Shown piece by piece: positions 1 through 64,000 of a stretch of DNA of 64,000 nt. Position 1 is the stretch's first letter. Every line of letters starts with the position of its first letter. The position numbers and the translations under genes are program-made. Origin of the DNA: Eledone cirrhosa (lineage: Eukaryota); contig OZ024740.1 in NCBI GenBank assembly GCA_964016885.1, positions 197,656,001-197,720,000 on the forward strand, in the 5' to 3' direction. Under the pieces are notes generated by a model. The model made no database searches and was not told the origin of the DNA. It worked only from the letters and a program-made list of their open reading frames with translations.

Positions 1-31
1 CAGATAAAAAATCCTGCAAAACAAATTCAAG

Positions 32-126
<95 letters not shown>

Positions 127-130
127 TTTA

Positions 131-750
131 ATTGAACTTACCGTGTCATTTGAAAGTAGATTACAAGAAGTACACGTATTCAATATCGAAAATACGCGAG
201 TTTGGTCAACAGCCGGAGGGAAACCGACTTCCGAGTCAAAATTCTCGCCATAGAAGCTGGGGCCAGAAGTTTTGTGGGCCTATCTGTCTACAAACTCATG
301 AAACAACTTTTAGTCCCTGAGAAGACAAGGACCAAAGCCCTAAATGCAATATCAGAGGTAGCGGAAAGGAGTTCCAGCTGGATTTGGCCGAGGAGGAACA
401 AAAACGACCTCCATACCACGTGGGAGGTATCGTGCTTGTATTTTAGTGCAAGCTAAGGGAAATAATTCTGAGTCTGTCGTGATCTGTAGTGTTGGTGGTG
501 GTCAACCTCACCTATAATCCATTCCAGGTCGATAAAATGTACCAGTCTTGTATTGGGGATAATTCTTCCACTGTCTCTCTTTCTCACTTACAATCTCTCA
601 ATCTCTATCCTTCTCTGGAAGAAATCTGCTATATTCAGACCAGGAGAGGGATGGGCTCCATCTGGCTTTAAAATGCCCTAGAAACACCGTATGTCAATAC
701 GGAGCCCCTACGACTCGTTCAGAAGTTTCGGCACCAACCATCCATATCTT
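131..750 (+). mobile_element. 3' fragment of HERO-type non-LTR retrotransposon (RLE C-terminus plus 3' UTR)
   Basis: From 131 reads IELTVSFESRLQE; after a frameshift ..KILAIEAGARSFVGLSVYKLMKQL..EVAERSSSWIWPRR, matching the HERO RLE tail pattern (IELTVPWE..EVGxRGF..EAAEKxSxWxW). 5' end abuts (TA)n; 3' end approximate. Confidence 0.7.
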
Positions 751-1056
751 TTTTTACTTTGACACACTCATCTATTGAATTACTATATTCTTATGGTGCA
801 CAAATTCTTGACCATTCTATATATGCATGTAATGTTTATGGAGTATCTTAACGTTGATAAATTAGAAACCGAAACTAACGAAATGAAAAGAGTATTTTTT
901 ACCCTTACATCATTCTAAAACGTATCTCACCCCTGCTATCAATTTATGATAACACTAAATAGTTCTAACAATATACCAGTAATTTACTTTAGCTTTTGCT
1001 GTTTTTTTTTATTATTGCTATATTAGTGAATCGCGCTATTAATAATTGTTTCTACT

Positions 1057-1215
1057 TTAGGCACAAGGCCAGCAATTACCCAGTGTATTACTGGTACTTT
1101 ATTTTATCGACCCAGTAAGGATGAAAGGTAAAGTTAACCTCGGCGGGATTTGAACTCAGAATGGCAAGGGCCGTAACTCTATGCGTCAAAGCATGGCGTC
1201 CGACCTTCTACCGAT
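1057..1215 (-). mobile_element. tRNA-derived SINE with Nin-like central domain
   Basis: Minus strand: GAGTTCAAATCCCGCCGAGGTTAACTTTACCTTTCATCCTTACTGGGTCGATAAAATAAAGTACCAG (B box plus Nin-like core). Related copies near 6050, 14335, 34640, 36090 and 54100. Confidence 0.7.
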
Positions 1216-1514
1216 ACTGTCAATCCACCGCCCTATTAATAATGATAGTGCGCGTTCGTATGGTTTGTAAGTCATAACTGTAATTTTCACTCTTACAGTT
1301 CTATACACACACACATACAAGCACACACGTGCCTGGACACACACTCACACATATACATATATGTATATAAATATATAAATATAGGCACAGACACACACAC
1401 GTGCAAACACACATACACATAGTTTTTTATTATTAATATTTAGCTATGGATTCCCCCCCGGGGACGAATGAAAAGCTGTGAAAAACTACTTAATATCGTA
1501 GTAGAATGGAATGG

Positions 1515-1559
<45 letters not shown>

Positions 1560-1639
1560 ATATCTATCTATCTATCTCTCTCTATATATATACATATACA
1601 CACATATATATGCATACACACACACACACATATAAATAA

Positions 1640-1685
<46 letters not shown>

Positions 1686-2329
1686 TTCCGTGTGGGTATG
1701 TTTTCATTATATACCACCATAATTGTTAATCATTTCATTCCACTTGCCGTTAAGATACATTATAGTGATGAATCTTCTTCTTCTTCTTCTTCTTCTTCTT
1801 CTTCTTCTTCTTCTTCTTCTTCTTCTTCTTCTTCTTCCCATCATTATCCTATCTCCCTCCCCTTCCAGATCAAGTGTACAGACGAGTAAGGAAACCTTAA
1901 AAGAGGAAATTAAACAACATGGAATCGGACCTAAAGATTTTGCAATGCAGTTCGGTGTTGTGATAGAATATAAAATAATATGTGACACAATAAATATAAA
2001 TAATAAAAATGATATAATATAATAAAAGTAACATAAAATATAATAAAATATAATAAAATATAATAAAAATAATATAAAAGAAATACAAACAAGGCGGAGC
2101 CTTGGCAATAAGTGCTTAGATTCAGATACTTGTCATCAGTCATCATATGTAGAATGCCTGTGTTGGATCTTCGTTGGTTGAGACGATGATTGTTCTAGCT
2201 ATTTGATAAACGGAGCAGCTTGTCTGTAATAAAGTATAAGTATCATTAACGTAGTCTTCACCTGGGATTCAGCGTTACACAGTTTCGGACAAGCCTTCTT
2301 CTTCTTCTCTCCCTCATCCCCTACTCGTC

Positions 2330-2500
2330 CTTCTTCTTCTTCTTCTTCTTCTGCAGTGAGGGCCGTGGTGAAATACTCCTTCCAGCAGGTCTCCTCTGAA
2401 GCAACAGTCTCCAATTAATCCGATTGGATCCCCATGTGAGACTAGCCGAACTCATGGATGTTATCCCACCATCTTGTTGCTGGTCTACCACAGAGTCTCC
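2330..2500 (-). mobile_element. RTE/RTE-X LINE 3' end with (GAA)n tail
   Basis: Minus strand encodes GRPATRWWDNI.. and ends in a GAA repeat tail. Confidence 0.5.
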
Positions 2501-2504
2501 CGAC

Positions 2505-2650
2505 GGCCCTTTGAATTACAGGTAAAACTCATTGTTTTAGCTGAGTGAACTGCAGCAACATGAAATAAAGAATCTTGCTCAAAGACATAACGCACTGCAA
2601 GGAATCGAACTTACGATCGTAAGATAAGCTCACTAACCATTAAGCCCAAC
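2505..2650 (-). mobile_element. tRNA-derived SINE fragment (family of 44815-45150)
   Basis: TTGAATTACAGGTAAAACTCATT..AGCTGAGTGAACTG..TCTTGCTCAAAGACA..GGAATCGAACT is the reverse complement of the SINE at 44815. Confidence 0.6.
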
Positions 2651-2939
2651 GCTGTTACAGCTTTTGTAAAAGATAAATTGTTTAGATTATCTGAGTGAAA
2701 AGATTTGCTACAACAAGGGAATACAATGCAAATTATATGATTAGATTTTAGATGAACAAAGCACATCGGGATAAGTGGTTCAGCATTTATACTTCAACTG
2801 TAAGCGGTTTTAGTAGATTAAAAATATATATAAATAGAGAAATATGTAAATATATAAATATATAAGAATATGTCCTTTCCGCATATTCAAGGAGAAACAC
2901 ACATTCACACGCCCATACCTCTTATACACACATAACCAG

Positions 2940-3108
2940 CCCACACACACACACACGCACACATATATATATGTATATATATATAATATATATATATATA
3001 TATAGATATATACACACACATATATATACATTTGTATATACATATATACACACATATATATATATACATATACATACATATATACATATACATACATACA
3101 TACATACA

Positions 3109-3140
<32 letters not shown>

Positions 3141-3194
3141 CATATAAATATATATATATATGTATATGTATATATATATGTATATGTATATATA

Positions 3195-3260
<66 letters not shown>

Positions 3261-3274
3261 CATATGTATGTATG
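2940..3274. repeat. compound (CA)n/(TA)n/(CATA)n microsatellite
   Basis: Direct reading. Confidence 0.95.
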
Positions 3275-5907
3275 TTCATCTGGTTTTATAATTTCACAAG
3301 GTTTTACCAATAGAGAGAGAGTCGGTTTCTAACATAGACACAAGACTCTCTCATTGGAATTTACACAACATCAACTAGGTAGATATGTATGTATGTATGC
3401 ATGCATGTGTAGATATGGATGTTATTGAATGTGTCGATGTGTATGTTTTGAGTTGTATGTGTGCATGTGTATATGCTTTGTATCTGTACATGTGTACATG
3501 CAGTTATTAGATGCAACATTTTTGGAATGTTTTACACATTTTTACTGTTCCATTAATGGATTGTACTTGTAGTTTCCTAACTAGTTGTGTTCTTTCTGTT
3601 CCTGTGAAGCCTAGCTTCTCAAGATTTGTATTGAGGCAGTTACTAACATATCCCAGTGTCCCAATAATCACAGGCATAAATCTGAAGGTGTAATCAGGGT
3701 GGAGAATCTGCAGATTTCTCATCAGTTCTGCATAAATATTCTCCTTTTCACTAATCTTTGATATTATATTGGCATCTGCTGGGCAGCTAATTTCCGCTAC
3801 TGTGCATGTTTTCTTCTCCCTGTCTCATATCATAATATCTGGTCTGTTATGCCTGCATTTTATTGGGGTTTTTACTGGAATATTACACCAGTACTCTTTC
3901 ATATTATGTACATGGATGTTTTCCACATTGTTGTAGCTTTTAATGTGTTTATTATCGGGGATACCTTTTTTACGAACTGCATTGTACAGTGTTTTGGCCA
4001 TTACATCATGCCTCATAGGTAGATAGTACCGCGATGACATCTTTGGACAGCTGCTAATGACATGGGTGATATCCTCGATGTTAGTTCTGCAGAGTCTGCA
4101 CTTGTTATCACATCTAGGTGTTTTGCCTGCATCCCTATCTCTTTTGTGAATCAGGTATTTCGTGCTAATCTCCTGTTCTTGGATTGCAAAAGCGTATCCT
4201 TCAAAGTGGGAGCCAATATAGCGGTTGTTGGTCCAAGATAGACTACTTTCCTTATTTCCTTATTTCCAAGATAGACTACTTTCCTACTTTCCTCTCTCTG
4301 GAGCTTCCTGGCAGCATATCCATGCATGATTTTTTGTTGACAGGCATGCAGTTTTTCATCCATGGATTCACTGCGATACTGCTGAGCGACATCCCTGGGT
4401 GTGAGTTTTTGATTATCACACAGGGAATATCTCTCAAGGAGTTCCTTCCCAACTCTCATGATCTTATCTGTTTCATGCAGATAGACTTGCTCGAGAAGCG
4501 GGCTCCTACGCTTCGAGGTTCGTAGATGTTGTCGGAGAGATATGATGCGACATTCAAATGTTGTCTGGACTGATGTTAGACCACTGCCTCCCTGCTTACG
4601 TTTCAAGTAAAGGCGGTCTATGTCACTGTTGATGTGGAAGTTTCCGGTGTTGCTCAGTATTTTTCGAATTCCAACATCAACTGCTCGGATTTCGTCTATC
4701 GTCCAATTGAGTATTCCAAACGTTGGTGTTAGGACAGGCACAGCAAACACATTGTGAGCCACTGTTTTGTTTTGCGCAGAGAGTTCCGATTACCAGACCT
4801 TTCTTAATCGGGTGTAGTATTCCCTGGTTACGCGTTCTTTATTACAGATACCATTAGAGGAAATGTTCTCATCTATCCCCAGGTATCTGTAACAGTCCTC
4901 ATCAGATATCGGTGAAACAGTTAGACCATTGATGACAATGTTGCTAGATTGGGTTGTTGTTTTCTCCGCTTTACAGTCATGTATGAGCATTTATCTTGGC
5001 CAAACTCCATTCCTATATCCTTTGAGAACGTTGTAACGAGGTCAAGATTTTTCTTCATCCCATCCATGTTCTTGGCATAGAGTTTCAGATCGTCCACAAA
5101 GAAGTTATGGGTTAGGTTCGTATTTCTGTCCTCCTGTGAGCCAATGATGTATCCCTCACATTTCTTGAGCAGAAAGGACAAGGGGTTTAATGATAAGATG
5201 AACAATATCACAGGGAGACTGTCCCCCTGAAATATACCCCTGCAATATTTTATTTTATCAGTGAAAATAGAGTCCTCCCTCTTTGTCTTTAACCTTAGGA
5301 TAGTAGCCCAAGAAGAAGACAGCCTCTCTATGGCTCTGACAATAATGTCTAGGACTTTAGCAAGTTGGAGGGCCTCTATCATCCAAGAGTAGGGAACAGA
5401 ATCGAAAGCTTTCCTGTAGTCCAGCCAGACTGTAGTCATATTCCTCCTAAGTTGTCGCACCTCCGATATCGCAGTTTTGTTGATTAGGAGTTGTTCAGCA
5501 CATCCCCAAACCCTTTTCTTTCCAGCTGCTTGTTCATCTGTGATGATGTTATTATTTTCACAGTGATCTTGGAGGAATAGGTTCAGGCAGGATGTATACA
5601 TCTTATACATCAGGTTCTGGCATGCAATGGGTCGGTAGTTTTTTGCCAAGTGGGTGTTTTTGTTCTTGGGGACCAGTAATGTTTGTGCTAATGTCAACCA
5701 TTCTGGTATAAGTGTATCTCCCTTAAGAACTTGTTGGTAGAGGTCAGTAAGATACCTCCGATATAATATTAGTTTTTTGTACCAGTAGCCGACAATCATG
5801 TCTCTTCCTGGTGTTTTCTTATCTTGGAGTTTTCCTATCACAGTCTCAAGGGTACCCTCACTTATTTCGTATGTTTTTGTTGTAGTGTAAGAGCAATAGT
5901 TCTTTCG
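3275..5907 (-). mobile_element. 5'-truncated R4/Dong-clade non-LTR retrotransposon (RT, CCHC knuckle, restriction-like endonuclease), decayed
   Basis: RT motifs NYRPIAC, WLDYRKAFDSVP, RGIFQGDSL, FFVDDLKLY, YRYLGI; then CRLC..HVISSC..RHD and RPDI, C-terminus PVIIGTLG. Several frameshifts and stops. Both ends abut (TATG)n. Confidence 0.88.
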
Positions 5908-6006
5908 GTATGTATGTATGTATGTATGTATGTATGTATGTATGTATGTATGTATGTATGTATGTATGTATGTATGTATGTATGTATGTATGTATGTATG
6001 TATGTA
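5908..6006. repeat. (TATG)n microsatellite
   Basis: Direct reading. Confidence 0.95.
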
Positions 6007-6049
6007 TATACACGCACATACATGCATCCCTATACATATATACATACAA

Positions 6050-6195
6050 AGAGGCAGCGAATTGGCTGAGTCACTAGAACGCCGGATAGAATTCTTCACA
6101 GCAATCCTCTCGGGTCTCCTCGCCCTGAGTTCAAATTTCGTCAAAGTGAACGTTGCCTTTCATCCTTCCGAGGACGATAAATAAAGTATAAGTCG
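6050..6195 (+). mobile_element. tRNA-derived Nin-like SINE (decayed)
   Basis: GGCAGCGAATTGGCTGAGTC..GAGTTCAAATT..TTGCCTTTCATCCTTCCGAGGACGATAAATAAAGTA. Confidence 0.6.
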
Positions 6196-6217
6196 ATTCT
6201 TCTTTACCGTGTGTGTG

Positions 6218-6274
<57 letters not shown>

Positions 6275-6342
6275 CAAGGTTTAGCAAATAAGGAAAAAGT
6301 TTCAAAATAAATTTTTAAAAATTACTTTACTTACTATAGTTA

Positions 6343-6424
6343 CCTTTACCGAATCGGTTTCGTATCTCAAAAATAAACGGAGTCCATACGGCCTTCGTTG
6401 CAAAGAAAGATTCTCGTCAGAAGG
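6343..6424 (-). ncRNA. type I hammerhead ribozyme (family A) in a PLE pLTR/retrozyme-like remnant
   Basis: Minus strand: CCTT CTGACGA GAATCT..AGATAC GAAA CCGATTCG GTA AAGG. Paralogous to 55424-55505. Confidence 0.75.
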
Positions 6425-6877
6425 TTCTTTTCATTCAAAGAATAAAAAATTCTTGAATTTAAATTATGAACTAGCGCTATCCAAAACTGTTCCCGAGATG
6501 AGAGTAAATGAAGTGGAATCAATTTTTTCAAGGGCCGAGTGCAAAGATAGAGGCAGAGGCAGGGAGGTCAGCCGGGTACCGCTATAACTAGCAGCAGTCA
6601 GAACGACCAAGTTTTTTCTCAACATAGAGGAGTATAGTAATAATAGAATATGTGTTCCTACACGCACAAGGCGCTAAGGGACACATGTATTGTCCAACCA
6701 TATGCCAATGTGGTTCAATGGCAGGTTAATAAATTAACGAGCCAGAACATATATAATCAAGGTTTAGCAAATAAGGAAAAAGTTTCAAAATAAATAAAAA
6801 AAAAATTAATATATATATTTAAATGTAAGTATGTATGTATGCATATATGTATGTGTATATATATGTATATATATATG

Positions 6878-6940
<63 letters not shown>

Positions 6941-7134
6941 GCATGCTACTGTACGTCTGTATACATATATGTATGTACGTATACATACATACTTACATTT
7001 AAGTAAGTGCCATACTAAGAGTGAGAAATGAAATTTCGTTTTCATTTTTTTTTTTCAATATATATATTAATATATATATATGCATATATATATGTATGTA
7101 GATATATGTATATATATATATACATATATATATA

Positions 7135-8013
7135 CGAGGTGTGTCAGAAAAGTTACAGGACTGTTGCCACAAAAGATTTATTTCAAACCCAAACTTCACA
7201 CTAAGAGTTTTTTCCTTCAAAGTAATCCCCCTGGAGTATGTAACTGTAATCTTAGCTCTCTGCAGCGATCAAACGTTTTTCTTCATAATTTTATATACAT
7301 GTCCTCTGTTTCAGGTCGTCAAACAATGAACACAGAGCAACGAACAAACTTGAAAACTCCGTCAGAAGCACTGGGATTGCTGCAGCAAGTGTATGAAGAT
7401 GAGACGATGTCACGCTCACGTGTTTTTGAGTGGTGCAAGAGGTTTAAAGAAGGACGCGAGGACGTGGAAGATGACCCTAGGAGCGGAAGGCCCCCAACAA
7501 CCAGGACTGAGGTCCACGTTGAGCGCGTCAGGCAGATGGTGCGTAGCGATCGTCGGCTGACTGTTCGACTGATGGCAAATGAGCTGGACATGAATCGGAA
7601 CAGCGTCTGGAAGATTCTCACTGAAGATTTGGGCATGCGGAAAGTCTGCGCGAAGATGGTGCCAAAACTGCTGAACGATGACCAGAAGGGTCGACTCATG
7701 CAAGTGTTCCAGGACATCTTCGAGCGTCTTGAAACCGAACCAGACTTGCTAGGGACAGTCATGGATCTTCGAGTACGACCCGGAGGGGACCCGTTTTGAA
7801 GACGTGGACGATATCAAAAAGGCCGTGACGACGGAACTGCGGAGGATCCCGGAAGAATACTTCCAGGAGTGCATGCAAGCGTGGCAGAAAAGGATGGACA
7901 AGTGCATTAGACTCCAGGGGGATTACTTTGAAGGAGAAAACTCTTAGTGTGAAGTTTGGGTTTGAAATAAATCTTTTGTGACATCAGTCCTGGAACTTTT
8001 CTGACACACCTCG
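7135..8013 (+). mobile_element. mariner DNA transposon, internally deleted, ~100 bp TIRs, TA target duplication
   Basis: TA|CGAGGTGTGTCAGAAAAGTT..AACTTTTCTGACACACCTCG|TA. Transposase remnant WCKRFKEGREDVEDDPRSGRP..KVCAKMVPKLL; most of the catalytic domain is missing; C-terminal GDYFEGE is present. Confidence 0.92.
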
Positions 8014-9092
8014 TATATATATATATAATTATGTATAAATATATATGCACGTACATAATCTTAAACAGCGAAAAAAAAAAAGCATCAAAACAAACTAACA
8101 AAGTAAGGTTAACCCGTTGTATCAGTTAGCAAACATTTGAGAATCAATCATTGATAAGTAGTAAATTCATATCATCCGCCTCAGAAATGTATATCAGATA
8201 AGAAAGGACACATCAAACGTTAACTTAATATATCCCTTCCATATACTGGACCGATTGTGCTGTTATTTCTGTTTACATTTTACATATATATACATATATA
8301 TATATAAAGGACTAGAGTCCGAAACGTTAAGACTACTATTTCAAGCGTTAAACTAATATATTTCTTCCATCCACTGAACTGTTTACATTTTTATTTTTGT
8401 TATTTCTGTTTACCTTTTACATACACACACAAATATATATCGACAGTCGATCGACAAGATCCTAGACTTCGTGAAATCGGACCGAGAAAACAATGTTTCC
8501 ATTGGTCTTTCCAATTGCTAATACTAATACTATCAAGTCCAGAAAGACGGAGCAAGAACATAACTCACATAACTCAAGGAATCGAACTCACAACCTCAAG
8601 ATTGCGAATCCAATTCTCTAACCACTTAGCCACGCGCCTTCATATATATGCTCATATATATATGAGCATACTTAAAAAATACCATCAAATAAACCATTAA
8701 GAAATATATAAGTAAAAATATAAAAATAGACATTTGAGAGTGAAGAAACTGTTCATTCGAAATAAAGTGTAATTGAGATACAATGGAAGGTCAAATGTGA
8801 TATAATATAGATAAACACAAGAAGACGTGCTCACTGTGATTACTCGTATCATATTAACACTGGCTTAAGACAACACTTGGATGTGTGATTTAACTGGAAT
8901 GTAAGTCAGATCGATTGTATCGATATATTTACCACATACACACATAATAAACATACAAAGATACTATCATTGATATTTACACCGATAGATATGAAACATT
9001 CACATAGTCAACATACACTCACCCACATACACAAACAAATATATCCACTTATATACATATAAACACAAGCATACCCCCCCCCCATATATATA

Positions 9093-9138
<46 letters not shown>

Positions 9139-9322
9139 AATATAAATTAGCGAGAATCGTATTTCGGCTTTGGAATTAGCGAAAAACAACTTCCGAGATG
9201 TGTTGCAAGCGCTCAATAATTCTGACGAACCAGAGCTACAACATACGTTAAAGGCCAAACACACTGAGGCGATGGTTAAACCGTCATCCGCACAACCATA
9301 GAAACGACCAAGTAATTCGGGT

Positions 9323-9407
<85 letters not shown>

Positions 9408-9567
9408 ATCTAAGTAAACGAGGTATCGTTTAAGCTAATGCAAGTAGAGGTTATGAATAATCTGTACAGTGGATGATTCTAGAATTCAGCGTTGTTTGAC
9501 TCGACAAGATGTTTACTTAGTTGTGGTATTCCGGTGGCCGATTCCTAGGTAAGCGGTTCCTGGAGTA

Positions 9568-12500
9568 TCTATATATATAAAACTGATGTTGTCTGTGTGT
9601 CCTCATTTTTGCAAAGTCTATACAAATCCACATTTCTACTCTGATTGATTTCAAACTTGCATTTATATATTCCATGCGGTCTAAAGATATTAACTGCCCG
9701 CTTTTTCTTTCAATTTTCTATTGGTAAAGGGGTGTTAGGTGCCGGTTATCCATCTCCGTCGCGCTCTTATAATATCTGTCTGTATGTCTGGCTGTCTGCA
9801 TAACGTCAATCTGACGTATTATCTTCGCTGAATTCACACAGATAAAATCGATAAAGCTAAATACATGCTGTAACCCTCTCTCTTATACGATCGCTTCATT
9901 CCTCTCACTACCCTCAATCTCCTCTGCAACTCTCTTTAAAAGGTTACTGCCTCCGTCTCCATTACAGTTTAGGCACACACTTATATTTTACTTCAAATAA
10001 CACACACTTACATTTTACTTCAAATAACAAATATTCAAAAGCAACAGACGAATTTATAAAACAACAAACGTAACAATAACGACCTCTCTATAATTTAACT
10101 GCTTTACTCTCTCTGTCGCTCTTCACTCCCTATATGACAACACTGCAGAGAGAGAAACAATGTATATGATCAAATGGAGCGTTCCGTATATTCCCACTTT
10201 CTATATAATTTAACTGCTTTACTCTCTCTGTCGCTCTTCACTCCCTATATGACAACACTGCAGTCGAGCGTTCCGTATTGGCATACAGCTTATCTGGGGC
10301 ATTTTCAATCGGCGTATTGCAAACAACAACCCGCAAAATAACACTTCATATAACAGATTAATGCTATAGACATATGAATCGGAATGTAACCCGTGAACTT
10401 TTTCCTGGGCAAAATTATTCGAACAGACATGACCTCATTGCCAGAGTGTTCAGACTGAAACTGGCTAAACTCATGGCTTTAATAAAAAAGGTCAGGTATT
10501 TGGGGCTGTAAAATGTGACATGTTCACCGTCGAATGGAAAAAACGAGGGCTGCCACATGCTCACATTTTGATTTGGTTAGCTGATAAAATCAATTCAAAT
10601 GCCATAGACAGCTTCATTTCGGCTGAAATCCCTAACCCAGCAACTTACCAGGAATTACATGACATCGTCAAAGCTAACATGGTCCGTGTGCGTCGGGTCC
10701 TAATGAGCATCACACGTGTCTGAAAGGGGCGTCGTGCAGTAAGGGATACCCCCCAAAATGTGTTGACGAGACTCAGACTGGTGGCGATGGGTATCCCCTG
10801 TACTGGCGGAGAAGGCCCGAGAACGGTGGCTTCACCACAACAGTAAAGGGAGGTCAAGTCGATAATAAATGGGTGGTCCCTTACTGCCCGCTTCTCTTGA
10901 AGATGTTCAACGCCCACATCAACGTTGAGTTTTGCAACTCCGTCAAGTCTATAAAATACATATGCAAATATGTAAATAAGGGCTCTGATGAGGTCACAGA
11001 ATACCTGGCAGGGCGGTACATCAGTAGCAATGAAGCTTTTTGGGGCCTATTTGATTTCCCCCTACACCCCGCCATCGTACAGCTTGCGGTACATTTGGAA
11101 AATGGGCAAAGGGTTTACTTTACGGACCAAACCGCCGCCAAGCTGGCCGCCGATCCGAAAGAGACCACTCTGACAGGTTTCTTCAAACTTTGCCTGTCCG
11201 ATACATTTGCGCAAACAATTGTGTACTCCCAGGTTACATCCTACTTTATATGGTCGAAAAACACTTGGGTGCGAAGAAAGTCAGGTCAGGCTGTTGAAAG
11301 ACATCCTGGTGTAAAATTTGACAGCTGTCTTGAAAGGGTTTACACTACGCCCCCAAGTCAGCATTCTTCTGCATGAAGTTGTAGGCCCACAAAGTTTTCA
11401 GGACCTCAAAACTGTTGATGGAGAAATATGTGATACGTACCGGGAAGCCTGCTTTAAGCGTAGTCTTTTGGAAGATGATTCGCAATGGGATTCCACTTTA
11501 GCAGAGGGTGCTTTGTTGAAATCACCTAAAGGTCTACGGGAACTCTTTGCCATTTTGCTTCAAAAGTGTGAATTGGGTGATCCCAAATCTTTATGGGTCA
11601 AGTACAGAGACTTCATGTCTGAGGATTTCCTGCGTCTCGCTCATCTGCAGTATCCTTCAGTGGAAGTTGCTTACAGCGGCATTATCTACAACAGGGCACT
11701 CGTTGATATCGAGGACGCCCTCCTCGACATGGGTGGGAGTGAGTTGGCGACGTATGGCTTGCCGTCAACCGTCAGAGGAAGCTAACACGTTTGCCCCGGA
11801 TTTGTTGGGGGAAACAGCATATGACATCGAATCTCTTTCCCAATAATTAGAGGAAAATGAGCCCAAACGTCTGTCGGACCAAAGGTTGGCCTATTTAACT
11901 ATCATTGACGTGGTTCAAAATCAGACTGGGGGTATTTTCTTTCTCGATGCTCTTGGGGGTACCGGAAAAGCTTTTGTAACAAAATTGATTCCCGCTAAGA
12001 TTCGTCAGGAGAAAAAAATTGCGTTGGCCGTTGCATCGTCCGGGATCGCTGCTACTTTGCTGCCGAGAGGCAGGACACCACATTCAACCTTTAAACTCCC
12101 CTTGGATTTAGAAAAAACTGAGACACCAACATGCAATATCAGCAAGAGTTCACACGAAGCTCTGGTTCTCAAAAAATGTCGCCTCATTGTTTGGGATGAG
12201 TGCACAATGGCACACAAGGGTGCCCTTGAGGCATTGGACAGGACCCTGAAAGACATTAGGGATTCTATGGCTCCTATGGGTGGCGTAACCCTTCTGCTAT
12301 CAGGGGATTTTCGGCAAACGCTGCCTGTCATTCCCAAAGGGACAAGAGCTGATGAAGTGCGTGCCTGCCTTAAGTCGTCCACGTTGTGGCCCCAGTTGAA
12401 AACTTTGTACCTGAGCACAAATATGCGTGCTCATTTGCATGGTGACAACATGTCTGCAGCACTTGCTCAGAACATTTTAGCACTTTGGTGAGGGCAAAGT

Positions 12501-13556
12501 CCCTGCGGATGACAAGGGCGGCATAGCAATCGACTCCCTGTGCAACATTGTGAGCAGCCCTTCTGACCTTTGGGAGGCAGTTTTTCCTAATGTGTCATCT
12601 AATTTTAAAAACTTCGATTGGCTCAGCGAAAGAGCCATCCTTGCTCCGAAAAATGCCATGGTTAATTTTATTAACGAGCAGCTGATTGACAAAATTCCCG
12701 GTAAAGAGCACATCTTCAAATCTATCGACCGGACGTCAGACCCCGACGATATCGTTAATTATCCGGTTGAGTTATTAAATTCCTTTGAGCCCCCAGGGCT
12801 CCCACCTCACATTCTTAAGCTTAGGGTTGGCTGTCTCATTATGCTAATAAGGAACTTGCACCCACCAGAGCAGTGCAACGGTACTCGCATGGTCGTCAAG
12901 TCAATGACGTCCCACTTGATTGAGGCCACCATTGTAACGGGGTACGGGAGAGGGGAGAATGTTTTCATTCCAAGGATGAACCTTTTCTCCTCGGCATTAC
13001 ATATCCCGTTCGATTTCCGGCGATCCCAATTCCCGGTGAGACCATGTTTTGCCATGTCCATTAACAAGTCACAAGGGCAAACATTGTCGGTGGCAGGCAT
13101 CCATTTGGGGGAGACATGCTTCTCCCATGGTCAACTTTATTTTGCCTGTTCTCACGTAGGGAGCAGGAATGCACATTTTGCTTACACTCCTCAAGGGATG
13201 ACACGCAATATCGTCTACAAAGAGGTGCTATAGATGTTGGCGCAGGTGTTGGAGGTGTTGGAGCTATGCCGCCTGGAAAACTATTTCCTGGTAGGGTCAC
13301 CCATGGCGGACAGATGTGACACCCAGCGGCATCAGGGCCACCATCTTGCAACTTTGGTCTGCTAAATTCGCTATTGGAAGATTATTAACCCATCATTGAT
13401 TGTCCAAAATGCTAATTGGTTGGTAACTTTTAATAACCGGTTCAACTGCTTTATGCACTTAATTGATAAACTTATTCACTTTCAAGCCACGTTTACCTGT
13501 ATGTAACTTTTCATAGCAAATGAATAAAGCCGAGCAACGCCGGGCTAAACTGCTAG
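9568..13556 (+). mobile_element. Helitron 1 (both termini present, RepHel N-terminus deleted)
   Basis: A|TC start at 9568; 3' hairpin GCCGAGCAACGCCGGGC then CTAG|T at 13553-13557; RepHel remnants inside. Confidence 0.88.
10370..13233 (+). pseudogene. Helitron Rep/PIF1 helicase, frameshifted
   Basis: HUH motif VEWKKRGLPHAHILIW, SIKYICKYVNKG, Walker A DALGGTGKAF, VWDECTM, LLSGDFRQ, FAMSINKSQGQT, FSHGQLY, spread over several frames. Confidence 0.9.
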
Positions 13557-13798
13557 TATATAATAATAAAATGTGGAAATGTGGAGAGGAAACACACGAG
13601 TTAGGATATCTCTCTATATATAAAACGGTAGATGTCTGTCTGTGTGTGTGTATGATTTTTATGCATTTCCACATTTCTCTACCGATTATTTCTTTTCCAA
13701 TGTGCTCCAAATTTACCAGGGCAAGTCAACGCATAATTATTTTTGCCAAAGATTTCCTGCTTCTATGTGAAACACTCGATAAAACTAAATACATGCTG

Positions 13799-14103
13799 TA
13801 ACCCTCTCTCTTACACGCTTCATTCCTCTCACTACCCTCAATCTCCTCCGCAACTCTCTTTAAAAGGTTACTGCATCCGTCTCTGAAGGAACGCGACACA
13901 AACTTTGATAACCCTCTCTCTTACACGCTTCATTCCTCTCACTACCCTCAATCTCCTCCGCAACTCTCTTTAAAAGGTTACTGCCTCCGTCTCTGAAAGA
14001 ACGCGGCACAAACTTTGATAACCCTCTCTCTTACACGCTTCATTCCTCTCACTACCCTCAATCTCCTCCGCAACTCTCTTTAAAAGGTTACTGCCTCCGT
14101 CTC
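13799..14103 (+). repeat. ~110 bp minisatellite, about 2.8 copies, in the Helitron 2 5' region
   Basis: TAACCCTCTCTCTTACACGCTTCATTCC..GGTTACTGC recurs at ~13799, ~13909 and ~14019; one copy at ~9870 in Helitron 1. Confidence 0.9.
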
Positions 14104-14833
14104 CATTACAGTTTAGAACAACGACAAATATTCACCCTCTTCGTTCCTCATACATCAAATATCAACATTTAAAAGGCCGATAACACTAAATACATACTGC
14201 TCTCTCAACGTTACATTTTACATCAAATAACAAATATTCAAAAGCAACAGATGAATTTATAAAACAACAAACGTAACAATAACGACGCTTAAGCGTTCAT
14301 TTACTTGAATCTCAACAAAGACATTATATTTTATTTGACTTTGCCTTTCATCCTTACGGGGTCGATAAAATAAAGTACCAGTAATGCACTGGATAATTGC
14401 TGGCCTTGTGCCAAAAGAAGAAACAATTATATTTTATTGTTGTCCTTTTTGTAATTTTTCTTTCTTTGTTGTTCTCAATATGAGACAAAAAATTAATGAG
14501 AAAACTTTTTTAACGAACGTCCGATTTCGATGATTTATTTTCCAGTGTGCTCCAAAATAACGCCCCTGTTTACGCTCTTTTGTGCTATAACTCAGACAGG
14601 CTTGGCTTACAGGTTTGACCTATTATTTGACGTGCATTCTTCATAGATCTTAGTACTTACTTTCCACTTACTCACCGTTCAATTGAAAGTTTTAGCTACT
14701 TCCCCTTTCATGCTCCATTACCTGCATAAATATTTACGTGTTCGGTCCTGCTACAATATAGTACTCACTTTAAACTAATTCAAAGTTCATTTGAAAATTT
14801 TCGCTACCAAACACATTCTTTGAATCTACGGTC

Positions 14834-17800
14834 ATGTCACCCCAAAAAAGACCACGACTTAGTCGCCAAACTAAAGCTGCTTCTGCTGCCAAACGAAGAA
14901 GAGTTACAGAGTTGTCCGTAGAAAAATTGACTCGGTTGTCACAAAATGCAACTCGAAATGCAATTACCCGGGCAACCGAGACAGAAAAAAAGAGGAGCAC
15001 CTGCCTTTCCGGAAATGCATTTGTAACTGCAGTTGCACGTGCAGCGCAAACTGATGAACAACATTCTCGACGACGAAGCAAAAATGCGGCCTCTACCGCT
15101 GCGGCACGTGACGGTGAGGACGAAGAACACCGTTACAGTCGACGACGAACAGATACCGCCTCAACTGCTGCGTCACGTGCTGCCGAGGACGAAGGGCAGC
15201 GGTCCAGACGTCAACGTACGGACACCGCTTCAACAGCTTCCGTTCGCGCATCAGAGACTGCGCAAATTCAATTACAAAGGCTAAACGCCAACGCACTCCG
15301 CAGGATTGCTAAACGAGGTACACAGAGGATCAGTTGCACTCAGTGGTCTCATAAGGCTTTCCACTATGACCCAACAGTAAATTATGCACTGATGCCAGAA
15401 GTTCAGATTGGATCCATGTCTGTCATTTGCCAATATTGTCGGGCAAAAAAATGGCCTGGGGAGACTTCAGGGAAGTGCTGCCCTGACGGCAAAGTGAAAC
15501 TGCCTCCTCTACAGGAACCACCACAACCTTTGAAGTCTCTACTGACCGGTGCCACAGCGGAGTCAGAACACTTGCTTCGATGTTCCAGGAGATACAACGC
15601 TGCCTTCCAAATGACCACTTTCGGAGCTAACATCATACGCGAGGACGGCTTCATGCCTACCTTTAAAGTTCAAGGACAAATTTACCACAGAATCGGTTCG
15701 CTACTGTACACGACAGACGGACAGCCCCAGTTCCTACAGCTATACTTTGTCACCGACTATTTGGACCAAGCGGAACGACGCGCTTCAGTTTCGCCTGGCA
15801 CAGACATGAAAATTCTGTTGCAACTCGAGAGAATGCTGCACGAAAACAACTACAATCGCAGTTTTAAATGCGCATTGGAGGCTGCTTCGTTGCCAAATTT
15901 TGCTGTTATAATCGACGCTGACAGGAAACTACCAGGCACCCACGCCAGACGTTTTAACACTCCCACGTGCATTGAAATAGCTGTGCTTCTTCATGGAGAA
16001 TAGTATAACAAACGGGACATCATACTTCAGTGTAGGGACAATAGTCTGCAACGGATCAGCGAGACGCATAGGTCCTACGACGCATTCCAATATCCCCTAA
16101 TTTTCCCATTCGTTGACGACGGATACCACTTTGGAATTCCTTTGTGCAACAGCAACAAAACTGTTTCCTCTATGCAATTCTACACCTACCGATTCATAGT
16201 CCGCGAATGCTGCTTTAACCAACTCCACCGTGCAAGAGTACTCTTCAGCCAGCTTGCTGTAGACGCGTGCGCAAAGATGGAATCTGAAAGGCTGTGCTAC
16301 ATAAGGAACAATCAAGCACGCCTTCGTTCGGACAGCTACATTCACTTACGGGATGGAGTAAGGAATGACGTCGATCCCGAGAACCTAGGAAAACATTGTA
16401 TCCTTCCGTCGACCTTAATTGGGAGTCTCCGATACATGAGTGAACGCACACAGGATGCTATGACGTACGTGCGTCTCTACGGCAGACCGGATCTCTTCAT
16501 CACTTCAACATGAAACCCTAAGTGGAATGAAATTACCGCGGAATTATTCCCCGGACAAAGGGCGTCAGACAGACACGATCTTACGGCACGAGTCTTTCAC
16601 TTGAAGTTGACAAAACTTATTGAACTCCTAAAATCAGGTAAGGCCTTTTGACCTGTTAGGTGCTACGTATACACCGTTGAGTGGCAAAAGAGAGGCCTGC
16701 CACACGCTCACCTACTCATTTGGCTGATAACGAAAATCAACGCAAGCAGCATTGACAGCATCATTTTAGCAGAAATACCCGATCCAAAATTGGACAGAGA
16801 ACTCCACAACATCGTCACTGCTCACATGGTTCATGGGCCATGCGGAAACGGTTTCAACATGAATTCTCCATGCATTAAAGAAAGAAGGTGCACCAAGAGG
16901 TATTCTAGGCCATTCCTCCGAGAAACTCGGACAAGTGGCGACGGTTATCCATTATACCGCCGTAGGGAGCCAGCGGACGGAGGAATTGTTGCGAAAACTC
17001 CACATCACAACGTCGACAACCGGTGGATTGTACCCTACTGCGCACTTCTGCTTAAATTGTTTAACGCCCACATTAACGTTGAATACTGCCACTCCGTCAA
17101 ATCGATAAAGTACGTCTGCAAGTATATCAATAAGGGGTCCAATGCTGCGTCCTTTGGTCTTACAATGGAGAACAACCGAAACGAAGTAACTCGATACCAG
17201 GTCGGCCGATACATCAGCAGCAATGAAGTGTTCTGGCGATTCTTCCACTTTGCAATACACCATAACTACCCCCCCCCCCCCCAATCAAACAGTTGGCGGT
17301 ACACCTTGAAAACGGTCAAAGAGTCTACTTCATCGCCTCCACCGCTGCTGAGATAGCAAAGGAACCCAAGGACACCACACTTACGGCATTTTTTAAGTTG
17401 TGCCGAAACGATCCCTTCGCCAAGACCATCTTCTACTCTCAGGTGCCATCATACTACACATGGAACACAGACAACAGAATTTGGTTAAGAATGGTGAAAG
17501 GACAACTCGTCGAGGGACATCCAGACATTAAAATGTCCCCTACCCTTGGAAGAGTGTACACCATTCATCCTAACCAACAGGAATGCTTTTATCTCCGCCT
17601 TCTACTGCATGACGTGGTAGGACCGACATCTTTCGACGATATGAAAACAATCAACGGAGAGCTTTGTACTTCATTCCGCGCAGCCTGCCTTAGACCAGGT
17701 CTACTGGAAGATGGCGCTCAGTGGGATGCGACATTGGAGGAGGCAGCTACAATACGCTCAGCGCGAACTCTTCGGCAACTCTTTGCGGTGCTACTGCAGA

Positions 17801-19462
17801 CATGCGAGTTAAGCGACCCTGCATCCTTATGGGACAAATACAAAGAGGAACTTTCCGACGACTACATACACCAAGGACAACTGCTACTCCCTCATTCCGA
17901 CGTACGACTCAGCGACGAATTCTTCAACAACGCTCTCATTGACATCGAGGACAAAATCCTAACTGCCGGCGGAAATGACCTTCCATTCTATGGACTGCCA
18001 AAAGTTCAGCGAACGGGCTCCGACAAACTTCCGACGGGCATAATTAAGGAAACTGCCTACAACGTCCACGCCCTCGAACTGTTCATCAACGAAAACGAGC
18101 CGAAATTGTTGCAGGACCAACGGCAGGTGTATGACACAGTTTGCACTTCCATTCGTCAACGAAGAGGAGGTATCTTCTTTTTGGACGCCCCAGGAGGAAC
18201 TGGTAAAACATTCGTCAATAAACTCCTCCTCACCAAAGTGCGACAGCAGAAAGGAATCGCCCTGGCTGTGGCTTCTTCTGGCATTGCCGCAACCCGGAGG
18301 TAAGACAGCTCATTCCGCATTTAAACTGCCATTCAACACGACTTCAGATGACACAATAACCTGCAACATCACCAAGGACTCTGACAAAGCTGAAGTCTTG
18401 AAAAGATGCCACCTAATTGTGTGGGACGAATGCACAATGGCCCATAAAGGGTCCCTTGAGGCATTAGACAGGAGCCTACGAGACATCAGGGAATGCAACC
18501 GGCTGATGGGAGGAGTACCTCTACTGCTGTCTGGCGATTTTCGACAAACTCTTCCAGTTGTTCCAAAAGCCACCAGGGCCGACACTGTGGGGGCTTGCAT
18601 TAAGTCATCTCCTCTGTCGCAGGAAGTGACAATCCTGACCCTCACAACAAACATGAGAGCTCAACTGCTCGGCGACCACTCAGCAGCCGACTTCTCACAG
18701 GACTTCTTAACAGTTGGTGACGGCATTGCACCTTCAGATGCAGCTGGAGAAATGGCAGTCTCGAAAGTAGGCACCGTTGTCGACACTGTTGACGACCTCA
18801 CAGCCTCGGTCTTTCCCGATATGGCCATCAACTACAAAAACACGAGTTGGCTATGCGATAGAGCCATATTGGCTCCCCAAAATGTCTCAGTTGCAAAAAT
18901 CAATGAGGACCTTCTGCAACGCATTCCGGGAAACCTCCGTACCTACAAATCTGTGGACAAAGTGGTGGAGAAAGATGAGGTTGACGATTTTCCAACAGAA
19001 TTTCTCAATTCTTTAGACCTCTCTGGACTGCCACCTCATGAACTGCGCGTCAAAGTTGGGACACCAGTCATGCTGTTGAGGAACCTGGAACCACCACGTC
19101 TCTGCAACGGAAAACGGTTAGTGGTAAGAAACCTCCTGCCGCATGTAATTGAAGCCACAATTCTCACGGGCTGCGGCGCTGGAGAAAACGTCTTCATACC
19201 CAGAATACCATTAACTCCATCAGGTACGGAATGCCCCTGTACTCTGCGCCGACTTCAATTCCCCGTTAAACTTTGCTTCGCGATGTCAATCAACAAGTCC
19301 CAAGGCCAAACGCTATCAACGGCAGGCCTGCATTTAGCCCAGCCGTGCTTCTCACACGGCCAATTATACGTCGCATGCTCAAGAGTGGGATGCAAGCAGA
19401 ACTTATTCATACTTGCGCCCAAAGGCAGAACAAAAAATGTGGTCTACAGAGAGGTGTTGTGA
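14834..19462 (+). pseudogene. Helitron RepHel (STPR-like repeats, Zn finger, HUH Rep, PIF1 helicase) with several stops and frameshifts
   Basis: CQYCRAKKWPGE..CCPDGKV; GRPDLFIT; VEWQKRGLPHAHLLIW; SIKYVCKYINKG; DAPGGTGKTF; VWDECTM; FAMSINKSQGQT; FSHGQLYVACSRV. Lesions near 16001, 16100, 16511, 16650, 17275 and 18300. Confidence 0.93.
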
Positions 19463-19615
19463 CTCCTCTATTCAGCACCACTGCGGTCTTGCCGGTCTGA
19501 TATATAGTGAGTAGATGCTATTGTTGTATATTTTCAAACTTACCCGTATTTACTTTCAATGCCTCAATATTCATAATTGAGTGGAATCATTAAAAGTACT
19601 TTAAAGCAATTATAT

Positions 19616-20699
19616 ATGAAAACGGAGAAAGAGACGATTATTAGGAAGAAAAATATATTTTTTTCCTTCTTTATTTCTCTCTCTCTTTTTTCTGGGTTAG
19701 AAAATGATTAACATTTCACAGTTAAACACAACTTTACATGTACATCTGAAAACCTAATCTATGTTTTGAACTGCTCAGGTTGTCAAGAGCACTATATGCG
19801 ACAGACAAAAAACAGCCTCCGTCAACGTATGACCGTCCATAAATCACAAATTAAAATACAGGAATACAGAAAGATTGCATTTAGTGAACATATCCCCAAT
19901 TGTACACACAACTAACATCCAAACTTAAAAATTTTTCCCATTTAAAAATTCATAGACAACGCTACTTTCATCCATCGTACCAATAAGGAAACATATTTCA
20001 GTAACAAATTCCAACCTCTACTTAATGCACTAAACTTCGGACCAAACTAAAACTGCAACAAATAATCAAACATTTACAAGAGTTTCCTCCCCCACACCCT
20101 GCCTAATCCTTTTTCTTAAATAAATTAAATATCATCCAGCATGAATTGCCTCCCCCTGCATATTAACTCTCTAAAAAGGGAAAACATATCACACCTCAGT
20201 CGACCATTTGCCTCCATCATGGAATTATAGATCAACTAAGCATCCTTGCTATATTAACACATTTTGACCTGCTTAACTTCAAGAACTATGCCTGTAAATA
20301 ACATTATTCTTTCTTTCACATTGACTTTTTATGCTCTACATGACGCCCATTTTTTTCTTTTTTCTTTTTTCTTTTCACTTCATAAACCTTGTTTGTAAAT
20401 AACATTATTCTTTCTGCACCATTTCTTTAACATGTGCGACACCACCATTCTACACTAATACATATCACTATCATTTGATAATGCATAAAAATGGTGAAAC
20501 CGGTAATAGACAATTATTAAATATATAAATAGATAAATAAATGCCATTGTTAAATAATAAATAAATCAAGTAATACCTTAACACTTCACACAAAGTAAAA
20601 CATTTCGTTTTAATCATTTTCTAACCCAGAAAAAAGAGAGAGAGAAATAAAAAAGGAAAAAAAAAATTTTCTTCCTAATAATCGTCTCTTTCTCCTTGT

Positions 20700-20705
<6 letters not shown>
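19616..20705 (+). mobile_element. Neptune-type Penelope-like element, truncated copy 1 with 5' inverted pLTR
   Basis: GIY-YIG remnant FTCTSENLIYVLNCSGCQEHY; 19616-19710 is the reverse complement of ~20610-20705. Confidence 0.82.
20468..20509 (+). ncRNA. minimal hammerhead ribozyme, U3-A8 variant (family B)
   Basis: TTGATAA TGCATAAAAATGGT GAAAC CG GTA ATAG; palindromic stem III ACCGGT. Copies at 22330-22371 (+) and 21010-21047 (-). Confidence 0.6.
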
Positions 20706-20780
<75 letters not shown>

Positions 20781-20819
20781 GTGGAGAGAAAGCAGACGAG
20801 TTAGGATATATATTTATAT

Positions 20820-22561
20820 ATGAAAACAGGGAGAAACAGACGATTATTAGGAAGAAAAACATTTTTTTTTCTTTTTTATTTCTCTCTCTCTTTTTTCTGG
20901 GTTAGAAAATGATTAACGAAATGTTTTTGTGTGAAGTGTTAAGGTATTAGTTGATTTATTTATTATTTAACAATGGCATTTATCTATCTATTTATATATT
21001 TAATAATTGTCTATTACTGGTTTCAGCATTTTTATGCATTATCAAATACTACAAACCGACAGACTCCAAACAATACCTTCCATTCAACTCGTGCCACCCT
21101 AGACACACCAAAATGGCAATTCCTTATAACCTAGCCAGAAGGATCTGCACAATAGTTTCAGATAAATACACATGCTACACACGACTAGAATAATTAAAAA
21201 ACACACTTATCAGCAGAAACTACCCACCATCCCTAATCAACAATGGATTCTAACGTGCCCTAAAATTAGACATCCAGGAACTCAAACACCCCAAACCCAG
21301 CAATGAACCGCAACACAAAACTCTACCATACATCTCCACACACAACCCCCCTCAACAACGAGGCATTCGACACCATCCTCCAGAACATTCCTTTACTAGA
21401 CAGAGACCCAAGAATGAACAAAATCCTCCAAACACACAACATCATAAAGAGCAAAAGACAACATAAATCCATAAAAAACATCCTTACACAAGCCAAAATC
21501 CAACAAACCCTCACAATGAACCCTACAGTAACAATATGCGGAAGGCCCAACTGTGGCATATGCATACATCTAATAGAAGGTTCAACATTCCATTTTAAAC
21601 AAGGACAGCGTTTCACAGTTAAACACAACTTTACATGTGCATCTGAAAACCTAATCTATGTTTTGACCTGCTCAGGTTGTCAAGAGCACTACATAGGACA
21701 GACAAAAAACAGCCCCCGTTAACGTATGACCGTCCATAAATCACAAATTAAAATACAGGAATACAGAAAAATTGCTCACAACCAACATCCAAACTTTAAA
21801 ATTTTCCACATTTAAAAATTCATAGACAACGCTTCTTTCATCCAACGTACCAATAAGGAAACATATTTCATTAACAAATTCTAACCTCTACTTAATGCAC
21901 TAAACTTCGGACCAAACTAAAACTGCAACAAATAATCAAACATTTACAAGAGTTTCCTACCCCACACCCTGCCTAATCCTTTTTCTTAAATAAATTAAAT
22001 ATCATCCAGCATGAATTGCCTCCCCCTGCATATTAACTCTCTAAAAAGGGAAAACATATCACACCTCAGTCCACCATTTGCCTCCATCATGGAATTATAG
22101 ATCAACTAAGCACCCTTGCTATATAAACACATTTTGATCTGCTTAACTTCAAGAACTATGCCTGTAAATAACATTATTCTTTCTTTCACATTGAATTTTT
22201 ATGCTCTACATAACGCCCATTTTTTTCTTTTTTCTTTTTTCTCTTCACTTCATAAACCTTGTTTGTAAATAACATTATTCTTTTTGCACCTTCTCTTTAA
22301 CATGTGCGACACCACACTAATACATTTCACTATCATTTGATAATGCATAAACATGGTGAAACCGGTAATAGACAATTATTAAATATATAAATAGATAAAT
22401 AAATGCCATTGTTAAATAATAAATAAATCAACTAATACCTTAACATTTCACACAAAGTAAAACATTTCGTTTTAATCATTTTCTAACCCGGAAAAAAGAG
22501 AGAGAAATAAAAAAGGAAAAAAATATATTTTTCTTCCTAATAATCGTCTCTTTCTCCCTGT

Positions 22562-22567
<6 letters not shown>
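20820..22567 (+). mobile_element. Neptune-type Penelope-like element, copy 2 (RT thumb plus GIY-YIG) with 5' inverted pLTR
   Basis: YKPTDSKQYLPFNSCHPRHTKMAIPYNLARRI; CGRPNCGICIH; NLIYVLTCSGCQEHYIGQT. 20820-21047 is an inverted copy of the 3' pLTR. Flanked by (TA)n. Confidence 0.88.
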
Positions 22568-22648
<81 letters not shown>

Positions 22649-23139
22649 ATAAGAACAGATTAAAGTTTAAGCAAAGAATCGCTGCTTTCAACATTAACGG
22701 GATCTTCTGAAACAAACAAATTTAATCTGTGAACGTAGAAGTAAATATTTCGAGAAACCTTGCAACCGAAGGAAAACAGGAAGACGATATTTTGGTTCGT
22801 GAAGACGTTCCCTGGTAATGAACGAAAAAAAAGCGAGGATAATACGTCGTTATGTGGACCGAGAAGAACGAATTCATGCAAAGACAAGACCAAGTTTATG
22901 GTATGAATGGAGTCGTTAGACTAATATTCTATTTAAAATAACAGAATGATTTCCAGCCCCGGATTTTAAGAATGATGTAAATAAAATTGAAAACGAAAAT
23001 GACAGAGGTTATTAAAATAGTAAAAATAAATAGTGAAGATTTAGGCTAGGACATACGTATGCCCCGACGGACATACACATACATACGCACACACACACAC
23101 ACACGCACGCACATCCGCACGCACGCACGCGCGCGCGCG

Positions 23140-23576
23140 TATGTATACACCTTATGCATTTCTACAGTATTTTCACCAAATTAAGACATAGGTTACTTAT
23201 ATACTCCGGATGGTCATGGGCACTTTCATTTTTCCATATATTGATTATAGGGCCTCTCGGCAGATAAGTCCCTTTAACCACTTCCTTGGAGTCGACTGAA
23301 GCACTGCAGTGCAATGCAACAAAACGTTATAACTTCTGGAGTTCGCAACTGATTTTCACAAAACTTGACACATGGGCTACCTTTGTCCCACAGATGAATG
23401 TGAACTCTCAGAATTGGCACATATTGAGTAGGAGACCCCTGGGGGCAGGAACCCCCTTTTGGAAAAAGCCGATGATTTTGTAAAAGTATAGTTTTCGAAG
23501 CAGCCCTGAAGTATTGACATAAATAGTATACACAACTGCTATTTAATACCCGAGCAACGCCGGGTACCTCTGCTAG
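23140..23576 (+). mobile_element. non-autonomous Helitron or orphan Helitron 3' end
   Basis: ACCCGAGCAACGCCGGGTACCTCTG CTAG|T, the same 3' hairpin type as Helitron 1; 5' boundary uncertain. Confidence 0.7.
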
Positions 23577-23645
23577 TTAATAATAAAGGAGTGAAGAATA
23601 ACACGTATAGGTGAATAATGTATAGTTGATCCGTGTTATTCTTCA

Positions 23646-23703
<58 letters not shown>

Positions 23704-24500
23704 TATCCCGGGTTCAATTGGGGGTAACCACAGTCAGTAAGGTACTCAATACATACTTCAATACATGATTTCTCCCGAATGAAATATATATATATATATA
23801 TAAAAATGTAAATTTAAGTTCAGTAGAATCGAAGCTCTGGCCATGCTAACGAATGCAATCCGGAATGTGCAGCTAAGCCCCCAATAAGGTTGTTTCACCT
23901 TAGAGTAATAACATACGTTTAGACAGCTTCACAAATTGAAGACTGCGACCGGTGAGCCAGACGCAAGGACCAAAGCAACGAGAAAACAACTCAGGATAAT
24001 TTGACAAACCTGGAGCATCCTGTCGATATTATGCAATATCTCCGGTAGGTTTCTGTGAATTCGAAATCAACATATCCACTTGCGGGGTATGCAAGTTTTT
24101 GGCTTTGGATGATCGAACAGAGGTTTCACTTTATCAACAGGCTTCCGTTCAGTGCTGCGGTCGTGTGTGAATTATAGCAGTAAGACTGCTGGCGGTCATG
24201 TGGTTTTCCCAAAGGGAGGTAACCACCAGTTTTGGCGGTCGAAATTCAAATTTTGAACAAAGGAATAAATTCCTTTCCACAAGGTTATTATGTAACTTCT
24301 GGTTACTGGCGGTGACGCTGGTCGAAGCACTCGATGCTGTTACGGGTTCAGTCTCTCGTTGGGCTGTGCGCCAGGTTCAATGCGGCTGTAATTTGCAGAG
24401 TGTATATTGAGAGTGACAATAGGAAGTTGAATTTGCAAATCTGACTTTCTATTGTCACTCTATCTCTCTATCTCTCACTCACACACTCTTCCCCTTTCTC

Positions 24501-24590
<90 letters not shown>

Positions 24591-24849
24591 TTCAATTGGA
24601 GAAAGTTGGTTGATTAAAAATCTGCCGACTTATTCTTTAACCGACTTATTCTTTTATTCTTTTGTTCATCCGGAGTTTTATTTTGTGAGTTTTTTTTACA
24701 GTGAGTTTTTTTTTTACAGTGAGTTTTTTTTTACAAAATGAAAAATAACCGAGGTGTCCTACACGAGTGAAAGTATAAAGAAAAAAAGATGAAATCGAAA
24801 ATGCAACTGGAGTCTTATTTAAAAAAATATATATATATTTATTTGGTTC

Positions 24850-24885
24850 CTTTACCGGTTTCGCAGTTCTTCTGTTTTTCAAAAG
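24850..24885 (-). ncRNA. minimal hammerhead, U3-A8 variant (family C)
   Basis: Minus strand: CTT TTGAAAA ACAG AAGAA CTGC GAAAC CG GTA AAG, followed by AATAAA; paralog at 42618-42653. Confidence 0.6.
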
Positions 24886-24913
24886 TAGAGTTGAGATGGA
24901 GGGTCTGTGGTAA

Positions 24914-25021
<108 letters not shown>

Positions 25022-25509
25022 TAGTAACACAACAGTTAGTTCACCATACCGAGAACTAACTGTTGCGTTACCACTTCTACCAAACTCGTCCCATGGACTG
25101 AGTGCTCTACCACTACGGATATTACCTTCCAGTGTTCTACCTATATATATATATATATAATTTTGCAGCCCCCACTACCCTCTCCCCCTCAGCCCACCCA
25201 CACATTATCACATTATCATACCCATGTCTTCCCTCACCCTCACCTTCGACATATACCCCCTACCTATTTTATTTTCATTTTTGTTTTTATTTTTAATTTT
25301 CTCTTTATATTGTTCTTTACTTTGTAATTTCCCCCCTTAAAACCCTCCTTACTCCCTCTCGGAGTTCCTGTTCTCCCCCTATCCGAACTTTCCCGATGAA
25401 GGACTTACGTCCAAAACGTTGAAACCTCCTCCACTTCCACCAGGCATGAACCTAATATAACCGTGTACAATTGCCTCCTGTGATTTATTCGTTCATTTTC
25501 AACTCTCTA

Positions 25510-25750
25510 TATATACACTTTGATTACCTGTACAGGCAATATTTATTAGAATGGTGTATATATTATTTTAGGACACCCTGTATATGTATATAGATAACTG
25601 ATGCCTGAATCATATTTTAGATGGACATATAGTTATATGGATTTATGTAACTTGGCTGTTTCTAAAATAGAGGGTGTCCCACAAAAATGTATATGTACTT
25701 CAACAGCATTCTCATCAATGTGTGTATACATTTCTTGGGGGCACCATGTA
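25510..25750. mobile_element. two decayed copies of a ~100 bp Tc1/mariner-type MITE
   Basis: ..TAGGACACCCTGTA at ~25570 and AGGGTGTCCCACAAAAATGT..TTGGGGCACC at ~25670-25746; same family as 52758-52858. Confidence 0.55.
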
Positions 25751-25883
25751 TACTTTCATGACATGAAAAATGAGAAGCTGGATGAGGAGTGGATAGGTGG
25801 TGGCCGAGCAGCAACTCTCCATGTTCAGAGTCATTTGAGAAAAAAGAAAAGTGCACCAACCGATATTTGAACTTTACCGATTT

Positions 25884-25945
<62 letters not shown>

Positions 25946-25946
25946 T

Positions 25947-25977
<31 letters not shown>

Positions 25978-26142
25978 CACACACGAGGAAGATCGATCAG
26001 TGAATTATTGAATTGAATAATTAGTAATTAAGGAATTAATAGTGTTTCTCTAATGTTAATTAATATCGCTGCCGAAGGAAGTTTCTTTTGATAAACGGAG
26101 AGCTGGAGGATGTGTCATGTAGAAACAGAATTATATGGGTTT

Positions 26143-26704
26143 CAGTAGTAGTAGTAGTGGTGGTGGTGGTAGTAGTAGTAGTGGTTGTAGTAGTAGTGTA
26201 GTAGTGTAGTAGTGGTAGTAGTAGTGGTAGTAGTAGTGGTACTCGTAATGGTTGGATTAGTAGTAGCGGTAGTAGTAGTGGTTATAGTAGTAGTATTAGT
26301 ATTAGTAGTAGTTGTGGTTGTGATAGTAGTGGTTGTGGTAGTGGAGGTAGTAGTGGAGGTAGTGGTTGTGCTAGTGGTAGTAGTAGTGGTAGTGGTTGTG
26401 GTGGTAGTAGAGGTGGTAGTAGTTGTGCTAGTTGTAGTGGTTGTAGTAGTGGTGGTTGTGGTAGTAGTAGTGGTGTTGGTAGAAGTAGTAGTACTAGTGG
26501 CAGTAGTAGTAGTAGTGGTAGTAGTGGTAGTAGTGGTAGTAGTAGTGGTTTTGGTAGTAGTAGTAGCAGTATTAGTAGTAGTTGTGGTAGTAGTAGTGGT
26601 TGTAGTAGTAGTGGTAGTAGTGGTATTAGTGGTAGTGGTAGAAGTAGTAGTAGTTAGAGTAGTCGTAGTAGTAGTGGTAGTAGTCGTGATTGTGGTAGTA
26701 ATGA

Positions 26705-26739
<35 letters not shown>

Positions 26740-26740
26740 T
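26143..26740. repeat. degenerate (GTA/GTG/GTT)n trinucleotide array
   Basis: Direct reading; the source of the poly-Val and poly-Thr ORFs. Confidence 0.95.
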
Positions 26741-26975
26741 TGTGTGTTGGACTCATGAACATAATGTCACGAGTTCAATTCTTGGACTGGGTTGTGTGTT
26801 GTGTTCTTGAGTAAAACACTTCATTTCACCTTGCAGTAGCTGGCGGTTTAACCCTACAATGGGTAGTCGTCATATTCTGGGGGAGAATCTTGTACTCTCA
26901 GTCGCTTAATGCCACAGAAACTAGGATAAGCACCAGCCTGATGAGCCTCCGAGTTCGACAAAGACTTTAAACTTT
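26740..26975 (+). mobile_element. tRNA-derived SINE
   Basis: GAGTTCAATTC B box, TGTGTTCTTGAGTAAAACACTT core, tail GGATAAGCACCAGCCTGATGAGCC..GACTTTAAACTTT. Confidence 0.55.
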
Positions 26976-26994
26976 TTATTTAGACATTGTCGGA

Positions 26995-27260
26995 TCTTTG
27001 CCAGTTCCGACGACGCATGATCCAGTTGATCGAAATAAGGAACAGCCTGCTCATGAAATAAACGTACAAGTAGGAGAGCATTCCACATACACGTGTACCT
27101 TTAACGAACTTCTAAGAGAGATTCAGCGTGACTTACAGGTACAAATCGTTTGGCCAGCTAAGTGAACTGAAGTAATGTGAAATATATCGTCTTGCTTAAG
27201 GACGCAACACGCGCTCGAACTCAAAGACTTACGATCGTGAGTCGAACACAGTAGCCATCA
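26995..27260 (-). mobile_element. tRNA-derived SINE (family of 44815)
   Basis: CCAGTTGATCG..GGAACAGCCTGCTCATGAAAT..GAGAGATTCAGCGTGAC is the reverse complement of the 44815 SINE body. Confidence 0.65.
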
Positions 27261-30200
27261 ATAAATCTTTCGTTATTGTTTGCTACTTCACTAGTAATTC
27301 CTAGAAGAATGCTAGCTAACCCATAATATTTCACTTAGCGTATTTAATACAACTGTAGTTATTTCTCCGTGGGCCCCTTTCAAATATATATATTTTAACT
27401 AATCACATTTCCAAGCATCATTTGATGTTTTATAAACTGCCTACACAAGTTAGTTGCTAACGCGTCAGCATGCCTGGACGCAGACATTGATAAGTGGTTA
27501 AGAAGTTTGCTTCGGAATAATGAGGTCTCGGGTTTGATCCTACATTGTGGCATATTGTGTAAACTGAAACAGTTAGAAGCCCATCAGATTGACTATACAT
27601 GTAAGACAAACGGTTAGCTTTGTCACAAACTGTCATCATGCATCTTCCTGAGAATTACGTTAAAGATACACATGTTTAAGCAATGCTCAGTCACTTACAC
27701 ATTAATTTCATGAGTAACATATTTCATTAATCTAGAAGATTCATTTTATAGCATCCGCTAGAATGTTTTCTTTTTAAATAAACTGCTCTCACATATGCTT
27801 GAGATAGTTTATGCTTGAGTTGATTTTTATCACTTAGTCTTGTGCTCATGACTCTTTTGCGATCCTAAGACAGACAGGAGGGAGGTAATCTTTCAACCAG
27901 TGATCAAAACAAGGTGGTGGTATTAAGCCAAATGGCGAATTAATTCTAAGCCCCTAAATAGTCCACGGCAGGATTTGAACTCAGAATGCAAAAAGTCGGA
28001 ATATTTACTTCAAGGCATTTCGTCACTAGAAGGACTTTACCAATTTACCGCGTATATGTGAGTTCTTTTATTCCACGTTATAAAATAAAATTACAGACGA
28101 TAAATCAATTCACAGTTGTATAAATATCATTACAAATATTGATAGAAATATGAAAGAAAAAGAAAAGAAAAAAAAGGGATAAAAACAAAACCAAGCAACG
28201 AATAAAGGGGGAAGGGGTAAATAAAGACAGATCTGACGATAGGAAAGTACGAGAAAGGGGTATAAAAGCCATAAATGAGAAGAAAAGGAAGTAAAAAAAA
28301 TAAAGTTTCACTGTCAACCTGAAGCTATTTGTTAAGAAGTTCACATGGCAATCACAAGAATTCGATCCCACAGCGTGAAATCTTGGGCAAGTGTCTTTAG
28401 CATAGCTAGTAAGCATCGTAAATGATATTAAATAGATGGAAACAAAGTGTAAGTTCCTTAGATGGATTGAATCTGTAATGCAAAGGTCCAGCTTTGACTC
28501 AATATGTGAATCGCTGAATCGGTTAGGAATTACATTAAATGCAAGCGTGTATATGAGATACTCAACCACATACGCGCAAATTCACAAACTGGACGTTCAA
28601 TTGACGGAAAAAAAAAATGAATACTCATTATCGAATCCAATGGAGGAGCTATCTTCATAATTGTAGAAAATACTCAATTTACGCCATGTTGGATCGAACT
28701 GGGAACCTCATAATTAGGAAGAGAAGTTATTATCCCTTTACCCATGCCTGCATCCTTTTCCATATACTGTTATTTGCACTCTGCTCTTGGGAGAGAAAAG
28801 AATATTTCCTCTTGTTGTAGTAGCCTCTTCTTAGATTTTCTACTGACATCAGCATATGTAAAACTTTTGCTTTGTCAGTGAATGTGATTTATATGTGAAA
28901 TATCTTCTTTAGGAATGAAAATATTCTATGAACCATGTTTCTATTTAGGTTGTTAGATATATGACAATGCAGAGACACAATAAAATGATACTAACATACA
29001 ATGGAGCTAAATCATTCATTTTTGAAATGTTGGAAAAGACACTGTTTATCATATCAAATCTGATGTCAAACTTACACCAAAGGTACTTATCTTATTGACC
29101 GTTGAATGATGAAATACAAAATTCACAATGACAAGGGAAAGAATTATATAATGTTACGCATTGTATGGGAATCTAGTAAATTGATTTTAAACATATACTA
29201 TAATATATTACAGCTATATAGTATAATATGTATGTCGATGCATTAGAAGAAGAGGGAGAGTGACAAACAATATGCCTTGAGGTGTTTAATGATATCTCTT
29301 TACGAGATGCGTTCAAATCCAACAAAGTTCTAGTTTGTGTTTCATTTTCGGAGTCGATAAAATAAATTACTAATCAATTAGAGGGATCGATATACTCGTC
29401 TATATTTCCCCCAAAAGTTGTGGCTTTGTTCGAAATCAATATATTTATTGTATTGTTACTCCATAATATTAGTAACGTTGATTTCATAGGTTGATGAATT
29501 GTAGAATATTTCCTGGAAAGGGTTGAAGGCAATATAGTCGAGTGTATTAATTACATAACCAATACTTACTTCATAGACCCTTAGAAGATAAACATGGAAA
29601 TTAACCTAGGTAGGGTTTGAACTCAGAACATCGTAAAATGAACGAAAAAATACTGCAAGGCACTTAGATGCGCGTTTTAATAGCTGCTTTAACTTTCTCT
29701 CCTCACCGCTTTGATGCGGATGAAAAAAAAAGTGATTGATGAATGCTTAACAATAGAAATGGAAGACAACAGTAACATCAGTAGTGCTTTTTCAGAAAAG
29801 AAAAATTGATGCAATGTAAAACGAACAAGTAGTTTCCTTTGTCTTCGATTGTATTATGATGCTACACGTATTATTCCTGCCAACGTTTGATTTCAGCCAG
29901 ATTTAATTAAATCAACAAATGAATCATAAAACAAAAACCAACAGCAACATTAAAATGTAAAGATGAAACTAGAAAGAATAAATATCAATTTCTATTTTTC
30001 CCAAAGGACAGCAGCAGATAGAAAGATTGTCCAACAATGCAAGAAGACATATGATAGTTTATGATTTAGGTATATCGTTTCGTATTTTAATGTCTTTACA
30101 TTGTATTTTCTTTAATATCAATTTATTTAACAGAAGGAAGTAAAAAAGTGAAGAATATTAAGACAAGTATGGAAAATATTATAATTTGAGAAGATCTAGA

Positions 30201-31183
30201 AGCTGCGATTGTATTTTATTGATGAAAAAAGCTGAACTAAAATATTAAAGATGCAACACGCACATTGGACACACACACATATACATACATGTTAATTTAT
30301 TTGAGTTAAGCAGGTATTGAAAACCCCGAGCTATGGTATCGTTTGGTCAGTCGTACAGGTTAGAATTTTCGAGAATAATAGAATTTATTAAGATAGCATA
30401 GCACCTTTTCTTCAGTAATATATCAGATTTTCCTTTTGAAATTTCCAAGGATGAATCTGGGTATATGTTTGCAAATCGAAATTAATTCGCTTTAGTTATC
30501 TAAAATTGAAGCTGTATGGCAGATGATGTTGAGTTCCTCAGAGACAGATGCCTCAGGATTTTGAGCTGCTCTGAAATGCGTGTATCTTATTTAACACAAT
30601 CCATAAAATGTTCGCAGTCGCCCCCTTTGTTACTTGATTTTAAAATGTAGTTTGAATCTGCCGTAGTGTTTTCCAGATAGGATACTCTGGAAGCCGTTTG
30701 TAGCTTGTTCATGTGTTTCTGGGGAACAGATTAAACAAGCATACAAGTCGTTCGTCTAGACATTTGCAGTTTAAGATAAAAAGTTCTATGCTCAGACCCA
30801 CATTTAATTGCGTATTTCTACATTAGCTCTTGATAAAACTAGACATGTTTCTGATTTAGCGATATCTCACCATAACACTGTGTTGAATAACACCGGGAAT
30901 ATTTTCCAAATAGGGAGAGGAAATGTTTTGCAGCACTGGGTTTTTGCATCATCGATGTTTGATTAGCTATATCATGTAATATATCTTTTCCTGACGTGTT
31001 TTGAACGGTCGTTTGATGGTCTTATCGAATATTTTATTTTTTCTTGGAGCTGACTATATGACAGGGCCTTTCTGTAAAACATTTCAGCCGGGAAATAGAG
31101 CTGCATAAAAAACACGTTTTAATCAAATGTAGGACAGACATAGCAGACAAGCAATTGCTGGAACATCAAGCGTTGCACTATCT

Positions 31184-31640
31184 TGTTGTTGCTGCTGTTG
31201 TTGTTGTTATTGTTATTGTTGTTGTTGTTGTTGTTGCTGTTGCTCTTCTTCTTCTTGCTTTTGCTCGACGAGGCCGAGGTCATCCTATGCCAGCGGTCCC
31301 AAAGCATCGTCGTACGTAGAGCCGACCAGGTCCACCAGCGCCCTCCATCGCTGGCGGTTTCGTACCAGCTCCTCTTCATCCTCCAAGGTGATGTCGAGCC
31401 GCCGGAGATCTCTCTCGCGAGGCTTCTTCCAGCCTGCAGTCGCTGCATCGAACGAGAGTAAGATCCTGGTAGGATGAGCTGGTGGAAAGCGGAGGACATG
31501 TCCGTACCAGTGCATGCAGTGGATAGTTATGAGGCCGGAAGCTGTGGGCTGATGCGTGTGCACACGCAACACTTTATTGGCAACGTGGTGGTCCCATCTG
31601 ATGTTTTTGATGGTCCTCTGCGCTATAAAGCTCAATACTT
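31184..31640 (-). mobile_element. RTE-clade LINE 3' fragment with short-repeat tail
   Basis: NIRWDHHVAN..WYGHVLRFPPAHPTRILL..GWKKPR..RNRQRWRALV, then an (AAG)/(AAC) tail. Confidence 0.75.
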
Positions 31641-31834
31641 ACAAAGCAGTATTGTATATCGGCTGATATTTCCACTACAAACACACCAACAAGCTACACT
31701 GGTCTTACAGAACACGCATTCAAGTGGTACCTATACAGACAGAACAATTCGTTCAATCTTTACCTCCTGAATAATAACTGTACATTTCAAAGTTCATTTA
31801 ATTATATACAGACATAAAAAAAGGGAGAGATAGA

Positions 31835-32050
<216 letters not shown>

Positions 32051-32353
32051 AATAAAATCAGAAGAGTTAGATAAAACAGCGATTTAATATCGGATAAAAA
32101 GTCCACATTATCAGCCACTCTAACACAGTAAAAAGAACGAATTAATCTCTGATCAGCAACACATGGCCAAATAATTATTTATGAGTTTCAGAATGGATCC
32201 CCTTGATGCATTACAGACAATCTATATCGTATACAACACCAGCAGTGACTATATTACTTTCAAATCCTGAATGAAGGAACGAGAGGCCGAAACTGCAACT
32301 GAAATATTTTAGTATCTGTTTACACACACACACACACATATATATATACATAT

Positions 32354-32425
<72 letters not shown>

Positions 32426-34457
32426 CTTTAGGTTTGTTGGTTCACCACTGGATAGAACTGGTCATTCCGTATGGTCAATCCTGGTGTATTATTGTGAAGA
32501 GTACTCAACGCAGTGCAGTTCACCCATCTTCGTTTGTGTAGTTGGTGGTGCGAATACGGAGTTAATTATAAATGAAATAAAATAACAGGAGGCTGGACTG
32601 GTGTAAATCCTTGAAAGGTTTATTATACTATGATCATTTCAATGACCGGGTTCCATATGAATCCTGTGATATCATCAGGTATTGGAATATAACAAAGGAA
32701 TATGTAAAAAACCATGGGTCCGAAAAATCAGAGACAGAGACAGAGAGGACGACTGACCAACTAGCTTCTCGGCCAGTCGCCCTCAAAGTGTTGGCAACTG
32801 AATCTACTAATGAATATCTGGTGAGGGGCCGAAGGCTTATAATGCACTACCACCACTCCGTCAAAGAAGAAGGGGAAGAAAGATAGAAAGGGAGAAAGAA
32901 GTGTAGTGTAAGGGTCATATTACATTCATGCTAGAAAATACCGCGAAAAAATGCTACTCCAAAGAATCTATAATGGGTGTCTGTATGGTCTAATATGTGA
33001 ACCGAAGATTGGAACGTTAAACTTATGTTGCGAGTTATAGGATGAAATTAAATTAAATTAAAAATATTAAATTACAAAATGATAAATTGAAAAATAAGTT
33101 ATTAGAGAATTAAAGATTAAGGTAGCGAGATTTATTTAATGAACTTACGGAGAGAGTCTTATATGAAAAAATTTATCTCGATAAGATATTAAGATGGGAT
33201 ATAGAGTAACGATTTCGATTGGGAGTCCCAGTCAGCACCCCGCCCCTCCACCATCAGTCAGCCAGTCTCGAGTGGTATCGTCCAGCCAAAGAAATGGAAA
33301 TTAATTTTTCCGAGTACTCTAGGAACGTAGCTACCTTAGGCCCCAGGAGCGCTAGCGGGAACTCCACAATTTCGACAGGCCATCGTCTATACCAAACGAA
33401 TACTATTAAATCCCACATGAGGGGTTTATTTACGTGCCAGTAGAGGCATAATACAGCTAATAGTTATGCCTAAACCTAGAGTTTGTAGGTACAAGTATAA
33501 TGTGGCGGCCAAAACAGGTGTCGCGGTGGGACTGGGGCAAAGCAAGACTGATTTACACCAATCCAGCCTCCTGTTATTTTATTTCATTTATATATATATA
33601 TATATATATCGTACTTTGGACAGAAAAACAAGCTGGAGTAAACAAAATAGAATAAGATCAGAATGAAGAGGAAAACAGAAGAAAAAAACAAATAGTAATT
33701 GAGGAGGCTACTGAATGTGTGACGAAAGAGCGTCGACAAAATAACCAATAACCAATAACTAATAATAATAAAGTTGAAATAAAAGTAAAATAGTGCGTGC
33801 ATTTTTATTGGCAAAATGACCATCCTCAATATATATGCCTATGATATATTTTTCTTTTGTAAACAGTCGTATACGTTACGTAGGTGTGGTTTTCATCATA
33901 TGACATAAACAAGACACACGTACTTAACCGGCAACACATCGACGGAAAGGTCATGTGTATTCATTCAATGGCCAATGCCTGTACAAAGGTCTCAAAAGTA
34001 AAATTCGATAAACACTTTTTATATATTTTTTTCAAAATGCTAAAAAATAATTCAGTATCGAGATATGATTTTCAAACTGACATTTGAAAACAAAAACTTC
34101 ACTCTATGGAATTTGATATCCGTATTCTTTCACTTGTGTAACCACTCATCTTCATTGTATTATCAGCTAATATTATTGCCGTCAATATTGTATAACTGTC
34201 GTAGTTTTTTATTTTATTTATTGAAGTTTTATATGTTGGATGCGTATTGTGCCTGGTCGGTATTTTAACCATACTCGTTTGGTATTTTAGATATCCAATA
34301 TTTAGAACAACAAAAGAAAACTATAACGAAGTTCTTTGAGTAGTTTAGCTGGTGTAGTAGGAGTTAATTTACGTGCATCTATTTTGGTGTTATTGTGGTG
34401 GATGTTGTTATTGTAGTTGTTACGAGTGTTTGTGCTGGAGATTATGATGTAGTTGTT

Positions 34458-34497
<40 letters not shown>

Positions 34498-36087
34498 CAA
34501 TAGCAGCAACAACAGCAGCAAAAGATGCAGTAGTAGCAACAACAGCAGTAGTAGCAGTCGTTGTTATTATTGCTGTTCTTGGCATTTTTGTAATGTTAAA
34601 TTTGTTATTGTTGCGGACAACAAGCTTTGCGACATAGAGTTACGGCCCTTATGTTTTGAGCTCAAATTCCTCCGAGGTCAGCTTTGTTTTTCATCCTTAA
34701 GGGGTCAACAGAATAAAGTACCAGTAAGGCATTGGAGTTGATTTATTTGACTTTCCCCTCTCCCAAAATTGTTGGCCTTAACGCTAAACCAGATATCCTT
34801 ATTATTGTTGCCATGGATGTTGATGTAGTAGTAGTAGTAGTAGTAGTAGTAATTGTTATTGTTGTTGCTGTTTTGGAAGTTGTTGTATTGGTTATGTTAA
34901 ATCTATTGTCGTTGGTGTGGTTGGTGTCGTATATATTATTGTTATTGTATTTATTTAAGTTAACATTTTTAGATGTACAAATGTTGTTTTTGTTGACGTT
35001 GTTGCATTGTTCGTATTAAAGTTATTTCAGTTGGTGAAGTTGATGTAGTTGTTATGGTTGACGGTGTTGTAGTTGGGGTTGATATCATCGCCATTGTTGT
35101 TGTTGGTGATGGTGCTGTAGATGTGTTAGTTGTTGGCTCTGTGGATACTTTTCTCTGTTTTTGTTGACGTTGTTGTTGTAGTTGTTGTAGTTGTTATAGT
35201 TGTCGTTGGTGCTGTAGATGCTGTAGTATATGTTTGTCTTAATTGAGGGGGACGTATGAAGATTGTATAATCAGAATCTTGGATGTTTCAAGACACAAAT
35301 ATATAGCTAATCTTCGGATTTCTACAGGAACAGAGATCTGAAGACGTCATCGGTACAGTGGTGCAGACGAAATCAGAATAGTCAGTTAGGGGCTGCTGGA
35401 ACATCTGACTGATAAAATGACAAGTCAGTCAATCATATTGGTGCCCCCCCCCCCCCCCCCCCCCCACAGCCCCGGCAGACAGGGCTGGGGTTTATGCCAA
35501 AGCTATTGTTATTTTTAAAGGCGTTCGTTATTCAATGTTTCTCGTAATTTTTTAGACGTTCGAATCTATCGATTGATTACTTTATTTGGATTGGATGTTT
35601 TTTGTTGTTGTTTTATTAATGTTGGCCTTGTTGTTGTGCATATTCTTCTTGTTGTACGTATTGTTATTGACAAATACTTTCTCATTTGACGAAAATTCCC
35701 CCGTATTAATCAACAGCAAGACCTGTACGTGAAATTTACGAGCAAGTGGCTGAGTATTCCACAGACGTAATTAATTCTCAGGGAGATTCAGCGTAACACA
35801 GTGTGTAACAAGGGACTTTCAATTTATGATACAGTCAATATTGTATTAGAGTGCAATTGGCTGAATATTACACTTAACGTAATTCTCAGGGAGATTCGGT
35901 AACAGTGTTTGACAAAGTTGGACCTTTGAATTACAGGTACAGTTCATTAGACAGGCTTCTAAACAGTTCTGTCTACCCAGTTCCATTAAAAAGACTTAGG
36001 TCAACTCTGAGATTATGTTAAATGATATTTAGAGAGATAACTTCCTGAACATTCAGTCCTGTAGAGTCTACTATATTTGTTCCTACA

Positions 36088-36265
36088 TTTGGCACAATGC
36101 CAGCAATTACCCCCAGTGTATTACTGATGCTTTATTTTATCAACCCCGTAAGGATGAAAGGCAAAGTTAACCTCAGTGGGATTTGAACTCAGAACGTAAA
36201 GGGTCATAACTCTAAGCTGCAAAGGATGGTGTCTGACGCTCTACCGATACTGCCAATCCACTGCT
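36088..36265 (-). mobile_element. tRNA-derived Nin-like SINE
   Basis: AAGGATGAAAGGCAAAGTTAACCTCAGTGGGATTTGAACTCAGAAC; closely matches 1057-1215. Confidence 0.7.
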
Positions 36266-36475
36266 CTGTAGAGTCCACTATATTGAAATATATACATGGA
36301 GATATCTAATTCTGTAGTAATCTTTGATAAAAAAATCTCGAAGTATCTTGGGGTAATAATATTGACATTTCTTTCTTTCTTTCTTTCTCTCATTGTCTCT
36401 CATCTTATCTTATCCCATTCCTTTTCACACTGTTTTTTCATTTGTCTACACACACATCACCATCATCACCACCAT

Positions 36476-36670
36476 TAAAATATGTCTGCTTTTTGGGTAG
36501 TCACCACAATACAGGTAACTATTAATAGTAGTTGAATAAGTCGGGTAAATTACCCCTGGTGTCAAACAAAATGCAGACAGAATGCCCGCGCTTCTTTACC
36601 CGACATATTCAACTATTATTTATAGTTATCCGCATCGTAGTAGCTTTTCTAAAAGCAAACATATCTTTAA
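36476..36670. repeat. imperfect foldback (MITE-like) inverted repeat
   Basis: AATAGTAGTTGAATAAGTCGGGTAAA..TTTACCCGACATATTCAACTATTATT, extending outward imperfectly. Confidence 0.7.
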
Positions 36671-37034
36671 AATTTCTGTTAATACATAGCATAAATATTC
36701 TGTGATTGTGATCATGTAACATCAACTAGAATTTATTCTCTTCAATTTCAGAGCAATCATAGAATTGGATTTGATGAATGTGCTTAACGCGTTTCACATA
36801 GTAGTTATATATATGTATCAAAGGGAGACAAGAAAAATATTGCAGTTTTCATAGTTGGTCAAACTTTGGCGATGATTTCTAGATGATTTCGTGTGATATA
36901 TTAGATCAAGCATGGATGCAAAGACACATCTATACAAATACATGTACACCCCCCCCCCCACACACAGGCATGTTAAAAATATCACAATGTGTATACATAC
37001 ATACGCATATACACATACATACATGCATTCATGA

Positions 37035-37067
<33 letters not shown>

Positions 37068-37071
<4 letters not shown>

Positions 37072-37184
37072 TTGAAAAAAATGAAAACGAAATTTCATTT
37101 CTCACTCTTAGTATGGCATTTACTTAAATGTAAGTATGTATGTATACGTACATACACATATGTATACAGACGTACAGTAGCATG

Positions 37185-37240
<56 letters not shown>

Positions 37241-37673
37241 CAGGTACACATACATATATGCACGCATCAGTTTAGCGGACGCTTATTATAACGCCGCTTT
37301 GTTCGTTTGTAAACAAACTGAACAGCCTGAATTTATGCCATACGGTGTTAAGGCAAGCACGTCACCTTTTTGTTCAACACTGACATAGGAACGATGTACT
37401 AGTTTCAAGCTTGTTAGCTATCATCAGCACCGTATACCCATCTGCCAGATAGTTGAACGTTCGAAAGTATATACTTTCCTTATGAAAATTAACGGCTGAG
37501 CAGCCTAATTTGCATATTGAGTGAGTTAAATCGGTCAGGCATACCGAAAACGATAAGTTGAAAAAAATGAAAACGAAATTTCATTTCTCACTCTTAGTAT
37601 GGCACTTACTTAAATGTAAGTATGTATGTATACGTACATACACATATGTATACAGACGTACAGTAGCATGCAC
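37068..37673 (+). repeat. ~120 bp direct repeats (37068-37187, 37554-37673); inverted copy at ~6940-7050
   Basis: TAAGTTGAAAAAAATGAAAACGAAATTTCATTTCTCACTCTTAGTATGGCA..GTACAGTAGCATGCAC present three times. Confidence 0.85.
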
Positions 37674-37764
<91 letters not shown>

Positions 37765-37918
37765 AACACACAGATACATGCGGACACATACACACACATG
37801 AATATATCCCCATATATCCCTGAGTTAGTGGTACCAACCTCAACCGATGTTGCTCTATGAATAACTGGGACAAACGAATCCGAATGGATTAGACTGATTC
37901 AGTATCAGAGCTATAAAG

Positions 37919-38734
37919 TACATTATGAAGAGAGAAGAAACATTAGATATAATTAATAATAAGATATATCATACCTAAGCTGCTTCTATAGTCCCCGACT
38001 ACGTAGTTTCGTGGCATATTATGCAAAAACACTACATCATAGAGATATAGAGTTTTTGTGAGGTTCTGCCGACTTATCAAGAGGATACCTCATTAAGGGT
38101 TTCAAAACACGTCTGTGATGCGCGAGATAGAATCTCGAAAAGGCGGAGGAGGAGTCAATCACGTGATACAGCGGTCAAGAAACAGAGCTAAGCCCCTTAT
38201 AACCCTGAAAAAATACCACGGAGGCGGAGGGGGTATTTATATCAAAGCCGTAGAAGAGGTGGTTTGAGGAGGCGAGAAGTATGAGTAATGGAAGCTATCC
38301 AGCAGTCACTACACTTCAAAGGTTACTCGACCAAAGGGAGTTATAAACAATATATAGAGAGAAACACACAGATACATGCGGACACATACATACACACTCT
38401 TCTACGGCTTTGATATAAATACCCCCCTCCGCCTCCGTGGTATTTTTCAGGGTTATAAGGGGCTTAGCTCTGTTTCTTGACCGCTGTATCACGTGATTGA
38501 CTCCCCATCCGCCTTTTCGAGATTCTATCTCGCGCATCACAGACGTGTTTTGAAACCCTTAATGAGGTATCCTCTTGATAAGTCGGCAGAACCTCACAAA
38601 AACTCTATATCTCTATGATGTAGTGTTTTTGCATAATATGCCACGAAGCTACGTAGTCGGGGACTATAGAAGCAGCTTAGGTATGATATATCTTATTATT
38701 AATTATATCTAATGTTTCTTCTCTCTTCATAATG

Positions 38735-38736
<2 letters not shown>
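37919..38736. repeat. ~340 bp near-perfect inverted repeat with ~140 bp spacer (probable head-to-head PLE pLTRs)
   Basis: 37919-38258 is the reverse complement of 38397-38736; each arm carries a hammerhead-like motif. Confidence 0.9.
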
Positions 38737-38790
<54 letters not shown>

Positions 38791-38835
38791 AAGTTAAATA
38801 AAAAGTCAAATGTTTAAAATTTAGCTTCGTTTATT

Positions 38836-38894
38836 ACTGCTATATATATTTCAGTCAGTGACAGCCATCTTTGGCTGTGACCTCTTCAGGCAGT
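38836..38894 (-). ncRNA. type I hammerhead ribozyme (family D)
   Basis: Minus strand: ACTGC CTGAAGA GGTCA CAGCC AAAGAT GGCTG TCAC TGACT GAAA TATAT ATA GCAGT AATAAA. Confidence 0.78.
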
Positions 38895-39042
38895 CCGAAT
38901 TAGTGTGGTATAGACAAGTACATATGCTGTTGAGGTGTATAATATTGTCAATACTCTGATATGCCCAGTTCCTGGTTGGGTTGTTATTTCACTGAGGAAC
39001 TGGAATCATATATATATATAATCATATATATATATATATATA

Positions 39043-39126
<84 letters not shown>

Positions 39127-39545
39127 GGTGTAAAAGGTAAAAAGAAATAACAACACAATCGGTACAGTATATGGAAGGGATATTGTATAGATATATGCTC
39201 GATCGAAGTTACTACGACAACATACGGTAACATACAATACAGAGAGTGCTTTCGACTAAGGTGACAGGAAAAGAATGTAGAAAGTGTAAAATATCAAGAT
39301 AAAACGAGGGTGCAAAAATTTAGCCAGGAGCAAATGAAGAGAAAACAAATAGATATTTTCGAACGTTAGTCCTTGAGAAGACAATGAAACAAAAGTGTAG
39401 TAGGGAGCGCACTGTTTAGCTGTTTTCTGAGAACGAGTGAGTGGAGGTGACATAGGGGTTAACAAGAAAGGGTGGGAGAGGAATGGATTGAAAGAAAGAA
39501 AGTGAGAGAGAGAATGAGAGAGAGAGAATGAGAGAGAGAGATAGA

Positions 39546-39585
<40 letters not shown>

Positions 39586-39694
39586 TAAAGAGGGTGAAGG
39601 AAAGGAAAGAAATCTTAGAAGAAAAGAAAGAGGTCGTAGGTGATGTTAGAGGCATATTTGTCTAAATAAATCAAGGCAGGCTTGCGTTGTCAAA

Positions 39695-39756
<62 letters not shown>

Positions 39757-39842
39757 AATCAGGATGGATTCAGTTTGAAACTGGTTAGACCATTACTCAA
39801 CAGGGTACTTGTTACTTGGGGATAGTAGAGTATGGTTATATC

Positions 39843-39945
39843 ATAAAGAGTCAGGACCCGCTGGCTGTGAACTCTTGCCGTTTCAACAGCTAGTTGCAGC
39901 TGTTGAAACGGCAAGAGTTCAGCCAGCAGGTCCCGACTCTTTATA
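39843..39945. repeat. GC-rich foldback hairpin
   Basis: TGAACTCTTGCCGTTTCAACAGCT AGTTGC AGCTGTTGAAACGGCAAGAGTTCA, with outer arms TAAAAGAGTC/GACTCTTTA. Confidence 0.85.
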
Positions 39946-40283
39946 ATGTGTCTATATAGTGAAGGTGATTCAGTGAATTACTGGTGGTAGTACCAAAACA
40001 AGCACTCTGTGCACCGTGTGTTGGTGAGAAAAAGAACTCGATACCGAAGTAGAATTTAAATATTCATTTATTATGGCTAAACAGTGAGCCCTGTTACCCT
40101 GCGCACACGCACGAGCATCAGGCAAGTCACCCAACTTTACTCTTTCCAGTTGAAGAACTAACTTCCGATACATTGAAACATTCCTTTTCCTTTTCCAACA
40201 AACGTGAAACCAATAAAAGTTTGCGTAATTGTACCTGTTTTTGTATTTAATCTTGAAGAGTATATATAGATATCGCCCGTAAA

Positions 40284-40332
<49 letters not shown>

Positions 40333-40517
40333 CTTACCAAGACAGTAAATTTAAGTTCATTCATCAATATGTATGTAAAAAAGTCATAAAAACTTCATAT
40401 TCAGTAATATGCTAAGCTACGTGACCACTGTAATTCTCTCTGTTGCTCTGTTGCTACGTGTGAGTGTGCGTATATTATGGTAACGTATGTCTCCATATAT
40501 TAAATGCATGTATGCTT

Positions 40518-40568
<51 letters not shown>

Positions 40569-41167
40569 CGTGCGCGCGTGATCTTTCTCTTGCAGATCAT
40601 TTCTACCGGTCTGCGGAAGGAAGATCGATTTGAATACAGAACCCCCAGAACGGACTGCAATGCATCTTATCCGAGGCTTTTAACAATTACGTTATCTCAC
40701 CGCCCGATATTTCTATGAATTCTTACTGAAGCAAATCGTATGATAAGCAAACTGCCCCAGTATGAGTAAAAACAAAATGAAAGCCAGGACCAAATATATC
40801 GTAAGAGATATCTGTAAAACGATAAACTAAACAATCGCTAACCTAACAACATTTACTGCTTCGTCAGTCCTATCCTCTTCCACAAATAACAAAAACCAAA
40901 ACAAAACAGAAAAACAAAACCAAACCAAAACCAAAACTAAAACATCTAAAGTTATAAGTGTATCAATCTAATATTCCGATCATTTCTATGAATATATCAA
41001 AAGGATATGATCGAAGTTCAACTCTTTGAAATCACGGATGAGATTTTCCGGTTTTTCGTTTTGTTGAGTCAATCAAATTACACTATTACCAACCCTGAGT
41101 TCATCATATGATATTTCAGGGTTCAAAGACAGAAAAACCCAATTCAAGGTTATTTAATAAAAAAAAA

Positions 41168-41246
41168 TGTCCTCTTCCTCCTCCTCACCCTCCTCCTCCT
41201 CCTCGTCGTCGTCGTCGTCGTCGTCGTCATCGCCATCATCATCATC

Positions 41247-41323
<77 letters not shown>

Positions 41324-41331
41324 TTAACGTC

Positions 41332-41367
<36 letters not shown>

Positions 41368-41395
41368 CCCAATCCCCCCCTCTCTCTCTCTCTCC

Positions 41396-41436
<41 letters not shown>

Positions 41437-41500
41437 AAGACAGAAAGAAAGAGAGAGAGAGAGAGAGAGAAAGTGAGAGAGAGAGAGAGAGAGAGATAGG
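41168..41500. repeat. (TCC)/(TCG)/(CAT)n, (TATC)n, (TA)n, (GA)n compound microsatellite
   Basis: Direct reading. Confidence 0.95.
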
Positions 41501-41842
41501 GAGAAAGAGAGTGAGATGCATTTACATACGGACATTTACATTAACAGTTTGATATAACTCCGTACTACCAACTACCAACGCTTTCAACACGTGATTATGT
41601 CTAAACCGTCAGGTACATTTGAGAAATGCACCTGATGGTAGAGGGGAATTAAGTCTAACTATTAATATATAACTGCCTTCCACATTGTGTTGATTGATAC
41701 TTTCCTACTTTCTTTTCTTTCGTTTGTACCTACAACCGTATGTATATATACACACACACACACACATTCATCCCCCACTTTATATATATGAGTATATATA
41801 TGAGTATATATATGAGTATATATATATATATATATACATACA

Positions 41843-42206
41843 TGGTGGCTGCCAACTCGTTTTCGAGTACGGCCACTACTTTATATCCATGTAGGAGAAC
41901 CCCTACCGATGCGCTGAACAAGTGTGACTTTTTAGTCCAGCCAGCGACTTGAAAACTCTGGTACAAACTTGTGACAATTATTGACACATAGTGCTGGGCC
42001 CATGGTACCATGTGACGACAAGTGCAGAGAGATCTCCAGATATAAAGCAATGCCTGTGCCGTGAAGCTTTTATAGTGAGCAAAGGCACTGCACACAGCCA
42101 GTCCCACTCTCTTAACGAAGATGATATTTACCAAAAAGAAGAACAAGTCAACATCATTGGATATTATTACGGTTGCAGAATTCTAGGAGAAGGAAAACTC
42201 TGATAT
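41843..42206 (-). mobile_element. dispersed copy of the RTE-derived non-autonomous element, with short 5' inversion
   Basis: 41843-42177 is the reverse complement of the 3' part of the 56119-56724 unit; 42175-42206 (GCAGAATTCTAGGAGAAGGAAAACTCTGATA) is in the opposite orientation; (CATA)n on both sides. Confidence 0.85.
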
Positions 42207-42213
42207 ACATACA

Positions 42214-42249
<36 letters not shown>

Positions 42250-42333
42250 TAAATGTTTAACCCCGACGGCCGAGCTCAAGCCGTTTCGACGGCTATTTCT
42301 GGACTCATCTGGTTCCTTACCACACCTCCTTCG

Positions 42334-42373
<40 letters not shown>

Positions 42374-42503
42374 TGTATATATATATATATCTTTATTTTA
42401 TATAGAAGTCATTTCTATATAAAATAAAGATGCCTATACCCTACCAGCGTATTGGGTACATTTTAACTGTGACACCTCTCAATACCCATGGGAAATCCAC
42501 ACA

Positions 42504-42585
<82 letters not shown>

Positions 42586-42617
42586 AGAAAAACCACAGAC
42601 CCTCGATCACAACTCTA

Positions 42618-42653
42618 CTTTTGAAAAGCAGAAGAACTGCGAAACAGGTAAAG
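42618..42653 (+). ncRNA. minimal hammerhead, U3-A8 variant (family C)
   Basis: CTT TTGAAAA GCAG AAGAA CTGC GAAAC AG GTA AAG, then AATAAA. Confidence 0.6.
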
Positions 42654-43000
42654 GAACCAAATAAATATATATTTATATATATATTTTTTTTAAAATAAAG
42701 ACAGGAATGCGGCATTCCTGTCTTAATGACATCACAACTTTCTCCGCTTGGCCTGTTCCCCCCCTTTTGGAACTTTTCCCCGTTGATGGGCGTGAGCCCG
42801 AAATATTGGGATTAAATCTCCACTACGGTAACCATTCTACCTTTGTTTTGTTTTCATCTTTGTCTCTCTCAATTTTCACTTTCACCTGTTTCTCCTATCT
42901 ATCATTCACTTCCTACCTCGAGATTTCCCTCTGCATTGTTGTGGCTTTCTTAACTACGTATTTTACACATTTCACAATGCTTCAAGCAAACTTTAACACC

Positions 43001-43103
<103 letters not shown>

Positions 43104-43242
43104 CGAAGGAAATGTGGTAAGGAACCAGGTGGACCATAACGCACCAAAGTACTCAATACTTAGGGTAGTAGAGTGGGTAATAGGAACGAGTAGGACCCCG
43201 ACGGCTGAGCTCAAGCCGTTTCGACGGCTAATTCTGGACTCA

Positions 43243-43288
<46 letters not shown>

Positions 43289-43345
43289 TAGACACTACCT
43301 TGCTCACAAGTGTCTTTTTTAAGCTTCATATCATGTTTCCCTATT

Positions 43346-43408
43346 TTATCTGATGAGAACGCAAATATCGTCCCTGGATGATATTTGTTTTTGAAATGCG
43401 CATAATAA
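43346..43408 (+). ncRNA. type I hammerhead ribozyme (family E)
   Basis: TTAT CTGATGA GAACGCAAATATCGTC CCTG GATGATATTTGTTTTT GAAA TGCGC ATA ATAA; palindromic ATGCGCAT; paralog at 62763-62825. Confidence 0.72.
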
Positions 43409-43952
43409 AATACATGGAACTTTTCTAACCATCTTTTAATTTCTTCTTATGTATATATATATATATATTTGTGTGTGTCTGTAGTGTGTGCGTCTCGTGT
43501 GTGATATGGTGTATGTGTATGTGATTTGTGGTGTGTTTGTGTGTGCGTGTCCGTGTACGTAAACATTTGAAGAAGCGCTCGACCGTGTCAAGATACAATC
43601 TTCAAAGAGGAGTATTATATCGCTGCCCCCGATAATTTGTAATACATACCACGCACAGAAGAACACAATCAACCATTCATTACACACAAACACATACATA
43701 GTATATATGTATATATATATACATATATATGTGGATACATACATATATACATACATATATACATACATATATCCATACGTACATATATACATACGTACAT
43801 ATATACATACATACATATATACATACATACATACATACATATATACATACATATATACATACATATATACATACATATATATATATATACATACATATAT
43901 ATACATAAAGAAGAACACAATCAACCATTCATTACATACAAACACATTTATA

Positions 43953-43986
<34 letters not shown>

Positions 43987-44814
43987 GTACATAAATACAT
44001 GCATGCATCCATATATACATATGTGCACACATACATATATGTATACGTACATACATATAATCATACATACATACAAACACATATATATACACGTATATAT
44101 ATAAATTATGGATAATCTAATATTGACGTTATCGCTCCTTTATAAATTGTTTGGTAAATAATATATTTCCAAACATTTGTTTTAGTTTTCTTTTTCTAGT
44201 TTACATTCGGAATCATGCGATCTCAGCTTTACAGCTATTTTACGGCCATTTCGTTACTGTCCGTTATTTTAGGTAATAAACGCAGGTGTATATACGTGAT
44301 ATCATACTGCCTTTGATGTTGTTACCTGAATAGGTAACAGTTGTTTCATCTGTGTAATTATAAAACAGAATGATCTCTAGCCTCTGGATAAGACAACGAA
44401 AATATTTGGCGTAGTCGCCGCGGTGGTGGTGGTGATGGTGTTGGTGGTGGTTTGCTTATTTAATCAATCTTATCATATGTGTGAAGGCACGGATTTTGTT
44501 TTTATATTCACCGCAGCTTGAGTTCAAATCACGCATAAACAGAGATAAACTTTGCTTTTCTTCCTTTCAAAGTCGATAAAGTACCAGTCCAGTACTTCCA
44601 TTCTTCTATTTTTATCATTTTCCCTTGCTCTCTCTCCGTTTCTGGAAGAAACTATTCATGCATGTAGTGGGGGTGGGCTTTACCAGGTTTAATGAGTCTA
44701 ACATTCGTCGTGTCATGACAACGCCCATACGAATCCACCAGGAGTTAAGAGCCAAATGTGACCAGGTGGCATGTGTTTTTGAGCAAAACATCTCCCTTTA
44801 CGTTGCTTTAGTTA

Positions 44815-45150
44815 ACTCAGTTAAGGCGCGTGGCTTTGTGGTTAGGGTATTCGGTTCACAATCGTAAGGTCATGAGTACGATTTCCGGCGACGCGTTATG
44901 TCCTTGAGCAAGACACTTTATTTAACGTTGCTTCAGTCCACTCAGCTGGCAAAAATGAATTGTACCTGTAATTCGCAGAGCCAGACTTGTCACATTCTGT
45001 GTCACGCTGAATCTCCCTGAGAACTACGTTAAGGCTATGCGTGTTTTGGAATGATCAGCCACTTACACGTTAATTTCACGATCAGGCTCTTCCGTTGATT
45101 GGATCAACTGGAACACTCGTCGTCGTAACTGACGGAGTGCCTCCAGTTAA
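44815..45150 (+). mobile_element. near full-length tRNA-derived SINE
   Basis: GGCGCGTGGCTTTGTGGTTAGG A box, degenerate B box, TGTCCTTGAGCAAGACACTT core; body shared with copies near 2505, 27000, 27480, 35700 and 60720. Confidence 0.75.
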
Positions 45151-45367
45151 CTGAATTGAGTACCAGAAGCAGCAGCTGACAGTTAACTTTCCTATAATAT
45201 GACAACATGCAGTATTCATGTAATCTCAGTCAGTTAACACTAATGAAACCACGATATGATCGGGGCTTTCATCTTCACTCATTTTTTATAAACACTTGGG
45301 TACTTTTGTTTATCTGATCAATCCCCAGAGATATGAAAATAGGGACTGGCCTCGATAGAACACTGTG

Positions 45368-45423
<56 letters not shown>

Positions 45424-45426
<3 letters not shown>

Positions 45427-45866
45427 AGGGGGTGTAACTTGGAGTTACTGCAAGTTCACCCGGGAGAGCTCTCGATGTTTAGGTTCACTTCTGTGATGAG
45501 GTGTAGAGCTATACAGAGTGTAATATATTGAAAGGATAACAAGGACGATTGATTACTCCTTCATTACATTTATTGGTAGGTGACGCGCGTTTCGCCACTG
45601 ATCAGCTCAAGGTTCGATCTGTATCGATCCTACCCGACTCAATAATCGGCGGCTTGACGGACCTTTTAAAATGCTATGAGAAAATGAAATACATGCTATC
45701 TGGTAAAGCCAGAATTTCAAGAGTTTGACAAAATGAGTTGTTTTGATTGGTGGGAAGAATCAAAGGGGTGTACTGGCCTGTAGTGTGTGTGGGGGTGGAT
45801 GTGATGATGTGATGTTGGTGACGGTCGCTGGCTGTGATGGGCTGTGGTGTGGTGGTGGCGGGATGG
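45424..45866 (-). mobile_element. inverted pLTR/3' end of the Naiad-type PLE
   Basis: The reverse complement of 45760-45866 is C/A-rich like the element's 3' region (48500-49080); a hammerhead-like scaffold plus AATAAA lies on the minus strand; abuts (TA)n. Confidence 0.6.
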
Positions 45867-48300
45867 ACTTATTACTAAAGCAGACAAATAATTTCATCAG
45901 GAGGATCCGTTGGAGGGCCTACCACCACTACAACAACAGGAGGGCCCCCGGATCAAATGACAATTCCACCAACCACATAAAAAGACCTTTTAAATCAAAG
46001 AAAAACCCACCGTACAACCCACTCCTAGAGGAGTTTGAGGGCAGGATCATTACCATGGTCCGGACCATTAGATTTAGGAAACCACCGCGAAACCCTGACA
46101 GAAATGCATTCCTGTCTGGGCTCGCCTCTACTGTAAAAAAGATCAGGAATAGCCCTGGCATCATCGTACCAGCCGATAAAACAGGAAACCTATACAATTT
46201 GGAGTACAAAACTTACAACAAATGTATTACAAACGAAATCGCTAAAATATACAAACCATCAACACGAGAAAACTAGCACACATAAACAAACAGGCGAAAA
46301 CAATAACGACCGAACTGAGTATTGACGAGAGGACACCGAGACTATCTATTAAAGACCATAAACCGGACTTCCAGTCAAAACTACCGGTCAGGCTCATAGC
46401 CCCGTCTAAATCGGACCTAGGTACACTTAGCAAATCAATCATTGACCGAATTATACCTGAACTTAGAAATAGAACTAAACTCAGCCTATGGTCTTGTACA
46501 AAGGAGGTAATCGACTGGTTTTGAGCCATTGAAACTAAGTCGAATGTTCGATTAGTCCAATTGGACATTACGAACTACTACGCATCTATATCCCCAATCA
46601 TCCTTAACAAGGCACTGATCTCAGCCATGAACAGATCAAGCCTCATTAGAAAGGAAGTGGACATAATACTAACAGCTAGGAAAACTTTACTAAAATTCGA
46701 CGGTAGATTGTGGGAACGACAGAATAGACCAGATAGCTTCGACATCACCATGGGATCGACTGACTCCGCACAGGTTATAGTAGGCATATACCTCATAAAT
46801 ATATTAACAGACGAGATCCCCTCCTTGGGCGGTGGCTTATACCGTGACGATGCCCTATTATTGACCCGTGGACTCAATAATAGCCAATTAGATAGACTAC
46901 ACAAAAGACTTAGGTACATCTTTAAGACCCAAGGATTAGCGGTAGAAATTGAACCTAACAGTAGGACAGTAAACGTTTTAGATGTCACCCTAGAATTAGA
47001 CTCAGGCCTCTACCGTCCATTTCAGAAACCTAAGGAAATCTTAAATACGTCAACAGACACTCCAACCACCCTAGGAGCATAATTAACTCAATAGTTAAAA
47101 GCGTCTCCAACAGAGTGTCCACCCTGTCGGCCAATAGAAATATCTTCAACCAGCACGCGGAATACTACAACTCTACACTTGTAAACGCTGGTTCCACTGA
47201 GGAGATTTGCTACATCGACCCAAATAGAACCGTAACGCCGCTAAACATAACCGTACCCTTAGAAACGAACATAGAAGAAATCTCCACACCTACGACAAAT
47301 AATAACCTAAGACCCTCCGTAGCCGGCAGGGCGGCCAGCGTCACACACAACTGCCAAGGAGATAAAGCCATACTCTCCAACCCCAATAAGGACTCCGACT
47401 ATCGCACACCTTCGCGTAGCAATAGAGACAAAGACATAACGCCAATAGATTACTAGGAACCCCTATGACATATACGCATGACCAAAACACACACAAACTA
47501 CCATCCAACCACAAAAACCTCACTAAACACCGCAGAAACCGAAGTAGACCTGTCACATGGTACAACGCCCCGTATTCTATACACGTCGCCACCAATATAC
47601 CGGGAACCTTCTTCAGGGCTCTCGAACAATCTTTTCCACGCACACATAAATACCACAAGCTCTTCAATAGACACACTGTAACATTCTCTTTCTCCACAGC
47701 ACCAAATCTAGGCCACACAATAGCAAACACTAATAGGACAAACATACGAAAACACAAGGTTGCCCCACAACAAACCACCACCACAACCCAGAACGAAATC
47801 ACACACACAACACAACAACCCATACACCAGACCCACACCGCATGACACCAACCGCCAACGTGCCACCACACCGGTTACACCCAACTGCAACTGCAAGAAA
47901 CGGGCCGAATGCCCACTAAACGGGGAGTGCCTCGTTAAAAACATTGTTTACCGGTGTGATGTCACACCCAGCACTAAGGAGTACTCATATATAGGTGCGA
48001 CATCCACTACGTTTAAGGAGCGCTGGTATAGTCACAGAAGCTCCTTTAAACATTGGCTGAAACGATCCCAAACCAGACTGGCCGATTGGATCTGGGACCT
48101 CAAGGACAGGAATATCGAACCCCAGATCTCGTGGTCAGTGAAAAGACGCGTGGCACAACTCCCCAATGACAGAAACCACTGCAGGTTGAGGCGGCGGAAA
48201 TAATTAAATTAAAATCTGCTATAAACTATATGTCGGACATAATTGTCAATTGCAGACACACCAGGCTGAACACTTTTTCTGCACAAACATTCGGGGGAGG
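45867..48300 (+). pseudogene. Naiad-type Penelope-like element RT plus GIY-YIG, decayed
   Basis: FIRRIRWRA, PADKTGNLY, KDHKPDF, RLIAPSKSDLG, DITNYYASI, FDITMGSTDSAQ, GLYRDDAL, WYNAPYS, CNCKKRAECPLNGECL, NIVY..YIGATSTTFKERWYSH, terminal CRH; several frameshifts. Confidence 0.88.
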
Positions 48301-48509
48301 GCCGCACACTAACCATGACCCAGCATAATAATAACCACCTCTGTCCCGTCTCACCATCGTCCATCTCAGCGAATTTATTTTATTGTATTGCATGTAACCA
48401 TTTGAAAGCCCGTATATTGTATATCATGCCACATACATCACCCCCACCAAAAATCACATCGCCATACACCCCTCATCCTTGCAACATTGTGTTCTATCTG
48501 TCCTCTCTG

Positions 48510-49080
48510 TCAGGTTTTACCTTGCAAACCATAGTAACATCTGATCCTGTAAATACAATGTCGATCATATCACACCATCGCCACCACCACCACACCACGC
48601 ATCGTCATATGTCTACCATCCACAACCTCTGTCTACCCTAACCTACAACCCCACGCTAAATTCGACCCTGTAAATGTATTGTCGCACACACCACCACCGC
48701 CTCCACTAGATACATCCACATACTTCAACAATCATTAACATCATTAACATCATCAACACATATCATCCCTCACTCCCAGATCGACTGTGTTATATCCGCC
48801 CCCGCCTGCCTTATCCTGTAACCCACCGTAACTTCTGATCATGTAATCATTTTGTCGAACATATCACCCCAGCACCAGCACCACCACCATGACCACAACA
48901 CACATCGCCATAAACTCCTTCCCCCCCGCGTTCCCTATGTCACCTTTTAACCTGTAACCCAACGTACTATTCGATCCTGTATATTTTTGTCGCTCACAAC
49001 TCCACCACCACCACCACCACAAGACACAACTCCATACTTCATCAACATCGCCAACACATACCTCCTCTCTCGAACCAACG
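48510..49080 (+). repeat. degenerate nested tandem repeats in the Naiad 3' region
   Basis: GATCCTGTA..TTGTCG..CACCACCACC module recurs near 48540, 48660, 48835 and 48970. Confidence 0.6.
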
Positions 49081-50870
49081 CAAGTGTGTGTGTCTGTGTG
49101 TAAGTATTTTTTACATATACGTGCGTATACATATGCGAGCGTGTATGCATATATATATATATGTGTGTGTATATATACATCTATGTATATGTGTGTGTGT
49201 GTGTATGTGTATGTGTGTGTATACGTGTGTGTGTGTGTGTGTATGTGCATGTTTATGTATACGTGTGTGTACGTGTATATGCGCATATCCGTATGTGTGT
49301 ATGTGTGTATGTATGTGTATGTCTATATGTATAACACCATCTCCATTGGCTCTCACCTTCCCTCCATCTTTGTCCTACGACACCCCCACCGATACTCCAC
49401 CACTCTCCCTATATATGTCCACGCGCGCGCATGCACATACATATGTGTATGTATGCGTGTGGATATATATGTGTGTGTGGATATGTGTGTATGTGGGTGT
49501 GTTCGTGTGTATATATATCAGTATATATGCACATGTATACATATGTGTATATATATATACAACGTATTTGTCAGACTAATTAGTGTCTGGGTATGTATCT
49601 CCCCAGGGATTCGACAAGAACAACACATCTAGCACACGACCACAAACGCCAAAAGTGGATAGAAGCACCTCCTGTGGTATTTAACCCAATGGTAGAGTGA
49701 TAGACTACTGTTATGGTCATTTCGTTGGGATGCAGACAATCTAATTTAAACTCTTAACATAACACTTTAGAAATCTTGGTTACAAAACCTGACTTATCAT
49801 CTGTTCTTTGTTAGAAAGTAACAAAGAAACCTAGGCTGCATGTGATATATATAATAACCAAATTTATAATTGATAACTTTTTCAAGAAGCATTGTGTAGA
49901 CGATGTAGTCATGTATACACGAAATATCTAAATATAAATAACATTGGTCACTTTCGAGTCTATTATATCAGGACTTGCCTAGGGCTAAACAACAACAATA
50001 TTTCGGTATTTCTTATAATGGTGGGACACCATATATCTGTATGAAACGAGGGTAACATCCAAAGTATTTACAAGGCATAATTCCGAACTACCAACAAGAG
50101 ACTACAACAAGACTCTGTACTTACAGTCTCTGAGACAGTTCACTTCAGTTCTTATTTATGCACTTTTCGATTATCCATTTTTAGTTACGCGGGGGTATTC
50201 AAGGGGTTTTAGCCCCCAGCAGTATTGCTAAATAAAAAATTAAAATCTGTTCCATGTCCAGGGGTTCATCAATCCAAAACTTATCCGAATTTCGTTGATA
50301 ATAAACTATTGAGAGCAGAAGACTTGCCTTGGAGGGGATGCCAGTGAGTGGCTGGGTTAATCTTTTCTTCAGTTGCTGTTGCTGGGAAGTATTTCTATTT
50401 GACTTGACTGGAGCCACGTTAAATAAAGTGTCTAGCTCAATGACATCACTCACCTGTCGACGCAGGGATCGTAGTCATGACCATACACATGTAGGACCAA
50501 CATCCTATTTACTACACTCCAGGCATTCATGTTGCTAAAAAACCTCAAATTTTGAAGTCTGGTGACAAACATATTTTTGTAAACACAATAAGACATTAAC
50601 GCTTAAGACAATATCCTCAATATTCTTGCCAATATTAAAACGCTAAGAACAAACGGCGCTAATAACTACTTTAAAAGACGATGCAGTGAGTGAATGGCTT
50701 GAAGAATTCGATGTACTGAGAAACGATATTGGGACAAACAAACTATAGAAAGAACTAAATGACTAATAGTGTAATAGTAATATGAAAGAAATGTTTAATA
50801 ATAAAACTTCTAACGAGAGCCGAGTCATCGTGTTATTAAATGAAATGTTGCCTCAGTACGCTCATCCCCC

Positions 50871-50969
<99 letters not shown>

Positions 50970-51516
50970 GCATATGTATATATATATGCATAGTATATAT
51001 AAATATATAATATGCATATATATATATATGCATAGTATATATATATATATCATATATATATATATATATATAAAATATGCATATATATATATATGCATAT
51101 ATATATTATATGCTTATATATATATATATATATATATATGTACATATATATATATATATACATATATATATGTACATATATATGTACATATATATATATA
51201 TACATACATATTTACATACACATACATATACTTTACTTATACACACACATGCATACGCACGCTTACACATGCACACTCACACGCAGATATGTATATATAT
51301 ATATATATATTTAATTGAAATCAGGAGAACTGAACTTGTGTGTTTATGCGTGTGTGTACGTTGAAATAGTAGTGATATAAATATATTAGGAAAATACATA
51401 TTTATATATCGATTTAACCCCCCCCCCCCAAAAAAAAAACAACAAAACAAAAATGAAACAAATTTTTAACAAACGTGACGTCTCTTTAAACATGTTATAT
51501 ATACATATATACATAC

Positions 51517-51613
<97 letters not shown>

Positions 51614-51630
51614 CATAAATATATATATGC

Positions 51631-51681
<51 letters not shown>

Positions 51682-51711
51682 GTATATATACATATATACA
51701 TATATACATAC

Positions 51712-51786
<75 letters not shown>

Positions 51787-51803
51787 CATAAATATATATA
51801 TGC

Positions 51804-51877
<74 letters not shown>

Positions 51878-51886
51878 AATGCATAT

Positions 51887-51932
<46 letters not shown>

Positions 51933-51995
51933 TATATATATATACATATATATATACATATATATATATACATATATATGCATACATATATATAC

Positions 51996-52026
<31 letters not shown>

Positions 52027-52270
52027 AATATATATATACATACATATATATACATATATATACATATATATACATACATATATATATATACACACATACA
52101 TGTGTAAATATATATATATATATATATACATGCATATATACATATATACACATATATACATATATATATATACATATATATACATACATATATACACATA
52201 TATACAAACATATATACATATATACGTACATACATATACATACATACATATACATACATACATACATACA

Positions 52271-52356
<86 letters not shown>

Positions 52357-52757
52357 TTTGTGCGTGTGTGCGTAAAGTTACCGGCCGTCCCAAAATTTCT
52401 TACTCCTGCATTTGCCTATATGAAATTAAATAGCTTTATTTTGTGTCTGAATCTAATAATTTTATATAATGTTAACAGGAATAAAATACTGCTAACGTCA
52501 AAGGTTTCCATTTCAGATCATAATTACTTTTCTTAGAACAAATAAGTAAATAAAGCCGAAGTAAAATCATTAAGAAACATGCAATAAGTATTGAAATGTC
52601 CACAACATTACTTTTTAAATGCTGTAATCAAGCAATCAAGCCTATAGCTATGGACAAACTATGCTAGTTTTGTCAATATTGAGACAATAAAATACTACAT
52701 ATAATATGAATAATAATAGTAATAATAATAATAACAAATATATATATATATGATATA

Positions 52758-52858
52758 TAGGGTGTCCCCCCAAAAATGTGTACACACTTTGATTACCTGT
52801 ACAGGCAATATTTATTAGAATGCTGTTGAAGTGTGTATACATTTTTTGGGACACCCTT
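52758..52858. mobile_element. ~100 bp Tc1/mariner-type MITE in TA
   Basis: AGGGTGTCCCCCAAAAATGTGTACACACTT..AAGTGTGTATACATTTTTTGGGACACCCT, TA-flanked. Confidence 0.8.
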
Positions 52859-53239
52859 TATATATATATATATTTATATATATTTGTATATAGTATGTAT
52901 GCTTGTATATGTATGTATACATGTTTGTATGTATACATGCATGTATGTATGTTTGTATGCATGTTTGCATGTATGTTTGTATGAATGTATGCATGAATGC
53001 ATGTATGTATGTATGCATACTCACACATATATGTATATATGTACAAATATATAAGTAAATAACTGTATAAACATATGTCCAAAGCATATTACCTTTTGGT
53101 ATAATATATTCATATATACGCTTACACATTTACACATACACGCACACACGCATATTTATATATGCATACATATATAAATAAATAAATATATGCAATTATA
53201 TATATATGTACATACATATATACATACATACATATATAT

Positions 53240-53313
<74 letters not shown>

Positions 53314-53328
53314 TATACATATATATAC

Positions 53329-53445
<117 letters not shown>

Positions 53446-53848
53446 TATATATATATACAGAGATATCCACGGTAAGTTGTGGGGTCTAGTCTGCATGAAG
53501 AACATATATATATATATTTATATATATATTTATATATATATTTATATATATATTTATATATGTAGATAAATCTACCAAAATATACGGTAGTGTCCAATCC
53601 ATTATTTCTGAAGACAGCATATATATGTGTAGGTATGTATATTCCCTCTGATAGTTTGTAAAATTTTTACATAGATCTATATGATATACATACCAACACA
53701 CACATATATCCTAGAAACGATCGTAAAATGATGAATTTTTTAATATAAGGAACTGTTTCTTTGTTTTTATTCATTGTTTTTATTAATTTATATATATTTA
53801 TATATATATTTTTATATATATAATAAATGTAATCTGAGTTTTTCGAAT

Positions 53849-54058
53849 ATTAATAATAACATTCGATTCGTTTGCAATTTTGCAAACAAGCCTCAATTTT
53901 ATAGCCATGTCAGTAGAATGAATCCTTCATTCTTGCTCTTGTGTTGGCATGTGAACAGAACTGCACAAGAGCAAGAATGAAGGGTTCATTCTACTGACAT
54001 GGCTATAAAATTGAGGCTTGTTTGCAAAATTGCAAACGAATCGAATGTTATTATTAAT
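53849..54058. repeat. near-perfect ~95 bp-arm palindrome
   Basis: 53849-53944 is the reverse complement of 53963-54058, with a loop of about 18-20 nt. Confidence 0.92.
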
Positions 54059-54099
54059 GTTTCCTTGCGCCAAAAGTAGAAACAATCATTTTTGATGCA

Positions 54100-54232
54100 T
54101 GGAGTTACGGCCCTTTCCAATATGAGTTCAAATCCCGCCGAGGTTAACTTTGCCTTTCATCCTTACGGGGTCGATTAAATAAAGTACCAGTAATGCACTG
54201 GATAATTGCTGGCCTTGTGCCTAATGTAGAAA
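54100..54232 (+). mobile_element. Nin-like SINE 3' part
   Basis: GAGTTCAAATCCCGCCGAGGTTAACTTTGCCTTTCATCCTTACGGGGTCGAT..AAAGTACCAG..GGCCTTGTGCCTAATGTAGAAA. Confidence 0.75.
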
Positions 54233-54313
54233 TAATTATTAATATTCGAATAACTCAGATTACATTTATTGTATTCAGCCATGTTGAGCGAAACAATTTC
54301 TTTTTTATAGGTG

Positions 54314-54493
<180 letters not shown>

Positions 54494-55423
54494 ATCTGTA
54501 CGTGTGTGTTTGTGTGCCTGCATTTGTATATATAATCTACATACATTTGTGGATGAATGGAGAAAAAGCTATTAGACACATTTTAAAAGAGAGACTGAGA
54601 TAGATAGAGTCGATGAGAGAAAGAGGGACACAGATGTGTTTTACACGTATACAAATTAAATGATAATAAAGAAATCGATAAACGCACATATAGACACGTA
54701 CATACACTCACATGTATGCACATACAAACATACACACATTCACATAAGCATACACACACATAGACAAAAATACACAGACACATACAAACACCATGTATAT
54801 TAATTTATTTGTTCATCTAGAAGACGTATTTTTTTTATTCGCCAATGCAAATTTTGCTCAGCTCAATATGCAGTAGTTGATTACCAAAATATAATGGTGA
54901 ATTCTAATAAAGGAACTGAATAATCGCTCTTTGGAAATGGTTACTTCAATTAAATCGAGCCTAGCGATTGCTCGGTAAATATGTTAACAGCGGGATTTGA
55001 ACCCAGATAGTAAAGCATTCATGCTTCGGTGGCTTTATAATTATAACTATTTTGTTATATATCTCGTCCCATGGACTGAGTGCTCTACCACTACGGATAT
55101 TACATTCCAGTGATCTACCACTGTATATATATATATATTTTAAAAAAAACGCGATAATATTTCTATATGCTGAACTTCATACATTTTTGTCGAGTTTTTC
55201 GGAATGTTTTTGACTGCAGTTTGTAGTAAACAGACATTCGTCTCATTCTGACGTCACCAGCCATGTTTCTCCATGTGTGCTTATTTTCATAATTCCGCAC
55301 GAGGTGAACTAGCATGGTGAACAAACCTGTTCTACATCATCCACTCTCATCCCAGGAACAGTTTTTGATAGCGCTAGTTTGTGATTTAAATTCAGGAATT
55401 TTATATTCTTTGAATGAAAAGAA

Positions 55424-55505
55424 CCTTCTGACGAGAATCTTTCTTTGCAACGAAGGCCGTATGGTCTCCGTTTTATTTTTGGGATTCGAAACCGATCGGT
55501 AAAGG
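55424..55505 (+). ncRNA. type I hammerhead ribozyme (family A)
   Basis: CCTT CTGACGA GAATCTT..GGGATTC GAA ACCGATCGGT A AAGG: stem I CCTT/AAGG, stem II GAATCTT/GGGATTC, palindromic stem III, GUA cleavage triplet. Confidence 0.85.
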
Positions 55506-55574
55506 TAACTATAGTATGTAAAGTCAATTTTTTAAAAATTTATTTTGAAACTTTTTCATTATTTACTAAACCTT

Positions 55575-55642
<68 letters not shown>

Positions 55643-55865
55643 TACATGCACATGCATATATATATATAGTATACATGCACATGCATATATATATATATAT
55701 ATAGTATACATGCACGTGCATTATATATATATATATAATGCATGTGCATGTATACTATATATCTTATATATATTTATATATACACGCACATGCTTATGCA
55801 TATATATCATATATATATTCATACTCATACATATACGTTACGATCTGTCTGTCTCTCTGTCTCTA

Positions 55866-55977
<112 letters not shown>

Positions 55978-56047
55978 ACAGGTCATTGACGTAATCGATG
56001 ATTTAAAAAAACATGAATAAGACCATCGAATAAGTGGGCGAAGAAGA

Positions 56048-56083
<36 letters not shown>

Positions 56084-56118
56084 TGTATGTATGTATGTAT
56101 GTATGTATGTATGTATGT

Positions 56119-58446
56119 CAGGTCACCAGTTGGTGCTACTGGTAACATGTATCCCAGTACAACCTGTCTCATGGTCGGGTCGTTGGCGACTAAACTGGCA
56201 ACCCCACCAAGGTTTCTTGGTGAGGAGGGTGACTTTGGACATCCTGCAGGACAAAAAAAAGAACCTGTCAAAGGCCAAAGGAGCTCTTAAGAGTCAATGG
56301 CCATCCCAAATCACCAGGAGAGATGACCCCTTAGCCTTTGTCAAGGCAGAATTCTAGGAGAAGGAAAACTCTGATGTAACACCTGCAACCTTGATGGTAT
56401 CCAATGATGTTGACTTGTTCTTCTTTTTGGTAAATATCATCTTGGTTAAGAGAGTGGGACTGGCTTTGTGCAGTGCCTTTGCTCACTATAAAAGCTTCAC
56501 GGCACAGGCATTGCTTTATATCTGGAGATCTCTCTACACTTGTCGTCATATGGTAACATGAGCCCAGCACTATGTGTCAATAATTGTCACAAGTGTAGTG
56601 TTTGTACCAGAGTTTTCAAGTCGCTGGCTGGACTAAAACGTCACACTCGTTCAGCGTATCGGTAGGGGTTCTCTTACATGGATATAAAGTAGTGGCCGTA
56701 CTCGAAAACGAGTTGGCAGCCACCATGTATGTATGTATGTATGTATGTATGTATGTATGTATGTATGTATGTATGTATGTATGTATGTATGTATGTATGT
56801 ATGTATGTCAGGTCACCAATTGGTGCTACTGGTAACATGTATCCCAGTACAACATGTCTCATGGTCGGGTCGTTGGCGACTAAACTGGCAACCCCACCAA
56901 GGTTTCTTGGTGAGGAGGGTGACCCTTTAGCTTTTGTCAAGGCAGAATTCTAGAAGGAAAACTCTGATATAACACCTGCAACCCTGATGGTATCCAATGA
57001 TGTTGACTTGTTCTTTTTGGTAAATATTATCTTGGTTAAGAGAATGGGACTGGCTGTGTGCAGTGCCTTTGCTCACTATAAAAGCTTCACGGCACAGGCA
57101 TTGCTTTATATCTGGAGATCTCTCAACACTTGTCGTCACATGGTAACATGGGCCCAGCACTAAGTGTCAATATTTGTCACAAGTGTAGTGTTTGTACCAG
57201 AGTTTTCAAGTCGCTGGCTGGACTAAAAAGTCACACTCGTTCAGTGCATCGGTAGGGGTTCTCCTACATGGATATAAAGTAGTGGCCGTACTCGAAAACG
57301 AGTTGGCAGCCACCATGTATGCATGCATGTATGTATGTATGTATGTATGTATGTATGTATGTATGTATGTATGTATGTATGTATGTATGTCAGGTCACCA
57401 CTTGGTGCTACTGGTAACATGTATCCCAGTACAACCTGTCTCATGGTCGGGTCGTTGGCGACTAAACTGGCAACCCCACCAAGGTTTCTTGGTGAGGAGG
57501 GTGACTTTGGACATCCTGCAGGACTAAAAACAAAACCTGTCAAAGGGCAAAGGAGCTCTTAAGAGTCAATGGCCATCCAAAATCACCGGGAGAGATGACC
57601 CCTTAGCCTTTGTCAAGGCAGAATTCTAGGAGAAGGAAAACTCTGATATAACACCTGCAACCTTGATGGTATCCAATGATGTTGACTTGTTCTTCTTTTT
57701 GGTAAATATCATCTTGGTTAAGAGAGTGGGACTGGCTTTGTGCAGTGCCTTTGCTCACTATAAAAGCTTCACGGCACAGGCATTGCTTTATATCTGGAGA
57801 TATCTCTGCACTTGTCGTCACATGGTACCAAAGGCAAAGCACTATGTGTCAATAATTGTCACAAGTGTAGTGTTTGTACCAGAGTTTTCAAGTCGCTGGC
57901 TGGACTAAAAAGTCACACTCGTTCAGCGCATCGGTAGGGGTTCTCCTACATGAATATAAAGTAGTGGCCGTACTCGAAAACGAGTTGGCAGCCACCATGT
58001 ATGTATGTATGCATGCATGTTTGTATGTATGTATGTATGTATGTATGTATGTATGTATGTATGTATGTATGTATGTATGTATGCATGCATGCATGTATGT
58101 ATGTATGTATGTATGTATGTATGTATGTATGTATGTATGTATGTATGTATGTATGTATGCATGCATGCATGTTTGTATGTATGTATATATATATGTAAGT
58201 ATGTATGTATGTATGTATGTATGTATGCACGTTTGTATGTATGTATGTATGTATGTATGTATGTATGTTTGTATGTATGTATGTATGCATGTATGTATGT
58301 ATGTATGTATGTATTCCGGGAGAGATGACCCCTTAGCCTTTGTCAAGGCAGAATTCTAGGAGAAGGAAAACTCTGATATAACACCTGCAACTCTGATGGT
58401 ATCCAATGATGTTGACTTGTTCTTCTTTTTGGTAAATATTATCTTG
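56119..58446 (+). mobile_element. tandem array of a ~0.6 kb non-autonomous RTE-derived element separated by (TATG)n
   Basis: Units 56119-56724, 56809-57314 (~95 bp internal deletion), 57391-57996 and partial 58316-58446. The 3' part encodes HKCSVCTRVFKSLAGLKSHTRSAHR* (C2H2) and ends in hairpin GTGGC-CGT-ACTCG-AAAA-CGAGT-TGGCA-GCCAC before (ATGT)n. Confidence 0.85.
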
Positions 58447-59079
58447 CTATATATAAAACAAAGTTATGCTTGAACAAATAATGAAATACATGGGGCGAAT
58501 GAACAAAAATTCCTCATCAGCCACACCTGGGCTATGCAATTTCTTACACAAGGGTGATAATGCATAATATTGAGCCTAGGTTGTATGGTGGCTTAGAGCA
58601 AGAGGCACCGGCCTCTTCTCATAACACGCCACTCTCAATTAGAATATTAAATTTACCTTGACAGCGACTGGGTCTTCATTTCAGCTGGAACAGTCGTAAT
58701 TTGACTAAGTAACGGCCGGTCTCCGACAGATTTCCTCTCGAACACACAGTGGTGGACACATCTGGCGTTTTGGGTCCTGTTTACTGCAATCGCAATAAAG
58801 ATGTCCATTCGCAAGAAGAAGCCTCACGAGGTCTATTGGCTCTTTTCATTGCCCCTTCTTCACAATTGTTTGGATTAACGCATTTTATTCGCCGGTTTAT
58901 GAAGCAGCAGACAGCTGTAAATGAAAGGTTTACTACTGTTTACTCTACTCTACAGCAAGGAGGACACAGCAGTAAATTTACTCATGTGAATTGAAGTTAT
59001 TTCCCTTTTATTATCGTCTATTATTTTGTGGCGTTAGTATTTGTGTTATAATGCGTTTGAGATAATCTCAACCGAGACG

Positions 59080-59159
<80 letters not shown>

Positions 59160-60521
59160 TTATACATATGCGCTGTAAAATCCATATATTAAATAAACTT
59201 ATATTTAGTCTTGCTGTGAAAATAGGCTCCGTGGTTAAACCAAACAGGTTTCGGCAACTTGAAATCACGATTTTAATATTTCATTCCAGAAGAATCAAAG
59301 AATGTTTTCTAAGCAGCAGACGTTAAGAAACGTAGAAAAACTTATGGATTATGTAAATGAGAATGTGAGTAGCACAACTTCATTTACATAATGGTAAAAT
59401 GTTGACACTGAGGCATTATCAACTCATATACCATCACACCCTGTGGTTATAAATACATATGTAAATAAAGTTATTTACATAAGTTTATTAAAATATATAT
59501 ATAGTCTAAAATGTTCGAAGATAGATCTACGCGATGCATAATGAATATTTAATAAAAGACGAAACCAGTCGTCTCTGCCTTCATTCCAAGCTACAGAAAG
59601 TCCTGTGGTCTAGCCATGCAAATAAATTTTCGAGCGAATTAAATCCATATGTTTATTTAATATATGGATATGACCTTCGTGACATGTATTCACAACAAAC
59701 GCTGTGTTGTGAATACTTATATATAAAACACAGTTATCATAGGATTGAAGTGAAATGTTTCTTGCATTGTTTTATGTATACAAATCTTAGTTTCAAATTA
59801 AATTGTTATGGGTATTGAAACTGTTTCTCATCATTTCTATTGTCCATAAGAAAGCTGCAAAAGAGCGGGTGCAGGAATACGATTTTCCTTTAAAATATTC
59901 TTTCAACATTGTTCGTATATACGAATTAAATATAAATCTGGTGATATCCCGACTCTATTAGGGGTTATACTTCAGATCTTTTAAAGCAGTTGCTAATCAG
60001 AATTACCATTTTGGAACTTTTATTCACGGAGTTCACTAAATATCAATAGAAAAGTAGAAGTTTATTTTAAAAACACATTATTACGATATCCATAACATTT
60101 TACACTTTATATCCTAAAATAAAAGCGGCACGTTTTTAGAACATCAGACAGAATACCTCGTAATATTCTTTCGTCTCTGGGCACAAATTACACCGAAGTT
60201 AAGTTAGCTTTTTTTTTTAAAATCTTTTTGAGGTCGATAAATGAAGCACCAGTCCAATACTGTGATCATTTCATTCTCAATAACTTTCAAGGCATTTGTA
60301 AATGGGTAATATGAAAACTATGTTATTTGCTTTTATTTAAACACTATTAGTTTTTTTTTTTGCAAGCCAACTTAACATTTAAGTTGTTTCAAATATATTT
60401 TATAAGACCATCTGTCTTTATATCCTTGGGCCCTTAACTTCTGATGGAGTCGTAGGGATACCGTCATGACATTTTAAACCTGGTATAGCTTTCCCTCCCC
60501 AGGTTTGAATATATCTTTCTT

Positions 60522-60593
<72 letters not shown>

Positions 60594-60719
60594 ATCAACT
60601 AACAACACAGGAAAAGCAGATGTAATTTTGGGCAACACATTACGCACATATAAGAACATCTCCCATTAAGACAGTGCTAGAAGAACATCGAACAACATTA
60701 TGATCACAGCCACTATAAA

Positions 60720-61035
60720 AGCGGATTAAGAAACCGCTTTACAATCATGAGGTTCCGAGTTCGATTCCGCTGCGAGGCATCATGGCCAGGTGTGTTTATC
60801 GTAGCACCGGGTCGACCAAATTAAAATAGGTAAAGCGGAAACAGTACATATAACGTTGGTTGGACTGTAATTGCAATTCAAAGGTCCAGCTTTCTCACAT
60901 ACTGTATCACACTGATTCAGATTGTCAATTATGTTAAGTCTACACGTGTCTGTGGAATACAATAATTCATGAGTTGGACGTTTAGTAGGTCGAACAACTG
61001 AATATCTCATCGTAGAAACCGACGGAGGACTCACC
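60720..61035 (+). mobile_element. tRNA-derived SINE, decayed
   Basis: GAGGTTCCGAGTTCGATTCC B box; body TTCAAAGGTCCAGC..CACGTGTCTGTGGAATAC as in the 44815 family. Confidence 0.6.
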
Positions 61036-61611
61036 CATCTCCATGCATCTACTCCTGGCCTTACATTTCAATCAAACCATCCTTTATTGACAAATCTTGT
61101 AAGCGGATTGAATTCACGAATCAACTAAAAAAATAGTATAGCGAAAAACAAAACAAAACTCTATTTTTCTTATCACACCATTTCCATATTCCAACCTAAA
61201 TAAATATTACAATGCTTTGAATAAGTGCAGCTTTTAAGTGTACACCAATCATTCAATGATTGTTGATTCCAAACAATATATTAGATAATTTATATCTATT
61301 TTATACATCTTTCAGTAATATATTTATTTATTTATTAATATTTCTGCCACGATAGCAAATGTATATGACATATAAACAAATATACACAAATCTTTTGATT
61401 TGTAAATTATATTTTCTATATTTATGAATATTTATCATATATTTACTTCAGTATATTTAGAGATTTTCTAACTTTAATGTTTCATTTCATTAAGATGTTT
61501 CCTATTCGCCTTTCACAAAATAGATTGTAATCTCAACAAATATTGTACACGGAATATACTGTCTAGTTTTTAGGAAATGTGTATAATTTGATTTACATCA
61601 ATCTATCAAAT

Positions 61612-61733
<122 letters not shown>

Positions 61734-61832
61734 CTGTATATATATAGTTCAAGGAGACAACAAACAGAGGTACAGTCTTATTAGTTTCACACTTTATATT
61801 GGAAAGAGGAAAGTATATATACACACTCACAC

Positions 61833-61865
<33 letters not shown>

Positions 61866-61887
61866 CACATATATATATATATATAAT

Positions 61888-61963
<76 letters not shown>

Positions 61964-62139
61964 ATACACACACACACACACACACATATACAAAATTTAT
62001 GAAAGACAAGTATAAGAAATTATTATTCATTCATACATCTCTACGAACGTTTCAACGCGGCTAGAATATCGCATCTATTTACGGAGCAACTGGAGATTAC
62101 CAGTTAACAATTATTTCCATTATGTGTGTTTATATATAG

Positions 62140-62293
62140 AGAGAGAAAGAGCCAGATATCGTATAAGAAACACGGTATATTGTATATATACCAAATACAT
62201 ATTCTATAGAAGAATATGTACATAATTCCACCTGTGTACATATTCTTCTATAGAATATGTATTTGGTTTATATACAATATGGCTCTTTCTCTC
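62140..62293. repeat. foldback inverted repeat
   Basis: ACCAAATACATATTCTATAGAAGAATATGTACA..TGTACATATTCTTCTATAGAATATGTATTTGGT, with outer GAGAGAAAGAGCC/GGCTCTTTCTCTC. Confidence 0.85.
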
Positions 62294-62419
62294 TTTATGT
62301 ATATATATGTCTTTTTCATTTGGTCATTATGGGTCTAGATAAAGTCTATTGAGCTTGCTTTTTGAGAAACACAAAATCTTAAGCATATTTAATACACCTT
62401 GATTCATTATTTGTAAATA

Positions 62420-62696
62420 TATCTATCTATCTAGGGCGGGTAAAATTCCCGAGATCCATGGACGAGTTCTCTCCAGCGGTCTCTGTCCCTCATTATCGTG
62501 GCCATGTCCTGCGTCCCCAATAGACCAGTGTCTGTCCTTAGGGCATCAACATACGTCAGCTCAAAAGTGACACAGAGGAGACTGAAGTTAGCTGGACATG
62601 CTCACCGACATTCAGAGTAGACATTGCACTCAGTGCTCCTGTGGGAGCCCCTACATGGACACACTGGAAGAGGAAGACCAAGGTTAACGTATGTTG

Positions 62697-62698
<2 letters not shown>
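62420..62698 (-). mobile_element. RTE-X LINE 3' end with 5' inversion
   Basis: Plus 62562-62698: KVTQRRLKLAGHAHRH..LLWEPLHGHTGRGRPRLTYVD. Minus 62560-62431: LTYVDALRTDTGL..MRDRDRWRELV..* then a (TAGA)n tail. Confidence 0.8.
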
Positions 62699-62719
<21 letters not shown>

Positions 62720-62728
<9 letters not shown>

Positions 62729-64000
62729 AGATCAAAAGATGGTTAAAGGAGTTCCATGTATTTTATTATGCGCATTTCAAAAACAAACATCATCATGCAA
62801 TAATATTTGTGTTTTCATCAGATAAAACAGGAGAACATGATATGAAGGCTAAAAAACACTTGTGGATAGTGCAGTTTTAAATCAACATATGAAAAGTGGT
62901 TTTAGATTGATGTGTGATATTGGGAAAAATATTTTATTTAGAGAGGGGGGGTGGAAAGGATGAAAAAGGGGAGGAGATGAGAGTGAAGGTGGAGAGGGAG
63001 AGATGGGTGATAGAGAGAAAGAGATAGTTTTTATAACTGAGAGAAGATATATTGTTTTACATAGAGAGTTTGAAAGCCGTTGGAAGATAATGTATAAATT
63101 AAAAGAATTTGAAAATTAACGAAGGGAAAAATATGTACGAGGAAAAAATATTTTATTTAGGGAGGGGGGTGGAAAGGATGAAAAAAGGGGAGGAGATGAG
63201 AGTGAAGGTGGAGAGGGAGAGATGGGTGATAGAGAGAAAGAGATAGTTTTTATAACTGAGAAAAGATATATTGTTTTACATAGAGAGGTTGAGAACCGTT
63301 GGAAGATAATGTATGAATTAAAAGAATTTGAAAATTAAAGAAGGGAAAAGTATGTACGAGGAAAGATAGGGAGTTTATGTATGAAGATAGAGAGAAAAAA
63401 AAAATAATTGCGGATGAATATTCTAACGTCAAAAAGGTGTATGTTGATAAGTATTGTGGCAATTTCAAAATTAACGAAGAGAAAAAAATTATTAAGGTTT
63501 GTGTGTAGAAGGATTTGAGAAAAATAATGTGAAGTTAAAGTTTGTATATTGAAGGAATTGATAATATGTGCGAAGAAAGAGTTAATATGTATTAAAAAAT
63601 TATTAAGGTTTGTGTATTAGATGATTTGAGAAAAATAATGTGAAGTTAAGGTTTGTATATTGAAGGAGTTGATAATATGTGCGAAGAAAGAGTTAATATG
63701 TATTAAGAATGAGTTCGTTGATGGGGAGAAAAAAATAAATAAATTAAGGATGAAATTGAGATTAAAGAGTTTTATGATAGAGAGAAAAAATAATAATAAT
63801 TGCGGATGAATATTCTAACGTCAAAAAAAACAAATGTATATGTTATGAAGGATTTTACAAGGTGAAGATAAAATGAGGGTAATGAGTAAACAAGTATTAT
63901 AGAGTGTATAATGCCCTTTGAAGTAAGGTAGGAAGATGGGTATATTTTAAAGAGGTGTATGTATATGTGCCTTTGAGAAAAGATTCTAAATTGATAAAGA
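62720..64000 (-). mobile_element. PLE pLTR/3' region with hammerhead (62763-62825) and internal tandem duplications
   Basis: 62720-62885 is a reverse-complement match to 43280-43445; ~220 bp duplication (62930/63150) and ~112 bp duplication (63488/63600); strongly strand-skewed. No ORF inside the window. Confidence 0.6.

What the first reader, a model, noticed from the sequence alone, without database searches (positions are those of the whole stretch)
56119..58446. Tandem bipartite RTE-derived element with (TATG)n spacers
Seen: three full units starting at the same base (CAGGTCACC) after (TATG)n and ending at the same base, plus a partial fourth and a dispersed copy at 41843. There is no tRNA head and no RT. 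The 3' end keeps a C2H2 finger (CSVC..F..LAGLKSH...H) and stop codon, then a stem-loop and (ATGT)n tail. Established: RTE ORFs often end in such a finger, and 5'UTR+3'end RTE derivatives exist (Bov-A from BovB). The CTAGGAGAAGGAAAACTCTGA motif resembles RTE 5' UTRs as I recall them (unverified). Inference: a non-autonomous family whose own tail creates the next target, giving self-nesting arrays. The units differ from each other by many substitutions.
Basis: partly seen in the sequence, partly recalled or inferred. Interest (0 to 1): 0.72.

Follow-up and report, generated by a model that had tools for sequence, protein, structure and literature searches.

The report
Microsatellite-homing RTE retroposon that forms chains
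The four units are separate copies of a 609-base non-coding jumping element (about 26,000 copies in this genome) that sits one way round inside TA/TATG repeats and likely piled up here by repeated insertion; elsewhere the same element has likely been copied as two- and three-unit chains and has likely lent its front end to a distantly related jumping gene.

Summary
The array is real. It is part of a ~26,000-copy bipartite non-autonomous RTE derivative: an RTE 5' UTR (1-~400) joined to an RTE 3' end (C2H2 remnant, stop, hairpin). The unit starts 2 bases earlier than reported. A decayed full-length sister RTE shares both ends (5' 72%); the exact parent was not found.

Head-to-tail clusters are normal for the family: 14 of 99 gaps were under 1.5 kb (0.8 expected), all same-strand. 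The window's three full units each group with dispersed copies, so this array arose mostly by independent insertion.

The '(ATGT)n tail' is not fixed: 3' repeat type tracks 5' repeat type, and target duplications occur. It is mostly a pre-existing, strand-specific target.

Two extras came from other loci. (1) Eleven loci on eight contigs share one complex spacer and position-specific dimer/trimer units, some 5'-truncated, so multimers likely retrotransposed whole. (2) The element's head replaces the native 5' end of a second RTE-type LINE at four junctions (19 of 30 loci).

Each ingredient has precedent; the combination is a new variant.

The parts
56050..56116 (+). (TATG)n target repeat upstream of U1
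56117..56725 (+). U1, full 609-base unit; sister to dispersed copy L283 (4 shared rare sites, support 0.94)
56726..56806 (+). (TATG)n spacer
56807..57315 (+). U2, unit with a private ~94-base deletion between two TGAC words that removes a predicted hairpin
57316..57388 (+). (TATG)n spacer
57389..57997 (+). U3, full unit of a young subfamily (0.5-0.7% from copies on other chromosomes)
57389..57790 (+). RTE 5'-UTR-derived part (unit 1-~402), including the conserved RTE 5'-UTR motif also found in Ceph-SINEs
   Evidence: 72% to the 5' UTR of RTE L212; motif in PMC5786205 supplement
57389..57662 (+). Head (unit 1-274) that is fused to a second RTE-type LINE at 14 of 30 loci
57788..57937 (+). RTE ORF C-terminal remnant with one C2H2 finger and stop codon
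57938..57997 (+). 3' UTR with predicted hairpins; the terminal stem has a compensatory pair change in sister RTE B2
57998..58315 (+). interrupted (TATG)n tract
58316..58446 (+). U4, fragment (unit ~198-328): 5' end at the family's truncation hot spot, 3' end missing
41843..42207 (-). dispersed 5'-truncated copy (41843-42178) with an inverted 5' piece (42175-42207), between TA/TATG repeats

Best explanation
The units are copies of a high-copy, non-coding, internally deleted RTE retrotransposon that lies strand-specifically in (TA)n/(TATG)n repeats, and this array likely built up by separate insertions into one repeat tract. The element is likely transcribed from its own RTE 5' UTR without a terminator, so the RNA runs into the downstream repeat. 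An RTE enzyme supplied in trans likely nicks a TA/TATG repeat and primes on the repeat-derived RNA end. Priming just behind the unit gives a monomer and splits the target into two usable targets, with a 10-20 base duplication. Priming further down would copy spacer and next unit, giving multimer retrocopies. Shown: anatomy, copy number, flank correlation, strand bias, clustering, unit relationships, shared-spacer multimers. Inferred: promoter, read-through, RNA-DNA priming and identity of the helper LINE.
For: 25,924 exact matches to a 25-base 3' motif, 0 to the reversed control. Both ends homologous to RTE L212 (5' 72%, nhmmer E=2e-62; 3' E=0.005; RVT_1, endonuclease and C2H2 pieces). Sister families share the layout. 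Flanks are TATG-phase 0.47/0.43 against CATA-phase 0.03/0.02 (177 copies). Duplications of 12 bases or more in 32 of 95 complex-flank copies against 12% of swapped pairs. 19 of 34 position-ordered copies are 5'-truncated. Clustering: 14 of 99 gaps under 1.5 kb against 0.76 expected, 14 of 14 same strand; 26 of 71 element-centred loci have a neighbour against 1 of 60 other LINE loci. U3's array mates rank 131 and 178 of 202; U1 pairs with L283, U2 with L128. Multimers: 11 loci on 8 contigs share spacer and unit-position alleles, with different outer flanks and 5' ends cut inside unit a (L259, L260) or inside the spacer (L300).
Against: No parent >90% identical at both ends in three negative-pattern searches (10, 18 and 32 matches; 10, 18 and 30 inspected; with 40, 46, 92), so the current helper is unknown. 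U1 and U2 share two rare sites and were sisters (support 0.82) in the 144-copy tree; this dissolved with 203 copies because L283 carries both sites, but U2's placement is weak (0.75). Local duplication does occur in the family (L145, L265, L345-347). Passive survival in microsatellites or repeat growth after insertion cannot be separated from targeting without empty sites. The one search set includes loci picked by patterns that exclude repeat 5' flanks and a few overlaps with the window itself.
Confidence: 0.8

Rival explanations
1. The element writes its own (TATG)n tail at each insertion, and that tail is the next target.
For: 3' flank starts with TGTA or TATA in 145 of 177 copies, and some copies with unique 5' flanks still have a repeat 3' flank. 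RTE elements are reported to generate 3' microsatellites (PMC2887409 abstract).
Against: 3' repeat type follows 5' repeat type (p=7e-11). Pure (TA)n lies on both sides of e.g. L004; L248 has no tail.
Confidence: 0.2
2. The window array arose by local tandem duplication or unequal crossover of one insertion.
For: U1 and U2 share two rare sites. Duplicated arrays exist elsewhere in the family. TSD-mediated SINE arrays are described in bivalves (PMC11481361 passages).
Against: U3 belongs to a young subfamily 3.5-4.6% from its neighbours; U1 shares 4 rare sites with a copy on another chromosome; within-array distances equal random-pair distances.
Confidence: 0.1
3. The unit is a chimera whose 5' part derives from the second RTE-type LINE (family A, L111).
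For: Unit 1-274 is 97-98.5% identical to the 5' end of family A copies.
Against: Family A has its own different 5' end in 11 of 30 loci, is joined to the head at four different points, lacks the C2H2 3' end, and unit 1-402 is continuous in older sister families. The direction is therefore element to LINE.
Confidence: 0.05
4. The shared-spacer multimers were spread by DNA-level copying (segmental duplication, gene conversion or Helitron capture), not through RNA.
For: No RNA evidence was obtained; microsatellite spacers can converge (best control score 0.65 against lineage median 0.72).
Against: Outer flanks differ, 3' ends stop exactly at a unit end, 5' ends are variably truncated, and L300 has the same target minisatellite on both sides of the block.
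Confidence: 0.1

Closest known systems
Bipartite non-autonomous RTE LINEs (Bov-A, RTESINE1/2, WALLSI3, RTE-N2_Lch; Kojima 2018, PMC5786205, parts 1-4 of 5 and supplement search)
   Same: 5' UTR from the extreme 5' end joined to the 3' end of an RTE, no RNA-derived head; carries the conserved RTE 5'-UTR motif aligned there for OegopSINE and RTE-3_BF.
   Different: Keeps ~50 codons with a C2H2 finger; lies almost always within TA/TATG repeats; forms open-ended chains; exact parent not found.
Microsatellite-targeting non-LTR elements Waldo/Mino (ACAY, AC), Kibi/Koshi (TC, TTC), Dong (TAA) (PMC3812793 passages)
   Same: Insertion inside a simple repeat in a fixed orientation.
   Different: That list names no RTE element and no TA/TATG target for a non-LTR element; specificity here looks loose (TA and TATG, occasional unique sites).
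Dimeric and tandem SINEs (Bov-A2, Alu; jerboa Dip multimers; PMC10702118 passages) and bivalve SINE arrays (PMC11481361 passages)
   Same: Tandem copies; some SINEs amplify as dimers.
   Different: Here monomers dominate and a dimer/trimer lineage moves with a 250-340 base host microsatellite spacer; the trimer's middle unit is a recombinant of the outer two.
LINE 5' switching (tobacco SolRTE, bioRxiv 10.1101/2022.11.04.512097 abstract; L1 chimeras, PMC13174262 abstract)
   Same: A LINE body acquires a new 5' end and amplifies.
   Different: The donor is identified as a non-autonomous derivative of another RTE lineage (RT 34% identical), captured at four junctions.
RTE-2_OV of Octopus vulgaris (PMC9115989 passages)
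   Same: RTE with a C2H2 finger, long 5' UTR and a microsatellite directly after the ORF.
   Different: Sequence not compared: motifs were absent from the supplement files searched, and 4 files were not searched.

Membership tests
Bipartite non-autonomous RTE LINE | 5' part homologous to an RTE 5' UTR | tested here: met
   72% to L212 over unit 17-400, same first bases; motif in PMC5786205 supplement
Bipartite non-autonomous RTE LINE | 3' part homologous to an RTE 3' end | tested here: met
   C2H2, stop, hairpin and terminal motif align with RTE families B2, C and L071; weak at DNA level (E=0.005)
Bipartite non-autonomous RTE LINE | no RT/endonuclease coding capacity | tested here: met
Bipartite non-autonomous RTE LINE | a single autonomous parent sharing both ends closely | tested here: inconclusive
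   only a 72% sister found
Bipartite non-autonomous RTE LINE | TPRT footprints (5' truncation, target duplication, 5' inversion) | tested here: met
Bipartite non-autonomous RTE LINE | helper RT tree placement in the RTE clade | not tested
   clade assigned from single-ORF endonuclease-RT layout, 5'-UTR motif and recalled motifs; no Repbase/Dfam on hand
tRNA/5S-headed SINE (incl. Ceph-SINE) | pol III RNA-derived head | tested here: not met
   no tRNA, no Rfam match at gathering score
Ribozyme-headed non-LTR element (HDV-like, twister) | [quoted passage not shown] | tested here: inconclusive
   no ribozyme family listed; covariation term +0.74 in 7 rows; no descriptor search run; intact multimers argue against efficient cleavage
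Microsatellite-targeting non-LTR element | same repeat on both sides in fixed orientation | tested here: met
Microsatellite-targeting non-LTR element | sequence-specific endonuclease cleavage | not testable with these tools
   needs enzyme or de novo insertion assay
Satellite / local tandem duplication | array units closer to each other than to dispersed copies | tested here: not met
   (U1/U2 were weak sisters)

The most novel reading that the evidence does not exclude
A terminator-less RTE derivative that homes to TA/TATG repeats turns its own pile-ups into new mobile units: arrays are transcribed through host microsatellite, recombine into longer chains and are retrotransposed whole, giving an RNA route for seeding tandem repeats. 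Its 5' head acts as a portable promoter repeatedly captured by another LINE lineage.
Probability: 0.55. Interest if true: 0.65.

Novelty: new variant of a known kind. Interest (0 to 1): 0.5.

Why it matters
It gives a countable case of how interspersed repeats become tandem repeats. One family shows all three routes (re-insertion, local duplication, multimer retrotransposition) with diagnostic sites. It suggests strand-specific microsatellite homing in the RTE group, which the review passages read here do not list among targeting clades. It names the donor of a LINE 5' switch, so promoter capture can be tested directly. In practice, TA/TATG microsatellite markers in this animal will often sit beside these elements.

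Tried and rejected
Parent search: protein homolog search with the 49-residue remnant found nothing; the representative search gave only generic zinc-finger proteins; RVT_1 search gave mostly one other LINE family, CR1-like by recalled motifs, with no match to the unit in 30 loci; L132 looked like the parent but is a recombinant of RTE B2 and this element's 3' end; slippage-variant hits were ordinary copies. Family A as parent was rejected. Ribozyme: no Rfam support, and folding of the head is not better than shuffles (z=-1.4, -0.4). Whether the 274-junction LINE copies are one clade is unresolved (3 changes on a 22-row tree; 8 of 30 loci left out as too short). Expression: no RNA holder listed; contigs of four coded runs carry the majority-type unit, used for no claim. 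A sequence look-up in earlier findings returned nothing. Literature searches did not show this family; Repbase/Dfam, subscription journals, 4 supplement files of PMC9115989 and the supplement of PMC13282606 were not seen.

Full report
Observation. The window holds U1 (56117-56725), U2 (56807-57315, ~94-base internal deletion), U3 (57389-57997) and fragment U4 (58316-58446), head to tail with (TATG)n between them, and a reverse copy at 41843-42207 with an inverted 5' piece. Units differ by 3.5-4.6%. The genome is a 3.0-Gb, microsatellite-rich animal assembly; I infer an octopod cephalopod from its repeats but did not establish it.

Family. A 25-base 3' motif matches exactly 25,924 times (control 0). 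The best copies on other chromosomes are 99% identical to U3. Position-ordered copies are a median 1.8% from the majority (25 copies), and 15 of 34 are full length.

Origin. Unit 1-~402 aligns at 72% with the 5' UTR of a full-length but frame-broken RTE (family B2, L212), which starts with the same six bases and ends in C2H2 remnants, a hairpin and a related terminal motif. Two more RTE families (C; L071) and their own short derivatives share this layout. The terminal hairpin has a two-sided pair change between this element and B2. Three negative-pattern searches did not find a close parent, so the current helper is unknown.

Target, not tail. In 138 of 177 copies both flanks are simple repeat, and their type agrees (74/21/8/35, p=7e-11). 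TATG-phase content is 0.47/0.43 against 0.03/0.02 for the opposite strand. Duplications of 12 bases or more occur in 32 of 95 complex-flank copies against 12% of swapped pairs (a 60-copy set gave p=8e-6). The element ends at CCACCA(T) and has no fixed tail; a minority have a repeat only on the 3' side, so tail carry-over also happens or is not excluded.

Arrays are normal. Among the first 100 listed matches, 14 of 99 gaps are under 1.5 kb (0.76 expected), all same-strand, including two four-unit runs. Ten adjacent pairs from those position-ordered arrays differ by 2.2-5.5%, like random pairs (median 4.0%). In a 203-copy tree U3 sits in a young subfamily, U1 pairs with L283 (4 shared rare sites, 0.94) and U2 with L128 (0.75). 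With 144 copies U1 and U2 had been weak sisters (0.82). So this array is best read as sequential insertions, U3 likely last. Local duplication occurs elsewhere (L145, L265, L345-347).

Multimer retrocopies. Eleven loci on eight contigs share a 250-340 base complex spacer (alignment score per base median 0.72, minimum 0.39, 101 pairs; controls 0.16, maximum 0.65, 390 pairs) and position-specific alleles: six a-c dimers, three a-b-c trimers, one a-b and one b-c (51 of 58 pattern matches examined). Unit b has the 5' alleles of c and the 3' alleles of a, as expected if the trimer arose from the dimer by template switch or unequal crossover. Outer flanks differ, every block ends at a unit 3' end, L259 and L260 are cut inside unit a and L300 inside the spacer. 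These are footprints of reverse transcription of read-through RNA. They also argue against efficient self-cleavage at each head; no ribozyme was found.

Head capture. A second LINE (family A: endonuclease-RT, DUF6451, different tail, RT 34% identical to B2) has its own 5' end in 11 of 30 loci. In 19 it carries this element's head instead, joined at unit ~274 (14), ~282 (1), ~298 (1) or ~588 (3) (30 of 88 candidates seen). The head is 97.4-98.5% identical in 8 copies checked. Head-bearing bodies separate from native ones with 93/91 support in a 22-row tree. Repeated identical junctions suggest amplification after capture, which implies the head works as a promoter (inferred).

Mechanism. Shown: anatomy, distribution, strand bias, relationships. 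Inferred: pol II transcription from the head (as proposed for bipartite LINEs in PMC5786205), no terminator, priming by pairing of repeat-derived RNA with a nicked repeat (compare the model in PMC6007223, abstract and discussion read). 5' truncations cluster at unit 194-208 (16 of 104, 3.1 expected), at the foot of a predicted hairpin that U2's deletion removes, consistent with RT stalling or skipping.

Known versus new. Bipartite RTEs, microsatellite-targeting LINEs of other clades, dimeric SINEs and LINE 5' switching are all described. I found no paper on this family or on this combination in seven searches of an open library; PMC13282606 (part 1 of 3 read) and PMC8501958 (parts 1 and 3 of 9) do not mention it in what I read. 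Earlier AI notes on this genome report similar ideas; they are not independent support. Verdict: new variant of a known kind, interest 0.5.

Noticed in passing
window 4151-6159 (-): RT-coding LINE (RVT_1), R4/Dong-like by recalled motifs, with a (GTAT)25 tract at 5908-6007 abutting the RT-coding stretch, on the strand opposite to that used by the RTE derivative.
   Followed up: partly
window 10678-13233 and 14795-19462 (+): Two sets of Helitron Rep/PIF1 helicase reading frames, frame-broken.
   Followed up: partly
window 7071-7799 (+): Mariner-like transposase fragment (HTH_32, HTH_48).
   Followed up: partly
window 21270-21722, 45737-48203 (+): Frames resembling Penelope RT/GIY-YIG by recalled motifs; the two tested had no Pfam hit.
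   Followed up: partly
L132:1146-1694 (G000:C1:241.70 Mb): RTE B2 body joined to this element's last ~190 bases at a 3-base overlap: a tail swap between families.
   Followed up: yes
L112:1829-1990: Unit 1-~160 fused directly into the family A reading frame: a fifth head junction, one copy seen.
   Followed up: partly
L345-L347 (G000:C18:21.116 Mb): Three tandem copies sharing one 5' inversion, so a locally duplicated array.
   Followed up: partly
L010, L016, L062 (RTE family C 3' UTR): A compound (GT)/(TTA)/(TA)/T-rich microsatellite lies inside the 3' UTR of family C in several copies, apparently carried as part of the LINE.
   Followed up: no
runs X3-X8: Runs under four organism codes hold 75-96% of the unit's words; contigs of three laid runs carry the majority-type unit. 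Could be related species or transfer; not resolved.
   Followed up: partly
G000:C21:32459630-32459695 (L349): Two unit starts only 43 bases apart; fetched, not analysed.
   Followed up: no
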